The position numbers were made by a program, and so were the translations under genes. The notes beneath the pieces were generated by a model that was not told the origin of the DNA, ran no database searches, and saw only the letters and a list, made by a program, of their open reading frames with translations. From the sequence record MW812342.1: a stretch of 64,000 nucleotides of DNA; one strand, 5' to 3'. Within the stretch, counting starts at the first letter, position 1; every line of letters begins with the position of its first letter. This document shows positions 1-64,000 of the stretch, one piece after another.

Positions 1-192
1 CCGGTCTGTGTGAACACGCCGTACTCCCACGCAGAGATTGCGGTCATCGGCGAACTGATTCGTACCGAGGCTCGGATTCGCAATCCTAACTTCGGGAAGT
101 ATTACACCGTGCCCGAATCAAAAAAATAATATTTTTTACAAACCGGGGTGTTCCTGTGTTCAAACCCAATCACCAGCACTAGGGAAATCATC

Positions 193-375
193 ATGACACC
201 AGAACAACGTCGCCGCCGCGACGAGGAAGAACGCCGTCGTCGCCAGTCCTCACAACGCGGTTACACGCCGGGTTATACCCCGGTCGATGATTCGCCGTAC
301 TACGGCGGAGATGATTCGTCACCTTCGGGTTGCGATTCCGGTTCTGACAGCGGCGGTTCTTGCGGCTGCGACTAA
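193..375 (+). CDS. small hypothetical protein, Arg-rich N-terminus and Ser/Gly/Asp-rich C-terminus
   Basis: ATG at 193 after AGGGAAA (track start 148 probably too long); MTPEQRRRRDEEERRRR...SGCDSGSDSGGSCGCD. Confidence 0.6.
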   Translation: MTPEQRRRRDEEERRRRQSSQRGYTPGYTPVDDSPYYGGDDSSPSGCDSGSDSGGSCGCD

Positions 376-387
376 GCGAGATAAACC

Positions 388-876
388 ATGACCACGATTG
401 CGTACGACGGAAAAACACTGGCGTCCGATAGCCAGTCGACTCAGGGTAACATCCGCGTGTCGAACTCTGCCATGAAAATCTTCGCCCGTGGTGAAGGTGA
501 CGATTGGTCTATCGAGGGAAAACGTATCGCGGCTTTCGGTGTGGCGGGTAATCTCCACGATGCCAAAGACCTGCGCCAGCGAATGTCATCGTTTGTCGGA
601 CACCATTCCGGTGACCACTTCGAGAACGGCTCCACGTTCGCGTTCATTGCAATCGCTGAAGACCACACCGTGTTCGTTGGCGGGAAGTATTCCGACGAAC
701 CACGTTCGTGGGTCATGGAAGCCGAAGCGCCGGTAGCGGTCGGTAGCGGTGGTGACTTCGCCCTCGGGGCCATGGCTGCCGGGGCAAAAGCCGAGGATGC
801 CGTTCGCATCGCTTCGAAGTTTGACGTGAACACCAATGACAGTGTCTCGTCCATCGATTGCTGGGGTAACACATGA
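388..876 (+). CDS. HslV/proteasome-beta-like Ntn-hydrolase
   Basis: N-terminal M-T-T-I (Thr nucleophile after Met removal), ASDSQST, MKIF (Lys) and AVGSGG motifs of the proteasome-beta/HslV fold. Confidence 0.75.
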   Translation: MTTIAYDGKTLASDSQSTQGNIRVSNSAMKIFARGEGDDWSIEGKRIAAFGVAGNLHDAKDLRQRMSSFVGHHSGDHFENGSTFAFIAIAEDHTVFVGGKYSDEPRSWVMEAEAPVAVGSGGDFALGAMAAGAKAEDAVRIASKFDVNTNDSVSSIDCWGNT

Positions 877-1208
877 GCAAAGAAAAAGTTCAACCGGAAC
901 TGGTGTTTGATTTTGCGTATCCGCTCGATGAGGCATGCGCGATTCTGGGGAATACCCGCGTACCAAAAATCGCGGCGCTGACGGATGTCGTTTCCACCGT
1001 CCAGTTTCACATGTGGGCTGCAACCGATTTGGTAACTGTGATGGTTCTGTCGAAAGACGGCGATGCCACGACGGTAAATACTTACCAAGGCTATAGTCCT
1101 GTAACCAAAATCGAATCCATCAACAACGCCATGGAGCAAGCACTCAAGACTGCATTGAAGTCTTGGGCCTATCTTCAGACGCGCAATTTGAGCGACGCGG
1201 TAGTCTAA
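873..1208 (+). CDS. hypothetical protein
   Basis: 111-aa ORF coupled by ATGA overlap to the upstream gene. Confidence 0.65.
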   Translation: MSKEKVQPELVFDFAYPLDEACAILGNTRVPKIAALTDVVSTVQFHMWAATDLVTVMVLSKDGDATTVNTYQGYSPVTKIESINNAMEQALKTALKSWAYLQTRNLSDAVV

Positions 1209-1231
1209 TTACAAGACTACCCTGTTGTATG
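1202..1231 (+). promoter_or_regulatory. putative phage promoter for tRNA transcript (AGTCTAATTACAAGA-N11-TATG)
   Basis: 15-bp exact repeat of 4376-4390 with TATG at the same offset; lies just before tRNA-Trp. Confidence 0.5.
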
Positions 1232-1255
1232 CTGAGAAGCACGTAATTGAATTCT

Positions 1256-1331
1256 AGGGGAGTAGCTCAGCTGGCAGAGCACCGGTCTCCAAAACCGGGT
1301 GTCCAGAGTTCGAATCTCTGTTCCCCTGCCA
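1256..1331 (+). tRNA. tRNA-Trp (CCA)
   Basis: AGGGGAG/TTCCCCT acceptor, CCGGT-CTCCAAA-ACCGG anticodon arm, TTCGAAT T-loop, encoded CCA; 76 nt. Confidence 0.95.
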
Positions 1332-1395
1332 AATTTAGCCAGCAAGAATGTGAGAAACCGCGGAAGACCAAATAGTCAATCGCTGGAGAATTCTC

Positions 1396-1617
1396 ATGAA
1401 CTTGTATTTGCTTGAACGTCAAGACGATGTCGGTTACGACGAGTTTGATTCCATAGTCGTTGCAGCTCCCTCGGAAGCTGTGGCGCGCGCAATTCGTCCA
1501 AGGGGTGGTTGGGTGTACGGTGAGGCATGGGATGAGGCGGAAACGCTGACCTGCACAAACATCGGAACCACACACCTCCCAATCGGTATTGTTCATGAAT
1601 CGTTTAATGCAGGCTGA
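1396..1617 (+). CDS. small hypothetical protein between tRNAs
   Basis: 73-aa ORF with GGAG Shine-Dalgarno. Confidence 0.65.
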   Translation: MNLYLLERQDDVGYDEFDSIVVAAPSEAVARAIRPRGGWVYGEAWDEAETLTCTNIGTTHLPIGIVHESFNAG

Positions 1618-1645
1618 ATAGGTGGGCTTCGGCCCACCAAACTCT

Positions 1646-1720
1646 GGGGCGCTGGCCGAGTGGCTTAGGCGCAGGATTGCAAATCCTGTTACCGCGGTTC
1701 AATTCCGCGGCGTCCCTCCA
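1646..1720 (+). tRNA. tRNA-Cys (GCA)
   Basis: GGGGCGC/GCGTCCC acceptor, CAGGA-TTGCAAA-TCCTG anticodon arm, U discriminator plus CCA. Confidence 0.95.
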
Positions 1721-1858
1721 AATACCCTGTCTCGCCCGACAGGATTTCTTTACAAAAACCCGTAGAGCCTTTCGGGGGTGAAGCCAGTTGGAGTGTTGCT
1801 ACTCTACGGTCTTCTACTCCTGGGCGCTGGCTCACCCACCTAAAGGATAAAAAGAATT

Positions 1859-2284
1859 ATGTTCGGTCTTTTCAAAAAACGCGCTAACCGTGCTATGTCT
1901 GAAATCAAAAAATTCGACAAACGTGACCTGGCAGAAGCCGTGGTTAACGCCGCTTACCTGATTGCGTACGCAGACGGCGAGCTGGAATCTTCTGAGAAAG
2001 CGAAAATCGATCAGGTGCTGCGCGCCAACCCGGTACTGTCTAACTTCCAGTCCGAGCTGAACGCAATTGCTTCTACTATCATCGCTCAGCTGGAAGCGGA
2101 CATCGACATCGGCCGTCGTGCTGCCCTGCGCCAGATTGCTGATGTGAAAGGCGACCAGCGCGAGTGTGAAGACGTTCTGGATGTTGCTGTGGCTATTGCC
2201 CGTGCTGATGGCGAAATCGAACCGGCAGAAGTTGAAATGCTGAAACAGATCGCCGAAGCGCTGGGTCTGCGTTACGACGCGTAA
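1859..2284 (+). CDS. terB: TerB-family (tellurite resistance-like) protein
   Basis: Two A(D)G-x-x-x-x-E repeats (IAYADGELESSE, IARADGEIEPAE) and all-helical pattern typical of TerB; AAGGA SD. Confidence 0.8.
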   Translation: MFGLFKKRANRAMSEIKKFDKRDLAEAVVNAAYLIAYADGELESSEKAKIDQVLRANPVLSNFQSELNAIASTIIAQLEADIDIGRRAALRQIADVKGDQRECEDVLDVAVAIARADGEIEPAEVEMLKQIAEALGLRYDA

Positions 2285-2287
2285 GCC

Positions 2288-2470
2288 ATGAAGCTGAAAA
2301 CCAAGTTATACATCGTGGCCGCGTTGCTGCTGATGCTGCTTGGCAACTTCGTTGGGCGTGCCTTCACGTTAATCGCCTACGTAGCTGTAATCGGCGTAGT
2401 AGCCTATCTGGTCTGGCCTGTCATCAAGAGGTTTGCGGCGAAGTCGCAGGCGAAGGTGAAAGGCAAGTAG
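2288..2470 (+). CDS. small membrane protein
   Basis: 60 aa, two hydrophobic segments followed by a basic tail; starts 3 nt after terB stop. Confidence 0.65.
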   Translation: MKLKTKLYIVAALLLMLLGNFVGRAFTLIAYVAVIGVVAYLVWPVIKRFAAKSQAKVKGK

Positions 2471-2476
2471 TAATTC

Positions 2477-2514
2477 GGTGCGGGGGTCGTTCCCTCCGCA
2501 CCACCCTTTTCTTC
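2477..2514 (+). terminator. putative intrinsic terminator/attenuator
   Basis: GGTGCGGGGG...CCCTCCGCACC hairpin followed by CTTTTCTTCT. Confidence 0.5.
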
Positions 2515-2536
2515 TCATCTAAAAATAGGTATAACC

Positions 2537-3376
2537 ATGAGAAAGGTGCTTTTCGGAATACTTGCAGCGTTGACGTTTAGCATGTCCGCCGTCGCGGCAG
2601 ACGAAGTAGTCATTACCACAGGACAGCAGGGCCTGACCTATAACTCGGTCTATGGCGTTAATCTGGCCGGTGCTATCAGCGAGTTCGGTACTCGTGCACG
2701 GGTCATCCCGTCGAAGGGGTCATTAGATAACCTCGACAAAGTTGCCGCAGGTGAAGCCCAGATTGGTTTCACGCAGGCAGATGCTTTCCAGTTCTGGCGC
2801 GCTAAGCACCCGAACGAAGCGCAGAACGTTGACATCGTCGGTCAGCTGGCCCGCGAATGTGTGTGGGTCGCTGTCAAGAAAGACGGCAAGGTCAAAGATG
2901 CGAAAGATTTAACCGATGGCGCGAAAATCGCCGTGGGTGAACCGGACTCCGGCTCGTACGCCAGTTGGCAATACCTGCAACAGTTGGTGAAAGAGTATTC
3001 CAAAGCGGAAACTTACGCCAAGGGTGGCATCCGTTCGTTGTCCAAAGTGGCAACGGGTGAATACGATGCGTTCCTGTGGGTGTCTGCGCCGGATAAAGGC
3101 AACAAATTCCTCGAAGCGGTCAATCAAGACAGTTCTGGTTTAGAGCTGATTGACATGAGCACATGGAACGTCAACGACAAACTGCCTAACGGCCAGTCGG
3201 TCTACACGAAAGAAACGGCCAAGACAGACAAGACCGCGTTCTTCGGTAAGAAAGTTGACGTCCCGTGCACCACCACACTCGTCGTGGCCAACACTGACGC
3301 CGGTGATGATCTGCTCGAAACCGTTTCTACCATCCTCCTGAAAAACAATTCACGAGTGATGGGGGACAAAAAATAA
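2537..3376 (+). CDS. TAXI-family (TRAP-like) periplasmic solute-binding protein
   Basis: Signal peptide ending AVAA; ITTGQQGLTY, SKGSLDNL, IGFTQADA and IAVGEPDSGS match TAXI-type binding-protein motifs. Confidence 0.75.
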   Translation: MRKVLFGILAALTFSMSAVAADEVVITTGQQGLTYNSVYGVNLAGAISEFGTRARVIPSKGSLDNLDKVAAGEAQIGFTQADAFQFWRAKHPNEAQNVDIVGQLARECVWVAVKKDGKVKDAKDLTDGAKIAVGEPDSGSYASWQYLQQLVKEYSKAETYAKGGIRSLSKVATGEYDAFLWVSAPDKGNKFLEAVNQDSSGLELIDMSTWNVNDKLPNGQSVYTKETAKTDKTAFFGKKVDVPCTTTLVVANTDAGDDLLETVSTILLKNNSRVMGDKK

Positions 3377-3384
3377 AAATATGT

Positions 3385-3995
3385 ACTGACCCAGTGCATC
3401 TTTTCGGGCTGGGTAGGGTTGATGTCCCTACCTGCGCGGTGTTCGTTAAGGCTGGTAACGTTCGCTGAGACCTGTCGCATACCCGTAAGTCGGCAGTAGC
3501 CGGTTACACAAAAGACTATCGCGTAAGCTGTGAAGTTTCCCCGGTAGGTAACCGACCGTTCACGATTTCATTAGGTGAGCAAATAATCTATGCAAGGACT
3601 TCTAGGATTTGTGCTCGACATGATGGGTAGCTTACGCCGCCTCATCAAGCAGTTACGAATCTGGAAGCTTGCCCATTACTGGTTTACAGGCGAAAAGGCT
3701 TCTCGTGAGAGAGCCACATGCAAACTGCGTATTTACATTAGTATGTTCACGGCTGTGAGCATAGGTCAAGCACCGGAACGATAAGCCGGACAGCTACGCC
3801 TGTAAAATACAATCTGAAAATCATAATGGGATTAAGTTCCCAGATTTGAAAAGGCGACTGTGTGTCGTCGGCGATAACCCCCTGTCGTGGACCAGGTTAT
3901 CCCAAAGGTAATGTGAAAGGGGTTGGTGCTTGGAGGCGCTAAGACCGGCGGATACGCTGGCTCAGAAGAAGAAGTCCATCAACCCCATTCTCACC
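3385..3995 (+). ncRNA. candidate large (~600 nt) structured non-coding RNA
   Basis: No convincing ORF; long-range helices 3521-29/3629-37, 3683-92/3797-3806, 3873-79/3895-3901 and 3919-28/3977-86 plus several local hairpins. Confidence 0.5.
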
Positions 3996-4046
3996 TAAGT
4001 GACTCTTTTACAAGATGTTACTTATATATGCGAAAGCGAGGTGAAC

Positions 4047-4373
4047 ATGGGAACGTATCGTGAAGGCCCTGAAAGCACGGTGACTCACCGTAGTCATGAT
4101 TACTCTGTGGATGCATTGCTGGATATAGCGGAACGTCATAGCCTCGTTCAAATTCCAGTGTCTAGGATAGAATGGATTTTAAACGAGACTACGCTCGAAG
4201 ATGAGCGAGTTAAGAGTGCAGATACAGATTATCCCATTATTGTGCTGCACGAAGGAAGTTTGTATATTGTATTAGACGGTGCCCATCGCCTTGCGAAGGC
4301 GGTTGCCGAAGGCAAGGATACCATTGCAGCCAAGATACTTGTGCCTGCTAATCTACCGAAACCGGTACGATAA
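4047..4373 (+). CDS. ParB/sulfiredoxin-like domain protein
   Basis: PIIV...IVLDGAHRLAKA motif (DG-x-HR); ATG 4047 follows GAGGTG SD. Confidence 0.7.
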   Translation: MGTYREGPESTVTHRSHDYSVDALLDIAERHSLVQIPVSRIEWILNETTLEDERVKSADTDYPIIVLHEGSLYIVLDGAHRLAKAVAEGKDTIAAKILVPANLPKPVR

Positions 4374-4375
4374 AA

Positions 4376-4405
4376 AGTCTAATTACAAGAATACACTGTA
4401 TTATG
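4376..4405 (+). promoter_or_regulatory. putative phage promoter for main tRNA cluster
   Basis: AGTCTAATTACAAGA identical to 1202-1216, with TATG 26 nt from motif start in both copies. Confidence 0.5.
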
Positions 4406-4492
4406 TCGGAAACCCGATTTGATGTTGCACAGGGCGTTACGCTGCGGCGTTTGCCGGTGTGCAGGGTTAGGTCGGGATTCTGGCACCTATTC

Positions 4493-4577
4493 GGCGGGTT
4501 ACTCAAGCGGCAACGAGAGCAGACTGTAAATCTGTTGACTTCGGTCTTCGGTGGTTCGAGTCCACCACACGCCACCA
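4493..4577 (+). tRNA. tRNA-Tyr (GTA)
   Basis: GCAGA-CTGTAAA-TCTGT anticodon arm, long variable arm, TTCGAGT T-loop, ACCA end; one G.A mismatch in acceptor. Confidence 0.92.
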
Positions 4578-4583
4578 AACAGT

Positions 4584-4658
4584 TGGGGTATAGCCAAGCG
4601 GTAAGGCCCAGGGCTTTGATCCCTGTATGCCTAGGTTCGATTCCTAGTGCCCCTGCCA
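4584..4658 (+). tRNA. tRNA-Gln (TTG)
   Basis: CAGGG-CTTTGAT-CCCTG anticodon arm, TTCGATT T-loop, GCCA end. Confidence 0.92.
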
Positions 4659-4664
4659 AACAAC

Positions 4665-4747
4665 GGAAGTAAAGCTCGCTGCTTCGGAAACTCATGGTGA
4701 AAAACCCGTGACCTTCCAGGCCGGTGCTATACCGGATGCTTCCACCA
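4665..4747 (+). ncRNA. degenerate tRNA-like RNA (non-canonical D/T loops, 8-nt anticodon loop)
   Basis: 7-bp acceptor GGAAGTA/TGCTTCC plus ACCA; TCATGG/CCGTGA arm; CCGG/CCGG T-like arm with TGCTATA loop. Confidence 0.65.
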
Positions 4748-4753
4748 AACAAT

Positions 4754-4973
4754 GGTACCTGTCACAGCAGCCCTTGAGGCTTACGCGAAGATGACTGGCC
4801 GCCCATTTTTACCGGGTAACACATTCCTGCCTGCGTGCTATTGCCGCTAAGGTTTGTCCCTGGTGTCGTGCGTCATTCGGGTCTACCCATGCTCTGCGGA
4901 GTGTGCGCTGATGTCTCGATAAACGCCATAGGGCCGCCTTGAGAACTCCGTGGAATTCGGAGGGGTACCACCC
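4754..4973 (+). ncRNA. tmRNA-like cloverleaf RNA with ~125-nt insert in place of anticodon loop
   Basis: GGTACCT/GGGTACC 7-bp acceptor plus A-CC; CTCCG-TGGAATT-CGGAG T-arm directly 5' of the acceptor strand; helix 4797-4804/4931-4938. Confidence 0.6.
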
Positions 4974-5048
4974 ATTCTTGTGTTTCCTTATCCTGAAGAC
5001 ATTCGTAAGACAAATCTATTCATGGTCGAGGAAGCACAGAACCCATTT

Positions 5049-5123
5049 AGGACTGTAGTTCAGTGGGAGAACGCCGCCCTGTCACGGCGGAGGTCGCGGG
5101 TTCGAAACCCGTCAGTCCTGCCA
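5049..5123 (+). tRNA. tRNA-Asp (GTC)
   Basis: AGGACTG/CAGTCCT acceptor, CCGCC-CTGTCAC-GGCGG arm, GCCA end. Confidence 0.95.
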
Positions 5124-5131
5124 GTTTCAAA

Positions 5132-5207
5132 TGCGTCTTAGCTCAGTTGGTAGAGCGCACCCCTGATAAGGGTGAGGTCACTGGTTCAAGTCCAGTAGAT
5201 GCAACCA
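5132..5207 (+). tRNA. tRNA-Ile (GAT)
   Basis: CACCC-CTGATAA-GGGTG arm, canonical D/T loops, ACCA end; 76 nt. Confidence 0.95.
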
Positions 5208-5213
5208 AACAAC

Positions 5214-5291
5214 GGTGTATGTAGTTCAGTTGGTTAGAATTCCGGCTTGTGACGTCGGAGGTCGAGAGTTCAAGTCTCTCCATACACCCCA
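5214..5291 (+). tRNA. tRNA-His (GTG)
   Basis: TTGTGAC anticodon loop, G-1:C73 His identity pair, CCA end. Confidence 0.95.
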
Positions 5292-5296
5292 TTTGC

Positions 5297-5372
5297 ATTC
5301 CCGTCATCTAGTTGGTTAGGATACGACACTTTCACTGTCGGTACACGAGTTCGAGTCTCGTCGGGAATACCA
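5297..5372 (+). tRNA. tRNA-Glu (TTC)
   Basis: ATTCCCG/CGGGAAT acceptor, CGACA-CTTTCAC-TGTCG arm, ACCA end. Confidence 0.95.
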
Positions 5373-5503
5373 TGTTATCCTCACGTAAATCATCGCCGGT
5401 GAGGGGTAAGGCAAGCTCCTGCCCCAATCCCATAATTACATCTCGGCTAAACACCGGGCGCTGTTGGTGTAGATGATACCCACTGGGTGTGAGGGGCCTA
5501 AAC

Positions 5504-5593
5504 GGAGAATTGACTGAGCGGCTAAAGGTGCTCCCCTGCTAAGGGAGTGTATGCGCAAGTGTACCATTGGTTCGAATCCAATATTCTCCGCCA
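5504..5593 (+). tRNA. tRNA-Ser (GCT)
   Basis: CTCCC-CTGCTAA-GGGAG arm, long variable arm, G discriminator plus CCA; 90 nt. Confidence 0.95.
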
Positions 5594-5769
5594 TGTTCTC
5601 TTGCTGTGGGAAATAGAAGCGAACGTAGAAACGCCGGTTAGCTCAAAGCTTAGAGCGTCTCATCTTCGGATGAGAAGGTTGGGGGTGCAACCCGAATTCC
5701 CTATCGGCAACGGCCTGCTTGTCAGGATTAGAAACATCTACGTGGATGGGAACTTCTACAGCAAGAACA
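5594..5769 (+). ncRNA. anticodon-less tRNA-like domain capping a long stem
   Basis: Cloverleaf 5633-5708 (GCTC/GAGC D-arm, TCTCATC-TTCG-GATGAGA arm) enclosed by helices 5623-29/5737-43 and 5600-11/5754-65. Confidence 0.6.
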
Positions 5770-5771
5770 AA

Positions 5772-5970
5772 ACAGTGGGAGCATTGTCCACTGTGACACC
5801 GGCAAAGGTTTCGTACCTTGCAGGTTGGGCGGAAGCCCGATGTTCCCCCGAACGCTGGCCTTCTGGCCGATACAGTGAAAGCTTACCCATGCCGTTGATC
5901 ACCTCTTCTGCTGCTGCCAACACACTGTATCACCGGAATCAGTCCTGCCTTAAATGGCAAGCGTTCACCC
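5772..5970 (+). ncRNA. candidate multi-helix structured RNA domain
   Basis: ACAGTGG/CCACTGT, GGGC-GGAA-GCCC, GAACGCT/AGCGTTC (5850/5960) and GATACAGTG/CACTGTATC (5869/5923). Confidence 0.45.
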
Positions 5971-5974
5971 ATTC

Positions 5975-6052
5975 GGTTCCCCAAGGCGGCTTGGGACATT
6001 ATCTCTCGGCTCTGTTGGGTAATGTCGTGGTTCAACTCCACAGGAATCACCA
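5975..6052 (+). ncRNA. degenerate tRNA-like RNA
   Basis: GGTTCC/GGAATC acceptor plus ACCA, GTGG-TTCAACT-CCAC T-arm, ACATTA/TAATGT arm with 18-nt loop. Confidence 0.5.
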
Positions 6053-6058
6053 AACAAT

Positions 6059-6127
6059 GGCCTCTCGCGATGGTGTGCTAAAAGCGCTTTATTGTGCTGC
6101 TAGGATGGTTCGAATCCGTCAGAGGCA
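6059..6127 (+). pseudogene. pseudo-tRNA (canonical T-arm, 6-nt anticodon loop, no CCA)
   Basis: GCCTCT/AGAGGC acceptor, GATGG-TTCGAAT-CCGTC T-arm, AGCGC-TTTATT-GTGCT arm. Confidence 0.5.
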
Positions 6128-6128
6128 A

Positions 6129-6204
6129 GAGCACCGCTGTTAAGCTGGTTAACACCCGACTCATAATCGGATATTCGCACGTTCGATTCGTGTCGGTGCT
6201 CGCC
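6129..6204 (+). tRNA. tRNA with CAT anticodon (Met or Ile2), atypical
   Basis: CCGA-CTCATAA-TCGG arm, GCACG-TTCGATT-CGTGT T-arm, 8-bp GAGCACCG/CGGTGCTC acceptor, ends GCCC. Confidence 0.8.
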
Positions 6205-6212
6205 CTTTTTTA

Positions 6213-6288
6213 GACTCTGTAGCTCAGTTGGTAGAGCGGATGACTGTTAATCATCAGGTCACAGGTTCAAGCCCTGTCAGAGTCGCCA
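6213..6288 (+). tRNA. tRNA-Asn (GTT)
   Basis: GACTCTG/CAGAGTC acceptor, GATGA-CTGTTAA-TCATC arm, GCCA end; 76 nt. Confidence 0.95.
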
Positions 6289-6559
6289 CATTTTGCATTG
6301 CCCGAGTCCCGAATGACATTCCGGAAAAATATCATCCATGGTCAAGGGCAGTGCAGAACCAAATTCCCGGCCCTTGCAGATAAAGCTTACCTGCATTAGC
6401 TGTCCCCTGCGGGGGTCGGGTACCACCTTTGTTCGTTTTGTTTTTTTCTTTCAATTGCCTGGCGGTATTGGTGGGAACAAAACGAATGAAGCCCTAGCGG
6501 GGGAAAAGCCGCTAACAACAACAGAAGCAGTAAAAACAGAAGTAAAAGCAGGAGTAGTT

Positions 6560-7372
6560 ATGTTTACTATCTTACGTAAAATCAATGGTAACCGCACACC
6601 AACCGAACACGAATCCCCAACGCTGGGTGATACGAAGTCACAAGTGTTCAAAGATGCGATGTCGCTTCTTACCGAATCCAACAACGTGCATAATTGCATG
6701 GATTCTGGAATGGATGCGAAGCCGTGGATTAACGGCAAATCTAAGCCTGTTGAAGAATGGGTAGAGCGCTTTAAGAAAGCGTTTGAGGTGGTCGACCCTG
6801 ACCCACAAGAGCTTATCGATCTGGTAAGTGAACTTTCTCCAGGAATGTTTGACAAAGCAAATGCGCGTTTTGCATCTCACTTTGGTCAGGTAGAAGATGC
6901 CTTCCTGAGAGACACCGGGCAAACCATCATCTGGTTAATACCTAAAGGTACCCCGATCGATAGCCAGTTCAAAGACATTCCACGCCAGTCTGTTGAAACC
7001 CTCCACACTACACTCGATTTCATCGAAGCTGATGAGATGAAGTTTGCTGTGTTCAATAGCAAGGCATTGTGGGATGGGTATAACTCCGCTGAACTGTTTG
7101 GCGGTGTAGCCACCGAGATTTCCTCGGTAGAACTCCAGCACATCTATCACGACGATATGGCGATGCCGCAAGAAGCGGTACTCAAAGCCAGCCGTCGGGG
7201 TGACCGTACGATGGAGCAGGTCATCGGGGTCCTTGCTTATGGCAACTCCGAAGAACCCGACCCTACCACGGGCAATGTGCCGGTCACAGTGATGACCTAC
7301 GAGTTTATCTACCAAGGCGATGAAGTCTACGTTACGAACCGTCACGGTAAGACAGTGGACTCCATCCGTTAA
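6560..7372 (+). CDS. hypothetical protein
   Basis: ATG 6560 after AGGAG SD (track start 6338 runs through structured non-coding sequence); 270 aa. Confidence 0.75.
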   Translation: MFTILRKINGNRTPTEHESPTLGDTKSQVFKDAMSLLTESNNVHNCMDSGMDAKPWINGKSKPVEEWVERFKKAFEVVDPDPQELIDLVSELSPGMFDKANARFASHFGQVEDAFLRDTGQTIIWLIPKGTPIDSQFKDIPRQSVETLHTTLDFIEADEMKFAVFNSKALWDGYNSAELFGGVATEISSVELQHIYHDDMAMPQEAVLKASRRGDRTMEQVIGVLAYGNSEEPDPTTGNVPVTVMTYEFIYQGDEVYVTNRHGKTVDSIR

Positions 7373-7476
7373 AGCATTAGCATGCTCGCTAATACCCGCC
7401 CTGAGGATTGGCCTCCTCGTGCTTGAAGGGCGACTCTCCTGTAGTACGCTTTGTAAGTCGACGTAAAATCGGTACG

Positions 7477-7519
7477 CCCTCTCCCCGAAAAGGGAGAGGG
7501 TAGTATCGTATATTTTTTT
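7477..7519 (+). terminator. intrinsic terminator
   Basis: CCCTCTCCC-CGAAAA-GGGAGAGGG with a downstream T-tract. Confidence 0.65.
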
Positions 7520-7525
7520 GGATAT

Positions 7526-7540
7526 ATATTACCTAGGTGA
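7526..7540 (+). promoter_or_regulatory. putative early (virion RNAP) promoter ATATTAYCNNNGTGA
   Basis: ATATTACCTAGGTGA; one of six copies in the window; resembles phiKZ early TATATTAC motif. Confidence 0.7.
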
Positions 7541-7589
7541 GATTAAACTATAATCTTTAACCTATCATTAGACTTTCGAGGATAAACTT

Positions 7590-8573
7590 ATGCATTACGC
7601 TCCAATGTCAGCACATGAAACCTTCGCCGCTCGTGGATACAGTCCAGAAGAAGGTAAACGTATTCGCGGCTATCTTCCGCGCCGCTTTGGCGATATCAGT
7701 AATGCCCTGCCCCTGACAAACGCTGAGTTCTGGCTGGCGTACGAGTGCATGAAGCACTACAATGACAATAGCCGCGAGCGTGGCCGCTTCTACGCCGCAG
7801 GTCCATTCAACTTCCAATCTAACGGGAAGGTCAACTATCGTTCTGAAAAGCTTAACGAAGATTTCTCCATGGTGGAATTCATCCGCCACTTTGGGGACAC
7901 GGTGTTCACCGACTTCGATGCTGAGTTAGGCATGAAAGTTCCACGCACTAATGCGGACGGTTCGTTGGTCATGAAGAACCGTATGGTGGCCACGCGTTTG
8001 GTCGAGATTGAGAAACAGGCACAACCGCAATCTGAAGACTTCTCAAGCTGGCACACCGCAAGCTGGATGAACTTCCCCGTCGGGTCACTCTCTCTACCGC
8101 CGACAGGTAACATTACACCCGAAACGGTATTGATGGCATCCCTGCACGGTACGATGGTACAAGAGTATGTTAATACGCAGGCCGGACGTATGTTGCATCC
8201 AACCCTTGATTATAAATGGGTGGCAACTTATGTCTATCTGAAACGCCTGTATCATGCGCGCGACCGTCAGTTCGGTCAGGACTACCATGGCATTCGTAGC
8301 ACGATTGAGATGAACCTACGCTTCCGTACAAGCACCGCCATGTACCCAAGCGATGTCATGACGCCGCCGCACTACTTCCACATCGATGCGGATCGCGTTA
8401 TGACTGCAAACGGTATCATGAATTTCCCACGTTTACACAATACAAAACCCATGGGCTTTTACGAGTCCATGTACCGCTTCAACAACAACGGCCATGTCGC
8501 CGCCATCACAACCATCCCCACTGAACTTTTCGATGAGTACAGTGAAGAGGATTGGAAAGCAGTTTTAGCATAA
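7590..8573 (+). CDS. hypothetical early protein
   Basis: 327-aa ORF, GAGGA SD, downstream of the early-promoter motif. Confidence 0.8.
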   Translation: MHYAPMSAHETFAARGYSPEEGKRIRGYLPRRFGDISNALPLTNAEFWLAYECMKHYNDNSRERGRFYAAGPFNFQSNGKVNYRSEKLNEDFSMVEFIRHFGDTVFTDFDAELGMKVPRTNADGSLVMKNRMVATRLVEIEKQAQPQSEDFSSWHTASWMNFPVGSLSLPPTGNITPETVLMASLHGTMVQEYVNTQAGRMLHPTLDYKWVATYVYLKRLYHARDRQFGQDYHGIRSTIEMNLRFRTSTAMYPSDVMTPPHYFHIDADRVMTANGIMNFPRLHNTKPMGFYESMYRFNNNGHVAAITTIPTELFDEYSEEDWKAVLA

Positions 8574-8578
8574 CTTCA

Positions 8579-8609
8579 AAGCGGGATTAAAACCCCGCTT
8601 TATTTTTTT
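8579..8609 (+). terminator. intrinsic terminator
   Basis: AAGCGGG...CCCGCTT followed by TATTTTTTT. Confidence 0.65.
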
Positions 8610-8644
8610 ACTTGAATTCCTGATTTATATAGGAGGGTAACATC

Positions 8645-9085
8645 ATGAAATCCAATTTGGCACACAGCTTTAACATCGTCCCGTTCTACCAACCAATCGA
8701 AATGACCCGTGCGTTAACCGATGGTTATCTGCCAGAAACTTTTATACCCAAAGGTCGCTACGACGAAATGTTGTTGGAGACGATATTCCCTATTATCACC
8801 TCTCATCCGCTGTTCAGAGAGTTTTCGTCTAAGCTGGCGTACCAAGACGGTACGGCTTTCCGTAAGGGTGAAGATGTTCCGGTGATTACCACCACGTACA
8901 ATATCTCACGAGAAGAAGCAGCCGCTATGGAGCATGACCCGGATGTATTCTTCCGGTTCATGAAGTCAATGGCCGAAGCCCTCGAAAAACGAGCCCTGCC
9001 GTTCGAGGAAATCTTCGCTGTTCTTCTTGACGCTATCTGCGCAAGTGACTTTGCCATGTTCCACAACATGAGCAGTCTGCACTAA
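8645..9085 (+). CDS. hypothetical protein
   Basis: 146 aa, AGGAGG SD. Confidence 0.75.
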   Translation: MKSNLAHSFNIVPFYQPIEMTRALTDGYLPETFIPKGRYDEMLLETIFPIITSHPLFREFSSKLAYQDGTAFRKGEDVPVITTTYNISREEAAAMEHDPDVFFRFMKSMAEALEKRALPFEEIFAVLLDAICASDFAMFHNMSSLH

Positions 9086-9151
9086 AAATTACGCCAGAGT
9101 CCCTCCCTATAGGGAATCTGTGCCTGTATAGATTCCAATAGGAGATGAACC

Positions 9152-9538
9152 ATGAAGACGACACTGCGTCCGATGGACGTGATTCTCGCTCACCCCGACA
9201 CGCTCAGCAAAATCGCACCCCAGTCAGAACTCGACCGCCGTTTATTAGAAAGCCTAGAATGGGGATTTACTCTCCACCCAGATGAGGTTTCCAACACACG
9301 CGTTCTCGATGTTACTGACGAAGTGGTCATTGACTGGACTGAGCGCGAAGGTTGTGACGATGTGCGAGAGTACGTGGCGCAAGCAACGGTACCCCCACGC
9401 GTACCCATCGCTGGATTGGCAGAACACACCATTTCTCTGCGCCGTTTATGCAACGCTCAAGACGAGATTGTTCGCAACGGTGAAGCGTGGAGCTATGGTA
9501 CCGCCAGTCACCTGAAGAACGTGCTGCTTCAGGCGTAA
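9152..9538 (+). CDS. hypothetical protein
   Basis: 128 aa, AGGAG SD. Confidence 0.75.
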   Translation: MKTTLRPMDVILAHPDTLSKIAPQSELDRRLLESLEWGFTLHPDEVSNTRVLDVTDEVVIDWTEREGCDDVREYVAQATVPPRVPIAGLAEHTISLRRLCNAQDEIVRNGEAWSYGTASHLKNVLLQA

Positions 9539-9590
9539 AAAAGAAAAGAAGATAACCCCTGCCGATGCAGGGGTTGGTCTTTCTTTTTTT
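9539..9590. terminator. bidirectional terminator
   Basis: AACCCCTGC-CGAT-GCAGGGGTT flanked by A-run and T-run between convergent genes. Confidence 0.75.
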
Positions 9591-9592
9591 GT

Positions 9593-10405
9593 CTACGATT
9601 TGAAACGACCACCGGACATGTAGTTGTAGCGGTTGCCGATGTCGTCGTTGTGAACCAGCGCGCGCTTCATCGCAGGCAGTGTGTCATCGAACATCTGCCC
9701 GGCATCCGAATACCCTTCCACCACGCTACGGAATGCACCAAACTCCATACCGTTCTCAATCTTCCCGGAATCCATATCGAAGATGAGTTGGTTATAGATG
9801 TATTGTTTGGTGGCAAAGACCGCCAAGTCAGCGACACGCGGATAGAAAGGAGTCTTGATTTCGTTCAGTTCTTCACTGAGCTTATACATGATCGCAATCT
9901 TCGTGGCGTAGACAAACATGCCGGGGTCTTTAATCTTGATGGTGTTCGGTCCCAGCACACGCACCTCGGGAGAACTGATACGCGGTAAGGCTGAGTTCGA
10001 ATCGACCACTAACTGCGTCGCGGCGAGCGCACCGGTGGTGGCCCCATCCAGATACGAGCCCGCAGGCGGGAGTGTATACGCCTGACCGGCCACCGGCGTA
10101 ACTGCGATGTGCGCTTCGAGGATTTCGCGGCCACCCGTTTTAAATTCATCGATGTGGTAAATGCGCGAGTAGTAGTCTTCCGTATCGTTCTCATAGGGCA
10201 GCCCCTGTAAATCAAGTTCGGTATATTGCCCCATGCGGGACACTTCGGGAATCACATACTCACGAATCACTTTATCCATGATTTCGTTTTCGATGCTACT
10301 GGCCACGCCCAACATCCGGAGGTTCTCTGGTGTAAAGGCGACTTTCAGCAGCGGTAAAGGAATGTCTCGCCGGATTTTGCGGAGACAATAATCTATCACG
10401 TTCAT
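9593..10405 (-). CDS. conserved jumbo-phage protein, probably virion structural
   Basis: 270-aa ORF with GGAG SD on the minus strand; position fits phiKZ-like layout; function inferred only. Confidence 0.65.
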   Translation of the reverse strand: MNVIDYCLRKIRRDIPLPLLKVAFTPENLRMLGVASSIENEIMDKVIREYVIPEVSRMGQYTELDLQGLPYENDTEDYYSRIYHIDEFKTGGREILEAHIAVTPVAGQAYTLPPAGSYLDGATTGALAATQLVVDSNSALPRISSPEVRVLGPNTIKIKDPGMFVYATKIAIMYKLSEELNEIKTPFYPRVADLAVFATKQYIYNQLIFDMDSGKIENGMEFGAFRSVVEGYSDAGQMFDDTLPAMKRALVHNDDIGNRYNYMSGGRFKS

Positions 10406-10528
10406 TTTGGGCTCCAGAGTGGCGTTAGGCAGCTTTCATAGCATGGGTAGTGGGGTAGGATAGGTTATAGTAAAAAATACGCTATATGGCTATTATGTGC
10501 GTACCACAGTCTAATTATTTTGACATAG

Positions 10529-10543
10529 ATATTATCTTTGTGA
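10529..10543 (+). promoter_or_regulatory. putative early promoter
   Basis: ATATTATCTTTGTGA upstream of the 10568-17045 operon. Confidence 0.7.
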
Positions 10544-10567
10544 CGAATCCATAAGGAGTATCTACTC

Positions 10568-10840
10568 ATGACGCGGGTGTTCTTTGAACTGAACTTGAAA
10601 ACCAAGCGCGGTTACATCGGTCCCCACTGGATTATCATCAACGCAATTCAAGAACTCATCTATCCGGGAACGTTTAACCTCGACAAACCTTTACTGGATC
10701 GAGCCGAGGAATATTTCGGTACGGATGCTTGGTACATGATTGCAAAGTTGGGTCCGAACCACCGTCATCCATTTATTTACCACAACGGGGTTGTAGAAAC
10801 ATGGTCAAGCTATACATCAAACCAGCTGATGTGCATGTAA
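10568..10840 (+). CDS. hypothetical protein
   Basis: 90 aa, AAGGAG SD. Confidence 0.7.
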   Translation: MTRVFFELNLKTKRGYIGPHWIIINAIQELIYPGTFNLDKPLLDRAEEYFGTDAWYMIAKLGPNHRHPFIYHNGVVETWSSYTSNQLMCM

Positions 10841-11454
10841 GCTTTTGGGGTGAGGTAGACAAAACGCCGTATGTGCAAGCATTACGCATGTCTGAGATGC
10901 AACGTCAGGAAGTGACAGTGCAGCTCCTCCACACCGCATTAGAACATATCTTCCTTTCGCTCGAGGAGATGCCTTTCGCTCAGCTGCATGACCACCTTGA
11001 GAAGTACGTTGATCAGGTGTTGTTGCACAAACTCCTGCATCACGATAAGAAAATGGAAGAACCCGAAATCATTCGCGGACGAACCCGTATTGTGACGGAA
11101 ACCATGTTCGGTAACGACATCCTCGACACCCGACTGGTTGACCGTGTTGTTTACGCAACCATCCGCGAACTGATTGATGTGGCCTTCGGTGAAATCTTCA
11201 ACAAGTTCGTAGACCAGATTGAATCGATGATTGAAGAATCGTGCAAACTGTGTAAGCGCAAGTTCAACCGTTATTCGATTGTGACCATCACGCCGCGTAT
11301 TGGTGCTCGTGCGAAGCTTGTTTGTTTGGAACTCGAACTGGGTGATGATATTCGACATGTCTACTTCAATCAGCGTTTCCCAACCGGGCGGTATAGTTCA
11401 GATAACGATGATAAAATTCGTGACCTGCAAAGCCTACTTCCGAATATTGGCTGA
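10801..11454 (+). CDS. hypothetical protein
   Basis: Probable start MVKLYIK at 10801; part of a tightly coupled operon. Confidence 0.7.
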   Translation: MVKLYIKPADVHVSFWGEVDKTPYVQALRMSEMQRQEVTVQLLHTALEHIFLSLEEMPFAQLHDHLEKYVDQVLLHKLLHHDKKMEEPEIIRGRTRIVTETMFGNDILDTRLVDRVVYATIRELIDVAFGEIFNKFVDQIESMIEESCKLCKRKFNRYSIVTITPRIGARAKLVCLELELGDDIRHVYFNQRFPTGRYSSDNDDKIRDLQSLLPNIG

Positions 11455-11776
11455 GGAAGAAGGACTTAGCAGTTACGATGTGCAGGTCTTGCTCAAGGAT
11501 ATTATCCTCGACCTGTTCAACTATCTGTTGTCGGGCTTCAATCCCACGGGTTCATGGGATGGCACTGCGGTGACGGTCATTGTGCGCGCTACGCGTCCAA
11601 AGACCACAACTAATCAGGCCAATAACTGGGCACGCCATGTTCGTCGCGCGATCTGCGAAGAACTGAACGTCCCCGCCAAAGGGTATCGGTTATGGCTGTC
11701 TGTGACCGATGAGTTTATCCGTTTTATCCCGTATAAGGATCAGGAGTATGAAAACGCTTTACTTCGAGTTTCCTGA
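11408..11776 (+). CDS. hypothetical protein (start uncertain)
   Basis: Fills the gap between neighbours in the coupled operon; ATG 11408 in frame with the track ORF. Confidence 0.55.
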   Translation: MIKFVTCKAYFRILAEEEGLSSYDVQVLLKDIILDLFNYLLSGFNPTGSWDGTAVTVIVRATRPKTTTNQANNWARHVRRAICEELNVPAKGYRLWLSVTDEFIRFIPYKDQEYENALLRVS

Positions 11777-12137
11777 AACTTATCGCGAGATTAATCGGGT
11801 GCTCGAGAAATTTACAAATAAAAACTATTTTGATGACCCGGATACCATCGATCATTACATCGAAATGCTTGTCCGCATGGAGACCCATCGGCGCTTGTAT
11901 AGTGCGGATATCGGTGCCCTGAAAAAGTGGATGCGCAGTGAGATTATTCGGTGGCCGGTTTCTGACGACTACTTCTCCAATAACACGGTGCAGTTATACA
12001 TTATTGAGTCTTCGGATCTTTGGGCTGCGATAGACAAAGAGATGACCATCACGCCCAATCCCGACTTCATCATGTGGCATGTTGAGCGTGGTGTGTGGAA
12101 AATGATTACTTCAGGAGTCAACCTTTATGTTAAGTAA
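11748..12137 (+). CDS. hypothetical protein
   Basis: MKTLYFEF start preceded by CAGGAGT SD (track ORF 11709..12137). Confidence 0.65.
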   Translation: MKTLYFEFPETYREINRVLEKFTNKNYFDDPDTIDHYIEMLVRMETHRRLYSADIGALKKWMRSEIIRWPVSDDYFSNNTVQLYIIESSDLWAAIDKEMTITPNPDFIMWHVERGVWKMITSGVNLYVK

Positions 12138-12633
12138 CACCTATTGCCTCATTCCCGATTACCAAGAGGTGGCGGGCCCGTTAACCGAGTTTGATCCTGC
12201 ATCCGTTCTCCGCGAAGTCAACGAAGACATGAACACGATTATCAATCGGGCGTTCGCGTTTGTTGAGACAGGCCATCTCGATGGGTCGTTGGAATTCAGC
12301 ATGAAGAACACCTTCAACTATGTGGCGACGGAATTGTCTACGCGTGGGATTGTGCTGGATAATGACTCGACCGTGGTTTACGCAAACGCCATTCAGAATG
12401 TTGGCAAAGCGTTCATGGTGGCGATCTCCTCATCCCCTTACTGGTTCACCCGTTACGGTAAGTGGGTCGGTGCCCGTTACAGCCCAACGTGCATCGGTGG
12501 CGTCGATGTGTACCTTGACCACAACCAACACAAGTTACCTCAGTTTGAATCCGCTGAACAGTATCAGGCCATCACGCCACGGTTACTGACAGTGGTCGAT
12601 ATGTTGATTGGTAATCTTGGGGGTCGCCTATGA
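12127..12633 (+). CDS. hypothetical protein
   Basis: 168 aa, AGGAG SD, overlapping coupling. Confidence 0.75.
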   Translation: MLSNTYCLIPDYQEVAGPLTEFDPASVLREVNEDMNTIINRAFAFVETGHLDGSLEFSMKNTFNYVATELSTRGIVLDNDSTVVYANAIQNVGKAFMVAISSSPYWFTRYGKWVGARYSPTCIGGVDVYLDHNQHKLPQFESAEQYQAITPRLLTVVDMLIGNLGGRL

Positions 12634-13202
12634 AGGTCTTTTACGATGTGTCTGCACGGGTTGTAGAGTTCGGGGCTACACGCTTCTATGAACACGTCCG
12701 TGAGCACATCTCCGCGATACTGACAGAGTGCCAGTTAGAGGTGACCAACGAAACCGTTGATAATCTCTATCATCTCTATCAGCGCTACGCCATGGCGTAT
12801 GTTATTGGCGTAACGACGCGGGATGCCGGTAAATTCATTGAACATCTGGTTGATGAGTTTGCCGAAGGTGATGAAGACAGTTACCGTTTAGAAACCGATC
12901 GCTCTGGCCTTGAGCTTCGTCAGCAGGGATTTCTGCTCGACCATTCATTCGAAGATATCGTGGTGGATGAGTTACCGCGTGTCTCGTCGATGGTTGCACA
13001 ATTCCCCGGCTGTTCGGGTCCGCAAGAGGAGCATGAAAAAGCGATCAATATGGCTGCCGCGATGTTCTTAGATGAAACCGGTATAGAGCTGTTGGGCCTA
13101 GCCAGCGTCATCGGCTCTGTGTGTCCGGGGAAATACATTGAACATTACGGTGATGACTTCAAAGGGTTAGTGGTGGTTTGCGAGCATGAAACTATACTTT
13201 GA
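12630..13202 (+). CDS. hypothetical protein
   Basis: 190 aa, ATGA overlap. Confidence 0.75.
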   Translation: MKVFYDVSARVVEFGATRFYEHVREHISAILTECQLEVTNETVDNLYHLYQRYAMAYVIGVTTRDAGKFIEHLVDEFAEGDEDSYRLETDRSGLELRQQGFLLDHSFEDIVVDELPRVSSMVAQFPGCSGPQEEHEKAINMAAAMFLDETGIELLGLASVIGSVCPGKYIEHYGDDFKGLVVVCEHETIL

Positions 13203-13620
13203 CCTCAATGATATCTGTGACGTTCCTGCCATGCTTGACCGGATTAACCAAGACAGCAATCGCTTCAAGGGTGAGTCGGCAAAAGCGTTTTACGCATTCA
13301 CTGCGATGTACGCAGCCTATACGCTCCGGGCTATTATCGACGGGGCCGCAGGAAACAACTTTGTTACTTATGTACCCGTTAAGGCCGCCCGCGTGTTTTC
13401 GAACATGACCAGCGTGTGGTCACATGACACCATCATCGATTTGCGCGTGTGTTTTGACACGCTCGATATGGACGACGTGGTGCGTTTTAACAATGTTGTT
13501 GCTACCGTGGACCATGCGTTGTTAAGCGAGGGCAAAACGTTCGAATCAATAAAAGACGCCAGTCACATACACATCGATCTGACAAACCCAAAAGGAACGG
13601 TGGTGTGTCTGGAGTGTTAA
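13186..13620 (+). CDS. hypothetical protein
   Basis: 144 aa, coupled to neighbours. Confidence 0.7.
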   Translation: MKLYFDLNDICDVPAMLDRINQDSNRFKGESAKAFYAFTAMYAAYTLRAIIDGAAGNNFVTYVPVKAARVFSNMTSVWSHDTIIDLRVCFDTLDMDDVVRFNNVVATVDHALLSEGKTFESIKDASHIHIDLTNPKGTVVCLEC

Positions 13621-13629
13621 GGAGTTGCG

Positions 13630-14226
13630 ATGGTCTACAAAGTGGTAGCCTACCACACCTGGAGCATGCATTTGGGTGTGGTGGAGTATCTGACCGGCAG
13701 TGAGGCATTTTCAGAACTGGTGACGCGAACCGTTGAGTCGTTTCCCAAAATGAAGATTGCCCTTCCCGTGGGTCCGTTAGAAGAAGACGCGATCTTCGCC
13801 GCGTTACACAATACCATGCCCTCCTACCTTCAAGCTTTCATGCTTACCATGACGCGTGCCGAAGAATCTCACGTTAAAGGCTTCCTGAAATCGCTTGATA
13901 AAGAATATCGGCGTTGGAAGTTTGGCACGGAGATGGACTCCGGTTCTGTTGATGGTGTGCTGGAAGATTTGGTTCCGCTGATTAAGCTCTACAAAGCAAA
14001 CAATGCCGATGGGGCAACCGTAACCAAGACCTTGTTGGATTACTCAGTTGAGACGCTGGCACAGTTCTTTGCTGGGGCGATTGTGGAAGAGTTCCGCGAA
14101 GCGGTGGATATGTTCCTGACGTGCCATCGTGGCAAGGTACAGTCCCTGAACGTGGTGCTGAACTTCCCACAGTGTCAGTATAACCTCATGGATATGAGGC
14201 TATTAATTGATGTGTCGGAGGAATGA
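13630..14226 (+). CDS. hypothetical protein
   Basis: 198 aa, AAGGAG SD. Confidence 0.75.
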   Translation: MVYKVVAYHTWSMHLGVVEYLTGSEAFSELVTRTVESFPKMKIALPVGPLEEDAIFAALHNTMPSYLQAFMLTMTRAEESHVKGFLKSLDKEYRRWKFGTEMDSGSVDGVLEDLVPLIKLYKANNADGATVTKTLLDYSVETLAQFFAGAIVEEFREAVDMFLTCHRGKVQSLNVVLNFPQCQYNLMDMRLLIDVSEE

Positions 14227-14630
14227 TGTTTGACGTGAAGAGTCTGGAGGAGGGGAGTATCGTAAACATCGTTTATGATACCCCGATGCTTCAACCGGAA
14301 ACGCGTGTGACGGTGTTGGGAACGTGCGGCTATGAAATGGCCCGCAGTATTGAAGACGTGACGGTGAAGCAGAAGAACATCTTCTCAACCATCGTCTCTC
14401 AACCGGAGAACAATGTGGCGAAGTATCGCTACCTGATGTTCAAAGGGGCGGACGGTAAAGCCCATGTGGCTGCCGATGCGTGGATTCGTAGTGTATCGGT
14501 TATCAAGAACCTGCAAGTGCGGTTCATGACGATTGTGGACAACCGTGAGGAGATTGATTTAATCACCAAAGCGTTGGCCGACCGGGGCATTAACGACGTC
14601 ACGTTTGAAATCGTTGACAACACCAACTGA
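14223..14630 (+). CDS. conserved jumbo-phage protein (phiKZ gp49-like position, beta-rich N-terminus)
   Basis: 135 aa directly upstream of the DNA polymerase; GAGGA SD; equivalence from synteny. Confidence 0.65.
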   Translation: MMFDVKSLEEGSIVNIVYDTPMLQPETRVTVLGTCGYEMARSIEDVTVKQKNIFSTIVSQPENNVAKYRYLMFKGADGKAHVAADAWIRSVSVIKNLQVRFMTIVDNREEIDLITKALADRGINDVTFEIVDNTN

Positions 14631-14635
14631 ATACT

Positions 14636-14668
14636 CTCCTCGCTTCGGCGGGGAGGTTATTTTTTTTT
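14636..14668 (+). terminator. intrinsic terminator
   Basis: CTCCTCGC-TTCG-GCGGGGAG followed by a T-tract. Confidence 0.75.
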
Positions 14669-14732
14669 GATCTTTTTTCACGTCAGTGGGTAATGTTATA
14701 GATGAAGATCCCGCGACCCACAGGAGTACAGC

Positions 14733-17045
14733 GTGGAATATAACGAACCCTTTCGACTGTCAAAAGACGAGTACAATCGTGACATTGATGTCATTGATGC
14801 GTACTTCGAACAAATGACGCTGTACATCTGGCACCAAACAGATCACAAGTACAGCAAAGAATTTATCCGTGCGCAACTCGACGAGATGTTTGCGGAAGAT
14901 GGCGAACTGGCTCACACTTACCCGACTTGTAAGCTGTGGGTGCGCGACCAGCAAACGGGTGACCGTAAAGAGAAGTTCACCACCGTGGACAAGCTGCTGC
15001 GCGTGGTCATTGACAAGCAGATTATTTCTGCACCGTCTTTGACCTTCTATTTACCGGAGCATGTCAAACGTTCGAAGCTCGCGGAATTCACCGCAGAGAA
15101 CGTGCGTAAACGTGCGGTCATCAAAAACGAGATGTACGAAGCGGCGGCTGCCGGTAACGACATCTTAAAGACGAACAAGAAGAACGAACAGAACGCCGTT
15201 AAGACACTGAACAACGGTATGTCTGGCGCGTTCTCTTCTCCGTATACGGTCATCTTTAACCAGTCGTCACACTCCGTACTGACCTCCACCTGCCGAACAG
15301 CGACGTCGTTTGGTAACGCAGGTAACGAGCGTCTGTTGGGCGGTAACCGACATTACGATACGCCCGCGCGCGTCATCGAACACTTCCTCAGCATCGGTAC
15401 CCTTACCGACTTTGCAGAATTCAAACGCTGTGTTGAGAAGTACAACCTGCACATCCCAACCGTCCAAGAAACCATGGACGTTATCAACTACTCTGCTAAC
15501 CTGTACTGGCGTTCAGCTGTCGGGTCAGAGAAAGTTGAACACTATGTGTCTCGCGTCAGTGACCTCGAACGTGCGGCCTTCGTCTACATGGGTGACTTCT
15601 TCCATCTGGCGAAGTACAACGACAAGTTCATGCGCGGTTTCATTGGTGCACTGATCTCTGAAGAAGAGTTTGGCGATTGTGCCCACTGGACCGACGCTGA
15701 TTGGTCAGCTGCTGAGAAGACCATCGACGGCGACATGAAGATTGTGATTGCCCAGTTCCGCACCGATGTGGTACCGCTGGGTAAATCGTTCGGGGATGTG
15801 AAGCTCAAAGACGAGGAAACAGAGAAAGCGCTACCGTGGAGCGAGCAGGCGAAGTACAAAGAACTGATTAGCACTGCCATGTACTTGCAGCGCACTATCG
15901 GCGAATACGCTTGCCTGATTCGTAACGTGCTGACCACCAAAAACCTGCCCATCAATATTGCCCGTATGCCGGACATGATTCGGCGTGTGGGTGTGGTATC
16001 CGATACGGACTCCACAATGATGACAGCACAATGGTGGGCGCAGTGGTACACCGGCCAGCATTACGGTCGTGAAGCCACTCGTGTGTCGGATGCGATGATT
16101 TACATTGCGACCCAGCATCTGCGCCACCTCATGGCCAGTATGTCAGCGAACATCGGTGTGGCGAAAGAACGTTTGTTCCTGTACGCCATGAAGAACGAGT
16201 ATAAGTTTGACTCGTTTGCACTGACCACGAAAGCGAAACACTACTTCTCCATTATCACCGGACAGGAAGGTCAGCTCAAGAAAGACCCAGAGTTGGAAGT
16301 AAAAGGTGTATCTCTGCGTACATCGAATATTCCGCCGGTTATCATGAAGGAGTTTAAAAAGACGATTCGTGAGCTGTGTATGATTGTGGCGCGTGGCGAT
16401 CGTATCGAGATTGTTCCTCTGCTGGAGAAAGTGGCGGCTATCGAGCACAACGTTGTGGACTCACTGCGTGCGGGTAATGCTGGGTATCTGAAAACGACCA
16501 ACATCAAATCCCGTGATGCCTATCAGGGTGATGAGAAGTCCTATCACTACCATCGCATGTATAACGCCATCTTTGGGCCGAAGTATGGGTATCTGGAAGA
16601 ACCACCGTATGATGCGGTGAAACTGCCAGTAAACCTCGGGTCTAAAACAGCCATGAAAGATTGGATTGAGTCTATCGAAGACCCGGTTATCCGCAATGGT
16701 GCCAAGCAGTGGTTTGAAGATACGAACGGTCGTACTTACGCTACCCTGATTCTGCCGGAGTATCTGGTGGAAAACCACGGTATCCCGCCGGAGCTGATTG
16801 CCGCGGCAGACTTACGCCGTACTGCATTCGCCACGGTAGAGCCGTATTACCATGTTCTTGAGTGCTTGGGTGTCTTCATGATTGATAAGAAGCGCACACG
16901 TCTGCTGTCAGACTACTACGGCGAATCGTTGGATGCCGAAGAAGTGTTGCCAGAACTGAAAGATGTGAAGTATATCAAGAAATCTGAACGTGATGCGGAA
17001 GAGGGCGAGGAAGATGAAGATGGGGAAGAAGATGCAGCTGAATAA
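14733..17045 (+). CDS. family-B DNA polymerase, palm/fingers/thumb subunit (phiKZ gp50-like)
   Basis: QNAVKTLNNGMSG (motif B) and VSDTDS (motif C); lacks exonuclease and motif A; GTG start with AGGAG. Confidence 0.88.
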   Translation: MEYNEPFRLSKDEYNRDIDVIDAYFEQMTLYIWHQTDHKYSKEFIRAQLDEMFAEDGELAHTYPTCKLWVRDQQTGDRKEKFTTVDKLLRVVIDKQIISAPSLTFYLPEHVKRSKLAEFTAENVRKRAVIKNEMYEAAAAGNDILKTNKKNEQNAVKTLNNGMSGAFSSPYTVIFNQSSHSVLTSTCRTATSFGNAGNERLLGGNRHYDTPARVIEHFLSIGTLTDFAEFKRCVEKYNLHIPTVQETMDVINYSANLYWRSAVGSEKVEHYVSRVSDLERAAFVYMGDFFHLAKYNDKFMRGFIGALISEEEFGDCAHWTDADWSAAEKTIDGDMKIVIAQFRTDVVPLGKSFGDVKLKDEETEKALPWSEQAKYKELISTAMYLQRTIGEYACLIRNVLTTKNLPINIARMPDMIRRVGVVSDTDSTMMTAQWWAQWYTGQHYGREATRVSDAMIYIATQHLRHLMASMSANIGVAKERLFLYAMKNEYKFDSFALTTKAKHYFSIITGQEGQLKKDPELEVKGVSLRTSNIPPVIMKEFKKTIRELCMIVARGDRIEIVPLLEKVAAIEHNVVDSLRAGNAGYLKTTNIKSRDAYQGDEKSYHYHRMYNAIFGPKYGYLEEPPYDAVKLPVNLGSKTAMKDWIESIEDPVIRNGAKQWFEDTNGRTYATLILPEYLVENHGIPPELIAAADLRRTAFATVEPYYHVLECLGVFMIDKKRTRLLSDYYGESLDAEEVLPELKDVKYIKKSERDAEEGEEDEDGEEDAAE

Positions 17046-17349
17046 AATCACCGCGCGCTTTATTTCTAACCAACCGTACAAAACCATTAACAACATTATC
17101 ATACCGCCTAACCAAACGATAGGCCCCACGCCAGAGGGGTCAACTGCATGTTACCCCGCACAGAAGGAACCCCCTCTCGTTATTTGGGAGGGCAAGGCTT
17201 CTGACATTGACCCGCAACATGAGCAGGTGGATTTTATTTTGCGGACGTGGCTTGGGGTGTGTTTGCAAGAGAAAAGCATCGAACAGGTGCAGGCTGAGGA
17301 AGACGCTTATCGTGCACGATACCCTAAGCGGTTTCCTCCCAGACATTAA
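17032..17349 (+). CDS. hypothetical protein
   Basis: Probable start MQLNK at 17032 overlapping the polymerase stop. Confidence 0.55.
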   Translation: MQLNKITARFISNQPYKTINNIIIPPNQTIGPTPEGSTACYPAQKEPPLVIWEGKASDIDPQHEQVDFILRTWLGVCLQEKSIEQVQAEEDAYRARYPKRFPPRH

Positions 17350-17354
17350 GGTGG

Positions 17355-17537
17355 TTGGTCGTGTACCATGACATCAAATCGTCAAACGAGCGTATCGCGG
17401 AGATACGCAAGGAGTACACCGAGAAGGGGTACGAAAACATTACGGTCTGGCGAGCAGGAGAACGGATTCACATTCAGGCATACGACCCGAAGCGGAAACG
17501 TGACATTAACTGCTACGCCATTCCTAACCCATTGTAG
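17355..17537 (+). CDS. small hypothetical protein
   Basis: 60 aa in operon. Confidence 0.55.
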   Translation: MVVYHDIKSSNERIAEIRKEYTEKGYENITVWRAGERIHIQAYDPKRKRDINCYAIPNPL

Positions 17538-17545
17538 GGATTCCC

Positions 17546-18130
17546 ATGGAACACAATTTGTTGGACGTAGTAAAGAAGTTTGCCAGAGACGGACAGTTAA
17601 ACCGGGTGCGAAAGCGTATTGTGTCGAGTATCTCTAAATTGGTAAACGAGGCGAACAAACAGTCCGGGTATAATGAAGCCCTGCATCGTGAACTCGATGA
17701 AGACAAGCTGATCCCACACTTTCGCATGCCGCAGGCGAATAAGATTTATCAGCCTGGTGGTAAAGGTTCCACGTTGGTTGTGGAGATGAACCCGAACTGC
17801 ACGTTGGCCAAACGTCTGCTGAAAGAAGCCCAGTATCGCTACTTCGCTGTCTGGGATTTCGAAGAGATCGAACTGGATTACGGTTTAGCCGGTCATTGCC
17901 GTGTTACTGCACTGGCGGGGTTTCTGAATCGCTTTCCGGGTTTGAAGGGTAAAGTGTCTGTGGGCGAAGACAGCCGTGGGCCAACATTGAACGCACCGAA
18001 CGATGTGGTTGAGCTGGACTTCGTGGTGATTGCACCCGATGGGAAGTATCATCTCCAGCGCTTTACCAATGACAATGTAGGACATGTGTGCGCGCAATTG
18101 CACATCAGCTACTACCAGTCAAAAAAATAA
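17546..18130 (+). CDS. hypothetical protein
   Basis: 194 aa in operon. Confidence 0.7.
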   Translation: MEHNLLDVVKKFARDGQLNRVRKRIVSSISKLVNEANKQSGYNEALHRELDEDKLIPHFRMPQANKIYQPGGKGSTLVVEMNPNCTLAKRLLKEAQYRYFAVWDFEEIELDYGLAGHCRVTALAGFLNRFPGLKGKVSVGEDSRGPTLNAPNDVVELDFVVIAPDGKYHLQRFTNDNVGHVCAQLHISYYQSKK

Positions 18131-18164
18131 AATGAGGTAATTGCACCCTTTCGAGTGCAATTAC
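18121..18164. terminator. hairpin between convergent genes
   Basis: GTAATTGCAC/GTGCAATTAC 10-bp stem with upstream A-run. Confidence 0.6.
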
Positions 18165-18220
18165 AAGTTATTCCCTATTATATGTAAACCTGAACGGTTT
18201 ACGGGGGAGGGAGTAAATTC

Positions 18221-19285
18221 TCATTTTTCAGCATGGTCTAACAAGGGCTGAATCAGGGTTTGCCGGAAGTGGTTATAGACCGCCTTTGGCAGCTTGTTCA
18301 AAACCTTGGTATCTGAATAGCGGCCGATCTCGTACGCGACGTCTTTCAGGTACGCATCCATGTGACCTTTGTTGTACTGGAGACAGTGCAACATCCAATG
18401 CCAGTTGACCAACGTCAGATGCCACGAGCCCTGGAATGTTAATCCGGGGTCACGGTGAACGATGCGGTCAATCGCACTCCGGTCTCCATCTAATGGAAAC
18501 TGGAATGGTTGGATGACGTGCGCCAATACAACCCCCGGTATTGGATTCCCCGTCAATAGCGACTGACGTGTCTGGGTGGCGTTGCGGATAGCAATATCGC
18601 GCAGCGGCGGTACCGGAATCGTTCGCAAAGGTTGATCCGTCTCTATATCTTGACCCGTCGCGACAAAACGATGGATGTTGAGTAAAGAGATATCCATATA
18701 GCTCGGCAGCATACGGCTGATAACGTGTCGCCAGATATACGTCGGGCTGGTCACTACTTCGTTGGAACGGTTGTAATAGGCAAACGCTTTAACGTGTTGC
18801 CACAGCAGCTCTACGAGATTGATCTCGATAATACTCACCCCACGCGGCTTGCCATTCCCGAGTTGCCAGTTTAAATTGGTATACTCGTGATACAGGTAAC
18901 GGGCCGGTGCGTATTCGCGAAAGGATAACTCAGGATCGATTGGGCGGGCCACGAGAGAGATGATCTCATCTTGGCCTTCGATGAACATACCGTTGAAGAC
19001 TTTACCGTATTCACCCATCGAGGTTAAGCGCTCGGCGTTGCCGATGCCAATCAACCGTCGTCGACATGCCCACTCTACGGTTTCGTAGTCGGGGTCTGTT
19101 GAGTAACCGATGGCTGAAATTAACTTTGCGATGAGGTGGCCGGATTCTACACGGGTCTGTACCGAGTCAAAGTAGTTGCGAATACGTTGGTGGTTATTTT
19201 TTACAAGAGCTGCCAATTGTATAGCGGTAGGGTCGACGTTATGCCCTTTGATTTCCACTTGCTTTAATTCGGCTTGACTGAACAT
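18221..19285 (-). CDS. conserved jumbo-phage protein divergent from chimallin
   Basis: MFSQAELK start with AGGAGAG SD; 354 aa. Confidence 0.75.
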   Translation of the reverse strand: MFSQAELKQVEIKGHNVDPTAIQLAALVKNNHQRIRNYFDSVQTRVESGHLIAKLISAIGYSTDPDYETVEWACRRRLIGIGNAERLTSMGEYGKVFNGMFIEGQDEIISLVARPIDPELSFREYAPARYLYHEYTNLNWQLGNGKPRGVSIIEINLVELLWQHVKAFAYYNRSNEVVTSPTYIWRHVISRMLPSYMDISLLNIHRFVATGQDIETDQPLRTIPVPPLRDIAIRNATQTRQSLLTGNPIPGVVLAHVIQPFQFPLDGDRSAIDRIVHRDPGLTFQGSWHLTLVNWHWMLHCLQYNKGHMDAYLKDVAYEIGRYSDTKVLNKLPKAVYNHFRQTLIQPLLDHAEK

Positions 19286-19343
19286 GATTCTCTCCTGTGT
19301 TACCACATAGGAACTAGGTCGTAGTCAAAGAAATTACAGATGT

Positions 19344-19358
19344 ATATTATCATTGTGA
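19344..19358 (+). promoter_or_regulatory. putative early promoter (distal) of chmA
   Basis: ATATTATCATTGTGA. Confidence 0.7.
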
Positions 19359-19434
19359 CGGTTCCGGTTATTCTTTCTGTTATGTGTTATTCATTAGGCG
19401 ACGGCTTAACTGTATCCCACAAATTTACAGATTG

Positions 19435-19449
19435 ATATTATCACTGTGA
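19435..19449 (+). promoter_or_regulatory. putative early promoter (proximal) of chmA
   Basis: ATATTATCACTGTGA, 91 bp from the distal copy. Confidence 0.7.
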
Positions 19450-19488
19450 ACTTACTCGTACTAATTATCTTTCAAGGATTATATAACC

Positions 19489-21300
19489 ATGGTTAAATAT
19501 GTTGGCGAAAACGACACTCACGTTCAGGCTCAAGCTCAGGCTGCGGAAGCACCGAACGTATCTCAGAATGTCACCAAAGCTGCTCCGGCTGCTGAGTATA
19601 ACAGCGGCAACCACGTCGATTCTTTCGACCAAGCTTTTGACTGGTCTTCTTCTTCTTCAAGCGCGAACGACTTCGTCCGCCTGCTGAAAGAAGCTGCTGA
19701 GAAAAACGAATACCTGAGCCGTTTCCGTTACGGTCTGGTAAAAGGCATCTCTGCCGAAATGGGTTCTGCCGCATACGTTGCTGGCGAACTGAACGGCGCA
19801 TGGCTGTACGGTCTGGTCTTCTTCGAGAAGGGCCAGTCTATCCGTATCTACGAAACCACCAACCGTCAGGAAGATTACTTCACCCTGTCTAGCCTCATCA
19901 ATAAAGATGTGCTGGCGAAGGTGTCTGAGTCTATCCGTGAAGACCACGGTATCGATAACGTCCACTACATGATCACCAACTGTGTGCCGGACTTCTCTGG
20001 CAACGTGGTTGACATCAACTGGGCGAAGTCTCTGATGGGCCAGCTGCTGCTGGGTGTGTTCGGTCGTGCGGTAGGTTACCTGGGCACCATCGTGCTGAAG
20101 AAAACCGATCGCTTCGTTGCGAACGTCGCTACGCCGGAAACTGGTGTGGCAACTGACGTCAACGGTCACCCGAACCGTGCTGACATCGCTGTGTACGTTG
20201 AGCATACGCCGACCAATCAGGAAAGCGATACGCCGACCCTGCTGAGCGACAGCATCCCAACTGCATACCCGCCGGTTCGTAGCTGCGGTTATCCGAACCT
20301 GCGCTTCACCGGCCTGAAAAAGCCTGTTGATGGCGTGCAGGATCTGAAACAGCTGCAAGGTGAAGTTGTCGTGTCACTGATTGACTCTCAGGCGAAAGGC
20401 TCTAAGGCCCCGCTGGAGCGTCAGTTCATCGCATTCGGCGCGTTCGCGGATATCGCACAGAACGGCGGCTGGCGTGACCTGTACATCAACACCCTGAACA
20501 AACAGGATCGTAAGTTCTCCGCACTGGCTTCTCATCTGAGCTGGGGTGCAGAGCAGGCTCCTGACCTGGGTAAACTGGATAGCTCTCGTGAGCTGGTTGA
20601 CCGCGCTCTGCGTGTGTTCGCACCAAGCTCTGCTGCACTGGTTGTCCGCCATCGTGCGGGTAACGGCGTGGGTGGCCTGTCCAACATGTTCGCTGAGATT
20701 GCTCTGCGTAACACCAACACCCTGGGTCAGCTGCTGAACGTCCTGAACAGCATGTTCGGCGACATCGATGGTGTCAACTTCACTACTTACCTCGGTAAGC
20801 AGCTGGAAGTGAGCACCATCACCTGTGCACATATCGTCGCAGCCGCAGTGCCGACTCTGGATGGCGTGTACACGTCTACCGCAGCGCACCGCTCTCTGCA
20901 AGATATGGACCTGACCTCTGTTGCTACCCACCTGGGTGACAAACAGCAGGAAATGTACCGTTACATGCACGCCCAGTCTTACGCTAACCGTGAGCTGGAA
21001 GGTCATGCTCAGCGCATCTACTTGGCTAAGCTGGCTTCTGCAATGTACGGTAACCGTTCACTGCGCTTCACTGGCGAATCTCTGGATATGGCAATCCATC
21101 CGGTGTTCGCACGTTGCGTACTGGATATGCTGCGTAAGAAAGCAAGCTTCCAGGTGAACGGCGTCAACGCCAACAACGAGCTGGACAACTCCCTGTTCTA
21201 CAACCAGGGTGGTGAAACGTTCGTGCTGTCAGGTAACGGCCAGACTGGTGGTATCGACACATTCGGTCTGGGTGTAACCCTTACCGACTACAAACTGTAA
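19489..21300 (+). CDS. chmA: probable chimallin, major phage-nucleus shell protein
   Basis: 603 aa, immediately upstream of the nvRNAP beta' N subunit (phiKZ gp54-gp55 synteny), strong high-expression codon bias, double early promoter, low-complexity termini. Confidence 0.75.
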   Translation: MVKYVGENDTHVQAQAQAAEAPNVSQNVTKAAPAAEYNSGNHVDSFDQAFDWSSSSSSANDFVRLLKEAAEKNEYLSRFRYGLVKGISAEMGSAAYVAGELNGAWLYGLVFFEKGQSIRIYETTNRQEDYFTLSSLINKDVLAKVSESIREDHGIDNVHYMITNCVPDFSGNVVDINWAKSLMGQLLLGVFGRAVGYLGTIVLKKTDRFVANVATPETGVATDVNGHPNRADIAVYVEHTPTNQESDTPTLLSDSIPTAYPPVRSCGYPNLRFTGLKKPVDGVQDLKQLQGEVVVSLIDSQAKGSKAPLERQFIAFGAFADIAQNGGWRDLYINTLNKQDRKFSALASHLSWGAEQAPDLGKLDSSRELVDRALRVFAPSSAALVVRHRAGNGVGGLSNMFAEIALRNTNTLGQLLNVLNSMFGDIDGVNFTTYLGKQLEVSTITCAHIVAAAVPTLDGVYTSTAAHRSLQDMDLTSVATHLGDKQQEMYRYMHAQSYANRELEGHAQRIYLAKLASAMYGNRSLRFTGESLDMAIHPVFARCVLDMLRKKASFQVNGVNANNELDNSLFYNQGGETFVLSGNGQTGGIDTFGLGVTLTDYKL

Positions 21301-21319
21301 TCCGTTTGTAGTGTAGTCG

Positions 21320-21360
21320 GGGTGGGAGCATTTGCTCCCACCCTACCACCATCTTTTTTT
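21320..21360 (+). terminator. terminator/hairpin after chmA
   Basis: GGGTGGGAGCA/TGCTCCCACCC stem followed by a T-tract. Confidence 0.65.
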
Positions 21361-21373
21361 GGTTGAGGTAAAA

Positions 21374-22966
21374 ATGCAGGCACCAAAGTTTTATGGAATC
21401 TCAGGACGATTAGAGGCACAGGATCATTATCTCCGTGACCTCCTTATCGAGGCGGGGGCGAAACAAATCAAACCTCCGACCATCATCAATGACTTGGCCA
21501 TTGGTGGTGACCCCATCAAAGTGGCTGAGCAGATTGACCTGCTGGTGCAAAACCGCATTATTGACGAACAGCTCAACTCTGCGCCAATTTGTAGCATCAC
21601 TTGCGATAACCCGATCGCCCACCGTTACAACCTCGGTAAGCAATGTCCGTGTTGTGGATACCGCGTCACCGAAAACCGTATTGAATCGGATGTGTGGTTG
21701 CGTGCCCCTGATGAGATTGAGTATTTCATCAACCCACGCTTCTGGGCGATGTTCAATGCGTTCTTTAACAACAACAAGAAACCGCGTAAGTTTGATCGGA
21801 CGAAAGTTGCCATTGGTAACGGATCTGATCTGATGATGTGGTTCCTTGACCCGTATTACCGCGCTGATGAGCCAGACTCAAAACGTGCGGCAGTTGTGAA
21901 GCGAATCATGGAAGAGCATGGTGTCCGCCGTGGGATTCATTATTTCACCGGCCACTACAAACAAATCTTTGATATTCTTACCCGGCCTGACAACTGGCGT
22001 GAGATTTATCCACCGCAACGCAACAATGCGAGTGAAAGCGAAATCCTGCGTGCCCAATGGGTAGAGCTGATCGAAACCCAAGGTAAGGCTATACTCACCA
22101 AACATCTGCCGATTATTTCATCGAAGATGATTGTGTCCGAGGAAGGTCGCCGTGGTGTGGTGATTGACCCTATCTTCACCGCCGCTATTGATTCGGTGAA
22201 AAACATTGCGCAGTTGTATACCCGCAAACGCAGTATGGAATCGCGCTTTGTTATCAGTAAAGCACTGAAAGCAAACCGTCAGCTGACTTACTTCCATATT
22301 GACTTCCGTCGTGAGACGCTGGAACAAAAGCCGGGTCACTATCGTGCGAAAGTGTCTTCAACGCATGTGTGTAACTCAGGCCGTGCAACAATCTCGCCAA
22401 TCGCCTCGCCGCATGATGCGTGGAAGTTGGTGGCACCGTGGCGTTGGTCAGTCGGGTTGCTCAGTGTAGACATCGAGTCGAAACTGTTGCAGCGTGGCTT
22501 CTCTTCGCGTCAGTGTGAACGTATTGTTGCAAAAGCTGCGATGCAATACGATCCGTTGGTCGATGAAATCTTCAAAGAACTGATTGCGGAGTCGCCGGGC
22601 GGCATGGGTATCCTTGTCCTACCGCTGCGTAACCCAACGTTGGTTCAGCTCTCTGTACAGGCGCTGTGGATTGACCAAATCATCACGGATGTTGACCAGT
22701 GCTCGATTCGTATCTCTGACCGCGTCATTAAGATGGCTAACGCCGACTTTGATGGTGACCAACTCATGGTGTACCGTCCGACCGATCAAATCGAAATCGA
22801 CCTGGCGATGGCGTTCCGTCCAGACAACGGGTTCATGTCATCTACCAAAGTCAATGAGGTAGAAAGAGGCATGATTTTACATAGCGAACTTATCAGTATG
22901 CAGAACAGCTTCCTCTTAGAGGCCGAAGAGGATGATGAAGTAGGTTTAGCACTCGAAGACTTATAA
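21374..22966 (+). CDS. non-virion RNA polymerase beta' N-terminal subunit (phiKZ gp55-56.1-like)
   Basis: Catalytic NADFDGD motif, Zn-ribbon CSITC...CPCC, LRNPTL; uninterrupted here; ATG 21374 with GAGGT. Confidence 0.92.
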   Translation: MQAPKFYGISGRLEAQDHYLRDLLIEAGAKQIKPPTIINDLAIGGDPIKVAEQIDLLVQNRIIDEQLNSAPICSITCDNPIAHRYNLGKQCPCCGYRVTENRIESDVWLRAPDEIEYFINPRFWAMFNAFFNNNKKPRKFDRTKVAIGNGSDLMMWFLDPYYRADEPDSKRAAVVKRIMEEHGVRRGIHYFTGHYKQIFDILTRPDNWREIYPPQRNNASESEILRAQWVELIETQGKAILTKHLPIISSKMIVSEEGRRGVVIDPIFTAAIDSVKNIAQLYTRKRSMESRFVISKALKANRQLTYFHIDFRRETLEQKPGHYRAKVSSTHVCNSGRATISPIASPHDAWKLVAPWRWSVGLLSVDIESKLLQRGFSSRQCERIVAKAAMQYDPLVDEIFKELIAESPGGMGILVLPLRNPTLVQLSVQALWIDQIITDVDQCSIRISDRVIKMANADFDGDQLMVYRPTDQIEIDLAMAFRPDNGFMSSTKVNEVERGMILHSELISMQNSFLLEAEEDDEVGLALEDL

Positions 22967-22981
22967 CAGGAGCAAACGAGT

Positions 22982-23569
22982 ATGTCGATGTGGAAGAATC
23001 TCTCTACCGCGTTTACGAAGCAGGAAACCGGTAGTGGCTTTCATGACTTCTTTGAAAGCAAATTTAACATCGACCTGATAGCCCCCGACATGCGTGAGAG
23101 TGTGTTGGAGCATCGTCGTGAGTTAGCGAACATGGAAATCTTCCGTAAGACCACTGCGGCCGTACGCAAACTGCGCCATTCCGATGGTACAGAATGCATC
23201 CGCCAGCTGGAAACTATTGGGGAGTTCCAACACGCCAACCCACTGCTGCAACCGTTCTTGGTCGCCATGCCTGAATACCGTAAACCGTATAACGAATTTA
23301 TGGCATCAGGTTTTGAGAAAGGTTTCTCCGAGCTGGATATCTTCCGTGGTAATGCGTATATGCACACGGACGATAACTATCGTGAGATGACCACTGACGT
23401 CTCAACCGAATACGATGAAGATCGTATCTGGCATTGGGTAACCAATGAAGACCGTCAGTACCGTCCGGACGCTGTCGCGAAGGTCGAGTTAAATATCAAC
23501 CGCGTGAGAATGCGAGACTTTGATTGGGAAGATGCAGATCCTTGCTCCCAATTCAACGCCTCGATGTAA
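22982..23569 (+). CDS. conserved hypothetical protein
   Basis: 195 aa, AGGAG SD. Confidence 0.75.
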   Translation: MSMWKNLSTAFTKQETGSGFHDFFESKFNIDLIAPDMRESVLEHRRELANMEIFRKTTAAVRKLRHSDGTECIRQLETIGEFQHANPLLQPFLVAMPEYRKPYNEFMASGFEKGFSELDIFRGNAYMHTDDNYREMTTDVSTEYDEDRIWHWVTNEDRQYRPDAVAKVELNINRVRMRDFDWEDADPCSQFNASM

Positions 23570-23576
23570 TAGAAGA

Positions 23577-23610
23577 AGAGAGGGAGATAAGCACCCTCTC
23601 TTTTTTTCTT
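23577..23610 (+). terminator. intrinsic terminator
   Basis: AGAGAGGG/CCCTCTCT followed by a T-tract. Confidence 0.65.
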
Positions 23611-23654
23611 CTGCCAGCGACCAAATCCTATGTTAGTAACTGGGGAGGTTAAAA

Positions 23655-24041
23655 ATGGTTGTTGCAGTCGGAACACTTTCTACGCGTGGTTGGGCAAAAA
23701 CAACCGGCGATATGATCACGGAACTGATGAACCACTATACCGAAGCCGGGTATAGCCAATCGGTGATTTACCGTGGGAATATCAAATCATTCTCTTTCCG
23801 CTGTGCGGCGTTCGCGCAAGACCCCGAAGAATTGGCATCCAAAGTCCAACAAGACTTGGTGGCCTTATACGGGGGTGTGTTTACAGCCGGAGTAGAGGTC
23901 GAGTGTACTTACGAGTACCTTAACGATTCAGACATACGCTACCGTCTGATCATCAGCCTGCGGGTTTTACCGGCAGTGGGTGGTGATTGGGTAGACGCCA
24001 TGCGTTATGTGAATGTAGATAAAGGAGCATACGGTGGTTGA
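23655..24041 (+). CDS. conserved hypothetical protein (possibly gp25-like small baseplate fold)
   Basis: 128 aa, GGAGG SD; fold suggestion is inference from size and alpha/beta pattern. Confidence 0.6.
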   Translation: MVVAVGTLSTRGWAKTTGDMITELMNHYTEAGYSQSVIYRGNIKSFSFRCAAFAQDPEELASKVQQDLVALYGGVFTAGVEVECTYEYLNDSDIRYRLIISLRVLPAVGGDWVDAMRYVNVDKGAYGG

Positions 24042-24705
24042 CGAACCGATTAAGTTTGAAAACAATGCCATGTACGACCTGAACAAAATGGGGCCACAGG
24101 AAGTCTTCGAGTTTAACCGCGCGATGGATATCGAAGCGGAGATTCGTGACAACCTCGACCCGTTTGCTCGTTTTACGGAGAGCATGTTCCGTCGTCAGGC
24201 GTTGCCTATCCTGAGTGGGCTGCTCGATGGGTCATTTGATGACAATGCGTACATCAACTGCATCGGGTCTGCAATGGTACCGCTACAGGTGGTGCAGGAC
24301 GAAGACCCAACCAAACTGATGTTCACCATTCCGCCGTTGTTCTTCACCGGACAGTCGTTGCTGCATGTGGAAGGACAGCAGTCATTGACCGACGAAGCGC
24401 TGGAGATTTCGTCCCGTGCGGAAATCCTGCCGATTCTGGGGCCACGCGCGAAACACGATCTCATTGTCAATACGCTCGACGGTATTGAGATGGCGTCGTA
24501 CGAAACCAATCGTCGTCGCGCTAAGCAAACGATTGATCTGTTGAACTGGGTGTTCAAGCGCTATAAGCTGAACGGTCAAATTGCGTACCCTGCGGGTATG
24601 GAAGATCTGATCCAAGTCGATGGTAAAAATGCTGCACCTGCGGCGGTAGTCCAACGCCAGCCGATTATCTCAGACGACGGTATTGAAGATGGTGAAGACC
24701 TCTAA
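24034..24705 (+). CDS. conserved hypothetical protein
   Basis: 223 aa, AAGGAG SD. Confidence 0.7.
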   Translation: MVDEPIKFENNAMYDLNKMGPQEVFEFNRAMDIEAEIRDNLDPFARFTESMFRRQALPILSGLLDGSFDDNAYINCIGSAMVPLQVVQDEDPTKLMFTIPPLFFTGQSLLHVEGQQSLTDEALEISSRAEILPILGPRAKHDLIVNTLDGIEMASYETNRRRAKQTIDLLNWVFKRYKLNGQIAYPAGMEDLIQVDGKNAAPAAVVQRQPIISDDGIEDGEDL

Positions 24706-25858
24706 ATCCTCGGTGGCCCGTGCCATTGAGAAGATTTACAACGTCCCACCGAAACCACTGGATGTGAAACGCATTTTGGCGTTGAGTGATTTGCACCTGT
24801 TGCATAAGCGGGTGCCGACATGGCACTTGGTTAACGTAACCAAAACACTCATCCTGAAAGCCGGAAATACCCTCGATGCCATTTATATAGCAGGCGACCT
24901 CTTTGAGGATTCGCGACAACTCCGTCAGACAGACTCACAAGAAGCAATGGGGTTCCTGTCGTGGTTGTTACAACACTGTAAGGCGAATGATATCGCCTTG
25001 CGTGTTGTCGAGGGTACACCGTCACATGACCATGGCCAATCAAAGGTCATCGTGGAGTTGAACGAAGCCATTGGCGCAGATGCGCTGTATTTAGATGGCA
25101 TCGGTATCTTCTACGACCCGGCGATTCAGGCCACTGTGGGTTGGGTGCAGGACGAGTACAAAGACCGTATTGCAGCGAACACCGAAGCTGAGATGGCGGA
25201 ACTGATGGCAACGCGTGGATTGGAGAAGGTTGATTTCTTCTTCATGCACGGCTGCTTTACATTCCAGCTACCGGTGGAATCTCCCCGTTCGTTCAATGAA
25301 AGTTTTTGGATTCCACGAACGCGTCTCGGTATCTATATCGGACACGACCATCGTGAGAAGATTCACGACCTGATACGCGTCACCGGAAGCGTTGACAGGT
25401 TGTCACAAGGTGAGGAAGAAGATAAAGGGATGACCCTTATCGATTTCACACCGACTTTAGCAAGGAACTATTTCCTTGTGAACACAGAAGCCTGCCCGCA
25501 GCGCTCTGTGTCAGCAAGCTTAGACCATGAGGCGCAGTACGCCAAGTGTCTGGCTGCGTTGGAGTATATCGATACCCACGTCTCATCGGCAATTGGCCGG
25601 TTTAAAGTGGAATACTATCGAGACTCTCCTATCGAGGAGCACATCAACCGCTGGAAGCGTGAGTACCCATTCCACATTGAGGGAGTGCGTATTAACACCG
25701 ACGAGGAAGAGAAGGCACTCGAAGCTGTGTTCTCCACAGAAACAGTTGCGGATGAACGCATCGGCCCCGACAATGTTGAGGCCGTGATGTTGAGCGGACT
25801 CGAAGGTCAGCATTATGACTTAGAGGTTGTATCCGACGTCATTAGGAGCATTGCATGA
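24683..25858 (+). CDS. Mre11/SbcD-like metallophosphoesterase nuclease
   Basis: LSDLH, AGDLF, GTPSHD, MHG and GHDH phosphoesterase motifs. Confidence 0.88.
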   Translation: MKMVKTSKSSVARAIEKIYNVPPKPLDVKRILALSDLHLLHKRVPTWHLVNVTKTLILKAGNTLDAIYIAGDLFEDSRQLRQTDSQEAMGFLSWLLQHCKANDIALRVVEGTPSHDHGQSKVIVELNEAIGADALYLDGIGIFYDPAIQATVGWVQDEYKDRIAANTEAEMAELMATRGLEKVDFFFMHGCFTFQLPVESPRSFNESFWIPRTRLGIYIGHDHREKIHDLIRVTGSVDRLSQGEEEDKGMTLIDFTPTLARNYFLVNTEACPQRSVSASLDHEAQYAKCLAALEYIDTHVSSAIGRFKVEYYRDSPIEEHINRWKREYPFHIEGVRINTDEEEKALEAVFSTETVADERIGPDNVEAVMLSGLEGQHYDLEVVSDVIRSIA

Positions 25859-26700
25859 GAACCCCAATAAGCGTTGATCGTGTATTTGGGAACTATCAGA
25901 TGTCAATCGCCACTTCACTGGCGATGGAAGGTTTACTCCATACGGGCGAATATGCCGACTGGAAAGGCAAGCTGCCCATCCATGAGTATCAGGAAATTTA
26001 TCTGAATCTCCGTACGTTGTTCCGTAATGCATTTTACGCATTCGAAGATAATCGTGAAAGATTAACTGCTGACGTTTTAAGAACTTGTGTCGAAGAAGAT
26101 ATAGAACAATTCACTGCCACCGCTGCGGCGGTGGCCCCCACGGTGGTATGTGTCCCTTATATCTGTCTGTACAAATCGGCCAATAAGCAGTTCCCTCTCG
26201 CGAAGTTCCGCAATGCGTTAGGTGGCGACGAAACAATGACCCCGAATCAGGCGTTCTTCAATTCCGTTGAGCAGGATTTGTACCACATGCTCACGAATGA
26301 AGAGACGGGGATGGAAAACCTTCTGGCGTTCGATGTGTTCCCAAAGAACAACAAAGACACCTTGCTGTTAACGCACTACCCAGCTGATCTTGTCCACAAA
26401 GAGCGTTTCCCGAAACTGGGTCTGCTCGAATCCCACAGCGGGAAGGTAAAGAAACAACTGGAGTGGTACACGAAGATGTACAACAAGCCGAAGCAGATAC
26501 CGTTTAACAAAGCGTTTCTGACTCTGTTTGGTGACCAATACATGTTCGCGCCCCAAGACAGAAAGATTCGTAACGTGTTACTGAAAACAGCGGAGAAGTA
26601 CAACTGGGATCAGACCACGTCGATGGATCGTATTTATAACTGCCTGAAGTTGGTCAACGAACCGCACGTCATTGATTACCTGCGCAAATTGAGCCACTAA
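25855..26700 (+). CDS. conserved protein, possibly divergent PIN/FEN (T4 RNase H-like) fold
   Basis: 281 aa; IYLNLRTLFRN and LLLTHYPADL loosely echo 5'-nuclease motifs (inference). Confidence 0.55.
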   Translation: MRTPISVDRVFGNYQMSIATSLAMEGLLHTGEYADWKGKLPIHEYQEIYLNLRTLFRNAFYAFEDNRERLTADVLRTCVEEDIEQFTATAAAVAPTVVCVPYICLYKSANKQFPLAKFRNALGGDETMTPNQAFFNSVEQDLYHMLTNEETGMENLLAFDVFPKNNKDTLLLTHYPADLVHKERFPKLGLLESHSGKVKKQLEWYTKMYNKPKQIPFNKAFLTLFGDQYMFAPQDRKIRNVLLKTAEKYNWDQTTSMDRIYNCLKLVNEPHVIDYLRKLSH

Positions 26701-26747
26701 CTTTTTACACCACCGGGGTATCCTTTGAGGATACCCAAACATTTTAA

Positions 26748-27425
26748 TTGAAGGACGCCAACATGGCCATGATCAACAAAGAACTCTTTAACGACAAATG
26801 GTGCTACCCGCAGACCGAGCCTGACAATCAGGGCAACACACGTAAGCTGGGTATCGAGCCGAACTTCTTTAAAGACTCGCCCGATTGCGAAGGTCTGAAG
26901 TTCAGCTACTCGTTCGGTAAAGGCGAAGGCGTTTATTACAACCTCGGCCCGACCATGTGTCAGGTGCTGGTTGATGCTCTGCAAGACATCCTGAAGAAGT
27001 CTGAAAAAGACGTCATCAGTCTGCCGTTCTCTGGCGGTAATAAAGGTACCATCACGCTGTCCGTTGGCCGTGGTGATGATCTGATCCCGTTCATGGCAAT
27101 TGGCGGTGAAATCAACGGTCAACGTCGCACGAAGAAGTTCTTCTTCACCACACCGAAAGGTTACGGTATTGTGCGCAACGGTACACCGGTGTCTGATCTC
27201 GAAAATGCGGAACGTATGTGTCGCGCCTTTATTGGCCGCTTCCATAAGTTCCAAGAGTGGCTGGATGACAGCTACAAGAAACGCGAATGGAATCAGAATG
27301 GCGGCGGTCGTCAGGGTAGCGGTGGTTACAATCGTCAAGGCGGTGGTAACAACAATGGCTATCAAGGTGGCGGTAACCAGCAGTCTGCTCCGGCAGCAAC
27401 GGACAATTTTGACGACTACGTTTAA
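26748..27425 (+). CDS. chmC: probable ChmC-like nucleus-associated single-stranded nucleic acid/RNA-binding protein
   Basis: Globular N-domain plus G/N/Q-rich disordered tail ending DNFDDYV; immediately upstream of the gp68-like and PicA-like genes. Confidence 0.65.
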   Translation: MKDANMAMINKELFNDKWCYPQTEPDNQGNTRKLGIEPNFFKDSPDCEGLKFSYSFGKGEGVYYNLGPTMCQVLVDALQDILKKSEKDVISLPFSGGNKGTITLSVGRGDDLIPFMAIGGEINGQRRTKKFFFTTPKGYGIVRNGTPVSDLENAERMCRAFIGRFHKFQEWLDDSYKKREWNQNGGGRQGSGGYNRQGGGNNNGYQGGGNQQSAPAATDNFDDYV

Positions 27426-27544
27426 CTAAAATAATGCCCACGGGACAACCCGTGGGCTTAGGACGATTATGTGTTCCGGTTGCATTCGATTCCTTTTTAG
27501 ATAGATTTTATCGTCGTGCTAATAACAATCGGGGTTTCGCGATA

Positions 27545-29170
27545 ATGAAAATTGTAAAGAACAAAGAGATTATTACTATCAGCCACAATGGGGAGGAAGT
27601 ACGGTTTGACCAGATTCCGACCCAGCGTAAACGGCAGGGTCCCGAGCCGCGTGATAGTAAGGGTGTCGTGTTAACAGCAGACCGTTTGCTGTTCAGTGAA
27701 CTGAATCGTTATTGGGGTACGCTGACTGCGGCGGAACAAGACGAGCTGTTCGGGGCTTATACGTTGTTGTCGGAATTGGCAGTAGAAGGCGATGAGGTTA
27801 TAAGCGAGCATGCACCGAAGGTCATGGAAATCATCGCGAAACACCACAAAGCCGAACGTTTCAGAGAGCTGTATCCGCTGAAGAACGTGTTCATCCCGCA
27901 GAAGCTGCATGCGTCGATTGCAGACATGTCGCCGAACTACACGGAGTCCATGACGTACTTTGTCCCGGACTATTATCACCTGATGATTTTGACGTTGTTA
28001 ATCAAACCGTTTATTCCGGTGTTTGCGGTGCTTGGGGCCTACGTGGCAGGTAAGGGTATCTCGCAGGAAGCTAAGCGTAAGGTTGTGTACAAAATCAACC
28101 TCGCGTTCGACCTGCTGTCCGATACCGAAATCCGTCAGTCCGAAGCCGTTCAGAAGCTGGAGTTGTTCTTACCGAGTCTGGTAGAGAAGTTCCAGAAAGA
28201 GATGAGTAACCGTGGCTCAGGTACCAGCCTGTCAATCCTGTCATCCGTTATGGGTTACGGGTCTGACATGATGGATGAATACCTGTTGTCGTTGACGATT
28301 GTTCGTCTACTGGCATTGCGTCCATGCTATTGCGATTTCCCAGACGGGTCACTGGAAGACAGTTCTATCGTCTCCAGCATCTATTTCGGTATTCGCACCG
28401 AAGTGGAATCCGGCTTTGCAAACCGCATCGCAGGCCAGCAGGTTATCCTGAAACAACATCCGACTGCCGTGGTGTTTAATGGGGAAAAGGGGAAGGTCAG
28501 TGCCATCGACTTAGTACAAGGTCGTAGCCCTGCACCAATAAAGGAATACGTGCGTCCGGGCATGACGTTTAAAGATTACCGCCGTTTCATCAAAACGTCC
28601 GGTTATGATATTGCGCCTGCCAATGCCAAGTGCCTGATTGATTCCCAAATCGTCAATCACACGGGGCCGACGTACGAACTGCATGAGTGGCTTGCCGCCG
28701 CGGCGCTGCATCGCTTTGCTGACCATCGGTCATTCAAAGATATTGATCCAGACAAATTCCCGTATGGGGTGGGTCTTGCTCAGGCCATTTACCTGTACTA
28801 CGGAATGCCGCAGTTAGCACAACTGCTCAGTTGTGAAATGTTGCCGGGGAACATCAGTGGCTATCCGATCGAACCAATCGACAGCGAACTGAAAATATCT
28901 ACAGATAGATATTATCCACAGGCATACCGTTCACCCCGTAACGAATCACAGGAGAGTATCGTTCGCACATCGTTAGAGTTGTTGGTGCGTAATCACCTGA
29001 ACCCGTATCACTTCCATCTCAAAGCGTCTCCAGAAGCCGCAGAGTTGTTGAAGTGTGAACCGGATATTCCGAACTATCGACCACACGGTCGTATCCTCAC
29101 GCAGTTAACTGAGTTCTTAGCGATTCAAGCTCGCCAGAAAGTCAGTGAAGTAAAATGGTTTAATTCATAA
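27545..29170 (+). CDS. non-virion RNAP promoter-specificity (sigma-like, phiKZ gp68-like) subunit
   Basis: 541 aa between ChmC-like and PicA-like genes; synteny-based; start set at MKIVKNKE. Confidence 0.65.
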   Translation: MKIVKNKEIITISHNGEEVRFDQIPTQRKRQGPEPRDSKGVVLTADRLLFSELNRYWGTLTAAEQDELFGAYTLLSELAVEGDEVISEHAPKVMEIIAKHHKAERFRELYPLKNVFIPQKLHASIADMSPNYTESMTYFVPDYYHLMILTLLIKPFIPVFAVLGAYVAGKGISQEAKRKVVYKINLAFDLLSDTEIRQSEAVQKLELFLPSLVEKFQKEMSNRGSGTSLSILSSVMGYGSDMMDEYLLSLTIVRLLALRPCYCDFPDGSLEDSSIVSSIYFGIRTEVESGFANRIAGQQVILKQHPTAVVFNGEKGKVSAIDLVQGRSPAPIKEYVRPGMTFKDYRRFIKTSGYDIAPANAKCLIDSQIVNHTGPTYELHEWLAAAALHRFADHRSFKDIDPDKFPYGVGLAQAIYLYYGMPQLAQLLSCEMLPGNISGYPIEPIDSELKISTDRYYPQAYRSPRNESQESIVRTSLELLVRNHLNPYHFHLKASPEAAELLKCEPDIPNYRPHGRILTQLTEFLAIQARQKVSEVKWFNS

Positions 29171-29181
29171 GGAGAATCAAG

Positions 29182-30879
29182 ATGTTATTACGCGACTTAC
29201 AGTTATTCCCAGTACGTGAAATCCCACAGCAGTACCGTCGTCGTATCGCGTTCAACGCCACGACCGGTGCACTAGGCGAGTTGTCTGAAATCATCGAAGA
29301 GAATGGCCAATCTGCTTCGGGTACGCAAGCGTACCAAGATTCACTCAGTAACATCGTGGGCTTTGATGGCACGCCGGACGGTTTCGAACGTCCGCTGGTC
29401 AACATCTCCGGCGATGACAAAAAGATTCAACCATTCCAGTACGAAAACCGCGATACTGGTCTGTATAACTTCGTGGCTGTGTTAGTCGCTAACCCGATTA
29501 ACGACACACGCTCTCAGGAGCTGCGTTACATCGTGACCGGTTATACTTCGCAGGCAGAGCAGAGCCTGTTTGGTAACCTGCCGAACGACATGGTGCTGTA
29601 CATCAACGAAATCTACGGGATGCAAACGGTCTATGACCGTACGCCTCTGGGTGAGCGGGTTATCAACCCGAACGGCTTTAAGATGGTGGATAACCTGGTG
29701 CTCTCGCGTGCTCTAGCGACGCAGGGTTATCACGAGTCCAGCATCAACGCCATCACCATCAGCAAAACCGCTGACATGATTAAGAAGATGAACCTCAACC
29801 CGGATGAGAAGTTCATGCCGAATGAGGATGAGATTTATGCACCGACTGCCACAGCAGCACCAACGCTATTGGCAGGTCAGCTCAGCCAACCTGAGAACTT
29901 CGTGACCGCCATCTCAAACTCGTATCTCCGCACCATGGGGATGGACAATGAGTTGACGCAGGTCGAGAGCTTCTTTGAAGGTACTGGCGGCAGTAACGTT
30001 GAGAGTGATCTCAACGCGCTGGGCGTGGTGCGTAACTTCTCGAACTACGACTTGATTAAAGCGTTTCGTCAAGCGCTGACCAACTCACTGGGCAGCTCAG
30101 CAGACGGGTACAACGTTTCGTCAAAAGCGCAGTTCCGTTTGGGTGATCTCAAAGCCGCGGTTGCTAACCCGGATGAAATCGATCGGCAGATTGTGGCCTC
30201 ACTTGATCTCGCCCGCAAACTCGGTCTGGGTGAAATTGAACAGACCGACCAGTGGATTGGCCATAACGGTTACTCCACGATGGGTTCTCTGGTGTCGTAC
30301 GAACTCGCCATGCAGCTGGGTGCGATTCTGTCGCGTAACCTTGTTAGTCGCGTGAGCTTCGACTTCGATAACCGCCACAGCGATTTCTTGACCCCGGCAC
30401 AGTTGACCGTTCACAGTGATTCTATCTACTCACTGAGTGACCGCCAGTTACCGCGCATTCTGGCAGAACGCTTTGAACGTGATCTTCATGCGATGTTCGT
30501 CAAGGTGACCAAGCACAACCATATCCGCTGCGCCATTCGTGTTCATGCCCTGTTGGGTACGGTCACGCGTGTTGAAGTCCTGATGGACGGTGAGACCGCC
30601 AAAGAGTTCTTCACCTATGCATCGTTCATGTCTTCTCGTCTGCACAACGGTAACACCACCAGTCTGGCCTACACAGGTCGTCTGGCGAATGATACCTCGA
30701 AGCTGATGAAGGCCATTGAGACGGGCTATCACGGACACAGCACCGCCAGCAATCGCAGCAATATCATTACCTCCGCACCGTCATCACCAAATGCGTTCCG
30801 CACGGGGAACTCATTGTTAGATGATGATACCCCGGCAGCAGGCATTCGCCTTGGTACCGGCAACAGCCTGTTAGATTAA
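29182..30879 (+). CDS. picA: probable PicA/Imp1 nuclear import factor (phiKZ gp69-like)
   Basis: 565 aa, second gene after ChmC-like and two genes before nvRNAP beta; AAGGAG SD; synteny-based. Confidence 0.6.
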   Translation: MLLRDLQLFPVREIPQQYRRRIAFNATTGALGELSEIIEENGQSASGTQAYQDSLSNIVGFDGTPDGFERPLVNISGDDKKIQPFQYENRDTGLYNFVAVLVANPINDTRSQELRYIVTGYTSQAEQSLFGNLPNDMVLYINEIYGMQTVYDRTPLGERVINPNGFKMVDNLVLSRALATQGYHESSINAITISKTADMIKKMNLNPDEKFMPNEDEIYAPTATAAPTLLAGQLSQPENFVTAISNSYLRTMGMDNELTQVESFFEGTGGSNVESDLNALGVVRNFSNYDLIKAFRQALTNSLGSSADGYNVSSKAQFRLGDLKAAVANPDEIDRQIVASLDLARKLGLGEIEQTDQWIGHNGYSTMGSLVSYELAMQLGAILSRNLVSRVSFDFDNRHSDFLTPAQLTVHSDSIYSLSDRQLPRILAERFERDLHAMFVKVTKHNHIRCAIRVHALLGTVTRVEVLMDGETAKEFFTYASFMSSRLHNGNTTSLAYTGRLANDTSKLMKAIETGYHGHSTASNRSNIITSAPSSPNAFRTGNSLLDDDTPAAGIRLGTGNSLLD

Positions 30880-30888
30880 GGATAAACA

Positions 30889-32256
30889 ATGCACATCATC
30901 AAGTTTTATCAATCCATGTTGGAATCGCTTGGGTTCAATCGTGACGGCGACCTGATGGTCTACGCGGACGACGGCACTCCGGCGTATTTCACCTACAACA
31001 AAGAGAAGCGCCGTCTGGTGCTTCCTACCAATGCCATGATTAAAGCGGGTATGGAAGATGCGAACGGCAAAGAGTGCCACGCCTTCCATCCGCTGTGTGA
31101 ATCCGTACTGACCGGGGAATCGGGCACCATCCGTTTCCTCAAACGTGCGATTCGCATGCGTCTGTGGATGAACAGCTTCGATCTTATCGATGCGATTCTC
31201 GATGCAGCAGCAGAAGGCAAAACCATCAAGCAGGCGTCTTACAAGAAGTTCATGACGGATGTTATCTGTCAGGGCATCAAAGACCCGAAGCTCGATGACA
31301 AGCTGCGTTCGGCTTGGGTTACCCTGCGTAACCACATGATGGAAGTCGAGAACAAGAAGCAAACCAACTTGTTCATCGCCTCCGACATGTCTATCGAAGG
31401 TGTGAAGTATGTCCGCGTGGCAAACTTCAAACACATCTTTGAAGAAGAGTCGTACGACGATACCGCAACCTACTTCGGGGTGAAGCTGCCGCGTAAGCAG
31501 GATAAGGTGATTCTGCATCGTCTGCTGATGACCGTATTCGGTTGGTATCCGAGCATGTGTGGTTCCAATGACAACCGTCCGTATTTCGGCTGTCTGGCAC
31601 GCGGATGGGCACAATGGGTCATGAACTACAACAACGTAGTGAAAGCCCTGCGTGAACACTGTGCGCTGAAACCACTGAGCGATGAGTGGATTGGTCAGCT
31701 GGATGAACTCCAGCAGTACGACAACGTGATTCAAACGCTGCCGTATAACACCGGTTCCTCATCCAAAGACCCGGAGCGTGATACCACTGCGCGTGAGTAT
31801 AGCGTAACACCAACCACCACGAACCGTTCAGTTGAACTGCTGGCTTCTGAGCAGAACAAACCTGAGCAAGGTAGTCTGGAAGCGTTCTTCGACAAAGCCT
31901 TACCGAAGACGGTCAGTTCTACCGGACTGGATATTAGCAGACTGACTCCTGCCCAACAGCGGTCACTGCGTGAGAACGGACACCTCAACGGTACGTCCGA
32001 CCAATCCATCGTGGGTAAATCTCTGTCTGAAGCCATGGGCCAAGCACCACGTAACCCACTGGGCCTGACGTCTGAGATTGATCGTCGTAGCCTGTTATCA
32101 ACCAGCACCGCAAGTGGTTTGTCCAACACCGGCAACTCACTGCTGGATGATGCCCCGCCGCGTCTGGGTGGTCTGGCTGGTGTGAGTGGCGGTTCAACTG
32201 GCCCACGTCTGGGTGGTATCGATCCAACGAAACCGAAAGACGGGTTCCACTGGTAA
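30889..32256 (+). CDS. conserved nucleus-associated protein (phiKZ gp70-like)
   Basis: 455 aa, FHPLCES motif, disordered C-terminal half; synteny. Confidence 0.6.
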   Translation: MHIIKFYQSMLESLGFNRDGDLMVYADDGTPAYFTYNKEKRRLVLPTNAMIKAGMEDANGKECHAFHPLCESVLTGESGTIRFLKRAIRMRLWMNSFDLIDAILDAAAEGKTIKQASYKKFMTDVICQGIKDPKLDDKLRSAWVTLRNHMMEVENKKQTNLFIASDMSIEGVKYVRVANFKHIFEEESYDDTATYFGVKLPRKQDKVILHRLLMTVFGWYPSMCGSNDNRPYFGCLARGWAQWVMNYNNVVKALREHCALKPLSDEWIGQLDELQQYDNVIQTLPYNTGSSSKDPERDTTAREYSVTPTTTNRSVELLASEQNKPEQGSLEAFFDKALPKTVSSTGLDISRLTPAQQRSLRENGHLNGTSDQSIVGKSLSEAMGQAPRNPLGLTSEIDRRSLLSTSTASGLSNTGNSLLDDAPPRLGGLAGVSGGSTGPRLGGIDPTKPKDGFHW

Positions 32257-32261
32257 AAAAA

Positions 32262-32298
32262 ATAAAAGAAGGAAGGGACCGAAGTCCCTTCTTTTTTT
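32262..32298. terminator. bidirectional terminator
   Basis: GAAGGGAC-CGAA-GTCCCTTC with flanking A/T runs. Confidence 0.75.
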
Positions 32299-32299
32299 G

Positions 32300-32623
32300 T
32301 CAGGTGGTGATGGTGTTCAATACGTTCTCCACAACCACCGGCGATGGAATACGTAGCACCGGGTATTTCTCCGGCGTGAAATCCATCGGGTTCGATATCC
32401 CATTAATGAGCATAATGGGGTAAACTTGATTATCCTGAATCTCGGCAAGTTTGCAGTATGCATAGAAGCTATGTATTTCTGGCCAAGCAAACTCTGCCTT
32501 TGTCGGGACATCCGTTGTCTCTGGATGGTTCCGAAAGTATTCAGTGTAGTCTTGCATTAGTTTGCGACGTTGACTATCGAGCGAAGGTATAACTTCACCG
32601 AGAGTGATCGAGCTGATAAGCAT
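32300..32623 (-). CDS. small conserved protein (possibly LysM/tail-X-like)
   Basis: Start MLISS with GGAGA SD; 107 aa; IMLINGISNPMDF...LRIP pattern (inference). Confidence 0.6.
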   Translation of the reverse strand: MLISSITLGEVIPSLDSQRRKLMQDYTEYFRNHPETTDVPTKAEFAWPEIHSFYAYCKLAEIQDNQVYPIMLINGISNPMDFTPEKYPVLRIPSPVVVENVLNTITT

Positions 32624-32650
32624 GGGGTCTCCTTGAAAAGATCTACGAAT

Positions 32651-32665
32651 ATATATTATCTCGGT
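32651..32665 (+). promoter_or_regulatory. putative early promoter of nvRNAP beta gene
   Basis: ATATTATCTCGGTGA. Confidence 0.7.
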
Positions 32666-32693
32666 GAAGTAACCAAGAAGGAGTATTAAAGTA

Positions 32694-34907
32694 ATGAGCA
32701 TGCCCGTACAATTAGTCGGCACCCACGCCGACCGTGAGTATTTGATTCGTAACCAATCGGGTGCGCGTGCATCGATGGTAGGCGGCCATATGAAATCGGC
32801 TGCACCCATTGACCACCCAACCCCGATGTTCCATTTCACGGGTGCGGATTCAAACTACCACGACGTCCTCTTCAATGACATCGTTGAAGATTCAGGTAGC
32901 GTTTGTATCTATAATGATAATGGCACACACAAAAGAGCGGTGTTCACACGCCATGCCCAAATCGGCAGTGGTTCCCCGCTAGAGCATGCAATTTTCTTTC
33001 GTCGTAGTGAAACCAGCCCAGGCATGCTGAATAAGCCTGTCATGGATGTTATTGAAATAAACCACTATACCTCGCACGATAACGTCTTCACTTCGGAGAA
33101 GCGTATCACCGATAAACTTCGGGCGATCTTACGTGGTGAAACCACCGTGTTGGAAAAGGATGAAATCCTGACCGAGATGAACTGTATGATGAACGGGGAA
33201 TTTGTTGACGGCGTTGCGCTGCCAACAGTGACCATGTCGCATCCAGACATTATCGAGGATTCCTACACGATTTCGAAAACCGCCGCCGCGTTAATGCACG
33301 CCTATGGATTCAAAGAAATCTGGACGTCGTTGCGCGAAGACGAGTTCTTGCTGGATACGTACGGCTACGACACACCGAACGGTCGTGTGCCGCAGTATTT
33401 CCCGAACGTGGGACAGGCAATCCGTGATGATGGTTTGGTAATCGCCACGCGTCAATTTGACCCGTTGTACGCGGCTATCAATGCCTCTATCGGTGAGCTA
33501 CAGCATGTCTCGCCACACTTTGACCATTGTGAATACGTTGACGCTGATCCGAAGCACTATGAAAACCCAACGGATGAAAACGGTTCACGGGTGATTGACA
33601 TTCAGGTGTGGCGTGATGACGTTAGCTTTAGCAATGGCAACAACAACATCAAAGCAACCGAAGAGAACAAACGCGTTCTCGACTCGTATGCTGTGGCGTT
33701 GAAAGACTACTACCGCGAAATCGTTCGCTTCTACTTCCTTGTGAAAGATGATGTGGTGTGGTCACCGAAAGCCTGTGAGTTCTTAGAGAAAGCGTTCGCC
33801 TCTGAAACTCACGAAGTGTACCAAGAGTTCCGCGAAGAGATTCGTGGTGTGGTTGAGGCAGCGGTACGCCGTGGTGAATATAAGAAAGACACCATGGAAA
33901 CCAAAATCATCAATCGTATCAACCGTCCGGTGGAACGTTCTCTGCGTGACCCTATCAACACGTACACCATTAAGATTGTGGTGCGCTATCCGATCCCGGT
34001 CACTGTCTCGTCCAAGATTACGGACTTGTCAGGTACGAAAGGTATCGTTGGCGAAGTGAAAGAAGACGAAGACATGCCCATCAACGAATTCGGACAACGT
34101 GTCCATTCCATTCGTTCGATGAACGCCGTGGTTCGTCGCTCAACGTATTCTGCGCTGTTCCACATGTATTGGTCGGCTGCATCTGAACAGCTCAAGATGC
34201 GCTTAAAGCCAATGCTGGATGCAGGCAAGGTGAATGAATCGTGGAATATCCTGATGGATTATCTCGCACGGTACAATCCCGATTGGGCAAACTGTCTGAA
34301 CGTGACGCACGATACCCATCAGAAACGACTGGAACTCTTCAAAGAGATCTACGACTTCACGATTCGTATCTGGCTACCGCATGAACTGGACAATACCCCG
34401 ATCGGTATCACCAAAGCGCTGGGCGAATTTGCACCGAAGAAATCCCGTCTCCAAATCACCAACTACCAAGGTGAGAAGGAGTGGACGAAGAATGAATTCT
34501 ACGTGGGTAATGTCATGACCTTGCGTCTTGACAAAACCGGCCGTGAGTTCTCGTCTATCTCTTCGATGCACACGAACTATCTGGGTTGTATTGACGCATC
34601 AGGACAAGGGCGTGGGTCATACCCCATTAACTACAGTCCGAAGAAGTGGGGTGGTGAAGCAGAACACCGACTGACGGATGGCTACGGCCAAGGGCTGTTC
34701 GATGAAGCGCATAACCGTTCCAACTGCCCAGATGTCCATCGTCAGATTGTTGAAGGGAAGTACGCCTCTGACACCCCAAGTAATCCGGGGGTGCTGGTTG
34801 ACCGTGAACGTTACCCGCTGGGTGAATCGCAAGTGGATAAGATGATCGACAACATACACCGTTGTGAAGGGTTTGTGTTAGTGCGCCCCACTCGGGAGGA
34901 TAATTGA
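32694..34907 (+). CDS. non-virion RNA polymerase beta C-terminal subunit (phiKZ gp71-73-like)
   Basis: SSKITDLSGTKGIV (GDK...GNKG motif), FYVGNVMTLRLDK, GEAE motif. Confidence 0.88.
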   Translation: MSMPVQLVGTHADREYLIRNQSGARASMVGGHMKSAAPIDHPTPMFHFTGADSNYHDVLFNDIVEDSGSVCIYNDNGTHKRAVFTRHAQIGSGSPLEHAIFFRRSETSPGMLNKPVMDVIEINHYTSHDNVFTSEKRITDKLRAILRGETTVLEKDEILTEMNCMMNGEFVDGVALPTVTMSHPDIIEDSYTISKTAAALMHAYGFKEIWTSLREDEFLLDTYGYDTPNGRVPQYFPNVGQAIRDDGLVIATRQFDPLYAAINASIGELQHVSPHFDHCEYVDADPKHYENPTDENGSRVIDIQVWRDDVSFSNGNNNIKATEENKRVLDSYAVALKDYYREIVRFYFLVKDDVVWSPKACEFLEKAFASETHEVYQEFREEIRGVVEAAVRRGEYKKDTMETKIINRINRPVERSLRDPINTYTIKIVVRYPIPVTVSSKITDLSGTKGIVGEVKEDEDMPINEFGQRVHSIRSMNAVVRRSTYSALFHMYWSAASEQLKMRLKPMLDAGKVNESWNILMDYLARYNPDWANCLNVTHDTHQKRLELFKEIYDFTIRIWLPHELDNTPIGITKALGEFAPKKSRLQITNYQGEKEWTKNEFYVGNVMTLRLDKTGREFSSISSMHTNYLGCIDASGQGRGSYPINYSPKKWGGEAEHRLTDGYGQGLFDEAHNRSNCPDVHRQIVEGKYASDTPSNPGVLVDRERYPLGESQVDKMIDNIHRCEGFVLVRPTREDN

Positions 34908-37006
34908 TGGATGCTCGCCAAGTACACGTACGTGATCTCCGTAACCTGAACTCTGATCAGGTATGGCGTCTTCGCGGACGTTATGATGTAACGTTTGATG
35001 ATGGTGTGACTCAACCGATGTCGGGTCGCCACATCAAACTCAGTTGGCCGTACTGGGGCATCTCTCGATTCTATCCGCAGGTACCGACACCTTCAACGAT
35101 GTGTTATCGTCGTGGAGGTGAGTGGGCAACGGATGATCGCCACATCGACCTGATGTCCGAAGCTGCTGTACTTGCCCGTAAAGCGGGTATTGATTTGGCC
35201 GATACCCGTTATCTGTTAAGTCAGCACATCTATGCCGATGCGTTCAACCTGACAGTGAAGAACTTGCTGTCTTATTGTACGACCATCGACATCGATACCA
35301 TGATGCAGATTTACGACCATCCTGACTATCAGATTATCCACGAGTGGGCAAAGCAGTACCCAAGTGGCTATGATGAAGAAGGGGTCGATAAGGTTAACGA
35401 AGCGTACGAGATTATCGAGCGCATCATTCGTTCACCTGAGCTGGCAGACAACCCGGTGGCAATGTCGGTACTCGACAAAACCATCAAGATGGATCAGGTG
35501 CTCCAAGCCTACGTGCGTGGTAAAACCTCTGAAATCGATTCCCGTGTCTATTCGAATCAGGTATGGGAAGGGTTCTTCGGTGGTCTGAACTCGGTCATCA
35601 GCCGACTGAAAGAATCGGGTGCAACGTCACGTTCGCACCTGTACAACACCGACAAGATTGCGGAAGCAGAATACGGCTCCCGTAAACTCCAGCTCGCTGC
35701 AAACGTGCTGACCCACTTCACCTTAGATGACTGTGGTACCGAACACGCCCACGAACATACGTTCCGTGACACCAAAGAAAGTCAGACGCAGTACGACGCT
35801 ATGGTCGGTATGCGTTTCCGCTTCAACGGTGAAACCGGTCCGTGGCGTGTGTTCGAAAAAGGCCGCTTTGAGGATGTGGTTGATAAGCCGCTCCTGTTCC
35901 GATCTGCCATGACCTGTCGCCACATGGCGAAGCAGGGCATCTGTGCAGTCTGTATGGGCGACTTGGTGTACAACCTGTCGGAGAAAACCTCACCGGGTCA
36001 CTTGGCTTCCACCTCTATTTCAGAGAAGGGCACCCAAGGGATTCTCTCAACGAAGCACCTCGACTTCCTGCGTGAACTGTTTACGCTGGTTATCGGTGGG
36101 CGCATCAAAGGCTACTTCCGTGGCTATGAGAAAGGGTCAGAGAAAGGTCTGCGTTTACTCGACAAGCCGGAGTTCGGTACGTGGAGTGAATACTCACTGG
36201 TGGTATCTGAGAAGATGCACTCTGAACTGAGCCAGGTGGCGTATTACGACAACCTCGAAGATATTGATGAAACCTCTCTGCCGGATGTCACAGACGTTAC
36301 GTTTGTGCGTTTGAATGCAGACGGCGAACCGTGTGGCGGTGAATCACTGGATGTCCGTATGGGCGTCTGCGGGAACTTCTCGAAAGCGTTCTTGTCGTAC
36401 TTCCTGAAAGTGCGTGACGAGATTCAGTTCATCCGCAAAGGTGAGATTCGTATTCCAATGAGTGGCTGGAAGCCGAAAGCGCCGTTCCTCATTTATACTA
36501 ACCGTTCCGAATCCATGGCAGAGTTCGTTGCCGGTCTTGAGACCAAGCTGCGTTCTGTTGCTGCGGACAAGAACGAAACACCGATGGACTTCACCACGGA
36601 TGCCACGGTGAAAATGAGTAAAGATGGTAAAGTCAAGACGCTTACCTTGGTGGAGATGGGTGGGTCTACCGAACGTCAATGTACCTTTGCGATGTTCGAT
36701 ACCTTCCGCTACATTAACCGTAAGCTGAAAGGGATTCCGATGACACACATCGGCATCATGCTTGCCATTTCTCGTGTGGAAAGCCCCATCAATCCGTTCC
36801 CGGCGGTAGGGTTCGATAAGGAAACTGCTATTGATGGTATGGGTAAACGGTTCTTAGACCACAATACGCTGATTGCGATTCGTAGTGCGGCCCCGATGTT
36901 GTTCTTCCAAGGCCAGCAAGACAATCTCAACCGCGTAGGGTTCTATACCACACGTAAGATTCCGGCGTCGTTGTATGACGGGTCATTCAAAACACGGTTG
37001 CATTAA
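34904..37006 (+). CDS. non-virion RNA polymerase beta' C-terminal subunit (phiKZ gp74-like)
   Basis: Bridge-helix region (AEYGSRKL), DDCGT, Zn site CRH...ICAVCMG, trigger-loop TQGILSTKH. Confidence 0.88.
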   Translation: MMDARQVHVRDLRNLNSDQVWRLRGRYDVTFDDGVTQPMSGRHIKLSWPYWGISRFYPQVPTPSTMCYRRGGEWATDDRHIDLMSEAAVLARKAGIDLADTRYLLSQHIYADAFNLTVKNLLSYCTTIDIDTMMQIYDHPDYQIIHEWAKQYPSGYDEEGVDKVNEAYEIIERIIRSPELADNPVAMSVLDKTIKMDQVLQAYVRGKTSEIDSRVYSNQVWEGFFGGLNSVISRLKESGATSRSHLYNTDKIAEAEYGSRKLQLAANVLTHFTLDDCGTEHAHEHTFRDTKESQTQYDAMVGMRFRFNGETGPWRVFEKGRFEDVVDKPLLFRSAMTCRHMAKQGICAVCMGDLVYNLSEKTSPGHLASTSISEKGTQGILSTKHLDFLRELFTLVIGGRIKGYFRGYEKGSEKGLRLLDKPEFGTWSEYSLVVSEKMHSELSQVAYYDNLEDIDETSLPDVTDVTFVRLNADGEPCGGESLDVRMGVCGNFSKAFLSYFLKVRDEIQFIRKGEIRIPMSGWKPKAPFLIYTNRSESMAEFVAGLETKLRSVAADKNETPMDFTTDATVKMSKDGKVKTLTLVEMGGSTERQCTFAMFDTFRYINRKLKGIPMTHIGIMLAISRVESPINPFPAVGFDKETAIDGMGKRFLDHNTLIAIRSAAPMLFFQGQQDNLNRVGFYTTRKIPASLYDGSFKTRLH

Positions 37007-37009
37007 TAC

Positions 37010-37035
37010 AGAGGGGCAGATGCCCCTCTTTTTTT
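37010..37035 (+). terminator. intrinsic terminator
   Basis: AGAGGGGCA/TGCCCCTCT followed by a T-tract. Confidence 0.65.
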
Positions 37036-37047
37036 GTAGAGGGGTAT

Positions 37048-38751
37048 ATGCAGCAGATCAACATCACGCACACCACCATGGGGGTGCGAATTGAAGTTCC
37101 TATCCGACCCGTTGAGATTGCCATCAAGACATGGGCGGAACGGAATCTGCACGCCCCGAAAATGGGAAAAGAGCGCGGCAAGATTACCGTGGAACAAGGA
37201 GATGGCTACTACGCCCACATGGAAGGCGCACGTAGCTTTATCTTTCACAAAGCCCACCTTGAGGAAATTCTCTCCATCATCAAGAACGCGATCATTGAGT
37301 ACCGATTGGATGCCGAAGTAAAGCACCATAAAGTCGAGCGTTCTGAACCTTACCGGTGTACCTTTGAAAACTTCGGTACGCCGATGCTTGTGGACGATCC
37401 CGAATCACGCTTCTATTATCAGAACGAGGTTGTGGAGAAAGCCCTCGATCCCAATCGGCTGCAAACCATCTTTGCCATCGATACGGGAAGGGGGAAGACA
37501 AAGTCCCTGATGAAGGTGATGGTGAAAAAGCAGGTGCGGACTTCGCTTATCATGCGTCCGACGTACGTGGATAAGTGGATCTCGGACATCTGCGATGACC
37601 CCACCGGTTTGCGAATCGACCGTGACAAAGTCTTGGTCTGTCGTGGGGTGCAGGGGATTATCGAAGCGTATGAGATGGGACTCAGTGGGGAACTTGACCG
37701 TCGGGATATCCGTGCGATTATTTTCCCAACCGTTTCTCTTCAGTTGTTCCTGAAAGAGTACATCAATACCGGGCACTCGATGGGGATTGACATCGAACGC
37801 TTTTACGATGTACTGGGCGTGGGTCTTATCGGGATGGATGAGGTGCATGAGCACTTCTATCTGGTGTATCTGGCCGGGATTATCTTAAACCCATGTGCTG
37901 CGGTGGAGATGTCAGCCACGCTTGAACCGGGTGCCGCGAAGACGTTTATCATCGCGCGCTATCTGGAACGCTTCCCAATGGAACTGCGCTTGTCTGTTGA
38001 GCGTATTAAGGTCGTTGATATCCGCGCGTTCTATTACACGCTGGATGACAAGAAGTTGGCGTGGTGGGCGACGAAGATGTCTCCCTATAACCACAAGTTG
38101 TTTGAAGGTAAGTTGATTCGCGAGGGCTTCCACGTTTCGTATTGCGAGATGTGGTGGAATCTGATCGAGAAGGTGTATCTGTCCAATTACCAACCGGGAC
38201 AGAAAATCATCATCTTGTTCTCAACCGTTGACATGTGTGAGTTCTTCACCCAGTTCCTGCATCAGAAGTTGGCGGGTACTGAGTTCAATGAGTTGATGGT
38301 GGCGAAGTATAACGGTGGCGATTCGTATGATGACTTCATCATGGCGGAGTTTGGTGTTTCCACACCGAACAAAGCCGGTACTGCGATAGACAAACCGGGT
38401 ATGGTCCACATGATCGTGACAGTGCCGGTAGATGACCAACAGCTGAACTTACAGATTGCCGGACGCCCGCGTCCTGTGCGGGAAGTGTTTGGTTGGGACA
38501 TGAACCCGATTGTGTGGTTCGGGCATTGCATGAACATTGCTAAACACGGTACGTACCTGAACTCACGTATGCGTTCGCTGCGTGACACGGTACTGTCTTT
38601 CAAAGTTGCGACTTCCCCTTATGTTGTAAGGAAAACGTATGATAACGCCTCCACTTCCAGCCGCCCCAACAGCCCCCTACGCCGGATTGACGTTGGCAGA
38701 CTTTCTCGTAAAGGTGCTAAGGGCCTATCCCGGCGCAGAAAGCGCCGCTAA
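37048..38751 (+). CDS. SF2 (DExH) helicase (phiKZ gp75-like)
   Basis: Walker A IDTGRGKT, DEVH, MSATL (motif III), QIAGRPR (motif VI). Confidence 0.9.
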   Translation: MQQINITHTTMGVRIEVPIRPVEIAIKTWAERNLHAPKMGKERGKITVEQGDGYYAHMEGARSFIFHKAHLEEILSIIKNAIIEYRLDAEVKHHKVERSEPYRCTFENFGTPMLVDDPESRFYYQNEVVEKALDPNRLQTIFAIDTGRGKTKSLMKVMVKKQVRTSLIMRPTYVDKWISDICDDPTGLRIDRDKVLVCRGVQGIIEAYEMGLSGELDRRDIRAIIFPTVSLQLFLKEYINTGHSMGIDIERFYDVLGVGLIGMDEVHEHFYLVYLAGIILNPCAAVEMSATLEPGAAKTFIIARYLERFPMELRLSVERIKVVDIRAFYYTLDDKKLAWWATKMSPYNHKLFEGKLIREGFHVSYCEMWWNLIEKVYLSNYQPGQKIIILFSTVDMCEFFTQFLHQKLAGTEFNELMVAKYNGGDSYDDFIMAEFGVSTPNKAGTAIDKPGMVHMIVTVPVDDQQLNLQIAGRPRPVREVFGWDMNPIVWFGHCMNIAKHGTYLNSRMRSLRDTVLSFKVATSPYVVRKTYDNASTSSRPNSPLRRIDVGRLSRKGAKGLSRRRKRR

Positions 38752-39019
38752 GGCTTTGTGTCAGGACCCGGAGATTAACCGGGCCTTTCACTATTACACG
38801 ATTACGGAACACTTCACGTCCTGCTTTATCATGCAGCGTGGGTTAACGTATTTCGTCACTCGTACGTCCAGTATCCGTGGTACTGCGGCGTACGAACTTT
38901 ATTCTTACGAACTGTGGAACAACAATCCCGCAGGGAATACCGATGAAAACCCGAAAGTGGCATATCGCCTCTTCTCGGATAAATGGCACGATTGGGTGAC
39001 TGTACCACATAACGGTTAA
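38639..39019 (+). CDS. hypothetical protein overlapping the helicase 3' end by 113 nt
   Basis: TAAGGA SD 6 nt before ATG; protein-like composition. Confidence 0.6.
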   Translation: MITPPLPAAPTAPYAGLTLADFLVKVLRAYPGAESAAKALCQDPEINRAFHYYTITEHFTSCFIMQRGLTYFVTRTSSIRGTAAYELYSYELWNNNPAGNTDENPKVAYRLFSDKWHDWVTVPHNG

Positions 39020-39073
39020 TTACACGGTTAGTGTATATTGTGTAGAGTCACTTTCATTAATAAGGAATATCCG

Positions 39074-39691
39074 ATGTCTCGTCGTAAAAAGCAGCCTGGT
39101 TTTAGCCCGCGTGAAGCAGCACGCGAACGTGTCCGTAGCGTCATGCGTGGCATGAACACGACCGAGAATGTTTTCCTCGGTCATTCGAAAACGCACGCCG
39201 AGAAAATCGACCGTGAGTTTGAACGTATCAACTCGCTGATGGGTGAAGACCTGAAAGCGTATTTGACCGAGTGGTTAAAGAACTCTCAGGCTGCCTTCTT
39301 GGGTGCCATGCAAGACTTCAAAACGCGCCTGTTTGCTGTGCGTACTGATGCCGACGCAAAGGCGACCAAACTGATGGAGGTCATCGACAACCACAAGTGG
39401 GACGAAATCAAAGACGTTGTTGTTGTGGCTGAGCTGGAACTGGCGGACTTTGACATTCAGGTGGATACCGTGGCGCAGGAAACCCTGCTGTCTATCGTTG
39501 AAGCCGGTGCCGCTTATGAGCAGCGCCGTGAATGTGTCCGCGTGGGCCTGCACAACAACTGGTCCCATGAAGCAATCCTGACCAAGCTGCGCGAGCTGGA
39601 TGCCCAAGCCGCGGCGGCCGCATTAGCGGCGGCAGAAGCAGCAGAAGCGTCAGAGCCTGTAGCAGAGCAAGAGGAAACTGCGAATGTCTAA
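39074..39691 (+). CDS. hypothetical coiled-coil protein
   Basis: Start MSRRKK with TAAGGA SD; 205 aa. Confidence 0.75.
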   Translation: MSRRKKQPGFSPREAARERVRSVMRGMNTTENVFLGHSKTHAEKIDREFERINSLMGEDLKAYLTEWLKNSQAAFLGAMQDFKTRLFAVRTDADAKATKLMEVIDNHKWDEIKDVVVVAELELADFDIQVDTVAQETLLSIVEAGAAYEQRRECVRVGLHNNWSHEAILTKLRELDAQAAAAALAAAEAAEASEPVAEQEETANV

Positions 39692-41741
39692 TGATCCGCG
39701 TCCGTCGTTCGGTGCTGCCGAACCGGAAACGGCTGAGGTGCAACTTCCCCCACGCGAAGCCCTAGTGGGTAAAGACGTGGCGGAGGTGGCCTTCGAGCTG
39801 GTAAAACTCAATCCCACTTTTTCTTTTGCCGAAGCAACTGAGCGCGCGAAAGGTCTGGTTATGCTAAACGCGCCGGTAGACGATACGCCGCCGCCGGTGG
39901 TAGACGCTGTGGCTGGCGTGCTCGATACGCCACTTGGTGGCGATCGCGAAGCGTCGCCGGAGGATCTGGCTGCACTCAATAGCACTGAGAACCAACTGGA
40001 GCAGCCGGTCAAACTTGACCTCTCTCCGGTACAACCTCAGCCGGAACCAGAAGCTGCGCAAGCGGTGCAGCCGCGTGTTGAGCACATCGCCGAAGCACCG
40101 CCGATTGTGCAGCCTTTAGGTGTACAAACTCCTAAACCGGAACGGGTTCCGGTTAAGGCAGAAGTGATTCCTGCTCCGGCACTCGATGCCGAAGATGCCC
40201 CGGCAGACCGTGATGAGCAGACGCCAAACCTCTCGAAAGAGAAACGCCGTCAGATTGATTTCGGGCCAGAACCACACCGTGCTGAAATTACCAGCATGGA
40301 CCCGGAAGATCCCCATCGCGTCCTGACGCAAAGTGATGAGCTGGTTGGCACCACACTGCCACTCGCCGGTGAGCAGGAAGTCATGCAGTTCTTTGCCAGC
40401 ATCCCGCGTAACCGTGAGGGGCGTCCGATGTTCCGCAATGCCGCCGAAGAGGAGCGTTATCAGAAGCTCTTTACGGCGCTGGAACTGACCCCGCCTATCA
40501 TGATTAACAACCGTGCTGCGTTTGACATGGCACTGGAACGCGAAGATACGGCGTGGCAACAAACCATCAAACTGCCGAACAACAAGTTTGTGTCTGCGGT
40601 AACCGACCGTGGTGCAAACGCGCAAGGTGCGATGGCTGCCCTGCGCCGCCGTCGTGGTTCCGGTTCACCGGTTTCCGTGTGGCTGCCTGCGACCGGCATC
40701 TTCGTTGGTTTCCGTGCCCCGCATGAAAACGACATGTGTGACTTCGATATTCGTATCACGTCAGAGCAGTCGAAAATCGGGATGTTCACCTACGGTCTGC
40801 TGTTGGCCTCGTCTTCGGGCGTGTATCTCCAGCACATGATCGAGCATTCGCTGAACTTTGCGGTAGACACCACTTACGACTGTCAGGGTCTGGACATTAA
40901 GACCGCCCTGATGGACATCGTGGATGTGGACGACTACTGGCTGCTGGTCATCGGGCCGTTGATGGCGAAGTTCCCGGCGGGGATTCCGTGGAAGCTGCTG
41001 TGTCCGAACCACGAATGTGGTCATGAGCGTGAAGTGCGTCTGAATCTGGCTCGCTGTATCCGTATGGCAGATGGCCTGTTCTCTGACCTGCACCGTTCGC
41101 TCTGGCTGCGCCAGCGTGGCAAAGGGCCGGATGCGATTATCGGTAACGCCGAGTATCTGGAATACCGCAAAGAGCTGCCGAAGTCCAAAGCCGCCCGTTT
41201 CCATTACGAGCAGCTGGGCATTACGGTAGAGTTCGGTCGGTCAACCATCGGTCAGTTCATCGATAACACCAATGCGTGGGTAGAGAAAATTAACACCTCT
41301 GCCACGAACGCACTGGCAAACCATGCCACTGAATCCGAGCGCTCGCAATACATTCGTCTGGCTGCGGAAAACCGCCGCTTGACGCGTTACGCGACACACG
41401 TTAAAGCCATCATCGTTGAAGAGACGGTGAAAGGCGAACCGGTTGAGACCCGCGAAGAAGATCCAGACCGTATCTTTGAGATGTTAGAGGAACTCTCTTC
41501 TGACCGCATGTACGTGCTGGCATTTGAAAACGCGCTGTCCACTTACAACGAAGAATCGCGCATGGCCGTGTTTGGTTACATGGGTCACGCGTGTCCGAGC
41601 TGTAAGACCGGTGAGGGTGAAGAAGACGGTCCGTTCCGTGGTATTGTTACCATTAGCCCGGACAAGGTTTTTTTCGCGCTATCTCGTGTGGTGTTCGAGA
41701 TACAGAGAGTCTACTTACAACAATTCGAAAATATTGGATAG
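39684..41741 (+). CDS. conserved protein (phiKZ gp77-like position), possible tail/baseplate assembly chaperone
   Basis: 685 aa, Pro/Ala/Glu-rich N-terminus, CPNHEC and CPSC Cys pairs reminiscent of T4 gp26-type hub chaperones; GAGGA SD. Confidence 0.65.
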   Translation: MSNDPRPSFGAAEPETAEVQLPPREALVGKDVAEVAFELVKLNPTFSFAEATERAKGLVMLNAPVDDTPPPVVDAVAGVLDTPLGGDREASPEDLAALNSTENQLEQPVKLDLSPVQPQPEPEAAQAVQPRVEHIAEAPPIVQPLGVQTPKPERVPVKAEVIPAPALDAEDAPADRDEQTPNLSKEKRRQIDFGPEPHRAEITSMDPEDPHRVLTQSDELVGTTLPLAGEQEVMQFFASIPRNREGRPMFRNAAEEERYQKLFTALELTPPIMINNRAAFDMALEREDTAWQQTIKLPNNKFVSAVTDRGANAQGAMAALRRRRGSGSPVSVWLPATGIFVGFRAPHENDMCDFDIRITSEQSKIGMFTYGLLLASSSGVYLQHMIEHSLNFAVDTTYDCQGLDIKTALMDIVDVDDYWLLVIGPLMAKFPAGIPWKLLCPNHECGHEREVRLNLARCIRMADGLFSDLHRSLWLRQRGKGPDAIIGNAEYLEYRKELPKSKAARFHYEQLGITVEFGRSTIGQFIDNTNAWVEKINTSATNALANHATESERSQYIRLAAENRRLTRYATHVKAIIVEETVKGEPVETREEDPDRIFEMLEELSSDRMYVLAFENALSTYNEESRMAVFGYMGHACPSCKTGEGEEDGPFRGIVTISPDKVFFALSRVVFEIQRVYLQQFENIG
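41669..41702 (+). other. putative programmed -1 ribosomal frameshift signal
   Basis: In-frame heptamer T TTT TTC (41669-75), 4-nt spacer, TATCTCG/CGAGATA hairpin (41680-41702); the -1 frame is open into ORF 41780-42148. Confidence 0.7.
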
Positions 41742-41779
41742 ACGCCGACGACGTTCCAGCCGAAGCCATCATCACTGCC

Positions 41780-42148
41780 ATGAAGCTGGACACCACCTCG
41801 CTGTTCAAACGGCGAGACAGTCGACCTATCACGTATCAAGAAGCGCATGACGAGCTACTCTCCACGTACGACGGGATACTCGGGTTAGAGACCGGTGAGA
41901 ACAACATCAGTGTCTCTGACTTTGAGAATCCCATCAACCAGAGCCTGTATGAAATCTGGGCGACCACGTACGTGCGTGAAGGTATCAAGGAACTGTTTGG
42001 ATACGACCTTGATACCTGGCTTGATAGGCCGCGTTGGAAGTTGATGAAGCATCTGGAAATCGCAAAACGTCGTCGTGCTGAGCTAGACAATGCTAAGAAA
42101 GGCGCAATCCCGCCAGAACTTGAGAAAGAACTGAAGGGACGCATCTAA
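41780..42148 (+). CDS. C-terminal module probably expressed as a frameshift fusion with the 39684 gene
   Basis: No SD before ATG 41780; frame open upstream to 41657. Confidence 0.65.
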   Translation: MKLDTTSLFKRRDSRPITYQEAHDELLSTYDGILGLETGENNISVSDFENPINQSLYEIWATTYVREGIKELFGYDLDTWLDRPRWKLMKHLEIAKRRRAELDNAKKGAIPPELEKELKGRI

Positions 42149-42175
42149 GGGAGCTTCGGCTCCCTTTTATTTTTT
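42149..42175 (+). terminator. intrinsic terminator
   Basis: GGGAGC-TTCG-GCTCCC followed by a T-tract; identical stem at 62321. Confidence 0.75.
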
Positions 42176-42207
42176 TGTTGTTATGAGACCCATTTTAGGA
42201 AACCGTC

Positions 42208-43062
42208 ATGACTGACTTATACGAAGACTATGCCGACACACTCGGTCTGGTAAGACAAGATGGCCGTCTGGCCCCGGTGTTAGACTTAGTGTCGTTAGCT
42301 ATCGAGTATGGTTACGATACGACGCTGATGGACATTTATACCGGTCAAATCCCTGACATGAATGAAGAGTGTCTGCGACTGGAAGCCATCATTAACCGTT
42401 GTGCCTGCGCATTGGCCCAGCGGCTGGGCGTGGGCTTGAACCCGCAGGTTGCGCACAACAAACCGAAAGAGGTGGTGCGCATTATCCATGGCCTGACCTC
42501 CGCGTTTGAAGAGTTTGAGGACACCGACACCCTGTACGGGATTCTGTTGTCAGGTGAACCCCACGCGTACATCCTTGAAAACATGGTGCGTTACGTCTAT
42601 GGGGATAACGACATCCACTTCGAAGACCTGATTGTGGTGGTGGAGCCGCGTGTGATTAACGTCATGCGTAACTTCCTTGCCGCCACGTCCGCAGAGCAGC
42701 AAGCCGAAGGCACCGACAACCCACGCATGCAGCGTGTGGTGCAGTTCCTGCGCACCTACCCGCAGAACCCATCGGCGTACGTGTTCCTTAACTTGAGTGA
42801 CACGACAGACATCAACAGCGTTATCTCCGCACTGGATTTCAGCGAAGAAGCGGGTGTGGGGGAAAGCGAGCTGCTCACCATCTACGCCGTCGGTCTGTCT
42901 ATCATTGAGAACGACACGTTCGATGCAGCCTACGCTGCACTGGAAGGGATGCTCGAATTGATTAACAGCGATGAGGCCCCAGAAGACCTTATCCTGCGCG
43001 ACGGCTTAGCGGGCCTGAAGAAAATCTACGGGGTAGAGGAGCAAACTGATGAACCGGATTGA
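42208..43062 (+). CDS. conserved protein, probably virion-associated (phiKZ gp79-like position)
   Basis: 284 aa, AGGA SD, coupled to the vRNAP gene. Confidence 0.7.
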   Translation: MTDLYEDYADTLGLVRQDGRLAPVLDLVSLAIEYGYDTTLMDIYTGQIPDMNEECLRLEAIINRCACALAQRLGVGLNPQVAHNKPKEVVRIIHGLTSAFEEFEDTDTLYGILLSGEPHAYILENMVRYVYGDNDIHFEDLIVVVEPRVINVMRNFLAATSAEQQAEGTDNPRMQRVVQFLRTYPQNPSAYVFLNLSDTTDINSVISALDFSEEAGVGESELLTIYAVGLSIIENDTFDAAYAALEGMLELINSDEAPEDLILRDGLAGLKKIYGVEEQTDEPD

Positions 43063-44347
43063 GTATTTGATTGCTGCGTGTAATGCCGAGGCGTGGCGTC
43101 GACTCGTCTGGCGTATTGGCTTGTTCAACGTCTGTATCTTTCCCGAAGCGCATGAGCGCCCGGAGCAGTATGACCTGAACTTTATTGAAGGGGTGGCGCA
43201 TTACTGGGACGAGGTGAACGGCCACTGGGAATGGGTACCCATTAAAGACGCTGTAAAGGACGCAGAGCTGTTTGTACCTGAAATGCGATTCCAGCTACCG
43301 GTTGGTGGTTATCCGGGCTTAGAGAGCGAGATAGAGACGTCTGTTGGGCGTTACGTCCTGAACTGGATCGTCATCTATTACGCCTTTGAGAAACGGATGC
43401 CGTATCTGGAAGTGGGTCACCCGATGGACATCCGTAAAGAGATGTACAGCCGGTGTGTGGACTTCGAAGAAGATGACCCGGAGAACGTGGGGGCAATTCG
43501 TCCGAGCATGGTTGACCGGTTTGTCAACGGCCTCGCGGAACTGGCCCCGCTCGCCAAAGCAATTGCCCCGACCGGTACCCTGCGGTCGTGGACGGTACAT
43601 CCCGACACCTACAAAATCCGTGACGCCCTGCTTGAGAAACACAAAGACGAACTGGATAACCCAGCCGTCATCGTGAAGATTGAACAGGCGCTGGATGAAC
43701 TCGATAAAGAGTGGTTGTCAGGCGACCAGTCTGTACAGTATTACGCCTCGAAGAAATCCCGCATGCGTCGTCGTAAACTGATGCTGATGTACGGGATTGA
43801 ATCCGCCTTCCAGGAAGGTGCTGACTTTACCCTGATACCGAATGCACTGGTTGAGGTGGATAAAGAAGGGCTCAAGAATCTGGTCGCCAAGTATAACTCG
43901 ATTCGTGACGGTTCGTTCTCCCGTGGTGCAGAAACGGCAAAAGGGGGTGAGCAGGTACGTATCATCCAGATGATTTTCCAGAACCACAAAATCGTCGAAG
44001 GGGATTGCGGCACCAAGCTTGTCCATCAGGTCTTCATCACCGAACTGAACGTGAAACGCTACCTCGGTATGAATGCCATGGTCAACGGCAAGTTGACACC
44101 GATTACCGATGGCTTCCTGAAAGCCAATCTGGGCAAAATCATTAACCTGCGACGCCCCATCCTATGTCAGATGGGTCACGTTGACTGCTGCGCGGCTTGT
44201 GCCTCGAATGAGAAAGCTAAAGAACCGCGTGCTATCGCCGCCGATATCTCTACCGCGTTCTCGAACGTCATGGGGGTAGCAATGGCCAAGATGCACGGTT
44301 CTGACACCGTAGTTGTCGAGTTCAAACCCAAACTTCACATCACTTAA
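43049..44347 (+). CDS. virion RNA polymerase beta' C-terminal subunit (phiKZ gp80-like)
   Basis: SIRDGSFSRGAETAKGG bridge-helix-like region, EGDCGT, Zn site CQ...CCAACA, trigger-loop MAKMHG. Confidence 0.85.
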   Translation: MNRIEYLIAACNAEAWRRLVWRIGLFNVCIFPEAHERPEQYDLNFIEGVAHYWDEVNGHWEWVPIKDAVKDAELFVPEMRFQLPVGGYPGLESEIETSVGRYVLNWIVIYYAFEKRMPYLEVGHPMDIRKEMYSRCVDFEEDDPENVGAIRPSMVDRFVNGLAELAPLAKAIAPTGTLRSWTVHPDTYKIRDALLEKHKDELDNPAVIVKIEQALDELDKEWLSGDQSVQYYASKKSRMRRRKLMLMYGIESAFQEGADFTLIPNALVEVDKEGLKNLVAKYNSIRDGSFSRGAETAKGGEQVRIIQMIFQNHKIVEGDCGTKLVHQVFITELNVKRYLGMNAMVNGKLTPITDGFLKANLGKIINLRRPILCQMGHVDCCAACASNEKAKEPRAIAADISTAFSNVMGVAMAKMHGSDTVVVEFKPKLHIT

Positions 44348-44358
44348 AAGGATATATC

Positions 44359-44868
44359 ATGACTCAGCCAGTTAAAGACACGAGCACCCAAAATGCTGCG
44401 CGTCCTGAAACCCTTTCCGTCACTAGCGCAACGTACGGTACCGATGAACAGAGTCAGGTCAAACTGATTGCCGACATGCTGGACAGCGCCGGTAACACCG
44501 TGGGTCGTAACAAGTCACCGAGTGCGCAGAAGAAAGCCGAGGCGTACGGTCAACTGCACAACGCATTCCGTAACCTGTTCAAACTGCGCGGCCAAGCGTT
44601 CCTCGACGGCTTCGCATGTTTCGTGAGCGCTGTGAACAAATACCCGGATGGGATTTTCTACCTGCCGCTGGTTAACGAAAACCTGTCAGACTTCAGCAAT
44701 CAGGCTGAGCGTGAAGTGTTCATGATCTTCATCAACAACACGGTACGTTTCGCACGTTCTGCGAACAAAGCGAACTTCGGCCAGATTAGCAATATCGAAC
44801 GTCTGACCTCGCGCATGTCTGACCCGGAACTGCGCAGCCTGCTGCGTGCTGCCTTCCTCGTCGAATAA
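44359..44868 (+). CDS. conserved hypothetical protein
   Basis: 169 aa, AAGGA SD. Confidence 0.75.
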   Translation: MTQPVKDTSTQNAARPETLSVTSATYGTDEQSQVKLIADMLDSAGNTVGRNKSPSAQKKAEAYGQLHNAFRNLFKLRGQAFLDGFACFVSAVNKYPDGIFYLPLVNENLSDFSNQAEREVFMIFINNTVRFARSANKANFGQISNIERLTSRMSDPELRSLLRAAFLVE

Positions 44869-44869
44869 A

Positions 44870-44910
44870 AAATAAAGCTACCTACTCCATCAGGAGTAGG
44901 TAGTCTTTTT
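44870..44910. terminator. bidirectional terminator
   Basis: CTACCTACTCC-ATCA-GGAGTAGGTAG between convergent genes. Confidence 0.75.
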
Positions 44911-44911
44911 A

Positions 44912-46690
44912 TTAAAACCCTTGTGCGTATTCTTCAGCAGGTTCGCTGTTTGCCACACGACGGTTAAACGCTTCCAACACATCATCCTTATCAGGTAACA
45001 GGAAGAAGGTATTGGCAATGTCCATGGCATTCACACGCCCGGCTGTCAGGTTCACACCGGTACGACGACGCACCTCTTCGGATACCCCATTGATGAACAG
45101 CAGTTCAAAGATGGTGGTTTCACGAGACTGGTTCATCATGTTGGTCGCGGAAGGATACGCCTGAGTTAAGTCCGCGTCCGCGGTTTGGCCACGGAAGGCA
45201 GAATAGAACTGCGGCAGCTCCTTCAAGACATCCAACCCGTTCTCGGCATTCATACACGCCGTTAACGTGACAATCCATCCGTCTGTCCCGATAACCTCCT
45301 CATCGTAGTTGTTACGCATCTCAGCGCCCACACTGCCCGCCACATAGCCCTGCGCTAACAGGTAATAGGTGAAGGCGATACAGATACGCTTCGGTAACGA
45401 TGGGAAGATGTCGTACATCGAGTAACCGGCCAAAATCGTTATCGCTGAGGAGAGGTCGTTGGTTTTCTTGTCCAACAACACAATCATCAGGTTATCGAAG
45501 ATGTTATAGACACAATACTCCAGCGGGAACTCTCGCTGGGCTTTTAAGTGCCAATCCAGTTTCTCTTCGTACGGCAGCCCCGGTATGTCAAGTTTGTTCA
45601 GCCCCAGCTCTGAATCCAGTATCGCATTCAGTTTATAGCTGGGTCGCTGACCTTCATGGACACGCAGGGAACGGAACAACACCATGGCATCCACACAGAA
45701 GAACGACGCCATGCAATACAAGACGTGCCACTGCTGACTCGGTGCTTTGGTGAGCGATTTGGACTCCGTCTTCTTCGACGCCAAATCTTTCTTGAACCAC
45801 ACTTTGCGATACTGCCGTGGAACATCCGGGTGACAGAATACGTCTTCCGGTTCGATACAACCACGCTCTAGCGCTTCCATCATACGTGTGATATCGAACT
45901 CGTGGTTCCATGCCACTAACAGGTCAGGCAGACGTGGGTGAATCTCTTCAAACATACGGACGATACATTGTGCCGAGTCCAAGCATTCGTAAGTGAAGAT
46001 TTTGTAATCAGCAATCACGTTCTTCACTTTGACTTCGACTTCGCCCGTCTTTTTATTTTTTTCTCTGAACTCAATCTTGCTCAGCAGTTCCTGCGCCTTG
46101 GCAACCAGACGGTCTTCCCAGTTCTTGCCGATGCGGGCCACGTAATCCTTCGTGCAGAACAGGTGAATTTCATCGTCCAGTACAAAGGACATGATCCACG
46201 GGTCACGCGACTTATCTTCTTCGCGCGTTTCTACGTCGTAGACGCAGATGCGGTTTGGGGTGGTACAGTCTTTGTACTTGGCCATGTATTTCTGTTTAAT
46301 CCAGCTGGTGACTGGTAAGTCTGCCAGATAAACAAAGGGGCTAGTACAGACCTGACGAAGACGCTTCTTCGGATCAGGGAAACGGGCACCCAGACCCATT
46401 TGCAATGTCTTGGCCATTAACGCATCGGTCGTCAACAATTCCTGACAACGCGACTTCAATTCGAACTCTTTCTTTTCCTTGTGGTTGCGGTACGGCTCTT
46501 GCGTCACGTACACCGGGCGCTTAACATTTTCACGCAGCTGAATGCGCGGAATAAGCCGTCCATCCTTAGTATGGATGACCTCTTTAATGAGGACTAAGTC
46601 GTTTTCCCCGCTGTCGTCAGTGGCATAAGCGACGTGCTTACACTCCTTCGCTATGACGTCCTCGGGACTGAAATACATGTTGGTTTCCAT
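44912..46690 (-). CDS. family-B DNA polymerase, 3'-5' exonuclease plus motif A subunit (phiKZ gp82-like)
   Basis: ExoI YDVET, ExoII AWNHEFD, ExoIII YNIFD, polymerase motif A DADLTQAYPS. Confidence 0.88.
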   Translation of the reverse strand: METNMYFSPEDVIAKECKHVAYATDDSGENDLVLIKEVIHTKDGRLIPRIQLRENVKRPVYVTQEPYRNHKEKKEFELKSRCQELLTTDALMAKTLQMGLGARFPDPKKRLRQVCTSPFVYLADLPVTSWIKQKYMAKYKDCTTPNRICVYDVETREEDKSRDPWIMSFVLDDEIHLFCTKDYVARIGKNWEDRLVAKAQELLSKIEFREKNKKTGEVEVKVKNVIADYKIFTYECLDSAQCIVRMFEEIHPRLPDLLVAWNHEFDITRMMEALERGCIEPEDVFCHPDVPRQYRKVWFKKDLASKKTESKSLTKAPSQQWHVLYCMASFFCVDAMVLFRSLRVHEGQRPSYKLNAILDSELGLNKLDIPGLPYEEKLDWHLKAQREFPLEYCVYNIFDNLMIVLLDKKTNDLSSAITILAGYSMYDIFPSLPKRICIAFTYYLLAQGYVAGSVGAEMRNNYDEEVIGTDGWIVTLTACMNAENGLDVLKELPQFYSAFRGQTADADLTQAYPSATNMMNQSRETTIFELLFINGVSEEVRRRTGVNLTAGRVNAMDIANTFFLLPDKDDVLEAFNRRVANSEPAEEYAQGF

Positions 46691-46762
46691 CGGTTCTCTC
46701 TCATCGATCCGCCTCTATATTGATCGGTGGTGACGTAAAAACTTTTTAAAGGAACGTCTGAT

Positions 46763-48121
46763 ATGGGCTACTGGTCTAAGCACGCTCAAAGCGTGAAAGA
46801 ACTCAAGCGTGTTGCCGCTGAGTCAATTAAGTTTCAAGATAAGAAAAAACTGGCATCACTCGCCGATATCGTTGCTAAGTTCCAAGCTGCTGGGGATTTC
46901 ACCGTGGCGGCATACGACACCTCCGGCATCAAAGAGTGGATTCAGAAAAACCACGGCATCGGTGTGACCTTCACAAACGGTGCAGAGCTGGGTCTGGAGT
47001 CTGAGCTGTTTGCGGCCATCCAACCGCCACAGATTGATGCCAATAACCCGATCGTGGCGCAGTTCCACCGCGTGGTGTATCAGGGTAACAAAGACCTTGA
47101 CCTGTACAGCAAGTTTATCAAAGACAACGAACTGAACGGTGAGTTTGATGATAACAACGCGATACTGAAAGGCGACCTGTCAAGAATCACCTCGCCGTTG
47201 TACGTGACCCCGCCGATTTTCAACGGCCGTGCTGAACTGACCTCGTATGAAATCGCGGCCATCATTCTGCACGAAGTGGGACACGTCTACTATTACCTGC
47301 GCACGCTGATGCGTGGCGTGATAGTGAACCTGTTGGCGGATGCCGCGGCAAACCGCATGATGGAGATGGATTCACCGCAGGAGAAACTGCGCGTAGTCAA
47401 AGACGTTGAACGTATCCTCGATACGAAAATCAATCAGCCGGAGACTATCTGTGATTCGTTCAAGAAAGAAAACATCTACATGCACCTTGTTACGCAGACT
47501 CTCCTTGAACGCCCGAACGTCACCGGCGGTAAAGGGTTTGGTAACCGTAGCTGGGAACGTGCTGCCGATGACTTCTCTGCCCGCATGGGTGCTGCGCCTT
47601 ACCTTGCGTCCGCGCTCTACAAGATGGAAATGAGCCAGTGGTGGATTCTGCGCCATAACTCGTACACCAACATCTATACACACCTGTTTGGCGAACTGCT
47701 GAATATGGCGGTGCTGATTGTCGGTGCAACTACGCCATTCGGTATTGTGTATGCCTCGGTCATGGTGGCCTTCGGGTTAATCATCAACGACCCCGAAAAC
47801 ACCATCTACGATCCACCGCAGGAACGCTTCGAAACGCTGCGTCGCAATCTGGTCGAGGAACTGAACGTTCTCAAAGGGTTGAACACCAAAGCAGCCAACG
47901 AACAGCGTCAGCGTTGTTTGGACGGGATTGCCGGGCTTGACCAGATTCTGAAGACGGTCAAGGATAAAGATAACATCTATGCCTTCATCATGAAAACCCT
48001 GACACCTGCGGGTCGTAAGGAACGCGCTGCGGTAGATTACCAGCGCACCCTCGAAGGCTATATGTCCAACGACCTGCGTGTTGCCTCTGCGAAAATGTCC
48101 CAGCTGGCCAACGCTAAATAA
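46763..48121 (+). CDS. virion head protein with HExxH zincin-like motif (phiKZ gp84-like position)
   Basis: ILHEVGH...ERAADDFS; N-terminal AAE-S putative maturation site. Confidence 0.65.
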   Translation: MGYWSKHAQSVKELKRVAAESIKFQDKKKLASLADIVAKFQAAGDFTVAAYDTSGIKEWIQKNHGIGVTFTNGAELGLESELFAAIQPPQIDANNPIVAQFHRVVYQGNKDLDLYSKFIKDNELNGEFDDNNAILKGDLSRITSPLYVTPPIFNGRAELTSYEIAAIILHEVGHVYYYLRTLMRGVIVNLLADAAANRMMEMDSPQEKLRVVKDVERILDTKINQPETICDSFKKENIYMHLVTQTLLERPNVTGGKGFGNRSWERAADDFSARMGAAPYLASALYKMEMSQWWILRHNSYTNIYTHLFGELLNMAVLIVGATTPFGIVYASVMVAFGLIINDPENTIYDPPQERFETLRRNLVEELNVLKGLNTKAANEQRQRCLDGIAGLDQILKTVKDKDNIYAFIMKTLTPAGRKERAAVDYQRTLEGYMSNDLRVASAKMSQLANAK

Positions 48122-48145
48122 CTTGATTACTGACAAGGTAAAATC

Positions 48146-48586
48146 ATGACGCATAAACTTTCTCTGAATTCCCTCGTGCTCGACTTTAAACGCGACAACG
48201 AAGGGAAAGGTGTGCAGGGCTCACAAGCACTGACCGCACTGGTGGCCTTCACGCTGGCGTACTCTGTCCGTCTGCCAGACAACGGCGCGTACGGCTCGGC
48301 AGAAGCCGCACAAGCGTTCCTCGTGCCTATCATGAAGAACATTGTGTCCGACGTGAACGAGCTGTACTGCGTTGACCTCGGCACCGTGCTGGACTTGACC
48401 TCTGCGCTGTACTGCAACCGCTACGACAACGTCTGGGGTGGTCGCCGTGCATTGGAAGCGTTCTCACCGAAAGCCGTCATTGACGAAGCGTACGGTGTTG
48501 ATTGCTACCCGACCGTTCAACTGTGGGCTGAGCGTTTCTTCGAAACCGTTGGCTTCTACATCAGCGAAACAACTCAGAAGGCGTAA
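48146..48586 (+). CDS. hypothetical protein
   Basis: 146 aa, AAGGT SD. Confidence 0.7.
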   Translation: MTHKLSLNSLVLDFKRDNEGKGVQGSQALTALVAFTLAYSVRLPDNGAYGSAEAAQAFLVPIMKNIVSDVNELYCVDLGTVLDLTSALYCNRYDNVWGGRRALEAFSPKAVIDEAYGVDCYPTVQLWAERFFETVGFYISETTQKA

Positions 48587-48589
48587 ACC

Positions 48590-50347
48590 ATGACCAGCAT
48601 GACCGAAGTAGGTGGGCTGGTCTCTACCGCCCCACAGTGGCGTCTCGGTGAAATGGGCAACCTGCTCCAGGAGCACATGAACCACAAGATTAGCAGTCTT
48701 GACCAGCTAAACTTGTACATGCAGCGTAACGATGCAGACCTGCTTTACGGCAGCCGTATCCTTGCGCAGGTTGAAGCCATTCTGGAAGATGTTCGTCGGC
48801 ACGGGATTTCACGCGACCTTGCGGTGGCTGTGGAATCAACCCGTCCGGGTACCATTCCAAAGAACGTGCAGAAAATCCTGACCTCGAACTATACCGGTAC
48901 CCACCAACGGGAAACGGTTGCGGCGTTAGAGTCGTGGAAAGAAGCCGGACGCATGGGCCTGATTATTCTGGTGCTGACCGCCATCCTGAAAATCATCAGT
49001 TGGATTGTGGAATCGGGCAAAGGGTATAAAGGTAACACCAACGCGAAAACCGCGGCCGACAAAGTCGAGGAATACAAAACCAAGACTGACGAGAAATGGC
49101 AAGCTGCTGCCGAAGCACCCCCTCCGGCTCCGAAGTCCGTTAAACCGGATGACTGGAAGCGGGAGTACGAGTCTCTGGCAGATACCCTGTCTTGCGCGTC
49201 TGTCAAAGCTGCGTACCTCGATGCCACCAAAGAGCTGTCCAGTCGCAGTCTGTCGCAACTGACCGCCGCTGCCCTGCGTTACGATGCGCTGATTAAGAAC
49301 GCGAACGCGGGCGACTACGTGGACACAGTGACAGCCGTTTCCGGCCGTAACCCGATTGTTCCGCTGTTGAAAGACGTGGCGTCTGGTGAGAAAGGGGCGG
49401 GGTCGGTTGGTGGGTTAGTCGCTGAACTGCTGCGCATGAATGTGTCGGAAGGTATCTTCACGCCACAGGCGGCGGCGAAGGCGTACTCGTTGCTGCCAAA
49501 AGGCATGCACGAAGCCGGTGTACGTATCCCTAACGAATCCGTCTTCCGCATGATGGCGAACCGTGCCCCAGAGCTGAACAACTTCTTCCAGTCCGCTGGT
49601 AAAGGGTTTGATGCACTGTCCTCGATGATGTCGCAGAAACACGAACAGAACCAGTGGAATGACAACGACCTGCATAAGCCGGGTACCGAGTTTGCCCACG
49701 CGATGCGTTTCCTGAACGACTACCTTGCCACGGTGATTCCGGTGGTCAAAGGCGGGAAGTTTACTGCGGAAACCTCGCCGACCATCGCGGTCGTAGGTAC
49801 ACTGTCAGGCGGGGGCTTAATCGGTTACGACGAACCCACTGAGTTCCTCGGCAACACGGTGTTGGTGTGCGCGCAGTATGGCGCTTATCTGAACAGCAGC
49901 TTCCTTTCTTCCTACACAGAACGTCGTGGGTTGAATGATGACGAAGCGGGCGGGGTCTTGCAGGCGTTGGTGGTTATGGCGAACGGACTGTCAACCAACA
50001 GCGGCGTCACGAACTTCAACGCGTACAGCAAAATGGAAGGTGAAGTGAAAACCCTCATCGACCGTATTCAGGCGTGGGAGAAGTCCATGTCCCGCAGTCG
50101 TGAAGGTGCGCATGCGTTGCAGGTGATTGGCGCGGGCCTGCTTAGCGTGATGATGGAAGAACGTTCCGACAGCCTGAACATGGGCCGCGAACTGTCAGCG
50201 GATTACAAAGACCAAAGCTCCGGGGATTTCTGGATGGGTCTGCGTAAGAACCTGAACTACATCCGCCGCATCTGCATGGGTACGGTTGGGATGCAGAACA
50301 TCATCAGTAAGAGCCAGAACAACCCGTTCATCAAAGGTAAAAATTAA
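48590..50347 (+). CDS. putative virion head/ejection protein (phiKZ gp86-like position)
   Basis: 585 aa, AVE-S and ALE-SW putative prohead protease sites followed by a hydrophobic helix. Confidence 0.65.
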   Translation: MTSMTEVGGLVSTAPQWRLGEMGNLLQEHMNHKISSLDQLNLYMQRNDADLLYGSRILAQVEAILEDVRRHGISRDLAVAVESTRPGTIPKNVQKILTSNYTGTHQRETVAALESWKEAGRMGLIILVLTAILKIISWIVESGKGYKGNTNAKTAADKVEEYKTKTDEKWQAAAEAPPPAPKSVKPDDWKREYESLADTLSCASVKAAYLDATKELSSRSLSQLTAAALRYDALIKNANAGDYVDTVTAVSGRNPIVPLLKDVASGEKGAGSVGGLVAELLRMNVSEGIFTPQAAAKAYSLLPKGMHEAGVRIPNESVFRMMANRAPELNNFFQSAGKGFDALSSMMSQKHEQNQWNDNDLHKPGTEFAHAMRFLNDYLATVIPVVKGGKFTAETSPTIAVVGTLSGGGLIGYDEPTEFLGNTVLVCAQYGAYLNSSFLSSYTERRGLNDDEAGGVLQALVVMANGLSTNSGVTNFNAYSKMEGEVKTLIDRIQAWEKSMSRSREGAHALQVIGAGLLSVMMEERSDSLNMGRELSADYKDQSSGDFWMGLRKNLNYIRRICMGTVGMQNIISKSQNNPFIKGKN

Positions 50348-50392
50348 AATAAAAGACCTACTCTCCTTCGGGAGAGTAGGCTTTCTTTTTTT
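50348..50392. terminator. bidirectional terminator
   Basis: CCTACTCTCC-TTCG-GGAGAGTAGG with A/T runs. Confidence 0.75.
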
Positions 50393-53339
50393 ATACCGGT
50401 GCAGTGTCGTGACGGTTGTAGCTTGCAACAATGTCGTCTTTGAGACCGACACGGCCGTTAGCTTCAATCACCATCTTCTTACCGACAGTGACCTGCGTGG
50501 CATCGGACATGACCGTGAACAGACGCATGTCCTGGTCTGGCCCCATCCCACCAACCACAACCCCCAAGATAGTGTCCTTCAACGCATCTTGCAGGGCTTC
50601 ACCCAACGCCACCGCAGACACGGTGCTGTTTTTAATCAGGTACTGACTGATAACCTCAGAGGTCTTCTTCTGAATCGCTTTAATCAGGTCAGCATTCTGA
50701 CGGTTCACCGCAGTCAGGTAATAGCTTACCGTGAACTGTTGCTCGGCCGGGATTGGGGTGATGGCCCCGTTCTCCGTACGCGCGTCGATGTAACCCATGG
50801 TGGTGATGGGCACGAAGTACGCATCCGTACGTTCCAACAACAGCGGGGTCAGCTGCGGCATGTTCACCGTGATTTGATTGATCATGTAATCAATCACCGA
50901 TTGACGGTACGCCACCACTTCATCGCTGTCCGCAAACAGATAACGGGCATCGAAGACCGCCATCTCGTTACGGAACCGGATGCTGCGAGGACGGTCAATC
51001 ACGGAGTTACCGTCACTGTCCTTCACTAACGTTCCTTTCTCGTGCAACACTTCCTGCACCCCATTCGCGTCAAGTACCGGGTCACCTTTACGGTGGAGGT
51101 ACGTTAACTGCAACGGCGGTGTTTTGCTCTCGTCGTACGTGTACTCCGGCACACCCCGTTCGTTCGTCTTCACCACATCCGCGTCGTAGAACTTCAGCAC
51201 ATCGGCTTCGTAATACTTGTAGTTGATACTGTCGGTGATAGGACGGGCTTTGCGCCAGTATGCGGTTAAGGCTTTCCCCAGCTCGATTTTGAAAATCTCA
51301 TGGGTAATACCAATCGCATCACGGGACGGCGCAACAATCAGGGTGTCCATGTTCGCCCGTTCGTAGTTCTTCGGATAGTACCCCGTGCAGCCGTAGAAGA
51401 TGTTGAAGTCCTCAGTCAGGCTGACCGGAATATTCACCGTCGATGACGACGTGGTGCGGGTGTTGGTGATAATCATCTCATCGTTACGGTCAACGTCAAG
51501 ATTGGTCTCCAACAGGAACTCCCACACGCGCTCGCTGCCCTGTTTACCGACGAGAGTACCCTGAACCCATGCGAGGCTTTCAGAGTTACGCGGCTGGAAG
51601 GAGAGCTGGGCAAACACCTGACCGTCGTCAAGGGCTTGGTACGGCGATTCGGATTTCGTCACCGTGCGCAACACGTAACCTTGGTCAGTCATCAGAATCT
51701 GGTAGTCGTCAGTGACCACGCTCAGTTCTGTGGTGATGTTAGTGCTGATGAAACGCTTCGACACGAGGCTTGGGCGGTCAAGCTGGTAGATACGCACGTC
51801 GATGGAGTTGTTGTTGATGTCCAGCACGTAGTGGAACGGTGTGAAGAGGTAGGAACCGCTGTTCCCCACATTCACCAAGTCCTCTTTACGCATGGTCTTC
51901 AACAGCTCAGTCATCGTGGTTTCCACTGACAATGAACTGCCATCGAACTTGTACAGCGTGTTAGGCAGCACCGTCATTCGGTTATCGTTGATGCGCACCG
52001 TCGAGAGGTTCGACAACTCATCCCAACTGAAGTAGAGGGCCGAGGTTACCGAGCCAATCGGCGAGCTGACGTTCTTCAGCGTGGAAACCGGCAACGGCGC
52101 TGACATCAGATACGTACGACTGGTAACGTAGTCGATAGCGTTCTGGAGTGTCAGGTTGAAGTCGGCCGCCACGGCAGTCAGCTGCTTCTCCGTAATCGGC
52201 GCTTGTCGTAAGCCCACGGCGTTGTTCACCACACGGTCACGCAGTTCGGTAAACGGCAACTCTGCACGCCCCCCGCTAGTCACACCCACACCACTCTCTG
52301 CCACAATCTGGAAGATAGAGAAGTTGCGCAGGGGGTTCACGTACGAAGCGTCGTACTCCCCGTTCAGGTCACGGAAGTCCCACGAGAACTGGTCAGTGGC
52401 GTAACTGGACAAGTCCACGTTCAACACACCCATGGTGGTGTAGACATCCATACGCACCTCTCCTGATACCAGACCGGTGGTCAAGTAAATAGAAGGGATG
52501 GTACAACGGATGTTCTGACCCACAACCTGGATGACTGCGGTCGCCACATTCGGGTCGTACACGTCACGGCTGTGCGTGTGCGGAATCTCCACCCAACCGG
52601 TACCGGCAGCATCACGTTGCCAGACGCGGGCGTAGAAGAAGCTGTTGGTAAAGCTTCGGGTAATTTGCAGTTCGTTTGTCCCGACGGTGGTGTCGGTATG
52701 ACTCTTGACATCGTACTGCTTCACCGGAATCTTGATACGCAACAGAATCGAGTTAGTGGTAGGTGATGAACCCAAATCCCACTCCAGTGCGTTGGTGGAG
52801 ACCGGCGAGATTGGTGACTGTGTCTCGGTAATCCACAGCACCTCGAACGCCGGGTTGTCCGGTGTCCCGTAAGGCAGCACACGAATCTCAATCGGGTATT
52901 GAATCGAGAAGGTGTAGCCCGACACTTTGAAGACGGTGTCACGCGGGATAACCAGTTTTCGTACACCGGCGTAGACCAATGGCATGGCTTTGCTCAGTAA
53001 CGAATCCACATCGATAATCAACTGGAGTTCGGTGCCCGACGGTTGCGAGAACACATCGACGTAGTCCACATCCGACATATGGCGGAAGAGGTCGTCCATG
53101 GTCTGGGCCTGAGACGGGTATGTTTTCGGTACGGTCGCCCGACACCCTTCAATCGCTGTGTGTGACAACATCACGCTGGCTTCGGCTAAGAAGACCACCG
53201 GGTCAGTTGGGCTGCGAAGGGTAATCGAGGCGGCGTTGTCGCTGACGTTTTGGAGCTGCTTTAATAACAGCGTCTGCATCGCGGCGGGGTTATGCGCCAA
53301 CAGCAACATATTCGATGCCAGCTTATCATAAGTGTCCAT
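50391..53339 (-). CDS. large virion baseplate/tail protein (phiKZ gp87-like)
   Basis: 982 aa, beta-rich, PTDPVVFLAE near the N-terminus resembling baseplate wedge proteins; synteny. Confidence 0.65.
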   Translation of the reverse strand: MDTYDKLASNMLLLAHNPAAMQTLLLKQLQNVSDNAASITLRSPTDPVVFLAEASVMLSHTAIEGCRATVPKTYPSQAQTMDDLFRHMSDVDYVDVFSQPSGTELQLIIDVDSLLSKAMPLVYAGVRKLVIPRDTVFKVSGYTFSIQYPIEIRVLPYGTPDNPAFEVLWITETQSPISPVSTNALEWDLGSSPTTNSILLRIKIPVKQYDVKSHTDTTVGTNELQITRSFTNSFFYARVWQRDAAGTGWVEIPHTHSRDVYDPNVATAVIQVVGQNIRCTIPSIYLTTGLVSGEVRMDVYTTMGVLNVDLSSYATDQFSWDFRDLNGEYDASYVNPLRNFSIFQIVAESGVGVTSGGRAELPFTELRDRVVNNAVGLRQAPITEKQLTAVAADFNLTLQNAIDYVTSRTYLMSAPLPVSTLKNVSSPIGSVTSALYFSWDELSNLSTVRINDNRMTVLPNTLYKFDGSSLSVETTMTELLKTMRKEDLVNVGNSGSYLFTPFHYVLDINNNSIDVRIYQLDRPSLVSKRFISTNITTELSVVTDDYQILMTDQGYVLRTVTKSESPYQALDDGQVFAQLSFQPRNSESLAWVQGTLVGKQGSERVWEFLLETNLDVDRNDEMIITNTRTTSSSTVNIPVSLTEDFNIFYGCTGYYPKNYERANMDTLIVAPSRDAIGITHEIFKIELGKALTAYWRKARPITDSINYKYYEADVLKFYDADVVKTNERGVPEYTYDESKTPPLQLTYLHRKGDPVLDANGVQEVLHEKGTLVKDSDGNSVIDRPRSIRFRNEMAVFDARYLFADSDEVVAYRQSVIDYMINQITVNMPQLTPLLLERTDAYFVPITTMGYIDARTENGAITPIPAEQQFTVSYYLTAVNRQNADLIKAIQKKTSEVISQYLIKNSTVSAVALGEALQDALKDTILGVVVGGMGPDQDMRLFTVMSDATQVTVGKKMVIEANGRVGLKDDIVASYNRHDTAPV

Positions 53340-54607
53340 CAGATGAGACCTGCCCTTTTCAGAATGCGTTGGTAATCAGATTGGTACACCCACCACGTCA
53401 GTTTCCGGCGCACCGGGTCGATGTGAGGGTATCCGTAATAGTTGAACAGCGGGAGGAACTGCGGAATGACCTGCACCAATTGGTCACGGGCCGTCGGTAC
53501 GAAGTTACCGGTTTGCAGGCTCTCCGGGGTCGGCGACATATCCGGGTTAAAGTAAGACACGGTCGCGTTAAACATCTCCATGTAGAGCGGGTCATCGTAG
53601 CGGGCCCCGATACACTGCCACTGCAACGTGATGTTGGTGTCGTCGTTGCTCATGGGTTTGGAGTTGTCCACCTGTGCTTGCTGCCCGGCGTTGTTGTTCA
53701 TCGGCCACGCCACACACGCTGTCCAGAAGCGGGTGATGTTCCCCATGGGGTCGTATTTCATCCCGTACATGCGGGTTTGGTAGTCAATACGCCGTTGAAT
53801 CGAGTTACGAATCTTGGGCATGAACTGACCACGACGCACCCCTGACATGTATTCCAGCCACACACTGGCCATGCGCATGATCGCATTACCGTATGGGTTG
53901 GTTAATGTAGAGGACATGGTGTAGCCATAGTTCACAAGGTTCGTGGAATCGACCATCCCCCACTGTTCACGCAACAACCCTTCGTCCGACATCCAGTTAT
54001 CCACAGACTCATCCGGCATCCCCGACAAGCTAATCAGCTGTGTGGAAAGCAATGGTATGAAAGCCTGTAAATTATCGAAGGGGATATCGGGCAGGAACGG
54101 GGTTCCCAACCGGTTCTTTCGTAATCCCCTTGCGGTAAACGGCGAGTCGGAAAACCCCAGTTCGAAATCAGGGTCGAGGGCTGCCAGAATCGAATAGTCG
54201 AGAGACGACTTCGGCTGCATTGCCATGTTTGACATGCGGCGTGAATTCGAAATGTTGTCGTAGCTAAGGTTAAAATCCGGTCGGGTAAAGAAGGTCATCC
54301 CCCCGTACTCCCGGTTCACCGGCACGGGGTTGTTGGCCATCATATGGTTGAACCCCATCAAGGGGTTGGTCATACGCTGCGCAGCGATACCTAGACCGAC
54401 TGACAAGCGAATGCGGTCTGCCCACACGGATAACTCGTCATCGAAACTCTTCTTTTGAGTGGGAGCTGTCGATGAAGAACGACCGTCAATGTAACCCGCT
54501 AACGAGGGAACGGCATCGGAATTGTTCGGGTTTGGGACGGTATAGTCGATATCCGTATTAGGGTCGTAACCGGGATCTGTATTCTTCTTTTCAGTCTCGT
54601 CACTCAT
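53339..54607 (-). CDS. virion structural protein (phiKZ gp88-like, tail-tube/hub-type)
   Basis: 422 aa; MTFFTRPDFNL and tube-like beta motifs; coupled to the previous gene. Confidence 0.6.
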   Translation of the reverse strand: MSDETEKKNTDPGYDPNTDIDYTVPNPNNSDAVPSLAGYIDGRSSSTAPTQKKSFDDELSVWADRIRLSVGLGIAAQRMTNPLMGFNHMMANNPVPVNREYGGMTFFTRPDFNLSYDNISNSRRMSNMAMQPKSSLDYSILAALDPDFELGFSDSPFTARGLRKNRLGTPFLPDIPFDNLQAFIPLLSTQLISLSGMPDESVDNWMSDEGLLREQWGMVDSTNLVNYGYTMSSTLTNPYGNAIMRMASVWLEYMSGVRRGQFMPKIRNSIQRRIDYQTRMYGMKYDPMGNITRFWTACVAWPMNNNAGQQAQVDNSKPMSNDDTNITLQWQCIGARYDDPLYMEMFNATVSYFNPDMSPTPESLQTGNFVPTARDQLVQVIPQFLPLFNYYGYPHIDPVRRKLTWWVYQSDYQRILKRAGLI

Positions 54608-54636
54608 GAAATTTTTACTCCGGAGTAAAGTATAAA

Positions 54637-55878
54637 ATGGCAGAAAAAACTGTTGAGACGAGTGTCATCTCGTTTCTCTCTAAATTCCCAGACCTGTTTC
54701 GGCAGCGTGCCGACTCGCTGGAAGAGTTCAACCAGATTCTGTATAACGAATACACTACGCTTGTTGAACAGTCGCTGTTAGGCGTTGATTACCTGCCGGG
54801 CATTCTGGATAAATTGCAGATACTGCTGGCCGCTAACCAATTAACTGCCATCTCCCTGCTGATTGGCGTGCCTGAGGTGGATGTTATTGGAACGCTGGAC
54901 AAAATCTCCACGCGCCGTAGCTCCCTCGATGCCGCCGCCCGCAGCGGTTCCCGTCTGGCCACAATGGCTATCGGCGAACGCCGGGGTCGCTTTGGTTTAC
55001 CGTCATACGATAGCCTCGCCATCGCAGTAGGCGAATCAAGCCGTCGTGGTAGCCGTCCGATGAACCAGAACAACCAGTTCAACGGCAACACGGACATCAC
55101 CAACAACAATAACAACAGCCACACTGAAAACTTCAACTCGACCACTAACAACTACGACAGCAAAGCGGGCAAAGTGGCCTCTACGCTGCCGTCCAACTTC
55201 ATGAAGCAGATGATGGAGCAGGAAGGGTTGGCAGGCGGTAAAGTGTTCAATGCGACCTTTGAGCGTAACGGGAACAAAACCGATGTGCCGATGCGTCTGC
55301 GCCTCGATGTGAAGTCTGTGCCGACGGACGGTATGGAAACCCTGATTGCGTTTGCCTCCGAACAGAAAGACTTCTGGGAGCGTTACATCCGTCTGCAACA
55401 CAAAGGCGATCGTAACGGGGGCTGGCTGGATAAACTGGCGGCCGCTAAAGACCTCGCGTTCTCCAACGACCTGATGGAAGAGTACCGTAAGAACCGCTAC
55501 CGCGATAAGACGGGCTATTACACCAAGATGATGGAGAAGCGCAACGGTAACTGGCTGTCTGGCCTGCTGACCCTGTCGCCGTCTATCAATAACGCCTCAG
55601 GCGTGATGGTGGTGTCTCAGGAAACCATCGACGGTCTGGAAGCGCAGCTCGGCGGTAGCTTCGAAGACTTCAACGTGCGTCAGCGCGTGTTCCAGGATAC
55701 CCTGACGGTGTACTACGTCGTCGTGGACACAACGTGGAACCGTGTGACCATTTACACCCGTGGCCTGAACGGCTCGCAGGAACTGGATAAGTCTGACTTC
55801 TCCAAATCGAAATCTGGTGCGGCTGATGTGAACAAAATCATCGAAGCCTACCGCTCTGGCGCACAGCCGGTTCTTTAA
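54637..55878 (+). CDS. virion head/inner-body protein (phiKZ gp89-like)
   Basis: 413 aa, AIGE and AVGE-S sites, Asn-rich linker; synteny. Confidence 0.65.
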   Translation: MAEKTVETSVISFLSKFPDLFRQRADSLEEFNQILYNEYTTLVEQSLLGVDYLPGILDKLQILLAANQLTAISLLIGVPEVDVIGTLDKISTRRSSLDAAARSGSRLATMAIGERRGRFGLPSYDSLAIAVGESSRRGSRPMNQNNQFNGNTDITNNNNNSHTENFNSTTNNYDSKAGKVASTLPSNFMKQMMEQEGLAGGKVFNATFERNGNKTDVPMRLRLDVKSVPTDGMETLIAFASEQKDFWERYIRLQHKGDRNGGWLDKLAAAKDLAFSNDLMEEYRKNRYRDKTGYYTKMMEKRNGNWLSGLLTLSPSINNASGVMVVSQETIDGLEAQLGGSFEDFNVRQRVFQDTLTVYYVVVDTTWNRVTIYTRGLNGSQELDKSDFSKSKSGAADVNKIIEAYRSGAQPVL

Positions 55879-55889
55879 GGGGTTTAGCA

Positions 55890-56825
55890 ATGCCTATTCC
55901 AAACATGCTGTCGGTGCTCTTACCGAGCTTCGAAGCAACGAATCTGAAAAACACGCTGAACGCAAACTGCGACGCCATCAGTGAATCACTGCTGCCTCAG
56001 TTTGAAAACCTGCGTGACCTGGTCGGTAGCGAACAGGGTAAACCGTTCCTCTCTAAGCCGGTGCAAACCCTGAGCGAAGAGTTGGTGAAAATGTTGCGTA
56101 GCTCTGGCCTTGAGGTCAAAGGTCTACGCGACCCATCTGCACTGGAATACATCATCGCAGCCATGCGTAACACGCTGGAACTGCGTCCGTTTATTGAACA
56201 GTGCATTAACCGTGACATCGGTAAGCAGGTTGTGACTGCTTCACTGACGTTCAACAAATCCACGCTCCTTCAATTGCTGGACCTCATTAACTTCTTTGTT
56301 CTTTACAGCGGTACGCTCGTAAACTACATCACTGCCGAAGAACTCGGCGCGGTGGAGAACTCGAACATTGCAGTGAAAGGTATCGGTCCAAACGATTTGC
56401 AGTACCTCCATGTTCGCATGGTAACGTACGGCATCGCTTGTCGTGTTCTGGCTACGCCTCAGTCGAAGCTCAAAGCAGACTATGCGGAAATCCCGGAAGC
56501 GGTATTTGATGAAGACACCTACAATGATCTGGTTAAGTCTTTCGGTTCGAAAGCCACCGATCCGCTGGGTCTCTCCGCAGTACCATTCCCGCTCACCATC
56601 ATTTATCGGATTAATCTGTCGTGGAACGAATGGCAGATGGACAACTACGATGAAGTGTGTGAAGCGGCGAAAGCAGCCGAGTACCGCATCTTACTGTTCA
56701 AGAAGCAGCAAGCGGAAGGGAAAGGCGACGCCGCGTTGGAAATCCTTATCGAGAAGCATGAGAAGCGTCTGGATTCCCTGAAACGCAAGCGCGAACGTCT
56801 GGCGAAAAAGAACGGTCTCGAATAA
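55890..56825 (+). CDS. virion head/inner-body protein (phiKZ gp90-like)
   Basis: 311 aa with C-terminal coiled coil; synteny. Confidence 0.65.
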   Translation: MPIPNMLSVLLPSFEATNLKNTLNANCDAISESLLPQFENLRDLVGSEQGKPFLSKPVQTLSEELVKMLRSSGLEVKGLRDPSALEYIIAAMRNTLELRPFIEQCINRDIGKQVVTASLTFNKSTLLQLLDLINFFVLYSGTLVNYITAEELGAVENSNIAVKGIGPNDLQYLHVRMVTYGIACRVLATPQSKLKADYAEIPEAVFDEDTYNDLVKSFGSKATDPLGLSAVPFPLTIIYRINLSWNEWQMDNYDEVCEAAKAAEYRILLFKKQQAEGKGDAALEILIEKHEKRLDSLKRKRERLAKKNGLE

Positions 56826-56840
56826 CAACAGGAGAGACTG

Positions 56841-57401
56841 ATGAACCAGATTAACAACCCGGACTTTAACGTGGCCGAGCGCCTCGTTAAACGTTACATG
56901 GCCAAGCTGGCCGAAAACCCGATCGAAGTCCATGATGATGACCTCATTCATGAGACGCTGACCGCGGCAGCCGTTATCCTGCCTTACTTCCGGCTCTTAG
57001 CCGCGGAGTCTGTGCAACAGGTATTATATGACGAATTTCCACAAATCGGTTTTACGTTTAATACGTTTTACAATGAAACAGTTGCGTTCGTTGTAGACGG
57101 AAAGAAACGTCCAACCAATGTCGGTACCTGGTCTGTGTTGATGTCGACGTACATGAATGATGTACACGGCACCAAATACGTTCAGGAGAAAGGCAGCTTG
57201 GGCTCGCGTATGATGTCTGCCGCTTTCGGTCAGGCTGGTAAAGTTCGTAACATGGGCACGCAGCACCAATCCATGCAACCGGATACTCGCCTCTTATCTT
57301 ATGCAGACCACGAACTGCTTGCGCGGTGGATGACACGTACTAACGGATTGTCCGATATGATAATGTCGCTGGCAGTATTCTTGAAAATCGCACGTCCCTA
57401 A
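56841..57401 (+). CDS. hypothetical virion-associated protein
   Basis: 186 aa, AGGAG SD. Confidence 0.65.
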   Translation: MNQINNPDFNVAERLVKRYMAKLAENPIEVHDDDLIHETLTAAAVILPYFRLLAAESVQQVLYDEFPQIGFTFNTFYNETVAFVVDGKKRPTNVGTWSVLMSTYMNDVHGTKYVQEKGSLGSRMMSAAFGQAGKVRNMGTQHQSMQPDTRLLSYADHELLARWMTRTNGLSDMIMSLAVFLKIARP

Positions 57402-57457
57402 GGGGGCCCCTTTCTAGGGGCGTGTAATTCGGTTATAACCAAACAGGAACAAAAGAA

Positions 57458-58786
57458 ATGGCAAATTTTGCACAACGCAGAGCTGCTCGTGAAAGCATCG
57501 AAAACACCGAACCGGGTGAAATCGACGGCCTGTCTAACGTAGAACCGGGTGTAGAAAACCTGGATACCCAACTGGCTGAAATGGCATCGGAAGATGCACA
57601 GCTGGAAGGTCTGGCTGGCGATCAGGAAACCCTGGGCGCGGACACCGCACGTACTGAAGACGCTATCGACGACGCGCAAGACGCTATCGATAACGGCGAA
57701 GAACAATCCGAAGAATCGATTGCCCACACCGAAGTGGCGCAGGAGTCGATTCGTCGTCGCTGGGGCATCGACCGCACCAAACTGGCGCGCGAAAGCTTCC
57801 GTCGTGGCCGTGGCATGACTGCCGCTGCGCAGGAAGGCTGGAAAGAAACCCTGAAAGATCTGTGGAAACGTTTCCTTGAGCTGATCAAGTCAATCGTTAA
57901 CAAGATCAAAGAGCTGAAACTCAAGTACATCAACGTGGGTAAAACCGCGCAGAACCGTGCTAAGAAGTATCAGGCCGCAATCAAAAACCTGGGCAGCAAA
58001 AAGACCAAAGATGAAATCGGCGGTAGCTGGATCAGCAAACTGTCCATCGAAGGCGCTTTCAACGTTGACGGTTCTATCGGCATCGCGAAAGAAGTGACCC
58101 AGGGCAAAGCCAAAGGCGCGATCGCTGCAATGACCAAACAGGCCGATGCAGCTGCAACCTACGTCGTGAAAGCGGCTGACGGTGAAGTGTCTGCGTCTAA
58201 AGCTTCTGGCGGTACTTCTGCTTCTGGTCCGGGCCTGATGCTGGCGTCCGACGCTCCGACTTACGACAAGATCGAGCTGTTCGGTACCGCTGCAACCAAA
58301 CTTCAGAATCTGGAAGAGTTCGCCGATGGCGAATACCAGAAACTGCAAGCCCTGCCGGGTAACGCCTACATTCAGGTCGGTAACAAGAAACTGGCTGGCG
58401 GCGTAGACTTCGCTGCTGTTGGCTTCATGACCACTGGCGACGCGACCGAAGACAAACAGGTTGCTACTCCTGAGCTGGGTAAACTGACTGCTGCTGCGCA
58501 GGGTCTGGATGCGATCGGTAAAGGCTTCGAGAAAGTCCTGCAAGACTTCCGTAGCTTCGATAGCGAAGTTGAGAAACTGCAACGCGCTGCTGAGAAAGCA
58601 TCTGGTGCTGTAGATAAAGCTGACGACGCGAACCGCGAAGCGCTGCAATCTGCACGTACTGCTGCTGACCAGTCTGTGAAGAACTATCAGGTTCTGAACC
58701 GCGCTGTGGCTTACGTTGCTAACACCGTTATCGCTGGCCTGAACGGCTACATCGGTGCTGGTATCGGTGCGTACGGTAAGAAGTAA
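57458..58786 (+). CDS. abundant head ejection protein with acidic propeptide (SPN3US gp53 / phiKZ gp93-like)
   Basis: ARE-S, AQE-S, ARE-S and AQE-G sites, acidic N-terminal region, W-x-x-I/L-K helix, high-expression codons. Confidence 0.75.
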   Translation: MANFAQRRAARESIENTEPGEIDGLSNVEPGVENLDTQLAEMASEDAQLEGLAGDQETLGADTARTEDAIDDAQDAIDNGEEQSEESIAHTEVAQESIRRRWGIDRTKLARESFRRGRGMTAAAQEGWKETLKDLWKRFLELIKSIVNKIKELKLKYINVGKTAQNRAKKYQAAIKNLGSKKTKDEIGGSWISKLSIEGAFNVDGSIGIAKEVTQGKAKGAIAAMTKQADAAATYVVKAADGEVSASKASGGTSASGPGLMLASDAPTYDKIELFGTAATKLQNLEEFADGEYQKLQALPGNAYIQVGNKKLAGGVDFAAVGFMTTGDATEDKQVATPELGKLTAAAQGLDAIGKGFEKVLQDFRSFDSEVEKLQRAAEKASGAVDKADDANREALQSARTAADQSVKNYQVLNRAVAYVANTVIAGLNGYIGAGIGAYGKK

Positions 58787-58862
58787 TCCTTCTTAACCCG
58801 TAAACGACCCGACGTTAATCATTGAGGTGGGGCACGCTGCCCCACCTAGAGGAAAAGTGAAA

Positions 58863-60143
58863 ATGGCAAACTTTGCACAAAAACGCGCTGCTCGCGAATC
58901 CATCGAAGGCACCGGTACTGTTGTCCCGGATGGCCTGGAGCTGCCAGCAGAATCGGTTGAAGGTATTCTCGCCGAGCTGGCTGAGAAAGAGCGTGATATC
59001 GACCAGACTGACTCTGAGCACGACGTGCTGGTTGAAGACGGTAACGAAACTGATGCGCAGCTGGACGCGGTTGACGCGGCCGACGACGCAGCAGCTGAAC
59101 CGTCTGACGACAAAATGGAAGCGGAAGAAGACATGCCTGACGAAGCAGCGGAAGCGCTGGACGTTGCGCAGGAATCTATCCGTCGCCGTTGGGGCTTCGA
59201 CCATCGTACCAGCGTAGCGCGCGAAAGCTACGGCAGCCGTAACCGCCGCAACGTGGCGCGTGAAAGCCTGTGGGAAGACATCAAAGCCTTCCTGAAGCGT
59301 GCGTGGGAATGGCTGAAAGAGCAGGGTCGTAAGATCAAAGACCGCTGGCTGAAATTCAGCAACCAGGGTAAATCTGTCCAGGGCCGTTCTAAGAAGTTCG
59401 GCGAACAGATCAAAAAGCTCGGCAAGCAGAAGTCTGGTAAAGACAAACTGTCAGGCGGCTTCATCAAAGATCTGACCCTGAACGGTAAGTTCGAAGGTAC
59501 CGACACTGCTGCGCTGGATATGGCGTTCACCAAGAAAGGTGAATTCGCTAAAGTTCAGGACGATGTGCTGGCTGAAATGACCAGCGCCGTTGATGAAGTT
59601 GTGAATGCGTCTGAAGCTGATTTCGCCAAAACTGGCAAAAAGGCTAAAGATCTGGCCGAAGCAATTTCTCACGACCTGAAAGGCGAGCATCCGATGCTGG
59701 GCAACCAGGTGTTCAAAGTCGAAACCGAAGCCACTGATGATGGCGAAAGCTTTGAAGCGAGCACCACCATCGTTGAAGCTGATCACAGCGTAGAAAGCGA
59801 TATCTCTACGCCGTCTGTTGCGCAGCTGACTGCCGTTAACACCTTCTTCAACAAAGTCGGTGTGGAGATCGAGAAGAAGGTTAAAGCGTATCACGCAACT
59901 AACCAGAAACGCGATCGCTACGAAGCGGCCGTTGAGAAACTGCTGAAGAAAATCGACGGCGTGAAAATCGACGAGCAGAATGGCGAGTTCTCCAAGTCAA
60001 TCCGTCTGATCCGTAAAATGATCGGCGCGACTAACCAGTTCCTGGGTGCAGCTGAGCGTGCAGACGCGGCTAACACCAAGCATCTGGTTTCTGGTCTGAA
60101 CGGCCTGCTGGTTGCCGGTATCGCTGCTTACGAGAAAAAGTAA
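58863..60143 (+). CDS. paralogous head ejection protein (SPN3US gp54 / phiKZ gp93-like)
   Basis: Same MANFAQxRAARES start and AQESIRRRWG motif as the upstream gene; start set at 58863. Confidence 0.75.
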   Translation: MANFAQKRAARESIEGTGTVVPDGLELPAESVEGILAELAEKERDIDQTDSEHDVLVEDGNETDAQLDAVDAADDAAAEPSDDKMEAEEDMPDEAAEALDVAQESIRRRWGFDHRTSVARESYGSRNRRNVARESLWEDIKAFLKRAWEWLKEQGRKIKDRWLKFSNQGKSVQGRSKKFGEQIKKLGKQKSGKDKLSGGFIKDLTLNGKFEGTDTAALDMAFTKKGEFAKVQDDVLAEMTSAVDEVVNASEADFAKTGKKAKDLAEAISHDLKGEHPMLGNQVFKVETEATDDGESFEASTTIVEADHSVESDISTPSVAQLTAVNTFFNKVGVEIEKKVKAYHATNQKRDRYEAAVEKLLKKIDGVKIDEQNGEFSKSIRLIRKMIGATNQFLGAAERADAANTKHLVSGLNGLLVAGIAAYEKK

Positions 60144-60168
60144 GTTAGTGTGCTGCTAAGGCGGAATG

Positions 60169-60204
60169 CCCTACTCCTTCGGGAGTAGGGTTTTTCTTTT
60201 TTTT
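60169..60204 (+). terminator. intrinsic terminator
   Basis: CCCTACTCC-TTCG-GGAGTAGGG followed by a long T-tract. Confidence 0.8.
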
Positions 60205-60225
60205 GTTTAAAAAGTTTTCAGATAG

Positions 60226-60240
60226 ATATTATCTTGGTGA
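60226..60240 (+). promoter_or_regulatory. putative early promoter
   Basis: ATATTATCTTGGTGA directly after the terminator. Confidence 0.7.
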
Positions 60241-60274
60241 GTATTCATCCTATTCACCTTTAAGGAGTATCAAG

Positions 60275-60907
60275 ATGCTGAATCCAGCCAAACATAAAGT
60301 GACCGTAAACATCGGGGCGTACCAGAATCCAAAGGTGCGTTATAACCGCCGTGAAGACAAAGTCTCGGTAGCGTCCGGCAAAGCAGAGTTCGTGTGCAGC
60401 TATCTCGAATTCTACGCGCTGCTGATGTGGGCCCGTCTGTCCTTCCATGAAGAAGAACAGATGGCGTTCGTTGCCGGAAACACCCGTTATGAATTAGACC
60501 CGCCGTATGGCACCACGCACCGGGAACGTATCAAAGGTCTGCTGGACGCCGCCAAAGGCTTCCTGCCGATGTCCACAGACGAACCGACAACTTATACGTG
60601 GGATGACGAAATCATCTACGGTAGCGATTTAGAGCACGTTTATCTGCGCCGGTCGGTAGACTCATGGCGTCCGGTATTTGCGCTGCGTGTGACCCTGCCG
60701 AATACGCTCAAGCGTGACGATGGGTTGGCCCTGTACCATCAGGCAAAAGAAACCATCATCGAAGGCCGTGCGTTGCCTGCGGGTACCGAAGACATCAGCA
60801 TTATCTTCCCGAAAGAAGATGCTAAGTCACCGACATACCGCGGCATCAATAACCGGAAAATCTTCGAAGAGTATACCGGCGTGCCGGTTGTCGATTCGCC
60901 GGTCTAA
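60275..60907 (+). CDS. hypothetical early protein
   Basis: Start MLNPAK with TAAGGAG SD; 210 aa. Confidence 0.75.
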   Translation: MLNPAKHKVTVNIGAYQNPKVRYNRREDKVSVASGKAEFVCSYLEFYALLMWARLSFHEEEQMAFVAGNTRYELDPPYGTTHRERIKGLLDAAKGFLPMSTDEPTTYTWDDEIIYGSDLEHVYLRRSVDSWRPVFALRVTLPNTLKRDDGLALYHQAKETIIEGRALPAGTEDISIIFPKEDAKSPTYRGINNRKIFEEYTGVPVVDSPV

Positions 60908-60914
60908 AAAGGCT

Positions 60915-60948
60915 ACCCCACCTTCGGGTGGGGTGCTCTTTCTTTTTT
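60915..60948 (+). terminator. intrinsic terminator
   Basis: ACCCCACC-TTCG-GGTGGGGT followed by a T-rich tract. Confidence 0.7.
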
Positions 60949-61072
60949 ACAAATCCCCTTTTGGTTATGCGAGGGGGTAGGCCCTTTTATGTCTTTGGCC
61001 GATCGATCGGCGCTTGTCGTTCAGACAAGCTGCCTTATTGCCTTTGACTTTATCGTTTATCGAGGAACACGT

Positions 61073-61444
61073 ATGTTGGAAACAACCAATTTTTCATTGA
61101 AGATGGAAACCATCGTTCACCCGGTGATGATTTTCAAATCCCCCACGCGCCCCGTGATTAAACTGTTTGTGGTGTTAGAGGATTTAGAAGCGGCGTTACT
61201 CGATTTGGGTAGCCGGGACTTCCGTGGCACCATCACTATCCGACTGGCCACCCCTTACTACGGTAAGGACACGTACGCCAACAGCCGGATGGACGGTATT
61301 GTATTCGATGTCGAAGGACGCACATTGTCCACGGCCGTGATTACTGACCGCGTTGAGCTGTTCACATTCGCGCGCCGGAGCTTTACTACCTACCTGCGCG
61401 AACTTATCAAAGAAATCAATAAGAGTAAGGATAATAAAGAATGA
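61073..61444 (+). CDS. hypothetical protein
   Basis: Start MLETT with GAGGA SD; 123 aa. Confidence 0.7.
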   Translation: MLETTNFSLKMETIVHPVMIFKSPTRPVIKLFVVLEDLEAALLDLGSRDFRGTITIRLATPYYGKDTYANSRMDGIVFDVEGRTLSTAVITDRVELFTFARRSFTTYLRELIKEINKSKDNKE

Positions 61445-61983
61445 AACTCTCCATCATTGCTGCGACTGACCGTAAGAACGCCATTGGTAAAGAGAACTCG
61501 CTCCCGTGGCGTTTACCGGCTGACCTCAAGAACTTCAAAGCTTTGACCGACGGCAAGCTCATCATCATGGGGCGAAAGACGTGGGAATCGCTCGGTTCCA
61601 AGTCCCTGCCAAATCGCCAGTCCATCGTCATTACCCGCGACCATACGCGTGTAACGGAAAACAGCCCCAACAACGAACGGGGTGTGATTATCGCCCCGAA
61701 CCTTGCGGATGCAATCGGTTGTGCAGAAGCGCTGGTCAAGCAAGGGACGTACCCGGATGAGGTCTTTATCATCGGTGGGTCTGAGGTCTACCACCAGACC
61801 ATCAAGAAAGCTGACCGCATTTACGTCAGCCGTGTGGACACGGTGGTGGAAGGCGCAGACGCGTTCTTCCCGGAAATTGACCGTGACTATTATCAGCAGT
61901 CTATGTCGGTTCGCCATCTGAAAGACGATGCGGGGAACACGTATGACTGGCATTACCAAATCTGGGATAAGGTAGGGGGTTAA
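61441..61983 (+). CDS. folA: dihydrofolate reductase
   Basis: IGKENSLPWRLPADLKNFK, IIMGRKTWES, LPNRQSIVITR and IIGGSEVY motifs. Confidence 0.95.
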   Translation: MKLSIIAATDRKNAIGKENSLPWRLPADLKNFKALTDGKLIIMGRKTWESLGSKSLPNRQSIVITRDHTRVTENSPNNERGVIIAPNLADAIGCAEALVKQGTYPDEVFIIGGSEVYHQTIKKADRIYVSRVDTVVEGADAFFPEIDRDYYQQSMSVRHLKDDAGNTYDWHYQIWDKVGG

Positions 61984-61984
61984 G

Positions 61985-62314
61985 ATGGGTGGTTATGCTC
62001 TGACAGAAATGAACGAGTATGAAATGAATGAATCGCTGGAGCGATACTTTCGTGAGATTACGGGGAAAGAAGAAGTGCCAGTCATGGTACTGCTGACGCG
62101 GGAGAACGGTGACCCTCGCAATACGGCGTTGCGTGGTATCGCACTGTACGATGGGGTGAAGCATAACTTCCTTCGCCTGACGCCACAACAGGCGAGACAG
62201 GCAATGGTGAAGGCTGACCTCACGAAAGGCCAATCGGTGATTCGTGAGTCCCACTACATGACAGTGGTTCGCAGTAAGACGCTGCGCAGTGGAACGGTTT
62301 ACGAACCGTTCTAA
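61985..62314 (+). CDS. hypothetical protein
   Basis: 109 aa in operon. Confidence 0.65.
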   Translation: MGGYALTEMNEYEMNESLERYFREITGKEEVPVMVLLTRENGDPRNTALRGIALYDGVKHNFLRLTPQQARQAMVKADLTKGQSVIRESHYMTVVRSKTLRSGTVYEPF

Positions 62315-62320
62315 AAAGTG

Positions 62321-62348
62321 GGGAGCTTCGGCTCCCTGTTTTTTTTTT
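62321..62348 (+). terminator. intrinsic terminator
   Basis: GGGAGC-TTCG-GCTCCC followed by a T-tract. Confidence 0.75.
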
Positions 62349-62416
62349 GCGTTTGCGTTCAGTGATATGTATAAGCACAAGCAATGGCCACCATGTGGAC
62401 GGCCTGAGGGGATGAA

Positions 62417-63943
62417 ATGCAACAGTATTTCGAAGTGCCGTCACTTGATGTGACCATCCGCAAGGCGGTTATTGACGGCATCGTCTATCGATTATTAAAT
62501 GAATCGGGGATGGACAAAGCAGACGCAGTCTTCTTAGACGCATTCAATACTGCCCACCAACCCGGTTCGACACTCGGCGATGAAACGGACGTTGAGTATG
62601 CTTCAACGGATCGCGTCTATGTCGAGGTGAATGAAGAACGTGACGAAATGGCCCGTATCAACCGTGGCGTGGGTCTGGGTATCGAACTGCCGTTCTTCCA
62701 CGACGAAGTCAACCAGATTAAAGCGTGGCCGATTCGCACCAAGTATAAAGTCTCCATTACGTTCCGCCGTAACGCCAAGTCCGAGGACGAGTTGCTACGC
62801 TGGACGAACCGGTTGAATTCGTTACTCGACATGGGCCGCTACTCGCTTGTGACCGAGTCCGAAGCGTACTTCGTGATTCCCAAGCCGCTGTTTAACCTGT
62901 TGAATGCCTGTTGGGTCGCCTCCGAAACCCGCGTGCCCATGTACCCAACTTTTAAAGAGTATCTGGCTGCTAACTTCGAAGAGTCGGTCGGGGTGGTGGC
63001 CAACGACAGCGGGGGTCAACAGACGTTAATGGTGCGCTACTCACCAACCCGTGTGGAGATGGTGTATGACGTCAATCCGCCATCGTGGGACAAGGACGAG
63101 AACCATTACGAAGCGACGATGACCGCCAACTTCGAATACGACCGCCCAGAAGAAGTCGGATGCGTCTATCCGTACATCATCAACCAAACCCCGTTGCCGG
63201 ACGCGTACTTCCCTCAAATCGATCCGCCGTGGATGGAGAACGAGGACGGTGTGGCCCGCAGCGACATTCAGACGTCGTTCGATGGGACGTGGTGGCAGAA
63301 TGAACGACGGGAATTAATTCGCCTGCCGTACCTGCTCTGCCCGCCGGAGCAACTTCACCGTATTCACTCGCCACTGGAAGCCAAACTTCTGCGGATGTTT
63401 GGTACTGATGTCTGTTTCGGCGAAGAGAACATGTCTAATCCGGTGGTGATGTCAACGTCTGATTTGCCGTACGAGTGGAACCCGGTGCTGCTTCCGTATA
63501 TCGAGCACTGCCGACTTATTGACCCGACCGGGATGACGGGTGTGTTCCGTACCGAACTCTTTGAGAACGGCTTGCGTGTGGAGCCGCGCCTGTATCACTG
63601 GCAAGACGATGAATTCTCCCTGACCCGTGAGATGGATGTACACAAAGCGTACTTCCTGACGGAGTCCGTCATTTACGATTGGCGTGGGTTGGATTTATGG
63701 CCACTCCAGAAATACCCGAAGGCGGCTGAACTGCTCATCAAATGGTTGTTCCCCAATCTGGACTTCCCGGAATACTGGTGGGACTTACCGACCCTTCCGC
63801 CAAGTGCGTGGGAGGAGATTGAAGAGAAAACCACCAACGACGAAACCGGGAAAGGCACTAACCGCAAACATTTGCTGCTGACTGTCTTTAACACCACCAT
63901 CATTGCGATACGAGGTACTTCGAATGCTGCAAGCGAAGGGTAA
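62417..63943 (+). CDS. conserved virion structural protein (neck/tail-associated, inferred)
   Basis: 508 aa, GAGGGG SD; follows the head-protein block as in phiKZ-like phages. Confidence 0.65.
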   Translation: MQQYFEVPSLDVTIRKAVIDGIVYRLLNESGMDKADAVFLDAFNTAHQPGSTLGDETDVEYASTDRVYVEVNEERDEMARINRGVGLGIELPFFHDEVNQIKAWPIRTKYKVSITFRRNAKSEDELLRWTNRLNSLLDMGRYSLVTESEAYFVIPKPLFNLLNACWVASETRVPMYPTFKEYLAANFEESVGVVANDSGGQQTLMVRYSPTRVEMVYDVNPPSWDKDENHYEATMTANFEYDRPEEVGCVYPYIINQTPLPDAYFPQIDPPWMENEDGVARSDIQTSFDGTWWQNERRELIRLPYLLCPPEQLHRIHSPLEAKLLRMFGTDVCFGEENMSNPVVMSTSDLPYEWNPVLLPYIEHCRLIDPTGMTGVFRTELFENGLRVEPRLYHWQDDEFSLTREMDVHKAYFLTESVIYDWRGLDLWPLQKYPKAAELLIKWLFPNLDFPEYWWDLPTLPPSAWEEIEEKTTNDETGKGTNRKHLLLTVFNTTIIAIRGTSNAASEG

Positions 63944-64000
63944 GGGTAAAACCACATTCGAGCCGGTGAAGACGGAGCCCGAATACCTGAACCAAGCTCA
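63924..64000 (+). CDS. next gene, truncated by the window edge
   Basis: GAGGT SD, MLQAKGKGKTTFEPVKTEPEYLNQA... open to the window end. Confidence 0.55.
   Translation, partial: MLQAKGKGKTTFEPVKTEPEYLNQA

Follow-up and report, generated by a model that had tools for sequence, protein, structure and literature searches.

The stretch of DNA analysed here (the window; 64,000 nucleotides (nt)) is identical in sequence and coordinates to Erwinia phage pEa_SNUABM_10 (MW812342.1), a jumbo phage of the genus Machinavirus with a 239 kb genome. Machinaviruses encode split beta/beta' RNA polymerases and lack a recognisable sigma factor (PMC7823757). ARAGORN identified nine tRNA genes at 4493–6288, all on the plus strand. 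Between tRNA-Ser(GCU) (5504–5593, plus strand; Rfam tRNA, 51.1 bits), which carries an encoded CCA, and tRNA-Met (6129–6204) there is a 535-nt gap, and it is in this gap that we find the element described here, a candidate RNA module of 176 nt that is structured, non-decoding and derived from a tRNA (5594–5769, plus strand; MFE and consensus folds, covariance model R1). The original prediction placed its start directly behind the CCA of tRNA-Ser and, because ARAGORN ends tRNA-Ser(gct) at 5593, the 5′ boundary is indeed 5594.

A repeated 30-mer occurs at 1202 and 4376, each time preceding a tRNA block, 6409–6450 resembles a terminator, with a hairpin and a U tract, and no sigma-70-like promoter was found inside the tRNA cluster; together, these observations suggest a single tRNA/ncRNA operon of about 2 kb. 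The operon contains further conserved, closed and structured spacers at 5373–5503, 5770–6040 and 6289–6450. A Pfam search of ten neighbouring proteins (388–9085) revealed no linked partner gene, the neighbours being TerB-like, solute-binding-like or unknown. In the GenBank record of pEa_SNUABM_10 the element is unannotated and locus tag 00020 is skipped, and in the records of the relatives Huxley, Machina and Parshik a 98-amino-acid hypothetical protein (gp16 to gp18) is annotated over it.

Across Machinavirus relatives the tRNA cluster is a mosaic of cassettes. In pSal04 and pEa_SNUABM_43, the element is immediately preceded by a tRNA-like RNA of non-canonical form, about 100 nt long and ending in CCA, and pEa_SNUABM_43 lacks tRNA-Ser entirely; in pEa_SNUABM_6 a degenerate tRNA-like piece of 78 nt takes the 5′ position. 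The pEa_SNUABM_6 cluster also holds an HNH/NUMOD4 homing endonuclease gene. The start base of the element is constant in all Machinavirus contexts, right after a tRNA-like 3′ end.

The predicted structure is a cloverleaf (5633–5708) nested within two further helices, all on the plus strand. The outer closing helix pairs 5599–5611 with 5754–5766 over 13 bp, two of them G·U (MFE and consensus folds, with substitutions also bearing on the 3′ strand). It is followed by a large internal loop, identified from the alignment and the fold, with a 5′ side at 5612–5622 (AAAUAGAAGCG) that does not vary in the alignment of the Machinavirus subclade and a 3′ side at 5744–5753. The middle helix then joins 5623–5629 to 5737–5743 over 7 bp (consensus, and covariation with the distant homologue L011 described below). 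Within it, the cloverleaf starts with an acceptor-like stem of six rather than seven pairs, including one G·U (5633–5638, GCCGGT, with 5703–5708, ATCGGC; sequence and consensus); its 3′ strand is followed by AACGG, with no CCA. A UA (TA) linker leads to a D arm (5641–5656; sequence and consensus) comprising a 4-bp stem (GCUC/GAGC; 5641–5644/5653–5656) and an 8-nt loop, AAAGCUUA (5645–5652; AAAGCTTA in DNA letters), which lacks G18G19 and contains the palindrome AAGCUU. At the anticodon position (5658–5675), sequence and folds show no 7-nt anticodon loop and instead a closed hairpin, in which a 7-bp stem (5658–5664/5669–5675) is capped by a UUCG loop (5665–5668; sequence, MFE and consensus). 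The equivalent of the variable loop is AGGUU (5676–5680; sequence and alignment to the tRNA model), and the T arm (5681–5702; sequence) combines a 5-bp stem, GGGGG/UCCCU (5681–5685/5698–5702), with a 12-nt loop, UGCAACCCGAAU, whereas a canonical T loop has 7 nt. All parts of this inner domain are present in the sequence where they had been predicted. On the 3′ side, the consensus adds a small hairpin, CCUG-CUUGU-CAGG (5714–5726; stem 5714–5717/5723–5726), which forms a three-way junction with the acceptor stem and the middle helix.

The MFE, the centroid and the RNAalifold consensus of five relatives share the outer helix, the middle helix, the D arm and the UUCG hairpin, and the acceptor stem was recovered both by the consensus and by folding 5633–5708 alone. 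Both enclosing helices of the original prediction are thus recovered, the outer one at 13 bp. The outermost 4 bp that it proposed (5594–5597/5766–5769) are not supported: they compete with U5599–A5766, and A5769 is a C in pEa_SNUABM_43. In the T region, the pairing given by the folding programs differs from a 5-bp stem with a 12-nt loop; we prefer the 5-bp stem, as had been predicted, because G5681 changes to A opposite U5702. The fold of the single sequence (−59.8 kcal/mol; z = −2.79) was equalled by 2 of 200 shuffled sequences and is thus moderately better than chance, and the comparative evidence is stronger. The minus strand folds with z = −3.26, so that folding energy does not separate the strands. 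Two tertiary contacts were considered and rejected. Inspection revealed no convincing complement for Watson–Crick pairing between the D and T loops, and a conserved pseudoknot between CCCG of the T loop and UGGG (5748–5751) was discarded because it has no counterpart in L011.

We then compared six distinct Machinavirus versions of the element. Identity is 98% in five Machinavirus relatives, which include Huxley, pSal04, pEa_SNUABM_6 and the metagenomic contig L027, and this high value may partly reflect the region, because the neighbouring spacers are likewise conserved and structured. In pEa_SNUABM_43 identity is 90%, the anticodon-position hairpin being the sole large difference. Real tRNAs of the same cluster are 84–100% identical, and the next coding sequence 83–88%. 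At variable stem positions, pairing is kept at all ten and broken at none. The G5637·U5704 pair becomes A–U in two variants and G5681·U5702 becomes A–U in pEa_SNUABM_43; changes at 5644, 5656 and 5661 convert a C–G or G–C pair to G·U, which is the outcome of both changes in the D stem and, as C–G to U·G, of that in the anticodon-position hairpin of pSal04; and changes at 5675 and 5763 turn U–A into U·G (U5602–A5763 in two relatives). In pEa_SNUABM_42 and pEa_SNUABM_43 another hairpin, again with a 7-bp stem but with 5 nt in its loop, stands in for the whole anticodon-position hairpin (UCUUACC-CUAGC-GGUAAGG in pEa_SNUABM_43), with full compensation at 5661/5672 and 5663/5670. The other variation, nine single-base positions and one inserted base (in pEa_SNUABM_43), falls entirely in loops or linkers. 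The consensus contains five G·U pairs, and these, together with the G·U/A–U and C–G/U·G alternations, can pair only on the plus strand, which places the RNA on the plus strand; this is also the strand of the tRNAs. The substitution pattern indicates that the element is under selection as a plus-strand RNA.

No established RNA family accounts for the element. Among 4,227 Rfam models, applied to the window at gathering cut-off, to 4300–6900 at E ≤ 10 and to the element alone at E ≤ 10, the only alignment on the element was a sub-threshold one to tRNA (RF00005; 15 bits against a cut-off of 29; E = 1.2 with 186 nt searched alone), and window-wide Rfam searches gave no tRNA match there. ARAGORN called no tRNA on the element in the window or in four relatives. 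The features that fail the definition of a tRNA are the 7-bp stem with UUCG, the 6-bp acceptor and the AACGG where CCA is expected. Comparison with the YrlA and GOLLD models, which the original prediction had proposed as a check, gave no match to either. For YrlA (RF02553), nothing overlapped 5594–5769 at E ≤ 10, and two weak matches (23–24 bits; cut-off 69) fall on real tRNAs; GOLLD and ROOL had no Rfam match at gathering score or at E ≤ 10. Both of the latter are phage-borne, non-coding, highly structured RNAs that often adjoin tRNA genes, and they are several-fold larger than the element and differ from it in architecture. Rfam gave no match to tmRNA, and ARAGORN found none. A MITE-like mobile element was also rejected, there being a single copy per genome and no conservation of the ends.

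The distribution of the element is narrow. Each genome record holds one copy, and the window gave one match to the R1 covariance model. BLAST of the element against 50,697 phage records returned matches only in ten records of the Machinavirus subclade. An R1 search showed the element to be absent from Caitlin, ChrisDB and pEa_SNUABM_4, which belong to the same genus and have tRNA-Ser and tRNA-Asn in common with the window. Exact-motif scans of IMG/VR, JGI metagenomes and 185,579 prokaryotic genomes retrieved only Huxley, L027 (a Machina-like contig), L011 and L028. Other candidates were discarded: matches in L009, L010, L012, L013, L014, L026, L029 and L031 were chance occurrences inside coding-looking sequence, those to a D-stem plus T-loop pattern were mostly ordinary tRNAs, and a 30-bit R1 match in L038 was a normal tRNA-Ala.

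L011 (the same as L015), found by scanning IMG/VR with the D-arm 18-mer, is a 262-kb uncultivated metagenomic jumbo phage; L028, from another metagenome, is identical to it. The RecA-like gene of L011 shares less than 50% identity with its counterparts in phage NCTB, Dickeya JA29 and the Erwinia Alexandraviruses, and we found no proteins common to the neighbourhood of the L011 copy and the window. The copy lies between the RecA-like gene and a tRNA-Lys that begins 54 nt downstream. The stretch comprising UA and the D arm (5639–5656; UAGCUCAAAGCUUAGAGC) is identical to the window at 18 of 18 positions and the T loop (AACCCGAAUUCC) at 12 of 12. The stems around these loops differ in sequence and still pair, both in the acceptor (GUUCCU/AGGGAC) and in the T stem. 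In the middle helix, six of seven pairs are altered on both sides with pairing kept. The anticodon position is occupied by a closed hairpin of 44 nt, a longer 3′ hairpin lies where the window has 5714–5726, and the whole is enclosed by the helix AUUAAACG/CGUUUAAU with an outer UAUACG/CGUAUA. The closing helices thus differ between L011 and the window, and the inner loops are identical.

In a joint alignment of seven versions (A4), which was fitted to the covariance model, the paired fraction of cells is 99.4%. Both partners have changed in 17 of the 46 pairs, although most of these double changes represent one event each, because there are effectively two lineages separated by one deep split. 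None of 500 shuffles attained these values, and slid controls gave 0–3. The L011 copy scores 22.9 bits with R1, a value that means little alone because ordinary tRNAs reach 20–30 bits; the weight for homology therefore rests on the common non-tRNA features. Its MFE is no better than that of shuffled sequences (z = −0.88). The original prediction had proposed covariation among relatives as a check, and paired changes occur both in the Machinavirus versions and in L011. By these comparisons, L011 carries a homologue with the same enclosing architecture in an unrelated jumbo phage. The copy in L011 had no BLAST match among the 50,697 phage records, and R1 found none in the IMG/VR relatives of L011 (filters off) or in phage NCTB, Dickeya JA29 and pEa_SNUABM_1. 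The distribution is sporadic, which indicates an accessory character.

The UUCG tetraloop, which had been read as a sign of selection, does not survive this comparison, as the hairpin that bears it is replaced in pEa_SNUABM_42/43 and in L011. It is the D arm and the enlarged T loop that do not vary. What is conserved is a closed arm together with a non-canonical ‘elbow’ of D and T loops, and not the UUCG loop.

Taken together, the folding and substitution patterns indicate that 5594–5769 encode a structured plus-strand RNA derived from a tRNA gene. The likeness to a canonical tRNA, which is probably its ancestor, extends to the order and spacing of the cloverleaf, the UA linker, the D stem (UAGCUC...GAGC), the 5-nt variable loop, the 5-bp T stem and the location in a tRNA array. 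Unlike in a tRNA, the 7-nt anticodon loop is replaced by a closed arm that may have a 4-nt loop, a 5-nt loop or a long form, the D loop has no GG, and the 12-nt T loop has no UUC. The features for decoding and charging have all been lost, as shown by the closed anticodon arm, the 6-bp acceptor, the missing CCA and the non-canonical D and T loops, and the enclosing stem and the 3′ hairpin are gains relative to a tRNA. The sealing of the anticodon loop and the clamping of both ends in a long stem leave the element unable to decode. The core of the original prediction, that this is a selected, structured, non-decoding tRNA-like RNA and not a decaying tRNA, is supported by the finding that all stem substitutions keep pairing.

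Its predicted role is probably that of a stable decoy in the shape of a tRNA, or of a module for processing. It would be transcribed together with the rest of the phage tRNA operon (roughly 4400–6450), and the enzymes responsible for maturing the adjacent tRNAs would release it from this transcript. Its 5′ end would arise at maturation of the upstream tRNA CCA end, and its 3′ end from cleavage in the A-rich linker after 5766. We predict that it is a poor substrate for RNase P, because it has six acceptor pairs and no CCA; YrlA RNAs that lack a 7-bp acceptor are likewise not cut by this enzyme (PMC4201824). The closing helix would therefore be retained and could shield both ends from exonucleases, giving a stable species of about 170–176 nt.

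In the least certain step, this RNA would act in trans as a tRNA-shaped ligand. The D arm and enlarged T loop may together make up a specialised ‘elbow’ for binding a protein, of the host or of the phage, that normally handles tRNA bodies, so that the RNA would serve as a sponge, decoy or scaffold barred from translation, and the arm at the anticodon position would be required only to stay closed. Invariant 8-nt and 12-nt loops amid freely varying stems argue for a specific partner or a tertiary fold rather than for a generic hairpin, and the dispensable, patchy distribution points to a trans-acting accessory RNA. Whether the elbow mimics that of a real tRNA body is uncertain, because the nucleotides of the canonical elbow are missing from the D and T loops. 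We tentatively prefer a trans-acting accessory RNA that is recognised by a specific partner through its unusual ‘elbow’, while holding this reading with less than even confidence.

The main alternative, which deserves serious attention even if it is not likely, is that the element acts in cis to process or stabilise the polycistronic tRNA precursor and has no function after excision, in which case it might insulate tRNA folding, direct cuts by RNase E, III or P, or block 3′–5′ exonucleases. The element always adjoins a tRNA or tRNA-like 3′ end or, in L011, lies just 5′ of a tRNA; it is accompanied in the operon by several other conserved, closed, structured spacers; and a closing helix with an internal loop recalls processing stems. 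A generic spacer, however, would have no need of identical 8-nt and 12-nt loops in two very divergent phages in which the stems change, and sister phages manage without the element although they carry the same tRNA-Ser and tRNA-Asn.

It is rather doubtful that the element is the 5′ domain of a larger ncRNA of about 440–535 nt that takes up the entire space from tRNA-Ser to tRNA-Met (5594 to about 6030–6128). The whole gap is 88–99% identical among the subclade, 5770–6040 folds into more closed domains with compensatory changes, and the D-loop octamer AAAGCUUA recurs at 5878 and 6382. But the element closes on itself, the L011 copy stands alone with tRNA-Lys 54 nt after it, and Caitlin-type phages retain part of 5901–6030 without the element, from which we conclude that the element is a separable module.

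We consider it very improbable that the element is a neutrally decaying tRNA pseudogene with flanks that are complementary by chance. Other degenerate tRNA-like pieces do occur in the cluster, and the tRNA model aligns weakly (15 bits), but drift of this kind is at odds with pairing kept at 10 of 10 variable stem positions, with the compensated hairpin swap, with an identity of 98% compared with 84–100% for the tRNAs and 83–88% for the next coding sequence, and with a homologue in an unrelated phage that has the same non-tRNA features.

A protein-coding function has next to no probability. In every relative an open frame runs through the element, with a 198-amino-acid open reading frame at 5547–6143 in the window and the 98-amino-acid hypothetical protein annotated in the three GenBank records, but its start lies within tRNA-Ser or immediately behind it, in Huxley and pSal04 it departs from the frame of the window after about 75 codons, and nine consecutive residues are changed by a hairpin swap that keeps RNA pairing. 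The substitutions obey RNA pairing rules, and it is these, together with the frameshifts in relatives, that lead us to reject the coding reading.

Equally remote is a bacterial-type Y RNA (YrlA) binding Ro60/Rsr: both join a tRNA-like module to a long stem (PMC4201824), but the element has no Rfam YrlA match even at E ≤ 10, carries its stem on the acceptor side and not the anticodon side, contains no GNCGAAN0-1G motif (its sole CGAA sites read AGCGAA and CCCGAA) and has no TROVE/Ro60 domain among the ten neighbouring proteins scanned (388–9085; Pfam).

The element belongs with the non-decoding tRNA-like RNAs of phages and bacteria. Its closest precedent by architecture is the bacterial Y RNAs (YrlA), and by context T4 rnaC/rnaD. 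Like the element, YrlA is non-decoding and has a long stem fused to a tRNA-like domain that bears D and T arms (PMC4201824). In YrlA, however, the long stem replaces the anticodon arm and a loop closes the acceptor, whereas the element has a closed anticodon arm and an acceptor enclosed by the long stem. The original prediction had already described this layout as a different one, and the exit of the stem from the acceptor side and the missing match to the YrlA model bear it out (PMC4201824). YrlA is also linked to rsr and has the GNCGAAN0-1G motif (PMC4201824), neither of which is seen at the element. T4 rnaC (species 1 RNA) and rnaD, two small stable RNAs with no known role, come from the tRNA cluster of T4 (PMC3014915). 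Like the element, they are encoded on the tRNA strand of a phage tRNA cluster, directly after a tRNA, and rnaC is likewise tRNA-like and non-decoding, with an acceptor-like stem, a T arm and long hairpins in place of the decoding arms. Unlike the element, rnaC has a canonical UUCGAAU T loop, makes its acceptor from its own ends and lacks the enclosing stem, the D arm and the 3′ hairpin. With filters off, R1 gave 2.9 bits over T4 rnaC and nothing meaningful over rnaD, and on this score we reject homology to either.

Phage tRNA clusters are usually read only as a supply of tRNAs for codon usage or anti-defence, and inserts other than tRNAs are passed over or wrongly annotated as hypothetical proteins, which is what happened in the three GenBank records here. 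The present case indicates that at least some of these inserts are selected tRNA-derived RNAs built unable to decode, and offers a second, independent and experimentally tractable instance of the decades-old rnaC/rnaD puzzle. A true decoy of a tRNA-handling enzyme or of a tRNA-targeting defence would add an RNA-only mechanism to phage counter-defence, and a true processing module would represent tRNA-like punctuation within a phage operon; the CDS annotations over the element warrant removal under either reading. More speculatively, and at a probability that we regard as low, the element could represent an undescribed family of phage tRNA mimics for RNA-based counter-defence or host takeover, whose elbow would tie up either a host enzyme that binds tRNAs or an immune nuclease directed at them, while the sealed arm and clamped ends would keep the RNA from translation and exonucleases. 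The D-loop palindrome AAGCUU might also allow self-association, and the same palindrome recurs in two other loops of the operon.

Beyond the element, the non-decoding tRNA-like RNA at 5594-5769, the gap between tRNA-Ser and tRNA-Met continues in structured sequence. Folding of 5770-6040 gave at least two more closed domains, at about 5777-5847 and 5848-6031. Several compensatory changes were found across this segment among the relatives, which are 88-99% identical here, and the domains are probably further structured RNAs. An open frame of 198 codons (5547-6143, + strand) starts within tRNA-Ser, runs through the non-coding gap and ends in tRNA-Met. It is interrupted by frameshifts in relatives. 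Such an open frame across non-coding sequence is unusual as a chance event, and the hypothetical-protein annotations in the Huxley, Machina and Parshik records probably stem from it.

The cluster also holds other odd tRNA-like sequences. A second one in the window lies immediately 5′ of tRNA-Met, at about 6036-6128, and has a canonical T arm (GGTTCGAATCC). Neither ARAGORN nor Rfam detects it in the window; its counterparts in relatives were called as tRNA-??? (with a two-base anticodon), tRNA-Ile(aat, 94-97 nt) or tRNA-Pro(cgg). In pSal-SNUABM-04 (L003:1597-1699) and pEa_SNUABM_43 (L005:1401-1503), an RNA some 100 nt long, tRNA-like but non-canonical, adjoins the element on its upstream side, and in pEa_SNUABM_43 it stands in place of tRNA-Ser. 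This RNA, for which ARAGORN made no call in either phage, has an acceptor of 7 bp and a CCA end; its T arm is canonical, its variable region is long, and it contains a GUAAAAG loop. In pEa_SNUABM_6, an HNH/NUMOD4 homing endonuclease gene (L004:2168-2686) is inserted within the tRNA cluster, at the site taken up in the window by the odd tRNA-like sequence and tRNA-Met. The insertion, which resembles SegB in the T4 tRNA cluster, fits a cassette-like mosaicism of the tRNA region.

Folding also predicted a closed structure between tRNA-Glu and tRNA-Ser (5373-5503), a spacer with no match in Rfam. A 54-nt stretch of it, the core at 5423-5476, shares 96% identity with Shewanella phage SXP01 and 85-89% with about ten Klebsiella and Serratia jumbo phages of 300 kb. 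It looks like a small module common to distant phages.

Several motifs recur around the cluster. Two copies of a 30-mer (AGTCTAATTACAAGA...; 1202-1231 and 4376-4405, 87% identical) lie one shortly 5′ of each of two tRNA blocks, making the repeat a candidate promoter for the phage’s own sigma-less RNA polymerase. The octamer that forms the D loop of the element, AAAGCTTA (palindromic core AAGCTT), occurs five times in the whole window versus 1.3 expected; three + strand copies fall in non-tRNA spacers of the operon (5645, 5878 and 6382). The octamer may serve as a common protein site or in loop-loop contacts. Each copy has a CCCGAA within about 30-75 nt, a weak link because CCCGAA is common genome-wide. 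By eye, a motif CATGGTC[G/A]AGG..GCACAGAACC.A.TT was seen shortly 5′ of tRNA-Asp (5015-5048) and again at 6332-6372 in the spacer after tRNA-Asn; it was not among the repeats reported by the repeat finder.

That last spacer (6289-6450) is itself structured and conserved, with a long hairpin at 6291-6358. At its end (6409-6450), a terminator-like hairpin followed by a U tract likely marks the end of the tRNA operon.

Follow-up and report, generated by a model that had tools for sequence, protein, structure and literature searches.

Comparative evidence for −1 recoding in core gene cg18 of nucleus-forming jumbo phages

Recoding very likely takes place at the locus of core gene cg18 in nucleus-forming jumbo phages (Chimalliviridae). 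In the Erwinia phage pEa_SNUABM_10 (Machinavirus), the gene at 39684-41741 and the ORF that follows it probably constitute one recoded gene, from which ribosomal −1 frameshifting would produce two proteins. All coordinates refer to the window, which is the whole stretch of 64,000 nucleotides analyzed from record MW812342.1, and all features described below lie on its plus strand. The recoding claim, which a first-pass annotation had raised from the letters of the window, is now strongly supported by comparative evidence: the slip site is retained in 81 of 82 related loci, the −1 frame has a coding pattern and the downstream ORF lacks a conserved start codon.

The cg18 locus and its slip site

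The 0-frame ORF at 39684-41741 encodes a 685-aa protein with homologs in phiKZ (gp77), PhiPA3 (gp074), 201phi2-1 (gp136), SPN3US (gp39), Goslar (gp081) and RAY (gp267); tblastn returned matches in the phiKZ-type phage KTN4, in PhiPA3 (gp074), in 201phi2-1 (gp136), and in Goslar, RAY and PCH45. We assigned the gene to cg18, an entry of the Chimalliviridae core-gene list (supplement of PMC10299810), on the basis of sequence homology, synteny with the homologs of gp78, gp79 and gp80, and a PHROG family in common (4585). The 205-aa ORF directly upstream (39074-39691) is the homolog of phiKZ gp78 according to GenBank annotation, PHROG 8045 and synteny. It has an 8-nt overlap with the 685-aa ORF at the start codon of the latter, and the two lie in one transcription unit. 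The same pair of neighbors is found in PhiPA3, 201phi2-1 and KTN4. In the clade of the window, the surrounding genes encode a helicase, RNA polymerase subunits, DNA polymerase and the homologs of phiKZ gp78 and gp79, and phiKZ-type phages carry the block gp80-gp79-gp78-gp77-small ORF with a helicase nearby. As the first-pass annotation had remarked, no tape-measure gene lies nearby.

Close to its 3' end, the 0-frame ORF reads GTT TTT TTC (41667-41675). This places a heptamer of the X XXY YYZ type, T TTT TTC, in register at 41669-41675, where the codons TTT TTC specify Phe663-Phe664, and the run of seven Ts spans 41668-41674. In the −1 frame, the last stop before the heptamer is the TAG at 41654-41656; from 41657 onward this frame contains 163 sense codons and then the TAA at 42146-42148. 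The heptamer, the TAG and the open −1 frame had been described in the first-pass annotation and were found as described. The 157 codons after the T-run form the predicted trans-frame C-terminal extension, whose beginning overlaps with the last 21 sense codons and the stop of the 0-frame in a dual-coding region at 41676-41741. The open −1 frame runs through the annotated ATG at 41780, from which GenBank derives a separate 122-aa ORF (pEaSNUABM10_00060, 41780-42148; PHROG 7580).

The window alone makes no more than a suggestive case for recoding. Nine of its 41 ORFs of at least 200 aa have a −1 frame that stays open for at least 100 codons past their own stop, and ORF 39684-41741 is the only one with an in-register heptamer inside the overlap. 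The position of the terminator-like sites is in favor of one recoded gene: none occurs between the 0-frame ORF and the downstream ORF, and a hairpin of eight pairs with the loop TTCG and a T-rich tail (42147-42176) directly follows the stop of the −1 ORF.

Conservation of the slip site and of both reading frames

The first-pass annotation had pointed to homologs as the place to look for the heptamer and the open −1 frame. Both are conserved across nucleus-forming jumbo phages, more widely than that annotation had envisaged. We compared 82 related loci, including phiKZ-type phages, PhiPA3, 201phi2-1, Goslar, RAY, PCH45, SPN3US and metagenomic contigs, with proteins down to approximately 20-25% identity. 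In 81 of them, corresponding to 68 distinct sequences or contexts, the Phe-Phe pair is encoded by TTT TTY; the 82nd locus is cut by the end of its contig. The 0-frame stop lies 8-44 codons downstream of the site in these 81 loci, and in all of them the −1 frame is open for 149-179 codons past it. The heptamer is T TTT TTC in 32 contexts, T TTT TTT in 24, G TTT TTT in 8, G TTT TTC in 3 and A TTT TTC in one. The canonical form T TTT TTY is thus present in 56 of the 68 contexts, and the other 12 have the tetramer U_UU.Y preceded by G or A. The length of the run varies more freely, with T5 in 4 contexts, T6 in 11, T7 in 38 and T8 in 15.

Since Phe-Phe is kept at the protein level, part of the conservation of the T-run is due to the 0-frame protein. 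Conservation of this protein does not, however, account for the first Phe codon, which is TTT in all contexts and never TTC. In addition, synonymous variation in frame 0 drops from a gene mean of 0.44 to 0.18-0.25 between residue ~659 and the end of the gene, and is zero at codons 662-665. Both reading frames are conserved in the overlap (41676-41741), and conservation extends to the 0-frame tail past the slip site and to the stop that closes it. The −1 domain of the window clade also matches the −1 stretch of phiKZ-type phages in a comparison of profiles (hhalign probability 97.9%, E 5e-13).

A fusion of the two parts in a single ORF was absent among 1.84 billion representative proteins, and the homologs of the upstream part all measure 543-706 aa. 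We rejected as natural fusions the longer matches retrieved. P0070, a metagenome-derived protein of 312 aa and the only long match at the right place, reads across frames near the run and looks like the product of an error-ridden contig; the remaining ones are repetitive proteins. Because of its conservation in relatives, the association of heptamer and open −1 frame is far above chance, and judging from the sequences compared, nucleus-forming jumbo phages probably inherited the arrangement from their ancestor.

Origin of the shift and competing explanations

With ribosomal −1 frameshifting, most ribosomes would stay in frame 0 and end at 41741, releasing the 685-aa protein with its predicted C-terminal helix. 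A minority would slip back by one base on U UUU UUC (41669-41675), with one tRNA-Phe on UUU in the P site and another on UUC in the A site, and would then read the −1 frame to 42148. In the resulting isoform, predicted at ~821 aa, the helix would be swapped for a domain of 157 residues, and the purpose of the device may be a fixed ratio of two isoforms with the same body and different C-terminal interaction modules. In E. coli, the efficient −1 motifs include H_HH.U_UU.Y heptamers, U_UU.C and U_UU.U belong to the most shift-prone tetramers, and U_UU.U_UU.C is used by IS elements too (PMC4066793). Ribosomal slippage is also favored by the 15 of 68 contexts in which the run is only T5 or T6, since U_UU.Y is retained in all of them in the A-site register.

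We found little to suggest that the shift is stimulated by elements around the site. The 7-bp hairpin that the first-pass annotation had reported 4 nt 3' of the heptamer (41680-41702; TATCTCG, a 9-nt loop and CGAGATA) does exist, and folding of 41676-41710 yields it as the structure of lowest energy, but the role of stimulator is unsupported. Its stability of -7.1 kcal/mol is unexceptional (z = -0.07), with 80 of 200 shuffles folding equally well or better. The hairpin has a 5-bp core and is broken in Wellington-type sequences; pair counting found 79.5% of cells paired and detected no compensatory changes. Among the 19 lineages that we folded, no structure is shared in the 50 nt past the run and z values are mostly near 0. 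Neither a conserved downstream stimulator nor an upstream Shine-Dalgarno-like element was found in the family. Because no conserved stimulator is visible, the efficiency of frameshifting is probably low and may be very low.

The main rival explanation, which we consider rather unlikely, is transcriptional slippage. The RNA polymerase of the phage or of the host would stutter on the A-run of the template and add one U in some transcripts, so that standard translation would join the 0-frame body to the −1 domain; the protein outcome would be the same through a different mechanism, and the two forms of slippage could also act jointly. Such stuttering would be in line with the homopolymer of T7 or T8 in 53 of the 68 contexts and, as it needs no stimulator, with the lack of conserved RNA structure or Shine-Dalgarno-like element at the site. 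Chimalliviridae moreover use their own atypical multisubunit polymerases, subunit genes of which flank the locus. We also counted in its favor that E. coli genes contain UUUUUUU less often than expected in every frame, for which slippage may be the reason (PMC4066793). Known cases of transcriptional slippage in bacteria involve runs of about 7-9 or more, and the run of the window is T7. However, the −1 frame is still open and conserved in the 15 contexts with T5-T6, including PhiPA3, FLC9, BRkr and several metagenomic lineages, although runs of this length are poor slippage templates in known systems. Moreover, the feature that never varies is the codon register TTT TTY, which is relevant to the re-pairing of tRNAs and not to polymerase stuttering. 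We infer that slippage occurs at the ribosome and not during transcription.

It is much less plausible that the locus holds two ordinary genes, with the T-run merely coding for Phe-Phe and the downstream protein starting from its own ATG (at 41780 here) or from non-canonical codons, perhaps by reinitiation. Two separate genes are annotated at the locus in every GenBank record examined, and the model of PHROG 7580, a protein of 119 aa, begins at ATG 41780. An ATG is found near the equivalent position also in SPN3US, and some independent initiation may occur in the window. The first-pass annotation had rightly noted that ATG 41780 has no Shine-Dalgarno, and we detected no GGAG-like motif within the 18 nt upstream. 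A separate 122-aa product with its natural start at this ATG, considered there as the alternative outcome, is not supported by the relatives, in which the ATG is not conserved. Their first ATG in the −1 frame lies 33 to 138 codons past the site, mostly without a Shine-Dalgarno, and in several lineages over 110 codons of the ~160-codon domain precede it. The annotated downstream starts differ among records, with at least six choices.

The sequence upstream of ATG 41780 also argues against two genes, as it evolves like coding sequence of the −1 frame. The 36 nt that separate the 0-frame stop from the ATG of the window show no stop and no indel in 20 distinct sequences, and their variation by codon position in the −1 frame is periodic (4.86/3.37/7.67). 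Because relatives show this −1-frame coding pattern, we regard the 38-nt 'spacer' of the window (41742-41779) as coding. In phiKZ-type phages, similarity in the −1 frame starts right at the T-run, and this, the suppressed synonymous sites of frame 0 in the overlap and the constant TTT of the first Phe codon are equally at odds with two independent genes. That a sequencing error in the homopolymer has broken up a single gene, or that a recent frameshift mutation has turned it into a pseudogene, is refuted for practical purposes: homopolymer runs are error-prone and P0070 does read across frames near the run, but the same frame relation occurs in 68 independent sequences, which stem from isolates as well as metagenomes and were determined by different technologies, the 0-frame tail is conserved up to its conserved stop and the search for an intact single-ORF version found none.

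The two isoforms, related systems and significance

According to structural predictions, the 685-aa protein has a disordered N-terminal region of ~200 aa and a folded core from residue 200 to 685, which ends with a helix at 659-682 (about the last 22 residues). Four cysteines, at residues 440, 445, 637 and 640, are near-invariant. The extension that would replace the helix is predicted to be a mainly helical domain of 157 residues, and the −1-frame piece, when modelled by itself with AlphaFold, has a mean pLDDT of 56, which is too low for a fold search. Searches of the window proteins and of nine distant homologs against Pfam returned only sub-threshold noise, and those against PHROGs only families without a functional label (8054, 4585, 7580 and 12109). 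Neither part had a meaningful match among PDB sequences in phmmer or profile searches, and in Foldseek no PDB match of the 685-aa model was better than E 0.6.

Tailed phages produce the tail assembly chaperones G and GT by −1 frameshifting, and the first-pass annotation had taken the gene pair for their counterpart in jumbo phages. This interpretation is not supported. No tail-assembly-chaperone family is matched in Pfam or PHROGs, and neither in the window clade nor in phiKZ-type phages is the pair flanked by the genes for the tail tube and the tape measure. Unlike lambda G/GT, cg18 lies among genes for replication and transcription, and its short product is of 685 aa as compared with ~100-150 aa. 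Its homolog from the phiKZ group, Churi gp256, is also listed among the proteins of early-infection proteomics (PMC11849849). The two systems do have in common that two overlapping ORFs are joined in the −1 frame shortly before the first one ends. As in lambda G/GT, in P2 E/E+E' and in the tail-gene frameshift of long-tailed phages, the arrangement at cg18 is kept despite diverged sequences. The heptamer, U UUU UUC/U, is different from that of lambda G/GT, whose products do not occur in virions and are synthesized in a ratio of about 30:1 (PMC5009743).

T7 10A/10B resembles cg18 in that the −1 shift occurs near the stop of the long ORF, at a U-rich tRNA-Phe site (of the G GUU UUC type in T7 gene 10; PMC5009743), and adds a C-terminal extension with no obvious local hairpin. 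The T7 system needs a distant 3' element. Its extension is short and is carried by the major capsid protein, whereas that of cg18 is a conserved domain of 157 aa on a non-virion core protein. The tau and gamma products of dnaX arise in E. coli by −1 slippage on a homopolymeric heptamer and in Thermus when the polymerase stutters at a run, so either mechanism can lead to the same outcome. As proposed for cg18, a single gene encodes two isoforms that are identical in their N-terminal body; however, the shifted frame of dnaX ends almost at once and makes the shorter product, while in cg18 it makes the long one. The dnaX site is also flanked by strong stimulators, a Shine-Dalgarno-like element and a hairpin, none of which is evident at cg18.

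T4 gene 26 has two products as well, made by internal initiation. The likeness of gp26, a listed hub assembly chaperone (PMC3004832), to cg18 consists of the label of a fold match in BFVD and of remarks in GenBank. With Foldseek, the 685-aa model retrieved from BFVD a modest match under the name 'Baseplate hub assembly protein, bacteriophage T4-like', with an E value of 8.9e-5 and TM scores of 0.24 for the query and 0.50 for the target, and the records of two relatives bear the remark 'T4 gp26 like'. The T4 protein itself was not among the matches, the two proteins have very different sizes and no Pfam or PHROG profile connects them. Early expression of the cg18 homolog is at odds with a late role in morphogenesis such as that of gp26. 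The predicted resemblance to a baseplate hub protein is a modest lead toward morphogenesis, and the only one.

Although −1 frameshifting is well known as a mechanism and the case is not new in kind, we found in the literature searched no description of a frameshift in phiKZ gp77, in SPN3US gp39/gp40 or in jumbo phages generally, and no report of a trans-frame product for the cg18 locus. Mentions of 'gp77' in other papers follow the numbering of different phages and do not concern phiKZ gp77. None of the genome records examined annotates a frameshift at the locus.

The site sits in one of the few dozen genes common to all chimallin-encoding, nucleus-forming jumbo phages, and the gene that carries it is present in the model phages phiKZ, PhiPA3, 201phi2-1, Goslar, RAY, PCH45 and SPN3US. 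Recoding would correct the model of this core gene and add a conserved domain of ~160 aa to the core proteome of the family. The small downstream ORF would have no consistent start and be missing from core-gene lists because its domain is reached by recoding. The two isoforms, presumably in a fixed ratio and with a C-terminal helix exchanged for an interaction domain, would offer a handle on a core protein, and the site a natural test case for slippage on U UUU UUY without an obvious stimulator. More tentatively, it is possible that the site dates back to the common ancestor of the nucleus-forming phages, and that the long isoform is the unrecognised functional form of the core protein, with a role in the special early life cycle based on the nucleus and not in tail assembly. 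If true, the variable small 'hypothetical' ORF found in these genomes (phiKZ gp76 region, SPN3US gp40, Goslar gp082 and RAY gp266) would be a hidden core domain, expressed only via slippage and possibly with the aid of stuttering by the atypical RNA polymerases of the phages.

The slip site and its genomic setting

The region is 100% identical, at the same coordinates, to Erwinia phage pEa_SNUABM_10 (MW812342.1, Machinavirus, 238.9 kb), where the 685-aa ORF (39684-41741) and the downstream ORF (41780-42148) are two separate entries, each called a hypothetical protein (locus tags _00059 and _00060). On the basis of the annotation of relatives, the neighbouring genes encode an RNA polymerase beta subunit, an ATP-dependent helicase, another RNA polymerase subunit and a DNA polymerase. 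The locus thus lies among genes of replication and transcription rather than in a tail module. The ORF homologous to phiKZ gp78 (39074-39691) shares its last 8 nt with the beginning of the 685-aa ORF (39684-39691), which suggests translational coupling. A terminator-like hairpin with 8 pairs, a TTCG loop and a T-rich tail (42147-42176) lies directly 3' of the -1 ORF stop, and none is found between the two ORFs. This placement is consistent with one transcript, and the gp78-gp77 transcription unit ends at the hairpin.

The local sequence reads as the first-pass annotation had described it. The 0-frame codons are GTT TTT TTC (41667-41675); within them lie seven consecutive T's (41668-41674) and the heptamer T TTT TTC (41669-41675). 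In the -1 frame, a TAG at 41654-41656 is followed by an open stretch through 42148. A hairpin is present 4 nt past the heptamer (41680-41702), and the ATG at 41780 is not preceded by a Shine-Dalgarno motif. In 9 out of 41 long ORFs of the window the -1 frame stays open into the following gene; only the slip-site ORF has an in-register heptamer inside the overlap. Taken alone, the evidence from the window is only suggestive.

Conservation among close relatives and across the family

We compared 12 close relatives from five genera: Machinavirus, Seoulvirus (including SPN3US), Erskinevirus, Derbicusvirus and Wellingtonvirus. Throughout these relatives, the T7-C run is unchanged and is followed after exactly 22 codons by the 0-frame stop, the -1 frame continues without a stop from the run into the downstream ORF (12 out of 12), and the -1-frame peptide is kept from the run onward. 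The ATG at 41780 is not conserved, and annotators picked at least six different starts for the downstream ORF, some of them deep within the conserved domain. The 36 nt that separate the 0-frame stop from this ATG, nominally 'intergenic', contain no stops and no indels in 20 distinct sequences and vary with -1-frame codon periodicity (summed pairwise differences of 4.86, 3.37 and 7.67 for the first, second and third positions). Frame-0 synonymous variation averages 0.44 along the gene, with values of 0.35-0.54, and falls to 0.18-0.25 between residue ~659 and the C-terminus, a drop that begins exactly where dual coding would be expected to start.

Some annotators placed the start of the downstream ORF further 5', within the overlap, as in Wellington gp52 (locus L010, 3432-3875) and Asesino gp57 (L008, 3474-3884), and the annotated start of RAY gp266 (L017, 3559-4107) is even upstream of the T-run. 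These annotations reflect a long open -1 frame without a proper start. A second short T5 run (GTC TTT TTA) occurs in the overlap of the Caitlin-type loci L005, L006, L021 and L034, 8 codons before the 0-frame stop. It is not in the slippery register, is absent from other sequences and is probably incidental.

The 685-aa protein is a homolog of phiKZ gp77, PhiPA3 gp074, 201phi2-1 gp136, Goslar gp081 and RAY gp267, and the phiKZ gp77 family gene is cg18, a 'hypothetical protein', in the Chimalliviridae core list (supplement of PMC10299810). Its similarity to distant homologs stops near the slip site. The same Phe-Phe pair encoded by a T-run, with a -1 frame open for ~150-176 codons, is found in phiKZ-type KTN4, PhiPA3, 201phi2-1, Goslar, RAY, PCH45, PhiEaH1, DT01, Xoo-sp14, SURPRISE13, FLC9, JM-2012, pEa_SNUABM_48 and BRkr, and in 38 more IMG/VR loci, many of them metagenomic and with 25-30% protein identity. 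Overall, the heptamer and open -1 frame, whose conservation the first-pass annotation had named as a check, recur in 81 out of 82 loci; the remaining locus is truncated by the end of its contig. The 68 distinct contexts have the heptamers T TTT TTC (32), T TTT TTT (24), G TTT TTT (8), G TTT TTC (3) and A TTT TTC (1), with T-runs of T5 (4), T6 (11), T7 (38) or T8 (15). Family-wide, the distance from the site to the stop is 8-44 codons in the 0 frame and 149-179 codons in the -1 frame. The -1-frame domains of the window clade and the distant clade are homologous (hhalign probability 97.9%, E 5e-13).

When the profile of the -1-frame domain was compared with 1.84 billion representative proteins, we found small proteins only and no genuine single-ORF fusion, and for the upstream protein every close homolog is 543-706 aa long. 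These sequence comparisons argue that the split has been maintained since the origin of the family, and not merely tolerated. The 312-aa metagenome protein P0070 passes from the C-terminal region of the upstream gene through other frames into the downstream domain; most likely it results from indel errors of a low-quality contig and does not represent a natural fusion. In several records of SPFM-series Salmonella phages (proteins P0045-P0047; homology match H137), the homolog match covers only 5-10% of the query or the proteins are of odd length, which suggests that these records are permuted or broken inside the cg18-family gene.

Probable mechanism of the proposed recoding

The codon register is invariant across contexts, with TTT TTY as 0-frame codons, and would permit tRNA-Phe to re-pair in the -1 frame in both sites: perfectly in the A site, and in the P site fully in 56 of the 68 contexts and at two of three positions in the others. 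In E. coli, H_HH.U_UU.Y heptamers belong to the motifs that shift efficiently to -1, only A_AA.G is a better tetramer than U_UU.C and U_UU.U, and IS elements use U_UU.U_UU.C (PMC4066793). Ribosomal -1 frameshifting at the slip site is the probable mechanism. The hairpin at 41680-41702, which the first-pass annotation had pointed out, is not supported as a stimulator. It is weak (-7.1 kcal/mol, z = -0.07), its 5-bp core is kept in most close relatives and broken in Wellington-type sequences, no compensatory changes occur among close relatives, and distant lineages share no common RNA structure. No conserved stimulator is visible in close or distant lineages.

RNA polymerase slippage on the T-run, which would give the same protein with no need of a stimulator, is an unlikely source, alone or as a contributor. 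Most lineages carry T7-T8; however, in 15 of the 68 contexts the run is no longer than T5-T6 and every other feature is retained, and we therefore place ribosomal frameshifting above transcriptional slippage. That the ORFs are independent genes, or the arrangement an artefact, is very improbable even when both are taken together.

The protein, its possible role and known systems

The AlphaFold model of the 685-aa protein has a mean pLDDT of 71; most of the stretch 200-685 scores above 80, and a disordered segment (pLDDT < 50) spans residues 64-190. The N-terminal ~200 residues (39684-40280) are Pro/Ala/Glu-rich and variable in length, and phiKZ-type homologs (507-604 aa) are without most of them. 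The model has an alpha/beta folded core and a last helix, 659-682, that begins at the slip site, so the shift would trade this predicted helix for the 157-aa extension. Cys 440, 445, 637 and 640 (41001-41603) are near-invariant, phiKZ-type homologs included, and one CxxC lies 22 residues upstream of the slip site, which suggests a putative zinc site just ahead of the shift.

Sequence and fold searches of the PDB with the 685-aa protein gave no meaningful match. The BFVD fold search returned family members and one 'Baseplate hub assembly protein, bacteriophage T4-like' entry (E 8.9e-5, TM 0.50 on target), a label that agrees with the 'T4 gp26 like' note of two GenBank records of relatives; T4 gp26 is listed as a hub assembly chaperone (PMC3004832). 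Several observations count against a late morphogenesis role: we found no profile-level similarity backing it, the genomic neighbourhood does not agree with it, the 201phi2-1 homolog has no mass-spectrometry flag while its neighbours gp138 and gp139 do, and Churi's counterpart of phiKZ gp077 is on a list of proteins detected by proteomics early in infection (PMC11849849). 'Assembly chaperone' is a lead, though less likely than not to be right.

The topology is like that of lambda G/GT and T7 10A/10B, where a -1 slip near the ORF end yields a minor C-terminally extended isoform. The proposed equivalence to the tail chaperones is not supported: we tested profile similarity, genomic position and size, and because all three differ from G/GT we rejected membership of that family. 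A joined CDS is marked in none of about 26 annotated genomes, and in full-text searches we found no paper that connects frameshifting or transcriptional slippage with phiKZ gp77, SPN3US gp39/gp40 or jumbo phages. The recoding reading of the first-pass annotation is strongly supported and reaches the whole family, beyond the phage of the window. It would represent a new instance of a known mechanism, -1 frameshifting, in a core gene of phages whose family has been studied extensively.
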